Below are positions 1 to 64,000 of a stretch of DNA of 64,000 nucleotides, piece after piece. The position numbers and the translations under genes were made by a program. Under the pieces are notes generated by a model. It did no database searches, was not told the origin of the DNA, and worked only from the letters and a program-made list of their open reading frames with translations. The DNA comes from Octopus vulgaris. Lineage: Eukaryota. The DNA is taken from the NCBI GenBank assembly GCA_951406725.2, contig OX597827.1, positions 62,310,001-62,374,000 on the forward strand, read 5' to 3'. The stretch's first letter is position 1. The number at the start of each line of letters is the position of its first letter.

Positions 1-45
<45 letters not shown>

Positions 46-289
46 TATATGTATGTATATGTATATATGAAGATATAATCTATCAATCGTTATAGCTCCT
101 GATTCAGAGACTGATATTCGCGCGTGTTGAATAACCATCAGATGAATAGGAATTCTTTGATTCCAGAAACTGCTAACCTTCCATAACTAAGCCTCTTATC
201 AAAGATTTATTATTCACCGGCAGTATGATACCAATCAAGGACTCTGATATTAAAATGGAAAATCCCTTCCGTTACACAATCAACAATGG

Positions 290-352
<63 letters not shown>

Positions 353-406
353 CATATTATCATATATATATATTTATACATATTATATATATGTATTTAT
401 ACATAT

Positions 407-476
<70 letters not shown>

Positions 477-490
477 TCATATATATTGGA
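1..490. repeat. (AC)n and (AT)n microsatellite blocks
   Basis: (AC)n at 1-40; degenerate (AT)n at about 292-485. Confidence 0.95.
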
Positions 491-667
491 AAATAAAACG
501 AATGGTTTATACCAAGTAGCTTACTGGTAAAGCACGAGCATTTTCACAGTGTGCGTTATGTATTTGGTCAATGAGAGAAGGAAGATGGAAGATACGAAAA
601 TTTTTATACTAAAAATTCTCGTATCTTCCAATCTTCCATCTCACATTAACCAAATTACACACACACA

Positions 668-726
<59 letters not shown>

Positions 727-771
727 ATATATACATAACGAAATGTTTGCGCCTGGCGATGTTTAAGCATA

Positions 772-1057
772 GGTAAAATTTATGTTAGTTAAAATGTTTG
801 TGACATATTTCAACTACTAGAAGGTAAATACACTGCAGCTACCGTGGAGAAAATATCTCTAATGGTAAAAGGTTTGAAAACACCCAGTGTGTTCAGCGTC
901 ACCATCTATCAGGAATCTCAGACATCGATGTTTCGAGTTTATCGACTGTTTTACCATAAGAGAAATATTTTTTTCCACAGTAACTGTAGAGAATTTGCCT
1001 TTTAGCAGTTGAAATATGCCACAGACATATTTTACCTAAACTAACCTATATTTTGCT
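772..1057. repeat. Degenerate inverted repeat / possible MITE remnant
   Basis: about 772-830 (aggtaaaatttatgttagttaaaatgtttgtgacatattttcaactactagaaggtaaat) is the imperfect reverse complement of about 986-1057. Confidence 0.5.
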
Positions 1058-1497
1058 TTCACCCTACCCACAACAATCTCTCCATCCCCTACTCCCAATT
1101 CCTCCGTCTGCACAGGCTCTGCAATGACGACCATGACTTTGAGATTCAGTCTCAACTCATGTGTCGCCACATCATCCTTCGTGGATATCCCTCACCACTA
1201 TCCTCACTGCCCTTGCCAGGGTACGTTCCGTGGACCGTGCCTCTGCTCCCTCTCCCCGTATCCGCTCCACTGTTGCTCGTCTCCCGTTCCTCATCACTTA
1301 CCACTCCTCCACCCTGTCCATCCAACGCACCATTTTCCGAGCCTTCCCGCAACTACAGTCCAACCCCTCCACCTCGCACATCTTTCCCAACCTACCCCTT
1401 CTTCCCTTCAAGCGAGCCCATAACCTGCGTGACCTCCTGGCCCACAGTTTCTTCTTTAACCCCACCTCCCAGCCTAGCTCGTTCCCCTGCCGACCAA
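1054..1497 (+). mobile_element. Penelope-like element fragment (region C-terminal to RT core), frameshifted
   Basis: Translates CFHPTHNNLSIPYSQFLRLHRLCNDDHDFEIQSQLMCRHIILRGYP, then in another frame LPFLITYHSSTLSIQRTI...FPNLPLLPFKRAHNLRDLLAHS; HP..SIPYSQFLR.RRIC and KR..NLRD.L motifs are typical of PLEs. Confidence 0.8.
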
Positions 1498-2001
1498 AGG
1501 CTTTTGTGTGGTTTTGGTAGACAGAAACTAGAAGAAGCCCGTCTACGTGGTTGTATCTTTTGTCTCTGTCCCTCATCACCGCTTAACAGCCAGTGTGGGT
1601 GTGTTTATGTCCCCGGAGCTTAGCAGCCCAGCCAAAGACACGGGCAGAATGAGCGCCAGGCTTTATACAGAAAATGTCCTGGGATAGATGTATTCGACTG
1701 TGCATCAAGAATAGTCATGAAATTGATAGAGGTAGAAATGATCGTATAAAATAGTTAAGTGAAATAGACTAAAGAATCATTATTTACATTAATCTTAGTA
1801 TAGTTAATCTTTTAGATATCCCCTTGGAATTAGATGGAAATAGATTGTACCTTTACTAAAAACACAGTGAGAAATTGTGTTATGCAAACAACATTTCTAA
1901 TTATTTGCCCAACATTCTACGAAATATATTCTTCAGTATTTCCTCATTACCGTCTGACGAACCGAGGCTTTTCGCAATTGAGTTCTAGATGAAATACAAT
2001 A

Positions 2002-2884
2002 CGAGGTACTCAAAAGTAACCGGAAGCGTTCTTTGTGGGACAAGTCCGTTGTAATTCAGGCTTCTGCCGCTAGAATCCACTTGATGCGAACCTCAGGCAT
2101 CAGTCTACCGAATGGCGTAGTCGGGTGAAGTCGTATTGCCACATGGTTCGTCTTTGCTTTGCCGTGTTTCTCCCCCGTTCGTCGATTTTTGCGATGGCTG
2201 AAACGAAGGAATAGTATGCTTCCGTGAAATTCTGTTTTCTGCTGGGGAAAATGGCAGCCGAAACAGTTGTCATACTACAAGCAACTTACAAGGATGCTGA
2301 CATGAGCAAAACACAAGTTTACAAGTGGTTTCCACGCTTTAGGAATGGTTACTTGTCGCTTGAAGACCAACCTTGTTCAGGACGACTGTCGACCTCCCGA
2401 ACGAATGAAAACATGGAAACACCATGAACTGATCTTGGAAGACCATCGCTGTACAACTGACGAACTGGTTTATACGTTTGCTGTGTCCTGGAGCTCCTGC
2501 CAACGAATTTTAAACAGGGAATTTCCAATGAAAAGAGTTGCAGCAAAATTTGAGCCTCGCTTGCTTACGGAAGATCAGCAGCAGTCAGGACGTAATGCGT
2601 GTCGTGAACTGAAGGAACAGTTGGAAGTTGATCAGGACCTTTTTCTGAAGGTCATGATTAGCGACGAAGGCTGGTGCTACGGAATTTGCAGATGTGGAAG
2701 AGGTGACGTTAAAAAGCATCGCATCGCAATGGTTCCAAGATTGCTTCGAACAGAGGAAACCGCGTCTGGACCGATGCATTGCTTCAAATGAAGAATACTT
2801 TGCAGGCCATAAAATTGTAAACATGTAAAACTAAGTGAATAAAATAATATTGCAAAGTTCCGGTTTCTTTTGGGTACTTCTTCG
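2002..2884 (+). mobile_element. Internally deleted mariner element with both TIRs
   Basis: TA-flanked TIRs (ta|cgaggtactcaaaagtaaccggaa and ttccggtttcttttgggtacttcttcg|ta); frameshifted transposase KFCFLLGKMAAETVVILQATY...VYKWFPRFRNG...EDQPCSGR...RVAAKFEPRLLT...ISDEGWCY; most of DDD domain missing. Confidence 0.9.
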
Positions 2885-3542
2885 TATATTATCCACTTCG
2901 GCGCCTCCCAGCTATGTTAGTAAACCTTAGAACAAAATTAGAAATATTTTGTGGTATAATACCTTCTTCAGTTTAAATATTAAAAACTAATATTGCCTAT
3001 CATTTTCTAAATTTCAATATCGTTTCACTTTCTGACGCATCATAAATATCTTAAGATCTTTAATGGAAACACAATTAAAGTTAGTCACTCTTGGTGTAAG
3101 TATGCTCTATAAATCAATTCAAGTCAAAAAGAATTACAAACACCAATAATACCATATCTGTCGCTACTCCTAATTGCATAGTTTCTAACAAGTATTTTAT
3201 CCACTGCAATACTTTTAAAAGATCAATAGTTTATTGTATTAAGGTGGATCTAAAGAATACCTGAGAATTTAAGTGTACACACTCACACACGCACATACCC
3301 AGACCCACATAAAACGTTGCTATTATGTTAAACTGTCGTATGTCAAAATTTGGCCAAATGCATTTTTTTTTCAATATTTAATTTTGCTTGCAGTAGCCGG
3401 TTCTTTTAGTTAAACTATCGTATCTCCAGCTGTTTCAGATGAAAATTGTCAGTGTTGTACAACGGTTCAGCATTTTTCAAAAGTGTAGTAAGCCTCACAC
3501 AGAACAGTTTTGCAAAAATATTTCTTTTATATTTTATCTTTT

Positions 3543-3978
3543 ATCTTCTACTTGTTACAGTCATCAGACTGTGGCCATGTTGGGGTACCTCTTTGTGAGC
3601 ATTTTTAGTCGAATCAATCTACCCCTGAAATATTTTGTATAGCCTGCTACCTATTCTATTGGTATTGTTGTCGAATCGCTAATTACGGGTCCTAAACACA
3701 CCAACACCAATTGCAAAGAGGGGACAAAGACAGACACAAAGACACACACAAGCGCGCGCACACACACACACGCATACGCGCGTATACGCGCAGATACATA
3801 TATGCAAATATATAGGATGGGCTTCTTTCAGTTTCCGTCTACCAAATCCACTCACAAGGTTTTGGTCGGCACGAGGCTATAGTAGACGACACTCGTCCAA
3901 GGTGCCACGCAGTGGGACTGAACCCGGAACCATGTGGTTGAGAAGTAAACTTCTTACCACACTGTCACGCCTGCGCCT
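3543..3978 (-). mobile_element. tRNA-derived SINE family A copy
   Basis: Minus strand head AGGCGCAGG...GTGGTAAG...GGTTCCGGGTTCAGTCCC (Pol III A/B-box-like), internal (AC)/(AT) tract and family tail; many other copies in the window. Confidence 0.85.
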
Positions 3979-4015
3979 ATCCATCCATCCATCCATCCAT
4001 CCATCCATCCATCCA

Positions 4016-4060
<45 letters not shown>

Positions 4061-4721
4061 ATCTATCTCTATCAATCTATCTATCTGTTGTGTGTGTGTG
4101 AGTGCGTGTATGTGAGTTTGTGTTGTGGATTGGATTGTGTGTGTGTACGTGTGTGTATGTACATATATGTGCATATACATATTCATATACACGCTATAAT
4201 GTTTGCTGCTAAGTATGTACTATACTAAAATGTACTAAGTGATCCCTTTTAATGTTAAATTTTTTACATATTAAAACAATTTATTATTAAGCTGAAGGAT
4301 TACTCAATACGTTTCCACTGCCAACACCTTCCTCGTTCGTGCGCGCGCACACACACCTTACTTTATGTATGTAAAGCGATATTATGAAATCATTTAATAA
4401 GTATGTTTCATCTATGCGTAATATATGACGGGAAATGCATCCATTACGTAAATACGTAATGGGTGCATTTCATTTTATGCATCACAAAATTGCTTGGATT
4501 TTGTTCCCTGTGTCACAGAACAATATCCGGTCTGTTATGTTTGCTCCGAATTCCTGTTTTTATTGGAGTTTTCCAATAGAATTCCTTGTTTTTAAAAGTG
4601 TGAATACGTGCTAGTTCTGACATGCCTTTCATGTATACATCAAGGCAATTCTTCCTGTGGATAGCGTTGTAAACAGTCTTTGAAATATACCATGCCTCAA
4701 GGGCAGGTAGTATCTCGTAAA

Positions 4722-4790
4722 CCAGGGCTGGCCATCCTGAGGCCCGCGGGATGCATGCGGCCCACAGACGTATATCTTGCGATCCGCTTG
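4722..4790 (+). mobile_element. hAT-like terminal remnant
   Basis: cagggctggccatcctgaggcccgcgggatgcatgcggccc resembles hAT/Charlie-type subterminal GCGGCCC repeats; short. Confidence 0.4.
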
Positions 4791-5196
4791 ATACTTTCTT
4801 GAATAGGGTTTATTTAAACAAACATATAAAAAAAATTATCGAAAATTAAAGATTTTAATGAAAAGTAAAAAAGAAAGATAATACTGTTTTGCAAAGATAG
4901 TATTTCATGTTGAATCAACGATCTTTCATTCATTATTGTAGTAATAGCATGAGAGAGCAAAATACTTTCAATTCTCTCGGTATACAAGAGGCCCTCAAAA
5001 GTCTTTCTGTGATTAAAGTGGCCCGTAATGTAATTTGAGCTGGCCAGGCCTGTCGTAGACATTTTGAAGTAGCTGCTGATGATATGGGTGATATCTTCCA
5101 CACTGGTATAACAGAATCGATATTTTTTTTTTATCACAAACGGGAGGTTTGGTGATATGTTTCTCTCTCTTGTTTATCGGGTATTTAGTCTCTTGT

Positions 5197-5843
5197 GCCT
5201 GCATAGTGAAGGTAATGAAACTAGCTAGAAAAGTATCTTCATCGACTTCAAACAGTTCCAGATTGCTCGTGGACAAAATGCACCTAGTGCGTTTCTGTCA
5301 GGGGTCAAAAGGCGAGGGACCCGAGAACCCAAGTTCTCTTGCCACAATGTTGTCTGCTCTTTCAGTTGAGATGCCCATTCTCTCGGCTATCTGATGACAT
5401 GATGTTCGGCGATCTTGCATTATCATACCAAGAGAAAGGTCAAAGTTATCCTTGGTGGTTGCAGTTGGAGGTCTTCCTGGTCTGGGATCATCTTCCACAC
5501 TCTCCCTGCCACGCTTGAATTCATTTACCCAGCGTTTGACTGTTGCATATGAAGGAGCATTGTCTGTTAAGGTTTTTACCATATCTTCATGAGTTTCTGG
5601 TGGAGTTATGCCTTTCAAATGAAGATATTTTATGACAGCACGATATTCAGTTTTCTCCATTTTCCTTGTAACCTCGACAATTGTTTATTAAAAAATCTGT
5701 AACAAAAAATAAAAAAATAAATTAAAAATATCATGAAAATAAGCAAGAATATTCCGAAAAAGACTGTACTTACCAGAAAAATTTGTTTCAGCTATCTAGC
5801 AGCCCTGTTTCTAGGTTAGGCTCCAAACTTTTCGTACACCCTC
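5197..5843 (-). mobile_element. mariner 5' half (TIR + HTH domain)
   Basis: ORF 5298-5660 MEKTEYRAVIKYLHLKG...YATVKRWVNEFKRGRESVEDDPRPGRP...DRR...IAERMGIS; TIR-like cgagggtgtacgaaaagtt at about 5843. Confidence 0.9.
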
Positions 5844-5854
5844 GTGTGTGTTTA

Positions 5855-5900
<46 letters not shown>

Positions 5901-6875
5901 TATGTATATGTGTGTGTGCGTGTGTGTGTGTGTGTATGTATTTATTCGTCTATCAGTCTCTGTGTCTATCTCTATCTGTCTTTACATCCACCCATACACG
6001 CATATATATGTGTACGTGTGTGTGTGTGTGTGTGTGTTAGTATCTGTACATATTGTTGCGTATCTATCTATCTACCTACCTGTATATATATATATATATA
6101 TATATGTGCGTATCATGTATAGATGCTTTTATGTAAGCATGTATGTTAGCATACGCGTATGTGTGTATTCGTGTGTGTGTGGCTGTTTTCTTCCATTTGA
6201 TACCATACAAAAAAAATTCCAAATCGATAAAACTAAGTTCTGATGAACGAAAATTGGAACGAGGTGGAGGAAGAAAAAGTTGAATTGAAAATTTATAAAA
6301 ACGATAATGAATAACCAACGTTGAAACTAGAACTCGTATCTAAATTCAACAAAGAAAACTAAAATAAAACCCCTTAAAGTTTTAATTCGAATCGATAGCA
6401 ATTTGTATTTATTTGTTTATTCATTTATTTATTTATTTATTTATTTTCGAAATTTTACATCAAGTTCGAATTCCAATTTTATATTCACCCTACTCTAATT
6501 TTCGTTTATAAATTAGAAATTTCAAACAGAAAAATTGACAATGAATAAATAAATAAATAAATATATAAATGAAATCGAAAAATAACATAAAATATATGGT
6601 TAGTATTGGCGCACGTTGTGTGACAACGCGGCGCTGGCGCGGCTGTGTTGTTACAAAAGTTTGTTTCCTAATCACGTGGTTCCAGGTTCAGACTCCCTTG
6701 GTAAAAAAACTTGGGCAAGTGTCTTCTACCCTTTTCACTTATTACATTTGACTTCATCGTTTTCTGTTATTCGTTTTCCGTTTATTTTTAACCTTCCACG
6801 TTTTCTATATGCTTCTTTCTCAACTTTTCGCTTTTCTTCTCGCATTCAATTTTTAGTTCGTTACGATATGTGTTT

Positions 6876-6934
6876 TGCACCTGATGAATATATATTTGAG
6901 GCATTTCTCAACACATGAAACTATTAGTAGCACA
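6876..6934 (+). ncRNA. Degenerate hammerhead-like motif
   Basis: CTGATGA (6881-6887), partial stem II (ttgag...ctcaa), GAAA (6917-6920), CTA-T-TAG, TA; helix I out of register. Confidence 0.4.
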
Positions 6935-7020
6935 TAAAAAAAAGCGTTGTATCTATTAAGTAATATTTATCAGATGGAGTACTCTTTTTGTTGATCTTAC
7001 CATCACAAAACAGTGTACTA

Positions 7021-7453
7021 TCTATTATATAACATCCGTTCTGTCTGTCAGTGTGTGTGTGTGTGTCTTCTAGAATCTCAGGCATCCTCCATCTGATTGC
7101 GCTCAAATTTGATATGTAGACACAGACGGTATCAGGGCATATATAAGTCTTGAAAAAAATTACAAAAATCGATTCCAGGTGAGAACGCGATCGATAAAGT
7201 CGTGGGACCATGCATTTGTACGCGCAAGTACAACAGCTGTTGCGATCGATATTACGCATACGCGAGAAAGATGCACGTGCAGTTTGCGCAAAAAAAGCCG
7301 GCCTGTTGGTGTCTCAAATTTAGCTTGAATCAGTGTTTCTCAAAGAGGAGGCCTATGGGACGGTTGAACAAGTTGTTTTGAGAAAATTTGATTTAAATGT
7401 TTGACAACTCAGCACCGTCAATTGGACGGTGAGGGGGGGGAGCGTTTTGCTCG
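7021..7453 (+). mobile_element. Non-autonomous Helitron-like element (degenerate)
   Basis: A|TCTATTATATAA start followed by (TCTG)/(GT) microsatellite; ends CTCG|T (CTAG-like); architecture parallels the cleaner copy at 53933-54320. Confidence 0.5.
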
Positions 7454-7474
7454 TATATATATATACTTTCATTT

Positions 7475-7680
7475 TTCTTATTTGTTTACACGTTTCAGTT
7501 ATTTGACTGCGGCCATGTTGGAGCATCGCCTTATAGGATGTTAGTCGAAGAAATCGACACCAGGACTTATTCTATGTAAGCCTAGTGCTTATTCTATCGG
7601 TCTCTTTTGCCGAACCGCTATGTTACGGTTGACATAAACGCACGCACCACCATCAGTTGACAAAGCAATGGCGGAAGAGA
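7475..7680 (-). mobile_element. SINE family A, 3' part
   Basis: tttcagttatttgactgcggccatgttggagcatcgcc...ttattctatcggtctcttttgccgaaccgcta matches other copies. Confidence 0.8.
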
Positions 7681-7682
7681 AA

Positions 7683-7714
<32 letters not shown>

Positions 7715-7759
7715 TACACACACACACATAATTTTTTTTCAGAATGAGATAAAAAAACA

Positions 7760-7942
7760 AGGCTATAAGACCTATTTATGAATGTTGTAAACTCTTCACA
7801 GCCTTGGTATTTTTTAACTCATTCTGAAAAAAAAATCATATATACACATGCTGATATATGGCCTACGTTGGACTCCTTCTTCGGTGATCACCGAACCTGG
7901 AGCTTAACTATGGTCTATCCATAGCACATACTCAGCATTACT
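7760..7942 (+). repeat. Short interspersed repeat, probable PLE terminal (pLTR) family; also at about 37590-37825 and 48340-48580
   Basis: Shared cagccttg...tatacacacgctga...tcaccgaacctggaacttaactatggtctatctgtagcac; the 48 kb copy carries an HHR-like motif. Confidence 0.6.
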
Positions 7943-7950
7943 ATCTATCT

Positions 7951-8296
7951 GAAATTTAAAACAGAGGGTTACCTACTTGCAAACAAATGTGGTAACATGT
8001 AACAATATTGACCGAGGTTGCCGTGGTCTTTCCGTAGGCTTTTCTTCCCACGGATAAACCTTACCTGCTTCCCCCTTTACACTTTACATCAAGATACTGT
8101 GATACACGATCCCTATTGATCGTTTTTTTTCTTTGTTTCTTTTCTTTTTTTTTTCTTCTTCTTCTCCTTTCCTTTTACGATCCCTTTTGATCGAAAACCT
8201 ATCCCACCTTTTTATCTTCTTTCCCCCAAAAGAAAAGCTCTACTTTGTAATCTGTCCCGTCCGTGTGCAGCCCTGTGTGGCTAATAAAGAAACATA
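7951..8296 (+). mobile_element. 3' end of a non-LTR retrotransposon (family also at about 13945-14165 minus and 54727-55205)
   Basis: Three 5'-truncated copies share the 3' end ...tgtgcagccctgtgtggctaataaagaaac; flanked by (TATC)n here. Confidence 0.7.
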
Positions 8297-8302
8297 TCTA
8301 TG

Positions 8303-8339
<37 letters not shown>

Positions 8340-8380
8340 TATCTACTATCTATCTATCTATCTATCTATCTAATCTATCT

Positions 8381-8473
<93 letters not shown>

Positions 8474-8601
8474 TTGTCTCTCTGTCTGTCTGTATTCCGT
8501 ATATATGTATGTTGTAAACACACATGTACATACACACACATGTACATACACACACACATACATACATACATACATACATACATGCATGCATACATACATA
8601 G

Positions 8602-8638
<37 letters not shown>

Positions 8639-8720
8639 GTGTGCATGTATGTTTGCAATATACATATATACATATATATATATATGTATATGTAAGTATG
8701 TATATATATGTATGTATACG

Positions 8721-8751
<31 letters not shown>

Positions 8752-9109
8752 TAACACATATATGTATATTAACACAATATACATATATGTATATATGTAT
8801 ATTGCAAACACACATACTCTCTCTCTCACATATACATACACACCACATACACACATAAACGCGCGCGCACACACACGTACACGCACACGCTAATACATGC
8901 ACATAGCGAATTTACCTGTAGGGCAGTTCTGATTTGGTAACTTGATAATCCAATATGATATTCAAAAGGATTCTTATCTTCAGAAATTAACATTTCAAAT
9001 TCAGAACCCAATTTAGAAGCATCGAGACATACACTAGTCTCTTACAGGTAACTCGAGCAAGAATGTTGCAATAAAAATACCTTATAATTAGAGTATTCCC
9101 CCTGTATAA

Positions 9110-10160
9110 CAGATACAAAGCCTGGAATGTGGGGGAGGAGTATAGTTGATTTCATCAACCCCAGTACTCAACTGGTACTTAATATATCGATCCGGAAAGG
9201 ATGAAAACTAAAGTTGACCTCGGCGGAATTTGAACTCAGAACGTAGTGACGGGCGAGGTGGCAGAAACGATAGCACACCGGGCGAAATACTTAATCCGTT
9301 TGTTAGTCCTTGTTTGTCTCCTCTGTGTGTATCCCCTTGTGGGCAGTAAATAAATAGGTATTTCGTCTGCCGCTACCTTCTGAGTTCAAATTCTGCCGAG
9401 GTCGACTTTGCCTTTCATCCTTTCGGGGTCGATTAAATAAGTACCAATTACGCACTGGGGTCGATATAATTGACTTAATCTGTTCGTTTGTCCTTGTTTG
9501 TCTCCTCTATATTTAGCCCCTTCTGGGCAGTAAAAAAATAGGTATTTCGTCTGCCGCTACCTTCTGAGTTCAAATTCCGCCGAGGTCGACTTTGCCTTTC
9601 ATCCTTTCGGGGTCGATTAAATAAGTACCAGTTACGCACTGGGGTCGATATAATTGACTTAATCCGTTCGTCTGTCCTTGTTTGTCTCCTCTATATTTAG
9701 CCCCCTCTGGGCAGTAAATAAATAGGTATTTCGTCTGCCGCTACGTTTTGAGTTCAAATTCCGCCGAGGTCGACTTTGCCTTTCATCCTTTCGGGGTCGA
9801 TTAAATAAGTACCAGTTACGCACTGGGGTCGATATAATTGACTTAATCCGTTTGTCTGTTCTTGTTTGTCTCCTCTATATTTAGCCCCTTCTGGGCAGTA
9901 AATAAATAGGTATTTCGTCAGCCTCTACGTTCTGAGTTCAAATTCCGCCGAGGTCGACTTTGCCTTTCATCCTTTCGGGGTCGATTAAATAAGTACCTGT
10001 TACACACTGGGGTCGATATAATCGACTTAATCCGTTCGTCTGTCCTTGTTTGTCTCCTCTATGTTTAGCCCCTTCTGGGCAGTAAAGAAATAAGAACGTA
10101 GTGATGGGCAAAATGCCGCTAAGCATTTCTTTCAGCGCGCTAATGATTCTTCCAGCTTAC
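9110..10160 (-). mobile_element. SINE family B copy (9110-9256 + 10093-10160) split by an inserted SINE-B array
   Basis: Both halves are contiguous in the family consensus; duplicated agaacgtagtga(c/t)gggc(g/a)a at 9238-9256 and 10093-10111. Confidence 0.75.
9257..10092 (+). mobile_element. SINE family B tandem array, 184-bp period (about 4 units plus partial head)
   Basis: ggtatttcgtc recurs at 9357, 9541, 9725, 9909; units carry B-box-like GAGTTCAAATTCC and GCCTTTCATCCTTTCGGGGTCGAT...AAGTACCAG (resembles the MetaSINE central domain). Confidence 0.9.
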
Positions 10161-10184
10161 TGTCTTAGATAAAGCTATCAATAA

Positions 10185-10615
10185 TCCTTTTCTGTTAAAG
10201 GCACAAGGCCTGAAATTTGGAGGAGTGGGGTATAGTCGATTACATCGACCCCAGTACTCAACTGGTACTTAATTTGTCGACACCGAAAGGATGACAGGTA
10301 AAGTCGACCTCGGCGGAATTTGAACTCAGAAACATAACGACGGGCGAAACACTTCTAAGCATTTCGTCCAGCGTGCTAACGTTTCTGCCAGGTCACCGCC
10401 TTTATATTAGTAGCACGCCGGGCGAAATGCTTAGCGGTATTTCGTCTGCCGTTACGTTCTGAGTTCAAATTCCGCCGAGGTCGACTTTGCCTTTCATCCT
10501 TTCGGGGTCGATCAATTAAGTACCAGTTACGCACCGGGATCGATATAATCGACTTAACCCGTTTGTCCTAGTTTGTCCCGTCTGTGTTTGGCTCCTTGTG
10601 GGCAATAAAGAAACA
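10185..10615. mobile_element. Two head-to-head SINE family B copies (10185-10400 minus, 10408-10615 plus)
   Basis: Direct match to the family B sequence. Confidence 0.85.
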
Positions 10616-11281
10616 TATATTAGAACGAATAATATAACAGCTCGTTAGGCGGAAAATGGTCAGATGTCTACTCAAAGGATAATGCGAACCACGCATCTAA
10701 AGCAGGTGTTCTCAATCTTTTATTGCTATGGACCCCTTTAATTACTATTTTATTCTGGTAGACCCCCATAGCCTTGCGATGTTTAAAATCTAGTTTTATA
10801 GAAACTTCTCTCAAAATTCCTATTTTTGTTTTCACACATTAACTTGTTTAGGCTGAATTGTATACATATTAGAGAAAGAAACCTAGCTGTTTCTTCTAAT
10901 GCACACCAATACACACATACATACTTTTTTGGGCTCCTTAAAATAGTATTGAGGATCTTCAATTTACTGTTGAAGGGTTTAGTCGAGCAAATCGGACCCA
11001 GTGCTTATATTTTTTTTAAAGGCTGGTACTTATTCTGTCGGTCTCTTTTATCGAACCGCTAATTGACGGAGACATGTGCACAGCGTCAATATTGCTTGTC
11101 TAGTGGCGCAGTATAAACACAACACAAACACAGAAAACCGTACACACACAGCAACACCCACACACCCACACGCATATATACATGTAAGTATGTATGCATA
11201 TAAGTATGTAAAAATGTATGTATGTATGTATGTATGTATTTATCAATGTCTCTCTCGCTCTCTATATATACACATATATAC

Positions 11282-11356
<75 letters not shown>

Positions 11357-11955
11357 TACAAAGTTATTCATTTGCAGATGAGGAGGGGAAAATGAGTATT
11401 TTGCTTAGGAGCACAACACACCGTCCGTCCCAGGAATCGAAATCACGATCTTTTGATTGTGTGTGTAAATCTCCTAAGTTCTTGACCATGCACCTTCTTA
11501 ATATGCAACATAACTACGATAAACTCTACGTGATAGTCATGACTGGAATGTCTTTGGTCATAAATCTGCTCAACCAGACTTGACTTTAGGAGAAAAACAA
11601 CAGTGGTAGCAATAATAACAACACAAACTCTTCATTAATTCTATCTGAAGGATAAACATTTTCTGGCATTTCTTAATTCCTTGGAAAGATTTTAATCCTT
11701 AGCAGCATCTCCTGCCAAGAGAAATGCCAGAAAACTTTTCCTAGTCGTTCGTGCAACTGTCCTCTTTAGCGTTCTTACTTCAAGCAGAGAGAGATTTTGT
11801 TTTATTACATGGATGCCTTCTATTATAATATCGATAGAGAATGTTTCATTTAAAACAAATAAACACATACAATGAATAGATATCGCGGAGAAGTAAATCT
11901 GAAATTATACAGGTTACCTTCAAAAAAGTATAGACCTGTTTAATAATTATGAAGT

Positions 11956-12350
11956 CCAGTTCGAATATTATAAGAGGACGTTCAGACTTGTAAACAAGCC
12001 ATTCACTGTGTTTTGTCATTGAATTTTTAATCATCACCGTTTAGCGTACTTATCCCGTAATTTAATTACGATGAGCTGTCGATTTGCGCTACCAGCCGAC
12101 ATATGTTGACTGGAAGAACATGAGAGATTGGCTCTTTTATCAGCTCGTAGAGCCACTGCTCGGTTTCTGTGACTGAAGAGGAGATAAGCACTCCGAAATG
12201 CTAGCATTTCACAGTCTGGATAAGTGACGCTGCGAGCTGATTTGGCTGTATTTTACACTATAATGTCTACAGCGCGAAATATTCTTCAAGACCAATACGG
12301 TGAATGGCTTGCATACAAGTCCGAACGTTCTCTTAGCATATTCGAACTGG
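11956..12350. repeat. About 68-bp imperfect inverted repeat pair
   Basis: 11956-12023 is the reverse complement of 12285-12350; each arm is followed by atcaccg(t/c)ttagcg...ccc in direct orientation. Confidence 0.7.
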
Positions 12351-12579
12351 TATTTACAGTGCATTTTTACTTATCACCGCTTAGCGCACGTACCCTTTGA
12401 TATAAAGTCAGTGTTTATTAAAATGCATTTCATTTTCAAAATTTAATAGCATTTGTTGACAGAATGGAAGTTTTAAAGACCGCCTTCAACTGCATTTTCA
12501 AATTTCTGGTAGCCCTTTATGATGAATTTCCTATGCTGGAAGCTTAGTGCAGTTCACTTTATTATGTCAGTGGGCCTAA

Positions 12580-12762
12580 AAGGCAGCGAGCTGGCAGAAT
12601 CATTAACACGCCGGGTAAAATGCTCAGCGGCGTTTCATTCACCTTTACGTTCTAAGTTCAAATTCTGCCGAGGTCGATTTTGCCATTTATCGTTTCGGGG
12701 TTGAAAACTGGGGTCGATGTAATCGATTTACTTCTCCAAAGTTGTTGGCCTTGTGCCAAAAT
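12580..12762 (+). mobile_element. SINE family B copy
   Basis: aaggcagcgagctggcagaatcattaacacgccggg...gttcaaattctgccgaggtcga. Confidence 0.8.
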
Positions 12763-13041
12763 TTGTTAATGATTCTGTCACCTCGTGATGACAGATTCTT
12801 CATCTGTCAGTCGCTCAGAAACAGGAGAAAAACGTCGTCGGAGCTCTGTGCGGAATTCAACGAGGCAAGTACTTCACGAATATCAACCAGAACTGTTAGA
12901 AGAAAGCATGCAGAGTACGGTCTGAAAGACTGTAAAGCCAGGAAGAAGCCTTGGGTTTCTGAAGCAAATATGGAAAAACGTCTTCAGTGGGCCAAAAAAC
13001 CACTCAAATTGGGCCAGTGAGCAATGGTTGAAAGTCATATG

Positions 13042-13275
13042 TATTTCTTTATTACCCACAAGGGGCTAAACATAGAGGGGATAAACAAGGACAGACAAAG
13101 GTATTAAGTTGATTACATCGACCCCAGTGCGTAACTAGTACTTAATTTATCGACCCCGAAAAGATGAAAGGCAAAGTCGATCTCGGCGGAATTCGAACTC
13201 AGAACGTAACGGTAGACGAAATACGTCTACGCATTTCGCCCGGCGTGCTAACGATTCTGCCAGCTCGCCGCTTTA
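13042..13275 (-). mobile_element. Full-length SINE family B inserted in the Tc1 with 15-bp TSD
   Basis: gttgaaagtcatatg at 13027-13041 and 13276-13290; removing it restores W-L-K-V-I-W-S-D-E-S. Confidence 0.92.
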
Positions 13276-13944
13276 GTTGAAAGTCATATGGTCTGACGAA
13301 AGTAACTATGAGGTAAGTTAGTACATGTATTCAATCAACATATAAACTTAATGAAACTGGTTTGTTGCCCAAAATATATAAAATAAAATATCCAACATAA
13401 AGCTAATATATTTCATGTTCTTACTTAGGTTTTCGTTACATCTGGTGCAACTTTCGTGAGTCTCAGAGTTGGGGGAAGCATTTAAGGCTAAATGTCTGCT
13501 ACCAACCGTAAAACATGGGGATGGTTCTATCATGCTATGGGCCTGCATGTCTGCCATGGGACATGGAAAAATGTTTTTATGTCAGGGAAGGAGGAATTCA
13601 GCTACCTATGGTTTTATGTTAGGGGATGTTTTAGAGCCATCAATTGCTAAGTTGCATGCAGGAGTGTCGAAAAGTAGTGTTATCTTTCAACAGAACAACG
13701 CTCCATGTCATACAGCAAAGAATACTCGTCAATGGTTTGAGACACAGGGTATAGTTCCCATGGACTGGCCAGCTCAAAGTCCCGATCTAAATTCGATCGA
13801 ACACCTATGAGGAACTCTTGGTGAAGCTATCAGGAACACAACAATTAAAAATAAAGAGCATTTGTACCAAACGTTGAGAGAAGAATGGAGTAAAATTGCG
13901 CCTAGCACCTGCAAGAAACTAGTTGATTCAATGCCTAACCGTAT

Positions 13945-14165
13945 ATGTTTCTTTATTAGCCACACAGGGCTGAACACAGAGGGGACAAATTACAAAGTAG
14001 AGGTTTTCTTTTTGGGGAGAAAAAAATTTTTAATAAAAAATAAAATAAAATAAAAGCGGGGGATAGGTTTTCGATCAAAAGGGATCGTAAAAAAAAAGAA
14101 AAAAAAACGATCAATAAGGATCGTGTGTATAAAAGCGGTAATTGATGATAAAGTAGGGTCATCCA
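13945..14165 (-). mobile_element. LINE 3'-end fragment nested in the Tc1
   Basis: gtttctttattagccacacagggctg... is the reverse complement of the 8296/55205 terminus. Confidence 0.7.
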
Positions 14166-14287
14166 GATATTAAAACTAATGTATATTGTGAAATATACCA
14201 TAATCTACCATGTGCACCAGTTTCAGTAACATTGAGATGGCAGAACCCCAAAACATTGGGGTGGCCTAATACTTTTGGCCAAGGCTG

Positions 14288-14319
<32 letters not shown>

Positions 14320-14329
14320 TGTATGTATG

Positions 14330-14360
<31 letters not shown>

Positions 14361-14974
14361 GTATGTGTGTGCGCGTTTATGTATGTATGTACACATTCGT
14401 ACGTGAATGGGAGTCTATGAGTGTGGAGGAACTGCAAAGATAAGATCGCAAGTTCAGGTGTGAGAGAGAGCGAGAGAGAGAGAGAGAAAGAAAGAAAGAG
14501 AAAAGGAAGAAGGAAAGAAAAAATGAAGGAAGAAATAAAGGAAGGAAGGAAGGAATGGAAGAAGTAGCAAGATAATAAGACAGCAAAATCAGCCATCATT
14601 GTATCGCAGTTTGGTTTTCAGAATTAAATTATTCATATCCAACGTGGTGCATTCTGAAAATTTCAAGTGCTTTTTTTTTTTTTTTTTTTTTTGGTTACTG
14701 TTGCTGCAGAGAGTGCCGTCGTGTGTTTAGTTTTAATTTAGATAGAAGTGCTTAGATAAAACGATTATATATAATCTGTAGAGTTCCTAAGTTCAGCTGG
14801 TGTTCAACTCCACTCTGACCCTGTTTGCTGTTTCGGTTGTAGCTTGGCGCTTTCGTTATTTTTTTTGGCGCTATTTTATGTGTTTTGGTTGTTGGTATTA
14901 GAAGTGAGTGCTTAACGTTGAGTCTACTGAGTACGTTTAAAGACGCTCAGTTTAACATGAATTTAACAAAAGAA

Positions 14975-15449
14975 TAGAGAGAGGGGGAGAGAAGGGTGGG
15001 AGAGAGAGAAGGAGAGAGAGAAAGGGGGAGAGAGAGAAAAAGGAGGACATAGAGCGAAATTGAGAGAGAGAGGGAGAAGAGAGAGAAAAAGGGGGAGAGA
15101 GCGAAAATGAGGACGAGAGAGAAAAAGGAGGAGAGAGAGCGAAAGTGAGAGAGAGAGAGAGAGATTGAGAGAGAGAGAGAGGAGGAGAGAGAAAAAGAAG
15201 GAAAGAGAGCGAAAATGAGGAGGAGAGAGAGGAAAAGGAGGAGAGCGAATATGAAAGAGAGATAGATCGATAGAGAGAGAGAGAGAAGGAGAGAGAGAAA
15301 AGAGGGAAACAGGGAGCGAAAGTGAGCAAGAGAGAGAGAGAACGAGACAAAAGGGGTAAGGGAGAGAGAAAAAGGAGGAGAGAGCAAAAGTGAAAGTGAG
15401 AGACTGAGACAGAAAGAGAGAGGAGAGAGCGAAAGTGAGTGAGAAAGGG

Positions 15450-15486
<37 letters not shown>
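14975..15486. repeat. GA-rich low-complexity tract with recurring gagagcgaaa motif
   Basis: Direct inspection. Confidence 0.85.
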
Positions 15487-15490
<4 letters not shown>

Positions 15491-15671
15491 CTGCAGCGAA
15501 AATTTAACACGGTAGTTCAACTTGCTAGAAATAGCAACTAAATTATCGCCCTCAGACCATAATAATTAAAGAACTGAAAATAAAAATACAGGATAATGCA
15601 GGTCGCGATAAATAATTTCAGATAGAAAAACATCTGAGGAAGGAAAAAAAGAAAAAAACCCAAAAAGGATA

Positions 15672-16122
15672 AGCGCAGACATGGCTGTGGGTGTAAGAAG
15701 CTCGCTTTGCAACCAAGTGGTCTTTTGGGTTCAGTTCCACTGTCAGGCTCCTTGGGCAAGTGTCTTTTACTATAGTCCGGAGCCTATCCAATGCTAGTGA
15801 TTAAATTTGGTAGAGGGGAAACTGTGTTTGTCCCCTGCCCGCCGCTTCGCAATCAATGTTAGTCTGTGTACGTTCACGTAGCATCAGCGGTTTCTGCAAA
15901 AGTGACCGATACTATAAGTACCGGACTTAGAACCAAAAGAGAAAAAAAAAAACAACAAGAAAAAACAAAGAAACATAAAACAAAACCCCAGTAAAACACA
16001 AACAAAAATATAAACACAAAGAAGAACTAAGTACTAAGAGCGATTTGTTCGGCTAAACCCTCCAACGCAGTGCTCCTGCATGGCCGCAGTGCAATGACTG
16101 AAGCAAGAGAAAGATAAAAGAT
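15672..16122 (+). mobile_element. SINE family A, diverged copy
   Basis: gcgcagacatggctgtg...gggttcagttccactg...cttgggcaagtgtc...catggccgcagtgcaatgactgaa. Confidence 0.75.
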
Positions 16123-16130
16123 ACAAAAAC

Positions 16131-16162
<32 letters not shown>

Positions 16163-16199
16163 TGATGATGATGATGATGATGATGATAATGATATTACT

Positions 16200-16236
<37 letters not shown>

Positions 16237-16307
16237 GCCCTGAAGCAGTACCAGGCAGATAATAATAATAATAATAATAATAAATGCCCTGAAGCAGTAC
16301 CAGGCAG

Positions 16308-16973
<666 letters not shown>

Positions 16974-17000
16974 TAATAATAATAATAAAAATAATAATAA

Positions 17001-17547
17001 TAAATGCCTTGATGCAGTACCAGGCAGTGGCTCTCATGGCTTCTGATCTTAACTGATTGGAAGTGTTATCATGTACATTGTTTTGTCTTGGTATAAAAGA
17101 TGGGCTACAGCAAATATTCTGCTCAATACCACAGATTTGCTTGTCAGTTGTTTGACCTTAACCAGTTGAGCATGTCCCTTAGTGGCTGACAATACGTGCA
17201 TCTCTGATCACGTGCAGAAGTAGTGTGGAACATCATAGCCATGTGTTGAAAGGAATTCTTTGGGGTTTGAATAATTCACCTCTGGAAACATGGGTGGTTC
17301 ATTCAACATCCTTAAACAATCCTTATTCAGGGACCTTTTGAGTGGGATGGGTTGCTCGACCAGAAGAAAATTCTAACTGGGCCCCACCTGCAAGGTCATG
17401 CGCTGTTTATCACCATGTCGCGCAAATATGGTTGTGATGCATGTGCCTGGTGTACACTTATCAGACGGGTAGTCATGATGGGTATACTAGGCTTCGTATA
17501 TCTTACCCCAGTGTCACTTTGATGGCATGCACTGCTCTCTCACTCAA

Positions 17548-17549
<2 letters not shown>
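17001..17549 (-). mobile_element. Unclassified non-coding repeat between (AAT)n and (TAC)n
   Basis: Its end aaatgcc(c/t)tga(t/a)gcagtaccaggcag also occurs alone twice at about 16233-16259 and 16282-16308. Confidence 0.55.
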
Positions 17550-17609
<60 letters not shown>

Positions 17610-18775
17610 ATAATAATAATACGACATAACCATACGGTATGATGGGTACGAAAGATCTAGTCTTGTTAATAGATAGAAATAATAAAAATAAAAGTAAGGT
17701 TCAGGATATTGCAATGGCGTTTTGTAGTTCCTTTTTTATTTATATTGTGGTAAAATTTTATAACGCTTTAAAAATATTCCTTTTTAACTTCCATTTTGTT
17801 TATCTTTTATATGCATAATTTAGCTTTGATATATACTTAAGCGTCTATAAATTATAAGAGTTATCCAACATCTGTGTCATTTGACTCGTTACACTTTGAA
17901 GGAGTTAAACAAACAAACTAGGAAAGAAAAAAAGGAAAAAAAAAACAGAACGAAGAAAAAATAATTCTGTGTCCGTCTGGTTCGGAAGATTGATGAAGAG
18001 AGGGGGGCACCTCCTGCATACGCAGGCACACCTACACGCACGCACACATACACACGCTCACACACATACACGCACATACACATATCCATACATACGCGCA
18101 CATACACACACATACAAACGTGCGCGCACACGCACACACAAACTCGCGCTCACACACATGTGCACATATACACTCACGTACACACATACACACGCGCACA
18201 CACACAAACATGCACACACATACACACACACGCACACATACACGCACACACATACGCACACATACACACACAAACGCTCACACATACACACGCACACATA
18301 CACGCACACACACACATACTCATACATACACACACATAAACACGCGTATATACACGCTCACATATGCATATATACACACACACACAAACACTCACACATA
18401 CACACGACGAACATACACGCACACACACACGCATAAACACGCACACACACACGCACACGCACACAAACACACACACACACATACGCACATATACACACAC
18501 ACGCAAACGCGCACTCATACACACGCACACACACACACACGCACACAAACACACACACACACATACGCACATATACACACACACGCAAACGCGCACTCAT
18601 ACACACGCACACACACACACACGCACGCACGCACCTCTATATATTCATTTAGTCATTCAATCTGAAACTGGTATATAGAAAAAAAAACAACTGAGTGAAA
18701 AGAGGAGCAGTAAGAGAAGAAACATTTCATATTGTGTGAATGAAATGAAATGTTAACCTATATGTAAGGTGACGT

Positions 18776-19530
18776 TCGGCGAGCTGGCAGAGTCGTTAGC
18801 ACACCGGGCGAAATGCTTAGCGGTATTTCGTCTGAGTTCAAATTCCGCCGAGGTCGACTTTGTCTTTCATCTTTTCGGGGGTCGATTAAATAAGTACCAG
18901 TTACGCACTGGGGGTCGATATAATCGGCTTAATCCGTTTGTCTGTCCTTGTTTGTCCCCTCAGTGTTTAGCCCCTTGTGGGTAGTAAAGAAATAGGTATT
19001 TCGTCTGCCGCTACGTTCTGAGTTCAAATTCCGCCGAGGTCGACTTTGCCTTTCATCTTTTCGGGGGTCGATTAAATAAGTACCAGTTACGCACTGGGGG
19101 TCGATATAATCGGCTTAATCCGTTTGTCTGTCCTTGTTTGTCCCCTCAGTGTTTAGCCCCTTGTGGGTAGTAAAGAAATAGGTATTTCGTCTGCCGCTAC
19201 GTTCTGAGTTCAAATTCCGCCGAGGTCGACTTTGCCTTTCATCCTTTCGGGTTCGATAAATTAAGTACCGGTGAAACACTGGTGTCGATATAATCGGCTT
19301 AATCCGTTTGTCTGTCCTTGTTTGACCCCTCAGTGTTTAGCCCTTGTGGGTAGTAAAGAAATAGGTATTTCGTCTGCCGCTACGTTCTGAGTTCAAATTC
19401 CGCCGAGGTCGACTTTGCCTTTCATCCTTTCGGGTTCGATAAATTAAGTACCGGTGAAACACTGGTGTCGATGTAATTGAATATCCCCCTCCCCCAAATT
19501 TCAGGCCTTGTGCCTATAGTAGAAAGGCTT
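18776..19530 (+). mobile_element. SINE family B tandem array (4 units, 173-186 bp spacing)
   Basis: ggtatttcgtct at 18822, 18995, 19181, 19364; last unit ends with the alternative tail cccccaaatttcaggccttgtgcctatagtagaaagg. Confidence 0.9.
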
Positions 19531-19639
19531 ATATATCGCATATACCCCCACAAGCAACCTTACTATACACACACATACACACAAGCACACTAACAGAAGT
19601 AGCTGTTTATACAGGTACCGAACCTCTCACCTGGAATCC

Positions 19640-19820
19640 AGACGCTACTTCAATAGTTTTTCAGTGAATGGATTATTTCGAAGGGACTTTGGCCACGAAT
19701 TCATCTGATTTAACACCAACATATTTTTTTGTGGAGAGCAAGTAAAGGATCAGAGTTCAAGAATTGCCCACAAACCATTAAATACTTACTGCAGAGAGAC
19801 TTTTTGAGCACCCTTTACAT
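19640..19820 (+). mobile_element. Decayed Tc1/mariner 3' remnant
   Basis: IISKGLWPR...FLW...K...PQTI resembles the WPP.SPDL.P.DFFLWG region; TIR-like ctttttgagcaccc end. Confidence 0.45.
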
Positions 19821-19979
19821 GCATGCATGCATACATACATAAATACATACATACATACATACATACACACATACATACATACATTTTTTTTTTTTTTTTT
19901 TTTTTTTTTCCAGTTTCAGCTCTTGAGCTTTGGCCATGCTGGGGCACCGCCATTGTGGTGAAAGAGTAAAGAAGGGATA

Positions 19980-20115
19980 ACCACCCCCTGCCGGAGCCTC
20001 GTAGAGCTTTTAGGTGTTTTCGCTCAATAAACACACACAACGCCCGGTCTGAGAATCGAAACCGCGATCCTGCGACCGCGAGTCCACTGCCCTAACCACT
20101 AGGCCATTGCGCCTC
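19980..20115 (-). mobile_element. tRNA-derived SINE family C head
   Basis: Minus strand GAGGCGCAATGGCCTAGTGGTTAGGGCAGTGGACTCGCGGTCGCAGGATCGCGGTTTCGATTCTC, then non-tRNA body. Confidence 0.8.
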
Positions 20116-20299
<184 letters not shown>

Positions 20300-20967
20300 A
20301 CATATATATAATATATAACGGGTTTCCACACAGGTTCGATCTACCGAATTACTTCACAAAGCATTGGTCCATAATAATAAGCATTGACTACAATAAAAGA
20401 CACTTGCCCAAAGGGGTACGCAGTGAGATTGAACCCACAACCATGTGGTTGCGAAGCAAGTTTCTTCACCACGCATCCATCCATCCATCCAGCCAGCCAG
20501 CCAGCAATGCCAATGTTTGTTAGCTATAAATTTTCCTAACGATTTTCCGATAAATTTGCTCATTTAGCGGCGAAGCAGACAAAAATATGTAAACCGCATG
20601 TGACCTCTGACAGAAACAAATTCAGGAAGTATATCTCCAGAAAATGGCTGTTTTAAATGAATTTGTGTATTTATGACGAGTTCCTCGCTTTGAGCACGTG
20701 TGCACTTGTGCACATACGTGTGTGGGTGTGTGTGTAATTGAGTAATTGTGTTTGCGTGTGTTCTAGTGTGTAGCCAGATGTATGAATACTCTCTCAAATA
20801 TGAACACGTACCATTCGCATGCATAAACAGACCCGTAGTTATGTAATGTGTTTGTATAGTTATATTAGTGTGTTCTGCTAATGACAGGAATATGAACACG
20901 ACGTATGTGTGTGTTTAAATGTCAGTAGATACAAATATTTACAAACACCCACACACACACACACTCA

Positions 20968-21050
<83 letters not shown>

Positions 21051-21114
21051 ATATATATATATATATATATACATATATATACATATACATATCTATATAT
21101 AATATATAGTTTAT

Positions 21115-21163
<49 letters not shown>

Positions 21164-21208
21164 TAAATGTATATATTTACATATAAATGTATATATTAAT
21201 GTGTGTAC

Positions 21209-21249
<41 letters not shown>

Positions 21250-21707
21250 ACATCGTTATATATTTACAACATCGTTCACACATAAGCACAACAGTTATGT
21301 ACATATGCATGTATGTATATATATATATATATATCTGTGTGTGTATATGTCTATATATGTATATGTGTTTGTATTTACCGCCCCAACACCCACACACACT
21401 CATAGTGGTTGTCATAGACATTTGGCGCCAGAAGCGAACCAGTGAATCTTGGAAAGACGCTAGAAGGGTAAATAATGTCAATACAGCAATGGAGACGTGG
21501 ACGAGTTGTGTAATAGCGAAGAAGGAAACTGCTTGATTTGAAGGCAAGACACAGATCAATCAAAACATTACACCCACAATCAAACAAACCCACACATACA
21601 CACACGCACATATTTCACTCTCAGACATTCAGACATTCTGACGAACGGAACACATACAGCCATGCAAACCTATACGCATACATACAACGTTAATTATAGG
21701 TTTCTGC

Positions 21708-21794
<87 letters not shown>

Positions 21795-22737
21795 GACTGA
21801 CGTGATGTCACAGCAGCTCCGCAGATAACCCCTTTTTTCGACCTTTTATTGCACACATTTTGTGTCAATTTCTGGACACAAGATGTGTAAAGCACCCAGC
21901 TTTCGTTTGAGTGTGTTTTCAAGGAAGAAATTGACCCCTAGGGGCAGTTTCAAACCTATTTACATTTCTACTTTCTTCGATTTGCCATATTTCTAGATAA
22001 ATATGGCTAAGCGAAACCATGAGGCCGACTTCCTGCCTCTACCAATGCTAGAGGTGAAGGAAGCTCCAAGCAAACCATTCTGCGTGAACGCACACAGGAC
22101 TTAGAAGGCACGAATGCTTCTGCTACTATAACCACTGGCTCCACCACTGCCACCACCAATACCGCCATCACCACCACAACCAACACGAATACTGAAAACA
22201 ATTTTGCCGCAGCTTTAAAGTTAAAGAAAACAGTCATGTGCGTTTCCAAAGAAGAACTGCTCGCCTGTAAAGCAATATTAAAAAAAGACGCCCTCGGCAT
22301 ACAACTAGAGACACCACAAAACATCACGGAAAAAATCGAAAAAAAAACTCCGATTATTTACAGGACACTCAATCTAAAAACAAGGCTATACGAAAATGCC
22401 ACTCAAGAAAATTCAGAAAAATGTTTAAGGCCTATATGGGCCTTTAAAGACTACATCACGTGGGGAAGCAGATTTGCCACGATCGAAGTTCGATTCGACA
22501 GTGAAGAAAGAGCCAAGGACATCTCCACAAAATCCTTTCCAATTTGAAAATTTATTGATGATCTCTACATACCTTGGTCGTAGGGTCACAACAATTAGAA
22601 TGAAGAATGTGCCTCCTGAAATAGAAATAAAATGGTTCGTGTCTGCCATTTCCCATGACATCGAGGACGAAAGCCGTACCTTGGAAATCACTGTTTACGA
22701 AAACAAGGACGGAAAAACAGACGATGTTACACAAATA
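21795..22737 (+). mobile_element. 5' UTR and decayed ORF1 of a Tx1/L1-like LINE
   Basis: Non-repetitive reading frames ...YITWGSRFATIEVRFDSEERAKDI / STYLGRRVTTIRMKNVPPEIEIKWF, resembling RRM-type Tx1/L1 ORF1; begins right after (TCTA)n at 21707-21794. Confidence 0.55.
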
Positions 22738-22777
22738 TAAATACAATATACAACGAACAAATAATAATAATAATAAT

Positions 22778-22853
<76 letters not shown>

Positions 22854-23204
22854 GTAATAATAATAATAATAATAATAACAGGTGTCTTTCGACTGGGGAC
22901 GAATTGAATTCAGCTGGCGTGTGTGGAAATGAAGCCTTACGGCAGAGATACAAAACTTTCACAAACACAGGGAAGAATATCGATGTGGTAGTGACCACAG
23001 TCAGACGCAAAAAGAAGGCTAGCAGTATGGCCTATCGGTCACGTGAGAAAAGAAGAGAGAGAATAAGAGGAGCAAAAGGATTAAGGAAGGTGAAGAGAAG
23101 AGAGAGAGAGAGAGTATAGAAGCAGATGGACAGAAGAATTAAGGAGGGTCGAGAAACAGATGGCAGGGACATAGTGAAGTGAAAAATGAGTAAGACAGTG
23201 AGTT

Positions 23205-23620
23205 TGGCTCAATCTGAGGAAACGCTTGCCAATGAAACCGTATGAGCTACAGCTCGTTCATCCCATAATGGCAGATGACAAGCGAAAGCACGAACAATTG
23301 TGTGTTGATATGCTAGAGAAACGTGAAGAAGCCGAGTTCAAGGAACGTCTTGTTCTTAGTCATGAGGCCACATTTCATACGATTGGCAAAGTCAATAAGC
23401 ATAATGTTCGCATTTGGGGCGAAGAAAATCCGGTGCGCATATTGGACATTTGTGAAATTGCTCATGGAATCCACATACCTTTAAATTTCTCATTCGAATT
23501 TGGAGGAATAAATCTTATGTTGGTCAACATTAAGCCTGTTTAATTTCATTTGCTTCGACTGTGTGTTTTCTGTGATATTTACATCTCGAATGATATCAAA
23601 TTTTTTGAAACACCATCCTA
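23205..23620 (+). mobile_element. Tc1/mariner-superfamily fragment (rosa/DD41D-like)
   Basis: MKPYELQLVH...ERLVLSHEATFHTIGKVNKHNVRIWGEENP; TIR-like ttttgaaacacc end. Confidence 0.8.
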
Positions 23621-23672
23621 TATATATATGAAATAGTGTAACTCAAAGGTCGAGGATTTCGTTTGTTAGCGC

Positions 23673-24449
<777 letters not shown>

Positions 24450-24751
24450 CATACACATATATATTTATACATACATGTATATATATATTTATATATATAT
24501 ATATATATATATGGCGTATTGCATTTTATTACATATGAGTGACATTGGGAAATTCATAAAGTTTGTTTTCTCTGCACGTAACCATATTTTTCAAAGAGAA
24601 TATAGTTACGTGCAGGCCACCGTACTTAATGAGTGTTGTCAAGTGAATATAATTTTTAATTAATTGATATTATTAGCGTAATGAGAAGAAAACTCATTAG
24701 CGCTAATGGAAAATATTCTCAATATACACACTAACATACATACAAACATAC

Positions 24752-24884
<133 letters not shown>

Positions 24885-24899
24885 GTATATATATGTATG

Positions 24900-24930
<31 letters not shown>

Positions 24931-24962
24931 CTTTATACATCCAGAGATGCATGCTTTCATAC

Positions 24963-25055
<93 letters not shown>

Positions 25056-25259
25056 ACAGAGAGTCGTAAAATATAAAGGCTGTTCGTTACTTCAAGGAAA
25101 GTAAATATATAAAATGCTTGAGTATTGAAGTTCACTCCTAGTGGGGTCTGCAATGTAAAAGGTCTCAATTCTTGCTCATGCTACTATGGTTAATGTAGAG
25201 GCGCTATCTTCAATAAAAACACACGTAAAACAAACATAAAACTAAGAAAATATTGGCTA

Positions 25260-25352
<93 letters not shown>

Positions 25353-25353
<1 letters not shown>

Positions 25354-25514
25354 GTGGCTGTGTGGTAAGTAGCTTGTTTACCAACCACATGGTTCCGGGT
25401 TCAGTCCCACTGCGTAGCACCTTGGGCAAGTGTCTTCTACTATAGCCTCGGGCCGACCAAAGCCTTGTGAGTGGATTTGGTAGACGGAAACTGAAAGAAG
25501 CCCGTCGTATATAT

Positions 25515-25585
<71 letters not shown>

Positions 25586-25810
25586 AGTGTGTGTGTTTGT
25601 GTGTCTGTGTTTGTCCCCCTAGCATTGCTTGACAACCGATTCTGGTGTGTTTATGTCCCCGTTACTTAGCGGTTCGGCAAAAAGAGACCGATAGAATAAA
25701 TACTGGGCTTACATAAAGAATAAGTCCCGGGGTCGAGTTGCTCGATTAAAGGCGGTGCTCCAGCATGGCTGCATTCAAAGGACTGAAACAAGTAAAAGAG
25801 TAAAAGAGTA
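25353..25810 (+). mobile_element. SINE family A, near full-length
   Basis: gtggctgtgtggtaagtagcttg...ggttccgggttcagtccc...gactgaaacaagtaaaagagtaaaagagta tail. Confidence 0.9.
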
Positions 25811-25929
25811 TACATATTTATATATATATATATAATCATAATTATGGGTATCTAAAAGATACCGTCATGCTAGAGATAGCAGACAAAACTTGTCTCTAAA
25901 TTCACATCAAATATTCATACAGCACCAGG

Positions 25930-25994
<65 letters not shown>

Positions 25995-26046
25995 TGAAAA
26001 ACAAGTCAAAATAGAAAATGCTAAAATAATTTTATAAAGAACATTT

Positions 26047-26084
26047 CAGTACCGGTTTCGGTCATTTTGAGACCTTTTCAACTG
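26047..26084 (-). ncRNA. Minimal hammerhead motif with U3-A8 core variant
   Basis: Minus strand cag-TTGAAAA-ggtc(tcaaaat)gacc-GAAA-ccgg-TA-ctg, inside a ~150-bp insert between (AT)n tracts. Confidence 0.6.
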
Positions 26085-26136
26085 TAACGATTAAATAATT
26101 AAATTTAGAAAAATTAAAAGAAAAGTTTTTTTAAAG

Positions 26137-26445
<309 letters not shown>

Positions 26446-26830
26446 ATATATATAATAATAATAATATTAGGGAGTATATCCAAACTTACAAGGAAAAATC
26501 AGATTTAAGATTAAATCAAATTCCACAGTATAAATATTAAATTAAAAATGAAAAGATTTAAAATTTAAAAATATAAATTTTTTTTCAAAAATTTAAAATT
26601 TTAATAATTAAAATTTTAAATTTTATATTTTATATATATATATTATATATTATATTATATTTATTTTTCGTTTTTTATGTTTTGGTTTATGTCTATCACT
26701 GTTTGAATTGCCTAATAGTGGTTTTATTTATTGGCTACCGAATAATTGTCACAAATTTTATTTACACATAAATTCCTCTATTTACATAATATTGAGGTCT
26801 CTTTCTTTTGTTATCTTACCGTTTTTACCA

Positions 26831-26861
<31 letters not shown>

Positions 26862-27469
26862 TGTGTGTGTGTGTGTGTGTGTGTCTGTGTGTGTGTGTGT
26901 GTGTATGCTGCAGTATTTAAACCCAAGTCAGCACTGATCAATTGATTAATTAAACCAATAATCAAGAATTTTCCTAATGTAACCGTTCTGTCGTTTTAAA
27001 TCTGATAATTTTCCCCAGATTACCTCATGCGTTCTGACGTTTCTGTTTTTCTTTTTCAAGATGGCAGAGAATGATATAAGGAGGATTTAACTGCTGTTTC
27101 TACCAGATTGTGTGACTGCGCCGCGTATCGGTTCGTGTAGATCCATTTTAGTCTAGCTTGGTGTTGGTGTTTGTGATGATGTGTTGATGGTTCTTGGCGC
27201 TGGAAGATGGTATGGTGGTGCTGATGCTTCTGTTGATAGCAGTGGTTGTTCGTTGGTGGTGTTGGTGTTGGTGGCAGATTGTGGTGGTGGTGGTGTGGTG
27301 GTTTTGGCGTTAGTTGGTATGGGAGGTTGTGGTAGTCATAGTCTTGTTGATGTGTTGTTGCTAATGGTGGAGCTGGTTGTTGTTGTTGCTGTCGGTGGTG
27401 GATGCGATGGTGGTTGATAATGGTACCGATGGTTGTTTAGTTGTGGTGCTAGTGATTGGTTATCTTCAT

Positions 27470-27753
27470 TTTCTCTTTTACCTTTCGCTTATTTCAGTCA
27501 TTAGGCTGCGGCCACGCTGGGGCAGCGCCTTGAAGAATATTTAGTCGAATGAATCGAAACGAATATTTATAAAGTTTTAAGGTTGGTACTTATTCTATCG
27601 GTCTCTTATGCCGAACGTTACGCAGACGTAAACACACGTCTACGTTACGCAGACGTAAACACACCAACACCGGTTGTGAAGCGGTGACGAACAAACCACC
27701 AACACACACATACACACAAATATTTATATACATATACATATATATATATATAC

Positions 27754-27788
<35 letters not shown>

Positions 27789-27930
27789 CGATAGGCTTTT
27801 TTCAGTTTCCATCTACCAAATTCACTCACAAGCCTTTGATCGGTCCGAGGCTATAGTAAAAGACATTTGCCGAAGGGAATGCGCAGTGGGACTGAACCCG
27901 GAACCATGTGGTTGGTAAGCACAACCACAC
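27470..27930 (-). mobile_element. SINE family A copy
   Basis: Matches family A; internal small duplication acgttacgcagacgtaaacaca. Confidence 0.85.
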
Positions 27931-28269
27931 CAATACTGGTATTGGTATGAGTTGTCGGTGGTGTTGGCGGCGGTATTTATGATGCTGGTCATTGCTGTGG
28001 TTTTTCGGGTTTGTATTGGCATTTATGGCCGATGGTGTGCGCGGGAGTTGGTGTTAGGGCTAACGGTGGTAGTGCATAATTTCGTGACACATTGGTGGTA
28101 TTGGTTGTTGTTGTTGCTGTTAGTATCATTGTTTGTAACTGGGTACTGTTGGTGATTGATATTTAGTAGCAGTAGTTAGTATCGGCGTTAGTATGGCTGT
28201 TAGTATTGCTGTTACTGGGGGCATTTCTCTTGGTATTGATGGCTGCTTTTGGCACTGATACTGAAGTTA

Positions 28270-28296
28270 GTGGTGATGGTAATGGTGTCGCTGTTA

Positions 28297-28347
<51 letters not shown>

Positions 28348-28918
28348 AGTGTTGAAGTTGGTGCAGGTGTTTGTAACTCGTAGTGGTGGAGGTGGTGGTA
28401 CTGGTGGTTGTGCCCTAGGTGCTAATGGTTGCTGTAGGTACTGATACTTGCACCTTGTGGTAGTGGTATTGCTGTTGGTGGTGGTAGTGGTAGTAGTAGT
28501 AGTAGTAGTAGTAGTAGTTGTAGTAGTAGTAGTAAGCATTGAAGCTGGTGTTAGCGTTTGCAACACGTAGTGGTGGTGGTGATGGTACTGGTGGTTGTAC
28601 CCTGGGTGTCAATGGTTGCTGTAGGTACTGGGTAGTGGTGTCGCTGTTGGTGATGGTAGTTGTAGTAGCAGCAGCAGTAGTATTAGTAGCAGTAGTAGTA
28701 GTAGTAGCAGCAGGAGCAGCAGCAGCAGCAACAGCAGTAGTAGTTGTAGTTGTAGAAGTAGTTGGTGTTGATGTTAGTGTTCGTTTTTGTAACTCGTGGC
28801 GGTGGTAGTGGCATTGGTGATGGTAACAGTGCTCTTGGTGTTAACGGTGGTATTTTGGGCTGGTATCGGTATTGACTTGATAGTTATAGTTCCTGTTGTT
28901 GTTTGTGTTTGTTGCTGG

Positions 28919-28949
<31 letters not shown>

Positions 28950-28960
28950 AGTTGGCATTG
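28270..28960. repeat. (GTA)/(GGT) low-complexity region containing a ~97-bp direct repeat (28346-28443, 28534-28630)
   Basis: Direct inspection. Confidence 0.8.
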
Positions 28961-29088
28961 GTTGCTTTTGGTGTTGACGGTTAGCGATTTGCTTTTAATG
29001 GTTTGATGGTGGCGTTAGTGATGTTCCTTAGTGTTTATAAACGTTGCTGCAGCAGCTGTGATGGCGGTTGTGGTGGTGGTGGTGGTGG

Positions 29089-29515
<427 letters not shown>

Positions 29516-29732
29516 AGCGACAAAATCAATATGAACAAAACCGGGCAACGATCCAACACTTTAACGATCTGGAAATCTGCAACTTTTTAAGCTTTAACAA
29601 ATTGGTTAAGCTAATTAATCATATAATCGAATAAATTTATGATTGGAATGTATTGGAATTTTTTTGTTTTATATACGCAATGAGCGTTGGTGGAAGCAAA
29701 AACATTTAACGACAGCACGTTCACTGTATAAC

Positions 29733-29781
29733 CATCATCGTCGTCGTCATCATCACCATCCATCATCCATCATCAATAATC

Positions 29782-29826
<45 letters not shown>

Positions 29827-29827
29827 G

Positions 29828-29859
<32 letters not shown>

Positions 29860-29873
29860 GTCATCCACCATCG

Positions 29874-29906
<33 letters not shown>

Positions 29907-29954
29907 ACATCATCATCATCATCATCATCATCATCGTCGTCGTCGTCGTCGTCG

Positions 29955-30024
<70 letters not shown>

Positions 30025-30113
30025 TTATCATCGTCATCATCATCGTCATCATCGTCATCATCATCATCATCATCATCATCCATCATCATCATCATCATCA
30101 TCATCATCGTCAC

Positions 30114-30146
<33 letters not shown>

Positions 30147-30197
30147 TTATCATCATCACCATCGTCAGCTTCATCATCATCATCATCATCATCCATT

Positions 30198-30234
<37 letters not shown>

Positions 30235-30375
30235 CCACCACCACCACCACCAACACCCTCACCATTATCATTATTATCGTCATCTCGGCCGCCATCACCA
30301 CCATCACTGACACCGCCATCGCCCCCGCCCCCGCCCCTTCATCATCATCATCATCATCGTCACCATCGTCATAAT
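29733..30375. repeat. (CAT)n microsatellite
   Basis: Direct inspection. Confidence 0.95.
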
Positions 30376-30591
30376 GACGATCATAATAATTACTACGATC
30401 ACCACTTCCACTAACATCACTTCCACCCCTCCCATCTTCACCATCGTCACTACCCCAATCTTGTCGACATCATGAATAAGTCATCATGAATAAGTCCTGG
30501 GGTCGATTTGTTGCACTAAAGGCGGTGCTCCAGCATGGCCGCAGTCAAATGACTGAAACAAGTAAAAGAATGTATATATATATATATTCTA

Positions 30592-30855
30592 TGCGTGTTG
30601 TGTTCTTGAGCAAGACACTTTATTTCACGTTGCTCCAGTTCACTCAGCTGTAGAAATGAGTTGCGACGTCACAGGTGCCAAGCTGTATCGACCTTTGTCT
30701 TTCCCTTGGATAAACACTGGTGGCGTGGAGAGGGGAGGCTGGTATGCATGGGCGACTGCTGGTCTTCCATAAACAACTTTGCCCGGACTTGTGTCTAGGA
30801 GGGTAACTTTCTAGGTGCAATCCCATGGTCATTCATGACCGAAGGGGGTCTTTAA
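30592..30855 (+). mobile_element. SINE family D body (5' truncated)
   Basis: Starts tgcgtgttgtgttcttgagcaagacact, which continues the tRNA-like head at 63907-64000. Confidence 0.75.
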
Positions 30856-31066
30856 TTACAAGCATAATTATAATTAGTGTTCAGCAAAATTGCTTCACCA
30901 CAAACCGAAATTTAGAAATAGCAGTTAAAATACTATTCCACTGCCATAAGGTATCTTATAAGATTTCTGTATAAGGTTACTGATAATGGTTCTTTTAACA
31001 TACCAGACTACTTGGTAAAATTATTAATTATTAATTGATTAATTAATTTTTCCCTTTATTATATAT

Positions 31067-31138
<72 letters not shown>

Positions 31139-31171
31139 GTAAAATAATATGTGACAATTATTCGGTAACCA

Positions 31172-31234
31172 AGATAAAACTCTGAGTTTCGGATGCCGAG
31201 GTGGAAATCCACACTACCATCTCTTCGGTTATCT
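31172..31234 (-). ncRNA. Hammerhead-like motif (CCGAAGA core) in a ~235-bp insert between (AT)n tracts
   Basis: Minus strand agataa-CCGAAGA-gatg...catc(c)-GAAA-ctc(a)gag-TT-ttatct; 6-bp helix I is perfect. Confidence 0.6.
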
Positions 31235-31367
31235 GGCTATCCTTTCATAGAATAAGCTATGTAATAGGCGTCCATATTAAATTCTTCTCTGTGTTAGAGT
31301 CCTCAACCGATGTCTGGCGATTATCCAAAAAAGCCGTATTAGCTCTTTTGTTATCTAACCGTTTTTA

Positions 31368-31428
<61 letters not shown>

Positions 31429-31431
31429 TCT

Positions 31432-31850
31432 TGACTCAGAGCAGCACTACCTCCTACAAGCACTTGATGTAGGCCATCGTGTTGAGGCCGAGTCGTGTGG
31501 GAAGATGAATGGATGCATAACGTTGCCATCACTAATGACCACTCCGAACACTATGATGTTGACTGGCTGTTTGATTTTTATCCCTCTCGGTACATGTCCT
31601 CAGATTGCATTGTCCTCACATCGACACCCAAATTCTTCGAAATGTTCGTATTGGAGCTTCCGGCGCGAATGGCGATTAGCACAGCATGTCGTTTCCAAAT
31701 TTCTGGCGGAATGAATTGCGTCATTGTGCTGTTTTTCTCACACACGGTGCCCAACTGACCCTACTATAATGTATAGTCAACAAAAATCAAAAACAAACAA
31801 GGCGCATGCACGAAATTAAACTATAAAATGGCGACAATTTCCCCTTCCTG
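31432..31850 (-). mobile_element. Internally deleted maT/DD37D-like transposon
   Basis: Minus strand ta|caggaagggg terminus, N-terminus MTQFIPPEIWKRHAVLIAIRAG...ISKNLGVDVRT, then KQPVNIIVFGVVISDGNVMHPFIFP...YIKCL.EVVL. Confidence 0.7.
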
Positions 31851-32101
31851 TATATATATATATATATATATATAATCTAGTGGCTCTGCTTCGGCAAGAG
31901 TTGCAGCTAGGTTTTCAAGCTGAGAGAATGTAAACTGTTTGACATTTTCCCCTTTATCTTCTCTTTCTCTCTGCTCCCTGTCAAATGATTGAATCCGAAA
32001 CTTTGGATATTCCTCTCCTCACGGCAAGTACACTGTACCCCTTTCACTTTATACATACATACATGCATTTATATATACATACATATATATATATACATAC
32101 A

Positions 32102-32163
<62 letters not shown>

Positions 32164-32164
<1 letters not shown>

Positions 32165-32627
32165 GTTGTATACTGTCAATCTAACAAGAACGTGACAGTA
32201 GGGGGTACACTACCGCTGTATAGCCCTAGGAAGCATCGAACGCCTCCTGATGGCTTTGACACATTTTTCTCTGTGTCCTTATATACATTTACGAAGGGGA
32301 GACAAACACCCCCGGCTGCCGAAACTGCATCTAGGGACACGTGTTTCAGGATCGTTGTCCTTCATCGGCCTAGAGTAGCAGACACCGGTCAACCGGTGAT
32401 ATTTGTCTCGACTTCGCAATTGTATATATCTATATTCAGTGAAGTCTATTCACTGATTATCAAAATAAGAAATATTGAATTTCTAAATCTCTCGTAGAGA
32501 CATGTACGGTGGTGTGGCGATAGAATGGTTGTATACTGTCAATCTAACAAGAACGTGACAGTAGGGGGTACACCACCGCTGTATAGCCCTAGGAAGCATC
32601 GAACACCTCCTGATGGCTTTGACACAT
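32164..32627 (-). mobile_element. Candidate non-LTR retrozyme: 363-bp unit, about 1.28 copies
   Basis: 32164-32264 repeated at 32527-32627 (2 mismatches); HHR within the unit. Confidence 0.75.
32330..32374 (-). ncRNA. Minimal type-I hammerhead ribozyme motif (U4C core variant)
   Basis: Minus strand tctagg-CCGATGA-agga(caacga)tcct-GAAA-cacgtg-TC-cctaga: perfect helix I (6 bp) and helix II (4 bp), palindromic helix III, GUC triplet. Confidence 0.8.
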
Positions 32628-32639
32628 ATATATATATAT

Positions 32640-32809
32640 GGGGAGAATTCACACACACAAAAAAAAATACAACAAAAGACGAAGACAGGTGGTGTAGACA
32701 ACAAACAGATGTAGTAGTATAACGCTCGGGAAGTGAAAACTCTCGGGAACACAGAAAGAAACAAGGAGAGAAAATAAAGTATGTTTAGTGGCTAGCGATC
32801 TATCATGGC

Positions 32810-32871
<62 letters not shown>

Positions 32872-33054
32872 ATATTGACCGACAAGTCCCCAAATTTTTT
32901 TTATTATTTTCTGTTTATTTCCTCGCGTTCCATTCTGTTGAGGAGCGTAGGGTCTAAAAGTAAAACACTTTCTCATCTTCCCGAGCATCAAAGTAATACA
33001 CCTGCTTGTTGTTTATACACTTGTCTTCGTCTTTCGTTTTTCTGTAAATTTCAA

Positions 33055-33055
<1 letters not shown>
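32640..33055. repeat. Two oppositely oriented copies of a short PLE-terminus-like repeat (related copies at about 38335-38530 and 42015-42225)
   Basis: Shared aaaagacgaagacag...acaa(a/g)cag(a/g)tgtatta...acgctcgggaa; degenerate HHR remnant near 32935-32965. Confidence 0.6.
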
Positions 33056-33112
<57 letters not shown>

Positions 33113-34060
33113 GATATAAATAATATATAGATATATGCATATGTGTACACATCTACATATATATGTACATATACATGCATGTATGGGTACAGGACATCAA
33201 TGAAAAAAACAAACGGAGAAACGAGACATGCAACACAAGGAATATTTCCCTTCTTCTGTTGTCCCTGTTTCATCTACACCACTTTCAAAGGCAAGGACAA
33301 TACGTGACTTTGTTGAAACAGTCCTTCCCGCAAAGCAAATTAAATAAAATTTGGGATTTTTTGCGGATGGTGTAAGTGGTAACAAGAAGAGCACAGTGAG
33401 AACAAGACAGTAAAAACAAACTGTGAGGGCTGTTGAACCAAGACGAGAGAAAAATTATTATGTAAGACGAGCTTATGAAGGAAACAGTATAAGCAAGTTT
33501 GTCTTTACAAATGTAGTGGGCAGAAAGATATATTCTCTTTCATCACATGTCAGCGACGAGAGAGTCGAGGAGGAGGAGTGATAATGAGGGGGAACGGTGA
33601 AGAGGAGAGGAGAAGAATGGGGAAGGTTGGGAGAGAAAAGCAGAAAGGATGAAGAACAAGAGAAGGAGAGATATAGACAGAGAAGAGATAGTAAAGATAG
33701 AAAAGTGAAGTGATGGGTTGTATCTTCCTCTTAGCTGCATATCAATTTGTGAGGGTGATGGTTGAGTCCTTGAGATTGTCTTCTCTTCTCATTTGCAGCC
33801 GTTGTTATTGAATGTACGTATTGGAGTGGTTTCTCTCAAAGCACAGTCAATGGCAATAAATCAATGTCTTTTGTTGTATAGTATTTATATACGTTTGGTC
33901 GTTGTCCAAATTTATGCTGCTGTTTACTCTGAGTAGTTCCTCATAGCATAGTTTAATATATGTGTATATAAACATTTATTCATATTATTGCGCACATATT
34001 TATAATAACGATCATAATAACGATGGTAATTATGATGATAATGATAATAATTATGATAGA

Positions 34061-34100
<40 letters not shown>

Positions 34101-35215
34101 GTCAATATGGAGCAAGTAGACATGACGTGCGTTAAGAAATTTTCATTAATTTTAATTACATACATAGACAACAACACACAACGCCCAGAGTATACATACA
34201 TACATACATACATACATACATACATACATACATACATACATACATACATACATACATACATACATACATACATACATAAAAGCATGCATACTCACACACA
34301 TATACACATACACATATATAGATATATACATACGAACACATACATGAATAGATAATATACACACATATATATGTATATATACATACACACACATATACAT
34401 ATACACACCCACTCACATATATATGTATCTATATATATATATATATGTCTGTGTATATATAGACATATATATGTATGCTTATATATACATATATGTATAT
34501 GTTTATATGCATATGCGTATATACACACACACATATATACATACATATATATATATAGCAATTTATAAATACATACATATATAGATGTATATATATATAT
34601 ATGTGTGTGTGTGCGTGTGTGTGTATTTGTTTGTGCACATACACACACTCACTCATATATATATGCATATATATATATATATATATATAGCATATTTTAA
34701 TATATATATGTATATATATATATATGGTGTGTGTGTGTTTATATATCAACAAGTATTTATATAGCTGTCTATCTGTACACACATTCTCACACGCGTGCAG
34801 ACAAGACAGAGACACACACACGCACAGATTCACATCATATGTATGTATATACCCCCATATACGGCCATGGGTGTGAATGTAAAAGAGATTGCCATTACAT
34901 ACCTAATTACATACATATATTCATATGATGTAAACAATTACATTCATATATGTAGGTAGGTATAGGTGCGTGTATATACATACAATACAAATTCTATGTA
35001 CATAGACACACATATTGACATATACATATACATATATATATTTGCACATATATGCACATGCATAAACATAAATATACGTATATATTATATACATACACAC
35101 ACTGTACTACATACATATATGTAGGTAGGTAGGTATTTACACATAAATGCATACATATATACATACATACATGCATATACACACTCACTTCTTTATGTAT
35201 ATTCATATACTTGCT

Positions 35216-35274
<59 letters not shown>

Positions 35275-35433
35275 ATATATATATGTATATATACATATAG
35301 GTGTGTGTGTGTATGAAAGGTATGAAGTAAAATACGGCATATATATTTTCATTAAACACGCTGGTCAATAAAGGGTGCATAAATGTTTAAAAAAGTCCAT
35401 AGTTGTTTGGTGTTCCATTGTATACAATGAATC

Positions 35434-35561
<128 letters not shown>

Positions 35562-35624
35562 CCTAATTGTCTGTCTGTCTACCAATCAATCAATCAGTCT
35601 CTCTCCCTCTCTGTACTTGTAATT

Positions 35625-35792
35625 TAAAGGGCCGGTCTTGTTTTATTCCGTGTCATGAACCTCCCTGGCAACTACGCTAAAGGTACACGTGTCTGTGGAG
35701 TGCTCAGCCACTCGCACATTAATTTCACAAGCAGTCTTTCCAGTTGGTCGGATCAACTGGAATCCGCGTTATCCTAATCACCGCAGTGCCAG
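35625..35792 (-). mobile_element. SINE 3' tail fragment (related plus-strand copy at about 42440-42610)
   Basis: Shared ttccagttgatccga...gtgaaatt...gtgc(a/g)agtgg...gagcactc...acgtagttgcca. Confidence 0.65.
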
Positions 35793-35949
35793 TGGGTTTT
35801 ATGTTTACGTATATTTATGACTCAGTCAGTGTAGAGAATTGAATGTATCTAAAACTTGTGTTACGATTGAGTCAGTTAAACCGAAAATCTTAAGCTTTCT
35901 TTTGTTGACTGTGATCTAGCCAATTCTTTCTAATCAACTTCTGAACATT

Positions 35950-36600
35950 CTGTTTAGATACTCCTTGATCTATTCCACTGGTGATCATTTTTCGATTTGC
36001 CCGTTGATCCTGTCAAAAAGTGTGTTCTCTCTTTCGTACTGTTTGTCTCTACTACAACTGCAACATGACTCATTGACCCAATTTTCTGACTTTGCCGATG
36101 TCACGCAGGTGTCGACGAATGGTTGAATGACCAAATCCGAGCTTCTGTGCTATTTCCACAACAGTCACGATGGGATTTTGCTCAACCAGAGTCTTCATGT
36201 CATCCTCGTCGAGCTCTACAGATCTTCGAAGACGAGGCTCGTCTTTTAGACTGTAGTTCCCGACTCGGAATTTCTGGAAGTACCATTGACAATGGCTTAC
36301 ACGTATTATCCGATCCCCATATACCGCATTAATATTCCTCGCACTTTCCGTTGAGTTGTTACCTATTTTGAACCCATAAAGCAAAATATGCCAAATATGC
36401 TCTTTTGTCACTTCCATTATAGCTTTGAAAAAATAACTGTTAAAATCGAACTGCGCTCTTCAAAATTTGCACTAAGAATAAGTACAAGATAAAATGACTA
36501 CCTGCTTCTATAGCAAGTTGATGCAAGTGGTTTATCCCATCCCCCTCCGACTTTTAGTTCATGCAATTGAAAAAACCACATTATTTATGGGTTGACCCAA
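35950..36600 (-). mobile_element. mariner 5' half
   Basis: ORF 36070-36417 MEVTKEHIWHILLYGFKIGNNSTESARNINAVYG...FQKFRVGNYSLKDEPR...; TIR ta|ttgggtcaacccataaataatg at about 36600. Confidence 0.9.
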
Positions 36601-37118
36601 TACTTAACATTAACTAATAGTTTTGACAACTGTACCCTGCTCACCCTCTCAATGTTTCATGTCTAGACCCCACCACATACACACTAGATTTCTGCACTAG
36701 TCTATAAACAGCCAGAATAAAATTGTAATGTCTTCAAACAAAATATTCTCAGAAGACAAAATACAACCTTTGAAAAACTACCGCTCAAACGCTTCTTGTC
36801 ATATATACGTTCGACTGTGCAATAATCCATTGATTAGTTCGTTCGCCTTTTGCTCGAGATCAAAGATGCAAAAAATGTGATTGCTCACGATTGCATGTAA
36901 TTACAAAAGAAAGAGCGAAAAAATAATCAATAAATAAAATAAATAAATAAAGTAAAATAAAATAAAGCCATTTATTGAAGTCAGGTGGTTAAAATAGAGT
37001 TGCACTTGCGCAGATCTGATGTGACCGAAACCTGATTTTCTGAATGTTATGGAATAAAATAAGTGATCAATGGCGCATAAGTGTAATTGATAAACGACAA
37101 ACGCAAACAAATCACACA

Positions 37119-37172
<54 letters not shown>

Positions 37173-37174
37173 AT

Positions 37175-37237
<63 letters not shown>

Positions 37238-37309
37238 CACACAATTGACTGGGCACTAAGTTTTACCTGACGCTTTATCTTCTCTATCCACCACAAGCTC
37301 TAGGTTTTG

Positions 37310-37570
37310 TGTCGGTTTGGTGGTTTGTATGCCTAAATGATCCTGAGAGCTATGCCAACTGAAGCACAAGCCTCTGTAAGGGCTTTCAAATTCTGGTCAG
37401 GTCAAATAATAGAGGCCACACTAAACTAATAGAAACCTCGTCTTTCCAGAGATAAAATTGGTTTGCGCAGGGCGAACATTCCTACCTAGAAAAATACTAA
37501 GTTACAGAACCATCAATGACAATTCAGAACCAACAAGACCTGGGAGGGTTAGGTCTTCCTCCCAGAAATG
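37310..37570 (+). mobile_element. Possible decayed RTE-like 5' UTR
   Basis: ggtttgtatgcctaaatgatcctgagagctatgc...caggtc...gcagggcgaacattcctacctagaaaa recalls RTE/Expander 5' ends; recognition only. Confidence 0.3.
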
Positions 37571-37849
37571 AAATGGGGGTCCAGAATCAGGAGCTGTAAG
37601 AACCTTCTGTCTATAAATGTTCTAAATCTACACAGCCTTGTTTTTTTTTTTATCTCATTACGAAAAAATCTTTTATATACACACGCTGACATATGACCTT
37701 CGTTGAACCCCTTATTCTCATAATCACCGAACCTGGAACTTAACTATGGTCTATCTGTAGCACTTATTCAGCATTACCTGACACCTTTGGGTCTCAATGA
37801 CACCATTACCTCTCATAACTTCCTATATATGTATGAATGTATGTATATC

Positions 37850-38059
37850 TTTTATCTTTTATCTTTTATCTTTTACTTGTTTCAGTCATTTGACTGCGGC
37901 CATGCTGGAGCACCGCCTTTAGTCGAGCAAATCGACCCCGGGACTTATTCTTTGTAAGCCCAGTACTTATTCTATCGGTCTCTTTTGCCGAACCGCTAAG
38001 TGACGGGGACGTAAACACACCAGCATCGGTTGTCAAGCAATGCTAAGGGGACAAACAAA

Positions 38060-38105
<46 letters not shown>

Positions 38106-38271
38106 CATATATACGACAGGCTTCTTTCAGTTTCCGTCAACCAAATCCACTCACAAGGCATTGGTCGGCCCTAGGCTATAGCAGAAGACACTTGCCCAAG
38201 ATGCCACGCAGTGGGACTGAACCCGGAACCATGTGGTTGGTTAGCAAGCTACTTACCACACAGCCACTCCT
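37850..38271 (-). mobile_element. SINE family A, well-preserved copy
   Basis: Nearly identical to the reverse complement of 53384-53805. Confidence 0.92.
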
Positions 38272-38423
38272 GTATATATATATACATGTGTTTCTCTTTC
38301 TCACCCCCTCTCTCTCTACACACACACACATATCGGCCAAATGTACAGAAAACAAGTGACATAGATAGGTGCAGGAACAACAAGCAGATGTATTAGTTTG
38401 ACGCTCGGGAAAAATGGAAATGT

Positions 38424-38459
38424 CTTTGACGTTTCGAGCCGACGCTCTTCGACAGAAAG
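38424..38459 (-). ncRNA. Minimal hammerhead-like motif (CTGTCGA core)
   Basis: Minus strand cttt-CTGTCGA-a-gagc(gtcg)gctc-GAAA-cg-TC-aaag. Confidence 0.55.
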
Positions 38460-39124
38460 GGATAAGAGGTAAACAAATGGAGAAAGAAGAAAAAACGGCG
38501 AGCGAAAGAAATGTGTCATGATCAACAGTTTCAAATATTGAAATATATATATATATGTAAATCAAGTATAAATGCGCACGTGCGTAAAACGTGCGCATAT
38601 GTATGCGGACGATAATATTTTCCACCGAGACTTTACAACTATGACTCATTTTTCAAGTGCTTCAATTCTGTGTATGTGCACATATATATATTTGATTGCT
38701 GACATTTATCTGTAGCCCTCCTATAGATTTTGTGCACCATTATTAATAAAACTGTTGACATTTTTGACTACACGGGAACACTAGTAATCATGAAATAATT
38801 CCACTTTAAATACTTTAAAGTAAAATACCTTATATCCTTATATCCACTATTCAATGTGCTTCATCGTATTGTATTTGCTTAAGAAAAAATGTTTTGTGTC
38901 TGTATGTGTTTATCTTATGTGTATGTTGTGTATATAAGAATATATATACATTAAGATACATACATACATATGTATATAATATATATATATGTATATATAC
39001 ATATGTGTGTATGAATCTATGTATGTATATGTATGTATAACGTATATGTATAAACATGTGAATATGTATATATATACATACATATACATACATACACATA
39101 TACACTCACACATATTTATGTATG

Positions 39125-39175
<51 letters not shown>

Positions 39176-39307
39176 ATGTGTATAAGCCTAATTTTGTATA
39201 TTTTATGACTGAATATACATATTATCCAATTTCAATAAACCTGCCTGCCTCGTGTGTATATTGTGTATACAAATGTATATATATATGTATATGCGCGCGT
39301 GTGTGTG

Positions 39308-39349
<42 letters not shown>

Positions 39350-39887
39350 TGTATACATATATATACTCGTGTCTAAGTATGGGTGTCTATTGTATGTATA
39401 TGTATATGCATCTATACTTTCATTCATTCATACATACATACATACATACATACATACATACATACATACATACATACATACTTACGTATATATAATTTTA
39501 TATGCTGATAGGTTTGATAACGATATATTTTTTATGACATAGTCTACATACCTTTCAATTTCAATGTACATGTATATGCAGGTGTTTTTAAATACATTAT
39601 CTATGTATTCGTTACTTATAATACCAACATGATACCTTCGACATTAATATAGTTTAATTTATTCAATGCATAATTTAATACAAAATACACTATCCAATAG
39701 CAATATACATCACGTTGAGATACGTAGTACACATAAATTGATGACGAAGTAATTTTACGTTTATGGTTCTGTTTTATTGTTGATTATGATTTTGTCGGTT
39801 AATTTTAAGGCACGATGCTAAAACGAGGCTGTGACATTGATTAATGTATAATATATATCTTGTATTTCATTGTATTTTAATACGCGA

Positions 39888-39942
<55 letters not shown>

Positions 39943-40015
39943 ATTAGGGAGTAAATCCAAACTTACAGGGAGAAGTTAGATTTAGGATAAATAATATATA
40001 TATATATATATATAT

Positions 40016-41917
40016 AGTAAGGAAAAATTTTTTTAAAAATGCAGAATGCTCAAATGAAAGAAAATTTTAATAAAATGAGAAAATGATAAAATATATAAAT
40101 ATATATATTTATTCAACCGGTTTTCGTCAATGTATGACTTGTCAAGAATATTTATGTTTTAAGAAGTTTTTTAAAAATTAGAAAGGGGAAAAAAAGAAAA
40201 TTGCAATGTTTTTTGTAAAAGAATAATGATAAAAATGTACAAAAATTAAAAAATAAGTTCTCCGATACATTGTGAGTTCGTTGTGTATCTTGAGTTTTAT
40301 GGTTGTTTACCAAAAAATTACCTTGAGGTGTTAAGATCCAAAGGGATTAAGAGCATGTGATGTGTTGTGTTGTTAAATTCAGCATGTTGCAGGACAGGAA
40401 GTAGTAGTAATTGTGGTCCTGGTTCTTCAGTTCCTGTGTTGTGAGTAAGGGGAGACAACTCTTTTGAGTTCTTCAATCAAACCCAAATTATAAAACTATC
40501 ATTTTAGCTTCATTTGCATTATCTTTTTTATATAATTGCTTGTTAACTTAACTTTCAGATTTTAACACTTTATTTATATTATTTTCTAATAATATAAAAC
40601 TGCATAGACAATTGCATTTCAAATTGTCATATCATTTATAATAAAAATGATAGTAGTAACAACAACAATAGTGAAAATGATATTTAAAGAATATAAGTTT
40701 TAGCTTGAAGTGGTGAATGCATGGTATCTTTATATATTTGTGTTAGTCCATCCATGAAGAGTGAGGTAGAGAAAGGAAGTTTGATCAACGAGGAGTTTGC
40801 ATATTAAGTTGTGTTTGGAATTTTTCAATAAAGAGATTCTCCTTGTTAATTCTCTCCTGTGTGGTGATCCCGTCTTTACATTGGTAGAAGGGGAATATAT
40901 GTGGGACAAACGAGTCTCCCGTTACGTAAACGAGTAACGGTGCATAAAGAACAAATAAATCTCCCGGAATACCGACAAATTCCACTGAGTGACCACTTAG
41001 ACTCATGTGCTAAAGACTTAAACCCCAAATTCTATATATTCCCATTCTACCAATGTAAAGACGGGATCACCACACAGGAGAGAATTAACAAGGAGAATCT
41101 CTTTATTGAAAAATTCCAAACACAACTTAATATGCAAACTCCTCGTTGATCAAACTTCCTTTCTCTACCTCACTCTTCATGGATGGACTAACACAAATAT
41201 ATAAAGATACCATGCATTCACCACTTCAAGCTAAAACTTATATTCTTTAAATATCATTTTCACTATTGTTGTTGTTACTACTATCATTTTTATTATAAAT
41301 GATATGACAATTTGAAATGCAATTGTCTATGCAGTTTTATATTATTAGAAAATAATATAAATAAAGTGTTAAAATCTGAAAGTTAAGTTAACAAGCAATT
41401 ATATAAAAAAGATAATGCAAATGAAGCTAAAATGATAGTTTTATAATTTGGGTTTGATTGAAGAACTCAAAAGAGTTGTCTCCCCTTACTCACAACACAG
41501 GAACTGAAGAACCAGGACCACAATTACTACTACTTCCTGTCCTGCAACATGCTGAATTTAACAACACAACACATCACATGCTCTTAATCCCTTTGGATCT
41601 TAACACCTCAAGGTAATTTTTTGGTAAACAACCATAAAACTCAAGATACACAACGAACTCACAATGTATCGGAGAACTTATTTTTTAATTTTTGTACATT
41701 TTTATCATTATTCTTTTACAAAAAACATTGCAATTTTCTTTTTTTCCCCTTTCTAATTTTTAAAAAACTTCTTAAAACATAAATATTCTTGACAAGTCAT
41801 ACATTGACGAAAACCGGTTGAATAAATATATATATTTATATATTTTATCATTTTCTCATTTTATTAAAATTTTCTTTCATTTGAGCATTCTGCATTTTTA
41901 AAAAAATTTTCCTTACT
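40016..41917 (+). mobile_element. Penelope-like element 3' end preceded by its own inverted copy (about 885-bp arms, 133-bp spacer)
   Basis: 40016-40900 is the near-perfect reverse complement of 41034-41917; plus strand encodes the GIY-YIG C-half YVGQTSLPLRKRVTVHKEQI...HLDSC...IFPFYQ...ERINKENLFIEKFQTQLN (stop 41149). Confidence 0.93.
41784..41824 (+). ncRNA. Hammerhead-like motif (U3-A8 core) in PLE 3' UTR; mirror copy at about 40110-40150
   Basis: tattc-TTGACAA-gtca(tacat)tgac-GAAA-accggt-t-gaata; register at the cleavage triplet is off by one base. Confidence 0.55.
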
Positions 41918-41962
41918 TATCATTTCTCCACGTGCGGTCAACACAACCCCACCATTTATTGA

Positions 41963-42020
<58 letters not shown>

Positions 42021-42117
42021 TAATCCAAACAAGAAAGCACAAAAAAACACAACAACGCGAGGACGTGGAACAAATATAGAATTTATTGGACGCTCAGGAA
42101 AGAAGGAAAGAAGGAGG

Positions 42118-42152
42118 GTTTAAGGTTTCGAGCGGAGTTCTTCGTCGGAAAC
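42118..42152 (-). ncRNA. Degenerate minimal hammerhead-like motif (CCGACGA core)
   Basis: Minus strand gttt-CCGACGA-a-gaac(tcc)gctc-GAAA-cc-TT-aaac. Confidence 0.45.
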
Positions 42153-42957
42153 ATAGGAGAAGGAAAGATCCAGAGAAGGGAAGACAGAGGGAAAAAATCG
42201 CCAACGGTACACACGAGGTCACATATATGAATTTATAAATATAAATTAATAATTTTAAATTTTTAACTTTAAATTTAAATAATTTAAATTTTGAATTTTA
42301 TATTTTATATATTTTGTATTTTAAATGAATTAATTTTATTTCTATGTTTTGGTTTATGTTTTTCACTGTTTGATTTGCCTAATAGTGGTTTTATCTCTAA
42401 TTTAATTTATATATATATATATGTCTTCGCGTATTAGGGTATTCCGTCGGTTACAACACCGAGTGTTCCAGTTGATCCGATTAACGGTACAGCGTGCTCG
42501 TGAAATTTTCGTGCAAGTGGTTGGTTGAGCACTCTGTAGACATGCGTAACGTTAACGTAGTTGCCAAGGAGATTCAGCGTGATACAGAATATTGACAGTG
42601 TTTTGGTCGTTCAGTTCAAAGAGAAACGACAATAGTTGGCTTATCCGTACACTTGAAGCTATATTTCTATAGACAAAGCGAATATTTGCCGCTTTAACTT
42701 CTGAAGAAACCCTTTCAGATCTATAGAGCATGTAATGACCGTGATGGGCCCCATCTAAACTTGTTTTAAAGGGTATAATCGTTATGAATTTAACCACTAT
42801 GTATAAGGTACTCACCATAGAAAGATACAAAAAGTTCCTAATGAGAATGTAAAAATATGTGGTTATTGTACAGATAGTATTGAAAAAGTACTCGCCAAGT
42901 GATCATGTTAAAAATGCGAGAGGATTTTCTTTCCAACTTCATACATTATATTTCAAT

Positions 42958-43335
42958 GCGGTGAGCTGGTAGAAACGCTAGCACGCCGGACGAAGTGCTT
43001 AGCGGTATTTTGCCCGTCCCTACGTTCTGAGTTCAAATTCCACCTAGGTCGACTTTGCCTTTCATCCTTTCGGGGTCGATTAAATAAGTACCAGTTACGC
43101 ACTGGGGTCGATATGATCGACTTAATCCGTTTGTTTGTCCTCTCTGTGTTTAGCCCCTTGTGGGTAGTAAAGAAATAGGTATTTCGTCTGCCGTTACCTT
43201 CTGAGTTCAAATTCCGCCGAGTTCGACTTTGCCTTTGATCCTTTCGGGGTAAATTAAGTACCAGTTGCGTAATGGGGTCGATCAAATCGACTGGCTTCCT
43301 CCCCCAAAATTTCAGGCTTTGTGCCTACAGTAGAT
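42958..43335 (+). mobile_element. SINE family B dimer
   Basis: Tail-to-ggtatttcgtctgcc junction at about 43178, second unit with the alternative tail. Confidence 0.88.
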
Positions 43336-44399
43336 AGGAAATATAAAATACTTTACATAATGAACAATTTTATTATTATTTTGAACAGGTTTTTCCTAAA
43401 CAAAGTGATGTTACTCATATATTTAGATTTGAAACTTGCACCATTTGGCAATCACGTTACGTTTCATTTTGGATTTATTGTCGAAATCTTTTATCTGTAC
43501 TGGCAATACGGTGTTTAAAATCAATTAAGAAATTGAATTTAAAGTAGTTATTTGTAATCTATTTGTGTATTTGTCTATCATTATTTCTTTATTGTTTGTG
43601 ATATATAAATTAAAAGAATTTAATTAAGAAAAAGTTTGGAACATAAAATAAAATGAAAGGTAAATTACACTTAAATGTTTCCTTATTCAAATATATTAGC
43701 CAATACAAGAATCCATTAATGCCTTCCCTACGTGGTTTTGTTGTGTATTCTAACCAACCTTGTGTAGCGTAGTTTATGCACTGTATTTACTGATGACCGT
43801 AGTAAAAGGCACACTAGGACAATACGTTACTAAAGATCTTATGTCTATTAAATTGTATTTGCTAATTTAAATCGTACTTATTTGTGACTTTGCACGTACA
43901 GAGAAAATCTAATTTAATCGATCATTCTTACAGACTAAATACCATTACAGTTTCCTCACGAAGAAGGTCCATAAACCATCCAAATGTCTTTTGCTATATT
44001 TGTGCGGTCAGCATGCCCTAAGTGAACATAGTTAATTAATCTCTGATGTATCTGGCCTATTCTGAAGTACAATTTAAAGGCAAAGATAAGTCATGGTTTC
44101 CCCATTTATGCAAAACATTCACGGAACAGATTTACACACTACATTCGTATGTATGCATTCCCTGTTTAGTGGGGCATCCACAAAACTCCTACAGTTACAT
44201 CCTAGGGGCCAAGACTTAAGGCGGACGTGTTCGTTTATTCGTTAGTGCTGTAACGAGTAGTTGAAGGCATACTTGGTGAGTGTAACCAAGAATATGAGAT
44301 CGGGACTCACTTAGATACTGGAGTTCCCGATAAGCCTCCTTTCCTGTTATAGTCACCCCTACGTGTTCTTTTGGCTTGGGCTCAGGGGTTAACGCAATC

Positions 44400-44730
44400 T
44401 AGGTTTATGATACAGATAATATCCTGAATCCCGGTCTAATATTGCATCTAAAACTTTAACCTATTGCTGCAATTTTCGGAAGATATAAAGAGATTGAATT
44501 TCCGAGGAAAAACGTGGAGACATTTTCTCTTTCCATCTCGAAGTGTTTAGGAGAATGTCATACCTATAGAGTCCGTTCACTATGTTCGGAAGGCTCTCCT
44601 TCAGTTTATAGAGTATATGTAATCCTACATGACACGTAACTTGGGCAGAATCGGAGGACCCATCAGCCACACCAAACTCCCCAGTCCTAGACTGTCTACA
44701 CCAGTAGACACTTGATCGGGTAGTGTACGC
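44400..44730 (-). mobile_element. Decayed PLE reverse-transcriptase fragment
   Basis: FGVADGSSDSAQVTCHVGLHILYKL...GLYRYD...KVLDA resembles the MGS.DGAEV.ELVG..IL / GLYRDD / FLD motifs of PLE RTs. Confidence 0.6.
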
Positions 44731-45576
44731 ATAAAGAAATATATTCTGTCATAGAATTAAAAAATAAAAACAAAACAGCAGCAATGTAAAAAAGAAAACT
44801 AGAAAAATACGCAAACTAATTTTTTATAGTAATTCGTGTTATATAAGTGTCTGTGTCTTTGTGTTTTATAGTTATATTTTGTTTATATTTCTTCACGATT
44901 GCATTTGTATATATGTGTGTATATTCTGTGTTTGTTTTTGTATGTACGTCTTAAAATATGTGCATGGAGCTGTTAGTAATATTGAGATATTAAATAGGGA
45001 AAGTAATATTATATTTACAAAGATTTCCTGTTTTAGTTTTTCTTTGGAGAAATTATTATACATGCATATTCTGCATGCTTCTTTTAATGCATACCAATAT
45101 ATTTTCTATTAGTTCCTGCAAGTAAATTTAGAAACTCATGTGGATTTTGAATGCTTGCGTATGAATATATGCGTTTATGTATTTAAGTGCAATCGTGTTA
45201 AGATATTCGTATGGAATTTTAGCGGCCATGATAGTTTAGAAAAATATGTTAGTTGAATATTATAAATTTTTATGTCTGATATAATCTAATTCGGCATTGC
45301 TGGCACATGAACTAGTGACATATATATACATTCTGAGTATTCCAAATGTATCCTACTGTAATCCTTAAAGTTCTTTGTACACCCTGATGATTTTCCATAC
45401 GATGTATTTAAAACCTAAAATAATATATTTATACGTTTTGTAATTTTTATTTTGTTTGTCAAATGAAACAATTGTAGGTAAATATATTAAACAATTAATA
45501 AATCAAATTCTGACCATTAGATCTCTCTGTTTCTAACACAATAATAATAATAATAATATTATAAACACACACACAC

Positions 45577-45633
<57 letters not shown>

Positions 45634-45988
45634 TATACATACATATACATAAATATATATGTGTGTGTATGTGTGTGTGTGTATTCCGTGTGTGTATATA
45701 TAACAATTATTTGTCTATAATATATATATGAATACATGAATATCTATATGCACAAATATTTGTATCTGCTTGTGTATGTATGTGCACACAGCACAAACAC
45801 ATACATATATAGGCACACACACACATATATATATATATACGCACGCAGAGACAGTGAAAACGTTTGCCTGACCGATTTTCATTTGATCAAAAAATATTTT
45901 GCTTGCATTGCACTGGAAAAATGGGACACACCGTTATCAATGCACAAAAACTATTAGTTTGCATGTATGTAGGCACACATGTATGTAG

Positions 45989-46041
<53 letters not shown>

Positions 46042-46194
46042 GTAGCCTGGCCATTATGTATGCAAGTTTTCTTTAGTTTGTTAAATTTCGACACAGATGT
46101 GTCAATCTCCTTGACATTTATCTAATAGCTTATCTTAATTCCCTTTTTTCGACATCTTACTGTAGCAGCAGCAGCAATTGTAGTAGTAGTAGTT

Positions 46195-46228
<34 letters not shown>

Positions 46229-46499
46229 GGGCAGCAGTGGTAAGGCGACGAACAAGCAGTCGTTAGCTGGCCAGGCAAAATGCTTAGCTGCGCTTCGTCC
46301 GTCTGCACTTTCGAATTTTGCTGCAGTTGACGTTTGACTTTGTCTTATCATCTTTTCGGGGTCGTTGTAATCAACTAGCTTCTCGGGCTAACAAAAGCCT
46401 TGTGAAATGAATTTGAAGACGGAAAATAAAAGAAGCCTGTTGTATGTGTGTGTGTGTGAAATCTCGCTAAGCATTTCACATGGCATGCTAACGTTTCTT

Positions 46500-46730
46500 A
46501 TTTCTTTATTGCTCACAAGGGGATAAACATAGCGGAGACAAACAAGGACAGACAAAGGGGTTAAGTCGATTACATCGACCCCAGTGCGTAACTGGTACTT
46601 AATTAATCGAATCCGGAAAGATAAAAGGCAAAGTCGACCTCGGCGGAATTTGAACTCAGAACGTAACGGCAGACGAAATACCGCTAAGCATATCGCCCGG
46701 CGTGCTAACGTTTCTGCGAGCTCGCTGCCT
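46500..46730 (-). mobile_element. Full-length SINE family B
   Basis: Matches 13042-13275. Confidence 0.9.
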
Positions 46731-47369
46731 TGGGAAACGGGCCCTTATGAGCCAGGCATAACTGGGGAAGGTAAAAACAACAACTTTAACCTACAGCTTT
46801 TTCTGTCGTAGTTTTCTAAAACATTCTGTATTGCTCCTAAATATTTATGACATTAGCAGGGCACAGGCGAATGCAGATATGCTAATTAATAATGTAATTT
46901 TAGTTTTTGTGTGATTTAAGTAGCAATTTGCTGTAACTTCTCTATCTAGACAGAAAGTTGAGAGGAAACTAGTCTTCTACCTAGAGGTCAACAAACTTAA
47001 GACATGTCAGAACAATCTCCTTTATTTTTCTGTATACGAACAGAAGAGTTAAATGCATTTAGGTCCATTTAAACGATCAAAGCGAAAATTTGGAAAGCAT
47101 GTAGTTCAATGCATCCATATGTGTGTGTGTTTACACAGACACAAACACACAGACACACACATATGTGTGTGTGTGTGTGTGTGTATACGTATGACGGTCT
47201 GTAAACTTGTGCGTTTGTGTATGTATGTGGGGAGAAAGATGTGAATAAAATTTTTATATGCTCAAAATGATGTAGCCAGTTTTTAGCTGTACTCTTCCCA
47301 TTTACAGAAACATAAGCGTAAACACACGTGCATTTAAAGCCTCATATGTATATATATATATATATGTAA

Positions 47370-47776
47370 TCTTTTATTCTTTTATTCGTTTCAGTTACTT
47401 GCTGCTGCCATGCTGGGGCACCGCATTTAGTCGAGCAAATCGATCCCAAGACTTATTCTTTGTAAGCCTAGTACTTATTCTATCGGCTAAGTTCCGTGGA
47501 CGTAAATACACCAACACCGTTTGTCAAGAGATGGTGTGGGGGACAAACACAGACACGCAAACACATACATACATGTATATATACATAAAAATATGTGTGT
47601 GTGTGTGTGTGTGTTTGTGTGTGTGTGTGACGGGCTTCTTTCAGTTTTCGTCTGCAAAATCCACTGAGAAGGCTTTGGTCGGCTTGAGGCTATAGTAGAA
47701 GACACTTGCCCAAGATTCCCCGCATTTGGACTGAACCCAGAACCAAGCTTCTTACCACACAGCCACTCATGCGCCT
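47370..47776 (-). mobile_element. SINE family A copy
   Basis: Matches family A. Confidence 0.85.
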
Positions 47777-48342
47777 ATATGCATACATTTCATATTTTAT
47801 ATATCTATCCGTTGTTAATTTTCATATGTAATGTCTATAAGAAAATCTATATATGAAACCCGATATTCACTTATATATTCAGTTGAACACTGTGTCTTGG
47901 TGAGACAGACAAGATATAATGCTCTGGATACATCTTGTTTGTAACGGGGGAAGTAAACTTATATATATAAAATATTCCAATACCTTAGTAAAATCCAATA
48001 GAATTTAAAATTGGTCATTCCAGGTATAGAATTTATACACAGTGTTATTGAATCCAGGGTTGTGTTTAAAGTGCCCTAAAATAGGGAATGTATTAGTAGG
48101 GTCAAATCGAAAACAGGAAGAGGAATAGAAACAGAGAAAAAGAAGAGAAAACATTTTTAATTCTATTGGATTTTACTCACAAGGTATTGGAATCTTATAT
48201 GTATACCGTTCTGCCTAAAAAAATGGATCTACAAATGCAATATCCCTACATATCTCACATCTATTTTCTTTTATTTCCTCCACCTCACTCTCTATTTTGT
48301 AACTTATCTAAATGAACTATTTCTTAACCACCCTCACACACC

Positions 48343-48390
48343 GTCTCCGATGAAGGTATATAATAAATATCCTGAAAACAGTTGAAAGAC
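48343..48390 (+). ncRNA. Degenerate hammerhead-like motif (CCGATGA core) in pLTR-like repeat
   Basis: gtct-CCGATGA-aggtatat(aataa)atatcct-GAAA-acagttg-AA-agac; sister copy near 37592 reads agctgtaaga, suggesting an ancestral cagctg-TA. Confidence 0.5.
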
Positions 48391-48887
48391 CTTCTATCTA
48401 TAAATGTTCTAAAATCTACACAGCCTTGGTTTTGTTTTATCTCATTACGGAATAAAATTTTTATATACACACGCTGACGGTCACCGAATCTGGAACTTAA
48501 CTGCGGTCCATCTGTAGCACTTATTCAGCATTACCTGACACATTTGGGTCTCAATGACACCATTACCGCTCATAACCTTGAGAGAAGAACGAGGTGGACG
48601 CTTCATTTTTATGCTGTTGCCGCATTATGTCGTACGCGAATGAGAGGATTTGCATCCCCAACCAAGAATTTTTGATGTAATACATGTCCTTGTGGAAGTT
48701 GTTGTGCGCGGCTGAAGAAGGCCACAGACATACATTATGCATTGTTATAAATCCGTCTAATAAAGGCCCGAAACATATGTACCGCTGAATCCTTGGCATC
48801 ATGTTTTTATTTTGATTAAATTACTCCACCACCTACAACACCAAACGGTATATACAGGTGCTTACAATTATCAAGTACTCACCCCGA

Positions 48888-48967
<80 letters not shown>

Positions 48968-49234
48968 CTGTGAAAATATTTATGTATGTATATGTATATA
49001 TATGTATATATAAATATATATATATATATATATACATATATATACATATACATACATAAATATTTTCACAGACACAAATATATATGTATATATACATGTA
49101 GATACACATACGTATATATTCATGAAACAGTACATCCGCATCTGTACATATTATTACTTATATATATACACACATATACATTGTTGAATATGCGTATATA
49201 CCTTTATATTCATCTACATATATATATACATATA

Positions 49235-49297
<63 letters not shown>

Positions 49298-49709
49298 CGC
49301 GTATGTACAAAATTTACTAATACACACACATATTTATAGACATATCTTGCTTATATATGTATATACATGTGTACGCGCTCACTAATACACACACACATAT
49401 ATATATATAAACATCAAATCGAATTTACATTTATATTTATATATATATATATATATATATAAATGTAAATTCGATTTGATGTTTTCAACATAAGTACTAC
49501 GTTTTACCAAAGTAATGGAAACACTGATGTGATTAAACAGATTAAACAGACCAATCCTAGTTGAAAATTATGGAAATGTTATAATTTTATCATATGAATA
49601 TGATTGAAATACCACCCATTTTTTTTTCGTATTGGCAGCAAGCGTACGTTTACGTATACGTATATACATGTCTATACGAAAATATATAATGCATGGATAT
49701 CTGTGCATG

Positions 49710-49763
<54 letters not shown>

Positions 49764-49897
49764 CACACACATACATATATATCTTTATATATATATCTTT
49801 ATATAAATAAAACTGAGAATGTGTATATATATATATGTCGTGTGCGCAGGAGTGGGTGTGTGGTAAGTAGCTTGCTTACCAACGACATAGTTCCGTG

Positions 49898-49937
<40 letters not shown>

Positions 49938-50015
49938 GAAATTATGGATACATATGCAAATATGGATATATATATCTGTGTGTGTGTATATATTCACATC
50001 TCTGTATCTATATAC

Positions 50016-50064
<49 letters not shown>

Positions 50065-50774
50065 TGTGTGTGTGTGTGTATGCATGTGTGTGTGTGTGTG
50101 TGTATTTATACACACATGCAATTTTTACTTGGATATATATACACTGTTACTCACATATCCTGAAATCTATGTATGTACTAACTATAAATGAAAATTTTAA
50201 TCCGTCGCTGTTCCGAACGCTCGGCGTGAAATTTGGAAACTAAAATTGTAATAAAACTATAGATATTCAGCAACTAGACGTAAATAATTTGGAAATAAAA
50301 ATTGTTTTCATAATAAATATATTTTCCATAGTTACGCAGAAATTTGATGTGTTAATTTATTTATTTTTTCTTGCGATAAATATTTTATTTTCATAGATCA
50401 TGAAAACACGATATTAATTTTGTAGGTTTTAGACCCCTGTCATAATGTTGTTCATACGACAACCACTTCCAAACTCTGATTATTACATACACACAGACAC
50501 CCCGTTACCTTACACGTACATACATATTATGTGACTGCATAAAAAATTGCACTTTAATGATAGTTCAATTTCAGGAAAAATAAAAATAAAAATGAACAGC
50601 CTTTTATGAGGAATAATTTTTATTTGGGATTGCCTGTGTTGTAAAGCAATTATCTTGCATGATTATTCGTTTAAAGATAAACCATTTTTATTACATAGAA
50701 ATATAGAAATAATCTATTACTAATGTATGGAGAATCGGCATGAAGATAAATAAAATGGAAAAAAAAGATCATTA

Positions 50775-50818
<44 letters not shown>

Positions 50819-50821
50819 CAC

Positions 50822-51030
50822 GTTTTACCTTTTTCTTGTTTCAATCATTAGACTGCGACCAGGTCGGGGCATCACCTTGAATGGTCGAACAAATTGATCC
50901 CAGTATTTAAAAAAAATTGTAAAGCCTCGTACTTATTCTGTCTGCTTCCTATACCAAACAGATAAATTTCGGGGACGTTTATAACCTGACATCAGTTGCT
51001 AAGCTGTGGCAGTGAACAAACAAAGAGAAA
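50822..51030 (-). mobile_element. SINE family A, diverged 3' part
   Basis: ttcttgtttcaatcattagactgcgacc...gtacttattct. Confidence 0.6.
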
Positions 51031-51110
51031 CACACACACACAAATATATATATCTTTATATATGTTGTTTGTGTATATGCATATAAATGCAATCATACAT
51101 ACATAAATAC

Positions 51111-51205
<95 letters not shown>

Positions 51206-51489
51206 CTAATTTTCCGTTAAGGTAAGATCAAGAAAAAAATGCTCCATCCGGAAACATAAATATTGTCTAATCTACATAGTATATAGTTATGAGCTACTAA
51301 CAGTTTCACACAATGTACGTTTCTAGGAAAACAAGACAAACAACATAAAGAACGACCCTTCATCAGGTGTTGGCTGTTTTTCTAGTCACGTATTTCGAGC
51401 ATTTAACAACAAAATGCGCTTTCGGTAAAACAGTTGCTCCGCAAAGCTTAATTAAATAAAATTTCGGATTTTGCGGAGGGTCAAACTTG

Positions 51490-51564
<75 letters not shown>

Positions 51565-51895
51565 GTATATACACATGTGTGTGTGTGTGTGTGTGGTTCA
51601 GTCAAGGTGTTGTGGCCATGCTGGGGGCACTGTCATTAGCGCGATTTATGTTTATTTTAATTCACTTAGTCCTCTCTTCGGGTTCAGTTCGTATGAAACA
51701 GTGGTTTGAACAAAACTGTCCTCAGCGTTTCTTGCCGTGGTGCGGGCTTATATGATATCTCAGGTAAAAAAGAAATTATCTAAACGTTCTTTGAACACTG
51801 GCATATGTATGCCCCATAGATCTCTATTGTTTTTGTAGCAAGATATTTAAAATTTGCGGCCCTTGAACCTTACATTGTTACAGTATTGGGCCCTT

Positions 51896-52110
51896 CATCA
51901 TCATTATTGTTCGACCGTGGTCGAGACAATGGAATTTACCATGCTACGCCAGACTTCACGGTCCATCATGGCATTACGGAGGTCCTGTTGCTGGATGCCT
52001 GTATCCCTGGAGATTACATCAGGGTAGGAGAGTGTGCGCCCTCTGGTATTGCGAGTAGATGGCTTCCAGAGGAGAAGAGTAGAAATTACTTTTCTTGGTA
52101 TGTAGACCAG
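51896..52110 (-). mobile_element. RTE-clade LINE 3' end
   Basis: VISTLLLWKPSTRNTRGRTLSYPDVISRDTG...DLRNAMMDREVWRSMV, then stop and short (TGA)n tail. Confidence 0.8.
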
Positions 52111-52189
52111 TTCAAGTGATAATTCTCTGGATTGTTCTGGAATAAATAATAATAATAATAATAATAATAACAATAATAATAATAATAAC

Positions 52190-52295
<106 letters not shown>

Positions 52296-52583
52296 GTGGT
52301 GATGATGATGATGATAACAACAAAAATCAATTACAAAGTCACGTGAATAATGCATTGCTTTTTATCAAATGGTCTGTCCATTAAGTAGCTCAGGAATGAA
52401 GAAACAAGGTGAAGAGGAAGGATATATATGCACATATCCGCCTGCACAATAATAGATGTGTCTATATATATACGTAAGCACATATATTTATAAACATAAT
52501 GTGCATGTCAACACACAGATCTATAAATGCATAAATACACACACTTATACGCCTACGCATGTATGCATACATATAAAGATACA

Positions 52584-52679
<96 letters not shown>

Positions 52680-52699
52680 ATATATATACATATATATAT

Positions 52700-53003
52700 T
52701 CTTTTACTTGTTTCAGTCATTTGATTGCGGCCATGCTGGAGTACCGCCTTGAAGGTTTTTGATTTTTAGTCGAAGAAATCGACCGCAAGACTTATTCTTT
52801 GTCAGCCTAGTACTTATTATATCGGTCTATTTAGCCGGACCGCTTATTTACGAGCACATAAACATGCCAACATCGATTGTAAAGCAATGGTGAGGGAAAA
52901 ACTCAGACACTAAGATACACACAAACACACAATTACACACACATATATATAACAATTGAAAGACAGAAGATGAAATATAGGAGAATACACACACACACAT
53001 ATA

Positions 53004-53060
<57 letters not shown>

Positions 53061-53188
53061 GACGGGTTTCTTTCAGTTTCCGTCTACCAAATCCACTCCC
53101 AAGGCTTTGGTCTGTCCGGGACTATAGTAGAACCCGGAACCGGGTGGTTGGTAAACAAGCTACTTACCACACACCAACTCCTGCGCCT
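52700..53188 (-). mobile_element. SINE family A copy
   Basis: Matches family A. Confidence 0.85.
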
Positions 53189-53383
53189 ACATACATATAT
53201 ATGTACACTCATACATACTCACGCATGGATGCACACACATATATACATATATATTACAAAAGGGGTAAAAATAGCAGCCAAACCCTCCTTAAATCAATCA
53301 CTACTCTCTTAAATAAAAGACTCATTCGATCATATCCCCGTTTCTCTTCTTTATATGATATTAATTCATGGACTATTACTAGT

Positions 53384-53805
53384 TAGGTGCAGGAGTGGAT
53401 GTGTGGTAAGTAGCTTGCTAACCAACCACATGGTTCCGGGTTCAGTCCCACTGCGTGGCATCTTGGGCAAGTGTCTTCTGCTATAGCCTAGGACCGACCA
53501 ATGCCTTGTGAGTGGATTTGGTAGACAGAAACTGAAAGAAGCCTGTCGTATATATGTATATATATATATATGTATGTGTGTGTATGTGTTTGTGTGTTTG
53601 TTCTCGTAGCATTGCTTGACAACCGATGCTGGTGTGTTTACGTCCCCGTCACTTAGCGTTTCGGCAAAAGAGACCGATAGAATAAGTACTGGGCTTACAA
53701 AGAATAAGTCCTGATTTGGTCGACTAAAGGCGGTGCTCCAGCCTGGCCGCAGTCAAATGACTGAAACAAGTAAAAGAGAGTAAAAGAGAGTAAAAGAGAA
53801 AGAGA
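53384..53805 (+). mobile_element. SINE family A, full-length
   Basis: aggtgcaggagtggatgtgtggtaag...GGTTCAGTCCC...tail (taaaagagag)n. Confidence 0.92.
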
Positions 53806-53932
53806 GTTATTTGAGATCCGTTGCACAGGGACGAACACGGGTTAAAAACAGCAACGATAGATACCAAACAAAGCAACAGCGTCTGGATAATTTAATCTGT
53901 CGTATGCTTCCAAAATTGCTTTTTATAAGTTA

Positions 53933-54320
53933 CTAGCAGTATCGCCCGGCGTTGCTCAGGTTTGTAAGGGAAATAACTATAAAGCATTTTTAGAGAGTTA
54001 TAGCCAAAAAATAGCAAACAAATGGAAAAAAATGATGGTAAATTTGTTTTTTAGTTAAAAAAGGTGGAGTTGCGTCCCCTAGACAGTTTGCGGTTTGTGT
54101 TTCTGATTCTCGACCCCATGTCGAATTTATCGATTTTTTTTCAGAACTGGGGGAACTTTTCAAAATTTTCGCTGCGTTAGTTTTGAATTATGACATTGGG
54201 CTATGTGTGTGTCAAGTTTCATCCAGAATCGGTTGAAAGCCGTGGTCAGGGTGAGGGTACAACCTAACAGACACACAGAAACACACACAGACAAACTGCC
54301 GTTTATATATAGAGAGAAGA
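53933..54320 (-). mobile_element. Non-autonomous Helitron
   Basis: Minus strand begins TCTTCTCTCTATATATAAAC and ends with hairpin cctgagcaacgccggg + gatactgCTAG; inserted between A and T without TSD, shown by the empty paralogous site at 57584/57585. Confidence 0.88.
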
Positions 54321-54650
54321 TTTTATAATTAATTATTCGTATCAAAGGACGTGTAATGTGTTCCGACTGCGTTCAGACCGATAATTTTTTTCATTGGCGC
54401 AAGAAGAATTTCATTTGCTTTAAATACAGACAACAAACATTAACGATGCATGCGTAAGTTGTGTGTGTGTGTGTGTGTGTTTGTGTGTGTGCGTGTATGT
54501 GTGCGTGTGTATGTGTGTGTGTGTGAGAGAGAGAGTTTATGCCTACCATATATGCATAGAAAGACTCACACACATGTATATATAAGCAGATTCGTATATA
54601 ATATAAATATGTATTTATATCCATCCATCCATCCATTTATCAATCAATCA

Positions 54651-54726
<76 letters not shown>

Positions 54727-55205
54727 GAGCATAATCCTATGAACCCAGAAATTGAAAACAGAGGGTTACCCACTTGCAAACAAATGTGGTAACATATAAC
54801 AATATTGACCAAGGTTACCGTGGTCTTTTTCGTAGGCTTTTCTTCCCACGGATAAACCTTACTTGCTTTCCCCTTTACACCATATATCATAACACTGTGA
54901 TACACGATTCTATTGATCGTTCTTTTTTCTCCTCTTCCCCTTTTTTCCCCTTTTTTCTTCTTTTTCATTTCTCTTTCCTTTTGTTCCTTTTCCTTTTCTT
55001 TTTTTCTTCTTTTTATTCTTTTTATTTTATTCAATTTTTTTTTGTTTTTGTTCTTTTCTTCCCTTTTACGATCCCTCTTGATCGAAAACCTACGCCACCC
55101 CCTTTTTTTTTCTTTTGTTTTTTGTTCTCTTCATCCCCCAAAAGAAAAGCTCTACCTTGTAACTTGTCCCATCTGTGTGCAGCCCTGTGTGGCCAATAAA
55201 GAAAC
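54727..55205 (+). mobile_element. LINE 3' end inserted within (TATC)n
   Basis: Homologous to 7951-8296; (TATC)n on both sides. Confidence 0.75.
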
Positions 55206-55284
<79 letters not shown>

Positions 55285-55903
55285 ACCTATCTCTATCTAT
55301 CTGTCTGTCTGTCTGTCTATCAGTGAGTAGGGGGCGATGCAGAATGATGACGTCGTGAGGTAGGCCTCGAAACAGCGCACGTTCTCTCCTGATGACCCCG
55401 TACACTTACTGGCTTCCGATATCCGGAGCTTTCAACTGGTAAGCCCTTGCCTGTGCAAGTTGTTTAAAAAATAGAAAAAAGGGTTGAAAATGCACTAAAT
55501 TTCATACGTATATATATATATAGTTTTTCCCCTAGCATTTCTAGATTTATAATAGGAAATATTATATTGACAAGGAAATGAGCCTTCGGTTCTAATCCAG
55601 AAACGATTCGTCTATAATTAATCCATAGGCTGGGATTTCGATATTTTCTTCGTTTTTTGCCATATACAGGTTACAAATTGTGTTTGTTTGTGGAGACTTT
55701 TTATTAGTAGAGGAAATAGTGATCAATTTTGGCTGCTATTTCTTATATTTTCGGTATGTGGTTTTTGAGCAACTTGTTGCAATTAACCCTTAATTATAAT
55801 TATTATAACCCCTACCAAATATGGTCTCTTCCATACCGATAAATCTGCTAGGTGAAATTCATTCATTTTATTAAATTAATTATATTCCACCCTTTTTGCA
55901 TGC

Positions 55904-56004
<101 letters not shown>

Positions 56005-56516
56005 GAATAAAACACGTTGTTTCCTAATGTAAAAGTAGGTATTTTTATTGTGTTTTTGTATATACGAAAGTGTAAAATACATAAATCGGCTTTCGAAAAC
56101 AAATATTTTCATTCAACAGTTTTACTGTAAAGATATTGACGTATATTTGCACAGGGTGAATTCTACACTCACACACAACACAGTAGAACAGAGAGAAGGA
56201 GAAAGAGGGAGAGAGAGGGAGAGGGAGAGAGAGGGAGAGAGAGAGAGCGAGAGAGAGGGAGAGAGAGAGAGAGAGAGAGAACGAGAGACAGGGAGAGAGA
56301 TATGGAGGTGGAAATCACATATTACGGAAAAGTTCTCGTATAGAAAAAAAGTTTCCGTATAAAAAAGAATTACTGAATAAATTTTAGTGCATGTTGTGGC
56401 CCAATGAGTTTAGGAGTTAAAGAAGGATCATGTTTTCCTAACCGGTGCAAGTTTTCTGTGTCGTTCAGCTTAACATACGGTTGAAGGTATGTTTGTTTAG
56501 TATCCTAACACTTCGA

Positions 56517-57222
56517 AGGCGGCGAGCTGGCAGAATCGTTAGCACGCCGGGCGAAATGCTTAGCGGTATTTCGTCTGCCGCTACGTTCTGAGTTCAAATT
56601 CCGCCGAGGTCGACTTTGCCTTTCATCCTTTCGGGGTCGATAAATTAAGTACCAGTTCCGCACTGGGGTCGATGTAATCGACTTAATACCTATGTCTGTC
56701 CTTGTTTGTCCCCTCTATGTTTAGCCCCTTGTGGGTAATAAAGAAATAGGTATTTCATCTGCCGAGGTCGACTTTGCCTTTCATCCTTTCGGGGTCGATT
56801 TAATAAGTACCAGTTACGCACTGGTATCGATATAATCGACTTAATCCGTTTGTCCTCTCTGTGTTTAGCCTCTTGTGGGTAGTAAAGAAATTGATATTCC
56901 GTCTGCCGTTACGTTCTGAGTTCAAATTCCGCCGAGGTCGACTTTGTGCCTAGATTAGAAAAGAATCTTAACACTTCAAAGGCGGCGATCTGGCAGAAAC
57001 GGTAGCACACCGGGCGAAATGCTTAGTGGTATTTCATCTGTCTTTACGTTCTAAGTTCAAATTCCACCGAGGTTAACTTTGCCTTTCATCCGTTCGGAGC
57101 CGATAAATTAAGTACCAGTTGTGTACTGTGGTGGATCTAATCGACTGGTCTCCTCCCCCCACCAAAAAAAAAAACAAAACAAAAACAAAAGATTTCGGGC
57201 CTTGTGCCTACAGTAGAAAAAT
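56517..57222 (+). mobile_element. SINE family B multimer (56517-56960) plus monomer (56979-57222)
   Basis: Complete head aaggcggcgagctggcagaatcgttagcacgccgggcg; internal junctions at about 56749 and 56892. Confidence 0.9.
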
Positions 57223-57715
57223 TATCCCAAAACTTCGGCCAATGCATCGCATTGGATACGCGTCTCTATTTAAATTGATCTGGGACTGAACAAAAGAAGG
57301 GTAATATTTATAATTCACTCGAGTGGAACTTGAACGCACGAACAGGAATTTCCGTAAACAAACGAGACAGCACATTTTTTTTGATGCTCAAACGTTTCTG
57401 CCATTTCAGTTCCTTTTCGCTTACGTACGTTACTGATCGATCAGGATCGAAATGAGGTGGTGGTGGCAGCGGTGGTGGCGGTGGTACTGATCGTGGTGAT
57501 TTAACATCTACTCCAGCAACAACAGCAAAAACGTCGGAATAATTTAATCTGTCGTAAGCTTCCAAAATTGCCATTTATAAGTTATTTGTCATTAATTATT
57601 AATATCAAAGGATGCATAATGTGTTCCGACTGCATCCAGATGATTAATTTCGTTCATTGGCTCTCGAAGAATTTAACTAGTTTAACTGCAGACGAAACGA
57701 GCGATATCACTTTAC

Positions 57716-59240
<1,525 letters not shown>

Positions 59241-59270
59241 ATTTATTCGGTCGGGTCATTATGTTTACTG

Positions 59271-59945
59271 CTGATCAAATACGCACATGGTTGAGATGGG
59301 TAATAAGATTTTCCTCGCATATACGTGTAAATATATGTATATATTCGTATTTTATACGCGGGTATTTTTATGCGTGTATATGTGTATTTTCGTTTATGTA
59401 TGATCGGTATATCTTGCTGATGAAGGTAACAAACCAGAATTTGATCTTTTTAGGGTTAACCCACCTTCAGTATCCTTAATTATTATTATATATATAATTA
59501 TATATCTATATATTGATTTTTACCTATATGGTTTTTTTATTATATGCTGGGCCCTGATAAAATCATTAATGTTTAATGATGTTATTTATAATCATGTATA
59601 CATGTATATTTATTCACTCTGATCATTATATTAACTGCTGCATTATTCTGATCAAATAAGCACGTGTTTGAGGTGGATAATAAGATTTGCCTAGTATATA
59701 CGTGTAATATTTACTTTCATTTATGTACGTTGGGTAAGCCCTACCGATGAAGATAAAATATTTATTACTAAACCAGAAATTGATCGATTTAGGGTTAACC
59801 CTATTTTTACCAAATTTTCTTTTATCCATTTTTCTCGTTTTCAATCTGTGCTAATAGAGTGCAAATTGAAGTAATTTAAAGTCATCTGACATCTATTTCT
59901 AGCATTTAGGTGTAGTTCCTTCAGTACCCTTAATTTTATCTATAT
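59271..59945 (+). mobile_element. Old tandem dimer (about 377-bp offset), each unit with an HHR remnant
   Basis: ctgatcaaata at 59271 and 59648; cores CTGATGA (59417) and cccta-CCGATGA...GAAA-ttgatcga-TT-taggg (59739-59794). Confidence 0.6.
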
Positions 59946-59970
59946 AATAATATATTTATATGTATATATA

Positions 59971-60217
59971 CGAGGGAGGGTCAAATATTATACGCACTCT
60001 TGTTTCTTGCAATGTATTTACGCAAAAGCAGGGGATAAAAAAGTATGTCATTTTTCTATACTCTCCTTCCCTTTCAATGAAATTGGTCCAACGGTCCACA
60101 AGCTTGTATATTCGCTGCAATAAGAAGGTTTTCGGTTAGTCGCGCAACCATTTATGCCCCTCTTCCTTCACATCTTCATCCGTAGGAAATCGACTGACTC
60201 GTAAACCATCTTTGAAC
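59971..60217 (-). mobile_element. mariner 3' end with TIR
   Basis: Minus strand FKDGLR..RFPTDEDVKE...KWLR...IYKLVDRW...IEREGEYIEK; TIR ta|cgagggagggtcaaatatt. Confidence 0.85.
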
Positions 60218-60239
60218 ATTTTAATAAACTATTTTTCTT

Positions 60240-60671
60240 TTATCTTTCTTCCAACCTCACTTGTGCCATGTAATTTGTGGAAAGGAAAAATTAGAAACAT
60301 TTTCTAACCACATGTTTCTATATGTTTGCCCAACGAAATTCGGCGAACATTGGTATTCCGGATTTGTTGTCTGTGGACTCGTGCACATTGCGATAAGTCA
60401 TTCCCTATCTCGCTTATATATAGTTCCTCGCAATTCAGGCATTTAATGCAGTAGATCAAATTTCTGCTTTTGAAGTTCATATCTGCATTTACGAAAGTCT
60501 GTCCATTTTTCGTTCTAATAGATCTACCAGTATGCATGTATTGACCCGTTCCACAACTGTTATCATTACACTTGGATACTGTGAATGTGTTATCCTGTTC
60601 ATATGGTTGATTAGTTATCATTTAAAACAATTTTCATTTTATTTTAGGATTGGCAAATTTGTTTTGATGAT
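60240..60671 (-). mobile_element. PLE fragment: Cys-linker and GIY-YIG endonuclease
   Basis: KCNDNSCGTGQY...SRNLIYCIKCLNCEELYISEIG...RVHRQQIR...HIETCG..FLIFPF. Confidence 0.85.
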
Positions 60672-61209
60672 GTTAAAAATGTGAGGTATACTTGCCATCT
60701 GAATATGGCTAACCACTAAGGGTGGGTGTTACTGTAGCTTGTAGCCCCAGGAGAACATCGTCTCCAGCTAGCTTTAGGCACACTTTCTGTGCCCTTATGG
60801 TATTCTGTGCCCTTATGGTATTTGCAAAGGGAGGTCACCCTTCCCTCGTCAACCTAAGTGATACGCACGGACTGCAGTTTCTAGGTTTTGACCTGTCATC
60901 AGCGTACGACAATCAGCGGTTTTCGATGAGAAGGTGTTCCAATGCAAATCCTTATATCGTTTTTCCAGTAACTTTTCGTCACTGATCTCGAAAAACTGTA
61001 TGCGAGCAATAATATATCTCTGAACAAGATATAAACAGTAACTGCACGACAATGTGAGGTATATTTGCCATCTCAATATGGCTAACCACTAAGGGTAGGT
61101 GTTACTGTAGCTTGTAGCCCCAGGAGAACATCGTCTCCAGCTGGCTTTAGGCACACTTTCTGTGCCCTTATGGTATTTCCAAAGGGAGGTCACCCTTCCC
61201 TCGTCATCC
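60672..61209 (-). mobile_element. Candidate non-LTR retrozyme: about 355-bp unit, about 1.4 copies, 12-bp TSD
   Basis: 60678-60851 repeated at 61051-61206 (first copy has an 18-bp internal duplication); tgttttgatgat at 60660-60671 and 61210-61221. Confidence 0.78.
60865..60907 (-). ncRNA. Minimal type-I hammerhead ribozyme motif (canonical core)
   Basis: Minus strand gtacg-CTGATGA-cagg(tcaaaa)ccta-GAAA-ctgcag-TC-cgtgc; one mismatch at the base of helix II. Confidence 0.8.
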
Positions 61210-61221
61210 TGTTTTGATGAT

Positions 61222-61601
61222 ACCGTTTCTTGATAAAATGGTAATTAAAAGCAACACCACAATCACAGCTGATATTTATTACAAAAGCACAGATACACAC
61301 TAGTATCTACATTTCAAATCATGCCACCCAACACTCATAACGCAACATCCTGTACTGTCTCGCCAGGAAAATTCGTACTATAATAGAAGACCCAAATACC
61401 AGGGACACAAGAGTTATCGAACTCAAAGTATTTCTGCTGAAGCAAAATTACCCTCTTCTACTTATAGAATATAGCATACAACGAGCAAAGGAGATACCTA
61501 TAGGACAATTAAGGGCAACACGAAAAAGACGAACCCATCAACGGAACACAATACCATTTCTAGTAACACACAATCCGCATATCCGCATCACCAAAACAAA
61601 T
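61222..61601 (+). mobile_element. PLE fragment: RT C-terminal region
   Basis: PFLDKMVIKSNTTITADIYYKSTDTH*YLHFKSCHP...IIEDPNTRDTRVIELKVFLLKQNYPLLLIEYSIQRAKEIP. Confidence 0.85.
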
Positions 61602-61738
61602 GTAACCGATAAAATAAGTACTAGGCTTCAAAAGAATAAGCCCTATCGTCAAATTCTTCGACTAAAAAATCCCTTTAAGGTCGCGCTCCAGCACTACCCC
61701 ATCAAATGACAGCAACAAGGAAAAGAGTAAAAGAATAA

Positions 61739-61778
<40 letters not shown>

Positions 61779-61827
61779 GTATGTATCCGTATATATCTAT
61801 ATACATTGGTGTCTGTCTGAATATGTA

Positions 61828-61880
<53 letters not shown>

Positions 61881-61906
61881 TATATATATATATGTATGTA
61901 TGTATG

Positions 61907-61998
<92 letters not shown>

Positions 61999-62006
61999 TA
62001 TGTATG

Positions 62007-62046
<40 letters not shown>

Positions 62047-62297
62047 TACAACTTTGGGATTTTACCAATAGGACCACAACTTCGATTTCAGGACAACCTT
62101 ATTTACTGGAGTACACTTAGAAAATTATATCCAAAATACTAATCTAATAATATAAGCATTTTAAAGCCTACTATAATATACAATAAGAATACAATACATT
62201 AGAGTTAATTATAAATTATTTAAACATATTTTTAAAATATATATATATATATACCTTACCTGTTATTAGTCTGTGGGGAAAGAAGATAATATTAACC

Positions 62298-62382
62298 AAC
62301 GCTACACGTGTTTCAGCGCTGGTGGTTTATTTTACCAGGCTGTACCTAATACATAAATCCACCAGTGCATCCTCAGGCTATT
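62298..62382 (-). ncRNA. Hammerhead motif with long helix II
   Basis: Minus strand tagc-CTGAGGA-tgcactggtgg...ccaccagcgct-GAAA-cacgtg-TA-gc; helix I short. Confidence 0.6.
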
Positions 62383-62397
62383 TTCCTCCTCTTATTA

Positions 62398-62473
<76 letters not shown>

Positions 62474-62515
62474 CATTAACGGATCCAACCTAATCCTACA
62501 AATTCTAAGACTAAA

Positions 62516-62561
<46 letters not shown>

Positions 62562-62759
62562 AACGGCGGTGCATCAGCATGGCCGAAGCTTTGAGCTGAA
62601 ACTAGAGTGAAAATAATATATATATAACTTTCTAATATACTTTTACAAAATTTAAAAGATTCTAAAAATTAGAAAATTATAATTTTTTTTAAAATTCATT
62701 AAAATTTAATAAAAGAAAATTAAATACCTAAAAATACAATAGCGATATATATATAGAAA

Positions 62760-62846
62760 GTGCTAGTTACGGGGACGTAAACACACCGGCATCGGTTGTC
62801 AAGTGATGTTGGGGGGGGACAAACACAGACACACAAACATACACAC

Positions 62847-62884
<38 letters not shown>

Positions 62885-62886
62885 AC

Positions 62887-62919
<33 letters not shown>

Positions 62920-63045
62920 CGACGGGCTTCTTTCAGTTTCCGTCTACCAAATCAACTCACAAGGCTTTGGTCGGCCCGAGGCTATAGTAGAAGACCCTCG
63001 CCCAAGGTGCCACGCAGTGGGTCTGAACCCGGAACCATGTGGTTC
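62760..63045 (-). mobile_element. SINE family A, internal part
   Basis: Matches family A. Confidence 0.85.
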
Positions 63046-63906
63046 GTACACCAGCATTTGTTATTTTCGTACTCTCCTGTAAGCACCTTCCGATTGCGAT
63101 CTCGTACTTTATATTGCTTGGAAAATTCAGCGGCCAGTATTTCAATTAAACATTAAATTTATCAATTCTACCATTCATTGAAAACCAGCGGAGATCGTTG
63201 AAACTTCCTCTCCGTTCTTGACATCAACAATAGAAAATTAAATGAGTATTAGTGAAAGAAACCAGAACCACATGCTGTACAAATAATCTAATGTTGTTCT
63301 TTGTCAGGTAACTGTTTGCTGTTGTGTTTTACGTTAATTCACCAAGCTCAACGACCGTAGCTCTATGTGGTAGAGAGACGTGCTAGAAAAAAATCTTTAT
63401 GAAATTACGTCTTACGCTCTCTACAGTGTAACAGTGAAAAGTAACGACAGCTCTCATATAAAGTCATACTGTCACATAAGACCACTTATTCATATAAGGC
63501 TACAGCGTGAAATATCGTCACACTGTCCTATAAGATTACGCAGTCATAAGGCTATAGTGCATCAAACGTATTAAAATGTAAGATATATTAACTCTTAAAA
63601 CACTGCACTTTCTCTAGAATTACTTCCCCTCGTACTGTTCTGTTACTATAGGGAAGAAAACTCTTACGGTGACATGATGCACCTACAGCGTGCTAAAGGT
63701 TAAAATCTTTGAAGCTCTACGCTTAGACTTTAAGGTTTTAGCCGTCCCGTGGCTACAGTGGAAGACACTTGGCCAATGTTCCACGGGACTAAACTTGGAA
63801 CCAAATGGTTTTGGGAGAACTTCTTTCCACACGTCTGCACTAGCGTATATCTCTCTTACCCCTCATCTATCTCCTTCTCTCCATATGTGTGTATGTGTGT
63901 GTGTGT

Positions 63907-64000
63907 GAAGGCGCATGGCTCAGTGGTTAGAGCGTCGAGCTTACGATTGTGAGGTTGTGAGATCGAATCCCGGACTGGGATGCGTGTTGTGTTCTTGAGC
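63907..64000 (+). mobile_element. tRNA-derived SINE family D head (runs off the window)
   Basis: gaaggcgcatggctcagtggttagagcg...gagatcgaatcccggactgg (A/B boxes) followed by tgcgtgttgtgttcttgagc. Confidence 0.8.

Follow-up and report, generated by a model that had tools for sequence, protein, structure and literature searches.

The question raised by this locus is whether a short tandem repeat with a hammerhead motif in an octopus genome is a retrozyme and how its more-than-unit length arose. The element lies in a 64,000-nt stretch of the Octopus vulgaris genome (hereafter the window; contig C14 in an assembly of 2.8 Gb and 227 contigs), where the first-pass annotation had described a non-coding 363-bp unit with its first 101 bp repeated at the end, (GA)n and (TA)n tracts on its sides and a minus-strand hammerhead with all three helices. 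These structural claims were borne out. The terminal repeats (32164-32264 and 32527-32627) are identical at 99 of 101 positions and differ at 2, the tracts and the hammerhead are present as described, with (TA)n preceding (GA)n on the left, and no stop-to-stop frame of at least 150 aa overlaps the unit, the GC content of which is 43.8%. Positions within the unit are denoted by u and counted on the plus strand of 32164-32526, and the sense of the hammerhead and of the RNA is the minus strand (Table 1).

Table 1. Parts of the hammerhead element and of its flanks, in window positions.
Feature	Position	Strand	Remark
Full 363-bp unit, 3' lap of the insertion	32164..32526	-	From period and repeat comparison
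Second lap, 101 bp, 5'-truncated, pLTR-like partial tandem	32527..32627	-	Variable 5' end of the insertion
Type I hammerhead motif, core CCGATGA (U4C), palindromic helix III	32330..32374	-	Cut predicted between 32336 and 32335
Very likely target site of Tx1-like LINEs	32387..32403	-	Empty in the window copy; duplicated on either side of the ORF1 cassette in filled copies
Hairpin TCAGTGAA...TTCACTGA	32438..32461	-	
55-nt PLE-type tail	32465..32519	-	32465 is the fixed 'tail' 3' end of the family, internal in the window copy
Fixed 'no-tail' 3'-end motif of the family, internal copy	32520..32546	-	
(TA)n followed by (GA)n, adjoining the fixed 3' end	32102..32163	.	Likely microsatellite target
Short (TA)n at the truncated 5' end	32628..32639	.	

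The window copy is thus a 1.28-mer, which starts from a no-tail 3' end, runs through one complete lap and extends 101 nt beyond it. Its single hammerhead is built of helix I (TCTAGG/CCTAGA), CCGATGA, helix II (AGGA/TCCT), GAAA, the palindrome CACGTG and TC. Both differences between the repeats are rare alleles, each found in 2 of about 100 insertions, and are probably later mutations. At 32164, where the no-tail motif occurs in its terminal copy, the last 7 nt of the motif have given way to the (GA)n tract, and intermediate ends of the form (TA)n(GA)n-AT are present at loci L005, L034 and L072. The hairpin, which may resemble an Inr-like start, has a similar counterpart upstream of the LINE target site in related families. 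A lone motif match would be weak evidence, because the hammerhead descriptor gave a second match in the 64 kb (12167-12214, plus strand, core CTGAAGA); the Rfam scan at gathering threshold returned no match anywhere in the window.

Stronger evidence comes from the family. The genome search with the unit returned 2,282 candidates, of which the 40 scored showed 96-100% identity. The 27-nt 3'-end motif has 1,370 exact genomic matches (these being matches, not insertions) versus 0 for its reversed control, and a 32-nt motif with the CC core has 161 versus 0. The U4 version of the latter motif gave 5 exact matches against 161 for U4C, and these 5 copies may be products of CpG decay. The U4C core was also found in 113 of 119 motifs of the fetched loci and in 30 of 33 at loci picked without the core pattern. 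U4C as decay of the window copy was therefore rejected, as it is the norm of the family. It is a natural variant in viroids, reported to have low activity in vitro and sufficient activity in vivo (PMC3088659).

When 13 motifs of the window family and related families were compared, 96% of helix cells were paired, versus 12-51% in slid controls, and two-sided (compensatory) changes were seen in 10 of 13 helix pairs, although a shuffle control inflates the significance of this covariation because the structure was drawn from the same, related sequences. Helix I differs wholesale between families yet remains paired, and G5, A6, A9, GAAA and U16.1 are invariant across them. Other core changes in related families include TTGACGA, TTGATAA and TCGAAGA, and the L295 family shows a U3-A8 pairing that matches a covariation reported in PMC4209133. 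From the 161 versus 0 matches and the compensatory changes it follows that the hammerhead is more than chance, and the window unit is supported as retrozyme-like, its type I hammerhead being genuine.

Folding of the circular monomer gave a z of -8.8 versus shuffles (antisense, -5.9), with predicted probabilities of 0.7-1.0 for helices I and II. Helix III, which in 49 of 119 copies is the imperfect palindrome CACGGTG, had a probability of 0 in the monomer and a predicted -11.7 kcal/mol in the dimer, so the model predicts it to form solely between two copies of the unit. It should be added that some family copies hold two hammerheads in tandem.

The anatomy of insertions was read in two sets. 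The first comprised 101 distinct insertions with 165 arms, picked for the hammerhead motif or the full unit, and the second 60 loci, 59 of them chosen by the 3'-end motif alone. Copies diverged by a median of 2% from the column majority in the first set and showed a median of 93% identity to the window copy in the second. Duplicate loci were merged by flank, and L030, a duplicate of L025, was left out of the lap, inversion and core counts and kept in the count of arm ends. These two loci (G000:C11:33.64-33.65 Mb) lie 8 kb apart in inverted orientation with identical junctions, and stem either from an inverted segmental duplication or from an inverted arm that is very long.

The first-pass annotation had attributed the terminal redundancy to reverse transcription around a circular RNA and had proposed that the start points of genomic copies be circularly permuted. 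They are not, because the RNA-3' ends sit at two fixed sites: 138 of 165 arms begin near u357 (75) or u302 (63), 55 nt apart, and these ends mostly adjoin (TA)n. The 5' ends are scattered over the whole unit in both sets. In two-arm inverted insertions, one end with the tail was combined with one without it in 33 of 45 cases, two ends alike in 0 of 45, and one end was broken in 12 of 45. Insertion was biased towards (TA)n, as judged from flanks read by eye and without a control count. Arms longer than 370 nt, which run through the whole unit into the next, made up 69 of 165 in the first set and carried no ORF, and the longest array seen measured 3.35 units (L393). In the second set, 78 of 81 arms were shorter than one unit and 3 exceeded it, and for this reason the 1.28-mer ranks among the longer products.

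The random-start rolling-circle reading is thereby largely refuted. Rolling-circle copies made from random starts by an enzyme other than that of PLEs, or local tandem duplication of a dead repeat, could account for 5' ends over the whole unit and for the alleles that laps share (see below), but not for 3' ends fixed at two sites, a tail on one inverted arm only and copies dispersed over many contigs, and we regard this explanation as very improbable. Partial tandems, an inverted 5'-truncated arm and a tail on one end together constitute the anatomy of PLE insertions, as laid out by Craig et al. 2021 (PMC8557442), and all three are seen in the octopus family. We therefore hold with high confidence that the unit was mobilised by a PLE.

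It could be argued that what we call the unit is no more than a pLTR, belonging to an autonomous PLE that has escaped our searches, with short copies as truncation products. Indeed, fixed ends attached to an autonomous PLE ORF had been named in the first-pass annotation as the mark of an ordinary pLTR. The fixed ends were found (138/165 arms), whereas none of about 160 insertions read with flanks of 1.5-3.5 kb, out of more than 1,000, showed an RT/GIY-YIG ORF belonging to the unit. Every insertion hallmark is that of PLE pLTRs, and the insertions read are a fraction of the total; this explanation nevertheless appears quite improbable, given that the 69 long arms pass from one unit into the next without an ORF, that Tx1-type cassettes are the sole inserts that copies of the unit were found to share, and that none of 60 loci with a PLE endonuclease, nor any of 20 longer PLE loci, had the unit as a terminal repeat. 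In a single case (L355) a PLE ORF abuts a copy; it was rejected as the autonomous partner: the junction is nested, because the ORF continues into non-unit sequence in its relative L210.

The unit is best read as a non-autonomous, PLE-mobilised retrozyme, and the genome does hold young autonomous PLEs. One of these is of Neptune type, a class assigned from motifs read by eye (CX4CxxC linker, CCHH GIY-YIG motif) and from weak matches to RVT_1 and GIY-YIG in a relative with 95% identity; its own 1271-residue frame was assigned to no Pfam family. Its inverted arms are about 99-99.7% identical. Its layout is that of the unit, with (TA)n on the flanks and, on one of its arms, a tail (57 nt, versus 55 nt in the unit), and AATATTT near the tail end is common to both; the tails of two other PLE families, judged by eye, are shorter. 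No homology of the unit to the three PLE families was detected by local alignment (z at most 1.5) or BLAST, nor to the pLTR of the Neptune-type element (z 0.7), and because alignable homology is absent, the argument for a Neptune partner is one of tail length, target and timing. Furthermore, the unit family predates the Neptune arms, which are nearly identical, so an earlier relative may be the true partner. On balance we lean towards this Neptune family or a close relative as the partner.

Several PLE repeats bear hammerhead-like motifs of their own. The 3' repeat of the Neptune-type element (L284:7320-8060) contains one with the core CTGATGC (A9C), which was seen by eye and missed by the descriptor, and in another PLE family (L299:4806) the terminal repeat includes a core of U4C type (CCGAAGA). 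A young PLE family (L293-L297), also bearing a hammerhead-like motif (core TTGATAA), has two frames, the first of 330-480 residues and the second an intact RT/GIY-YIG frame of 781 residues. A two-ORF EN+ PLE would be unusual.

The next question concerns the template. A circular one was proposed for PLEs by Cervera and de la Pena 2014 (PMC4209133), but terminal redundancy alone proves no circle, since PLEs ordinarily insert as partial tandems (PMC8557442). More telling are the variants carried by successive laps. Common subfamily alleles were shared 29 times and unshared 9 times, versus 9.7 and 51.7 in random pairs, and 4 insertions shared rare alleles between laps, at 6 distinct sites in all (8 pairs, versus 0.22 in the control), with no consistent difference between laps at any position. 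As laps share both subfamily and rare alleles, one unit was copied more than once, although template jumps on uncut linear RNA or local gene conversion could also produce such sharing. Copying of a cleaved linear monomer would halt the cDNA at the cut site, u172, and no pile-up of 5' ends was seen there (1 of 165 and 3 of 81 ends); this also fits a ribozyme that never cuts. Assembled contigs from four presumed-RNA sets contained short pieces covering the unit and were uninformative on strand, level or circularity. In sum, we consider a circular template reasonably likely. Of the original proposal, random starts had to be abandoned, and what survives is a modified model of priming at fixed sites followed by reading round the unit.

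The main competitor supposes PLE insertion from a linear, uncleaved partial-tandem transcript, with laps made by template jumps and the hammerhead serving as a recognition or structural signal. It agrees with U4C in 113 of 119 copies and the further core changes in related families, with the missing pile-up at the cut site, and with the low in vitro activity reported for PLE hammerheads (PMC4209133) and the cleavage of 1 of the 9 Xenopus dimers tested by Li et al. 2026, the other 8 being inactive (10.64898/2026.07.22.740005). The invariant core residues and covarying helices are, in contrast, as expected under selection for a catalytic fold; the U3-A8 pairing of the L295 family, a covariation on record (PMC4209133), points the same way, and in mussel, repeats of 350-390 bp are indeed a source of abundant circles (PMC7229834). 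A linear template of this kind is, in our view, unlikely.

The explanation we favour, with moderate confidence, is a protein-free hammerhead element of 363 bp put into (TA)n by a Neptune-type PLE enzyme from a template that is circular or otherwise re-read. A more-than-unit copy would be transcribed, and two hammerheads would pair via the ACACGUGU palindrome and cut, presumably slowly because of U4C, to give a 363-nt monomer which would then be ligated. The PLE enzyme (RT and GIY-YIG endonuclease) would nick (TA)n, prime at a fixed site of the unit, 122 or 177 nt from the cut, and read on round the unit until it falls off, which would regenerate more-than-unit copies such as the 1.28-mer.

The unit also receives passengers. 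At 4 of the first roughly 100 loci it contains a 1.7-kb cassette bounded by a u240-u224 duplication and encoding a 459-aa CCHC protein, which is 26% identical (E 2e-29) to ORF1 of an autonomous LINE with a CCHC ORF1 and a 1,140-residue APE-RT frame (ORF2). Protein search with the cassette ORF gave no match at E 0.001, the homologue search for the LINE returned almost only unnamed proteins, and Atlas comparison of the cassette protein provided, as a lead only, CCHC/ZCCHC3-like clusters at 0.90-0.92; the label 'Tx1-like' denotes the architecture and behaviour of the LINE. The insert was rejected as the unit's own PLE or Gag ORF, since it is an ORF1-only LINE relative that is also arrayed without the unit: at L155-L156 (G000:C4:27.05 Mb), at least 7 ORF1-only cassettes of about 1.85 kb stand head to tail with no hammerhead unit. 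Filled copies retain the tail, no-tail and inverted PLE ends, so the composites were likely moved by the PLE route.

In several diverged families the LINEs are flanked by duplications of about 17 bp and sit 28-35 nt before the hammerhead core. Among 63 sites with the LINE 3'-end pattern, 26 had a hammerhead within 55 nt, 24 were followed by a family member, 1 by what is presumably U2 snRNA and 12 by other sequence, some of the latter being degenerate hammerheads; of 530 control AATAAA sites, 1 scored. For one autonomous LINE family, 3' flanks read by eye at 30 of 40 scored loci were hammerhead units in 19, what is presumably the U2 5' end in 4, a further LINE in 4 and other sequence in 3. These flank counts are not independent events because composites hitchhike, and independence is better seen in the occurrence of several LINE subfamilies in at least 5 diverged hammerhead families with duplications of differing length, as well as in a 5'-truncated LINE copy with its own duplication within a unit (L420). 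The target families end in (TA)n and show inversions; one (L295) aligns with the window unit over the whole 360 bp (z 37.6) and another (L220) aligns weakly (z 7.0). True targeting of hammerhead units by these LINEs is very likely. At L205:3109-3490, exactly one full hammerhead unit (core TTGAAAA) stands between two full-length LINEs in an alternating array.

Moreover, at L207:7614 onward, L415, L416, L418 and L419, the same Tx1-like family stands in tandem copies directly before ATCGCTTCTCGGCC, which we take to be the start (5' end) of the U2 snRNA gene. This start resembles the target motif of the hammerhead units, so that one target may have given rise to the other.

For Tx1-like LINEs the unit would offer a safe place to insert, after which the PLE route would also carry the composites; a gain for the LINE from having a ribozyme downstream is conjectural. 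A fuller scheme with three tiers, in which a Neptune PLE mobilises a superfamily of circular hammerhead RNAs of ~360 nt by fixed-site priming and copying around the circle, a Tx1-like LINE lineage has come to insert just 5' of the hammerhead throughout these families and its ORF1 is carried and perhaps used by the retrozyme, can be offered tentatively. If it held, LINE RNA would run into a ribozyme, and ORF1 would be a likely RNA chaperone.

Other repeats in the window should be mentioned. A different repeat follows the element immediately (32640-33055), with a diverged inverted arm across (TA)n at 32812-32868; it also follows the element in L005 and is probably another PLE end nested in the same microsatellite. 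Two tandem arrays, at 9289-10092 and 18831-19477 (4.4 and 3.5 copies), have a 184-186-bp unit that we take to be an octopus SINE-like repeat. By eye, plus-strand frames resemble a fragment of cassette-type LINE ORF1 (22023-22547) and a fragment of a Poseidon-type PLE like that of L355 (1045-1623).

The element is real and represents a new member of the retrozyme class, with its mechanism corrected from random permutation to fixed-site PLE priming. Non-LTR retrozymes have been described in mussel, coral and axolotl, with PLEs as a strong candidate for their spread (Cervera and de la Pena 2020, PMC7229834). Li et al. 2026 argued from 35 genomes, with no mollusc among them, that retrozymes are non-autonomous PLE derivatives, adding co-occurrence and trees, with the mechanism still to be worked out (10.64898/2026.07.22.740005). 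The octopus family bears on which enzyme spreads animal retrozymes and on whether PLE partial tandems stem from circular templates. In this family the anatomy of insertion can be read directly, a candidate partner whose ORFs are intact can be named, and the 363-nt substrate is of a size that allows a clean assay. If a LINE is indeed directed at the DNA immediately before hammerheads, sequence-specific LINEs would have a new class of target. The first-pass annotation knew of no description in cephalopods, but hammerheads are already listed for giant squid, with 235 Hammerhead_1 (Rfam) matches (PMC6962438). The literature searched contained no description of a cephalopod retrozyme, while the supplements of Li et al. 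and of Cervera 2014/2020 might list cephalopod motifs, and, outside Repbase Reports and subscription journals, no report of Tx1 targeting of PLE repeats or retrozymes.

Like metazoan non-LTR retrozymes, as characterised in PMC7229834 and by Li et al. 2026, the octopus unit is non-coding, falls within 150-450 bp with GC below 50%, carries a type I hammerhead and is strongly self-paired; mollusc examples measure 350-390 bp, and PLEs are proposed as mobilisers. Unlike them, its copies are dispersed and mostly sub-unit or of 1-2 units, not long arrays, and its core is U4C; the 'active' criterion of Li et al. is at least 2 consecutive hammerhead units, and the window copy has one. The octopus unit, known from sequence alone, has its fixed 3' ends, tail and inversions counted directly, and no pLTR homology to an autonomous PLE was found. 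With EN+ PLEs of the Neptune clade (PMC8557442) it shares partial tandems, an inverted truncated arm, a one-end tail, (TA)n and a terminal-repeat hammerhead, and differs from them in having no RT/GIY-YIG ORF and a tail of 55 nt rather than the 30-40 bp given there.

Passenger ORFs add a further parallel. In the Terminons/Athena elements, treated by Arkhipova et al. in 2017, hammerhead repeats are reportedly linked to passenger ORFs and moved by the PLE enzyme. Athena elements are telomeric and endonuclease-less (PMC8557442), whereas the octopus units are interstitial, in (TA)n. Known targets of Tx1-clade LINEs include the piggyBac Tx1D for Tx1, U2 for Keno, Mariner for Tx1-Mar, and LTR or Harbinger elements for others (Kojima 2015, PMC4494074). 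The octopus LINE resembles these in its CCHC ORF1 and APE-RT ORF2, duplications (12-17 bp in the clade), tandem insertion and a mobile-element or U2 target, and it shows TSDs and a target preference by Kojima's rule, under which more than 20% of flanks are of one sequence type. It differs from the known Tx1 LINEs in that its target is a hammerhead-bearing PLE-type unit, in several diverged families, and also the U2 5' end, and in that its ORF1-only derivatives are carried inside PLE-ended composites.
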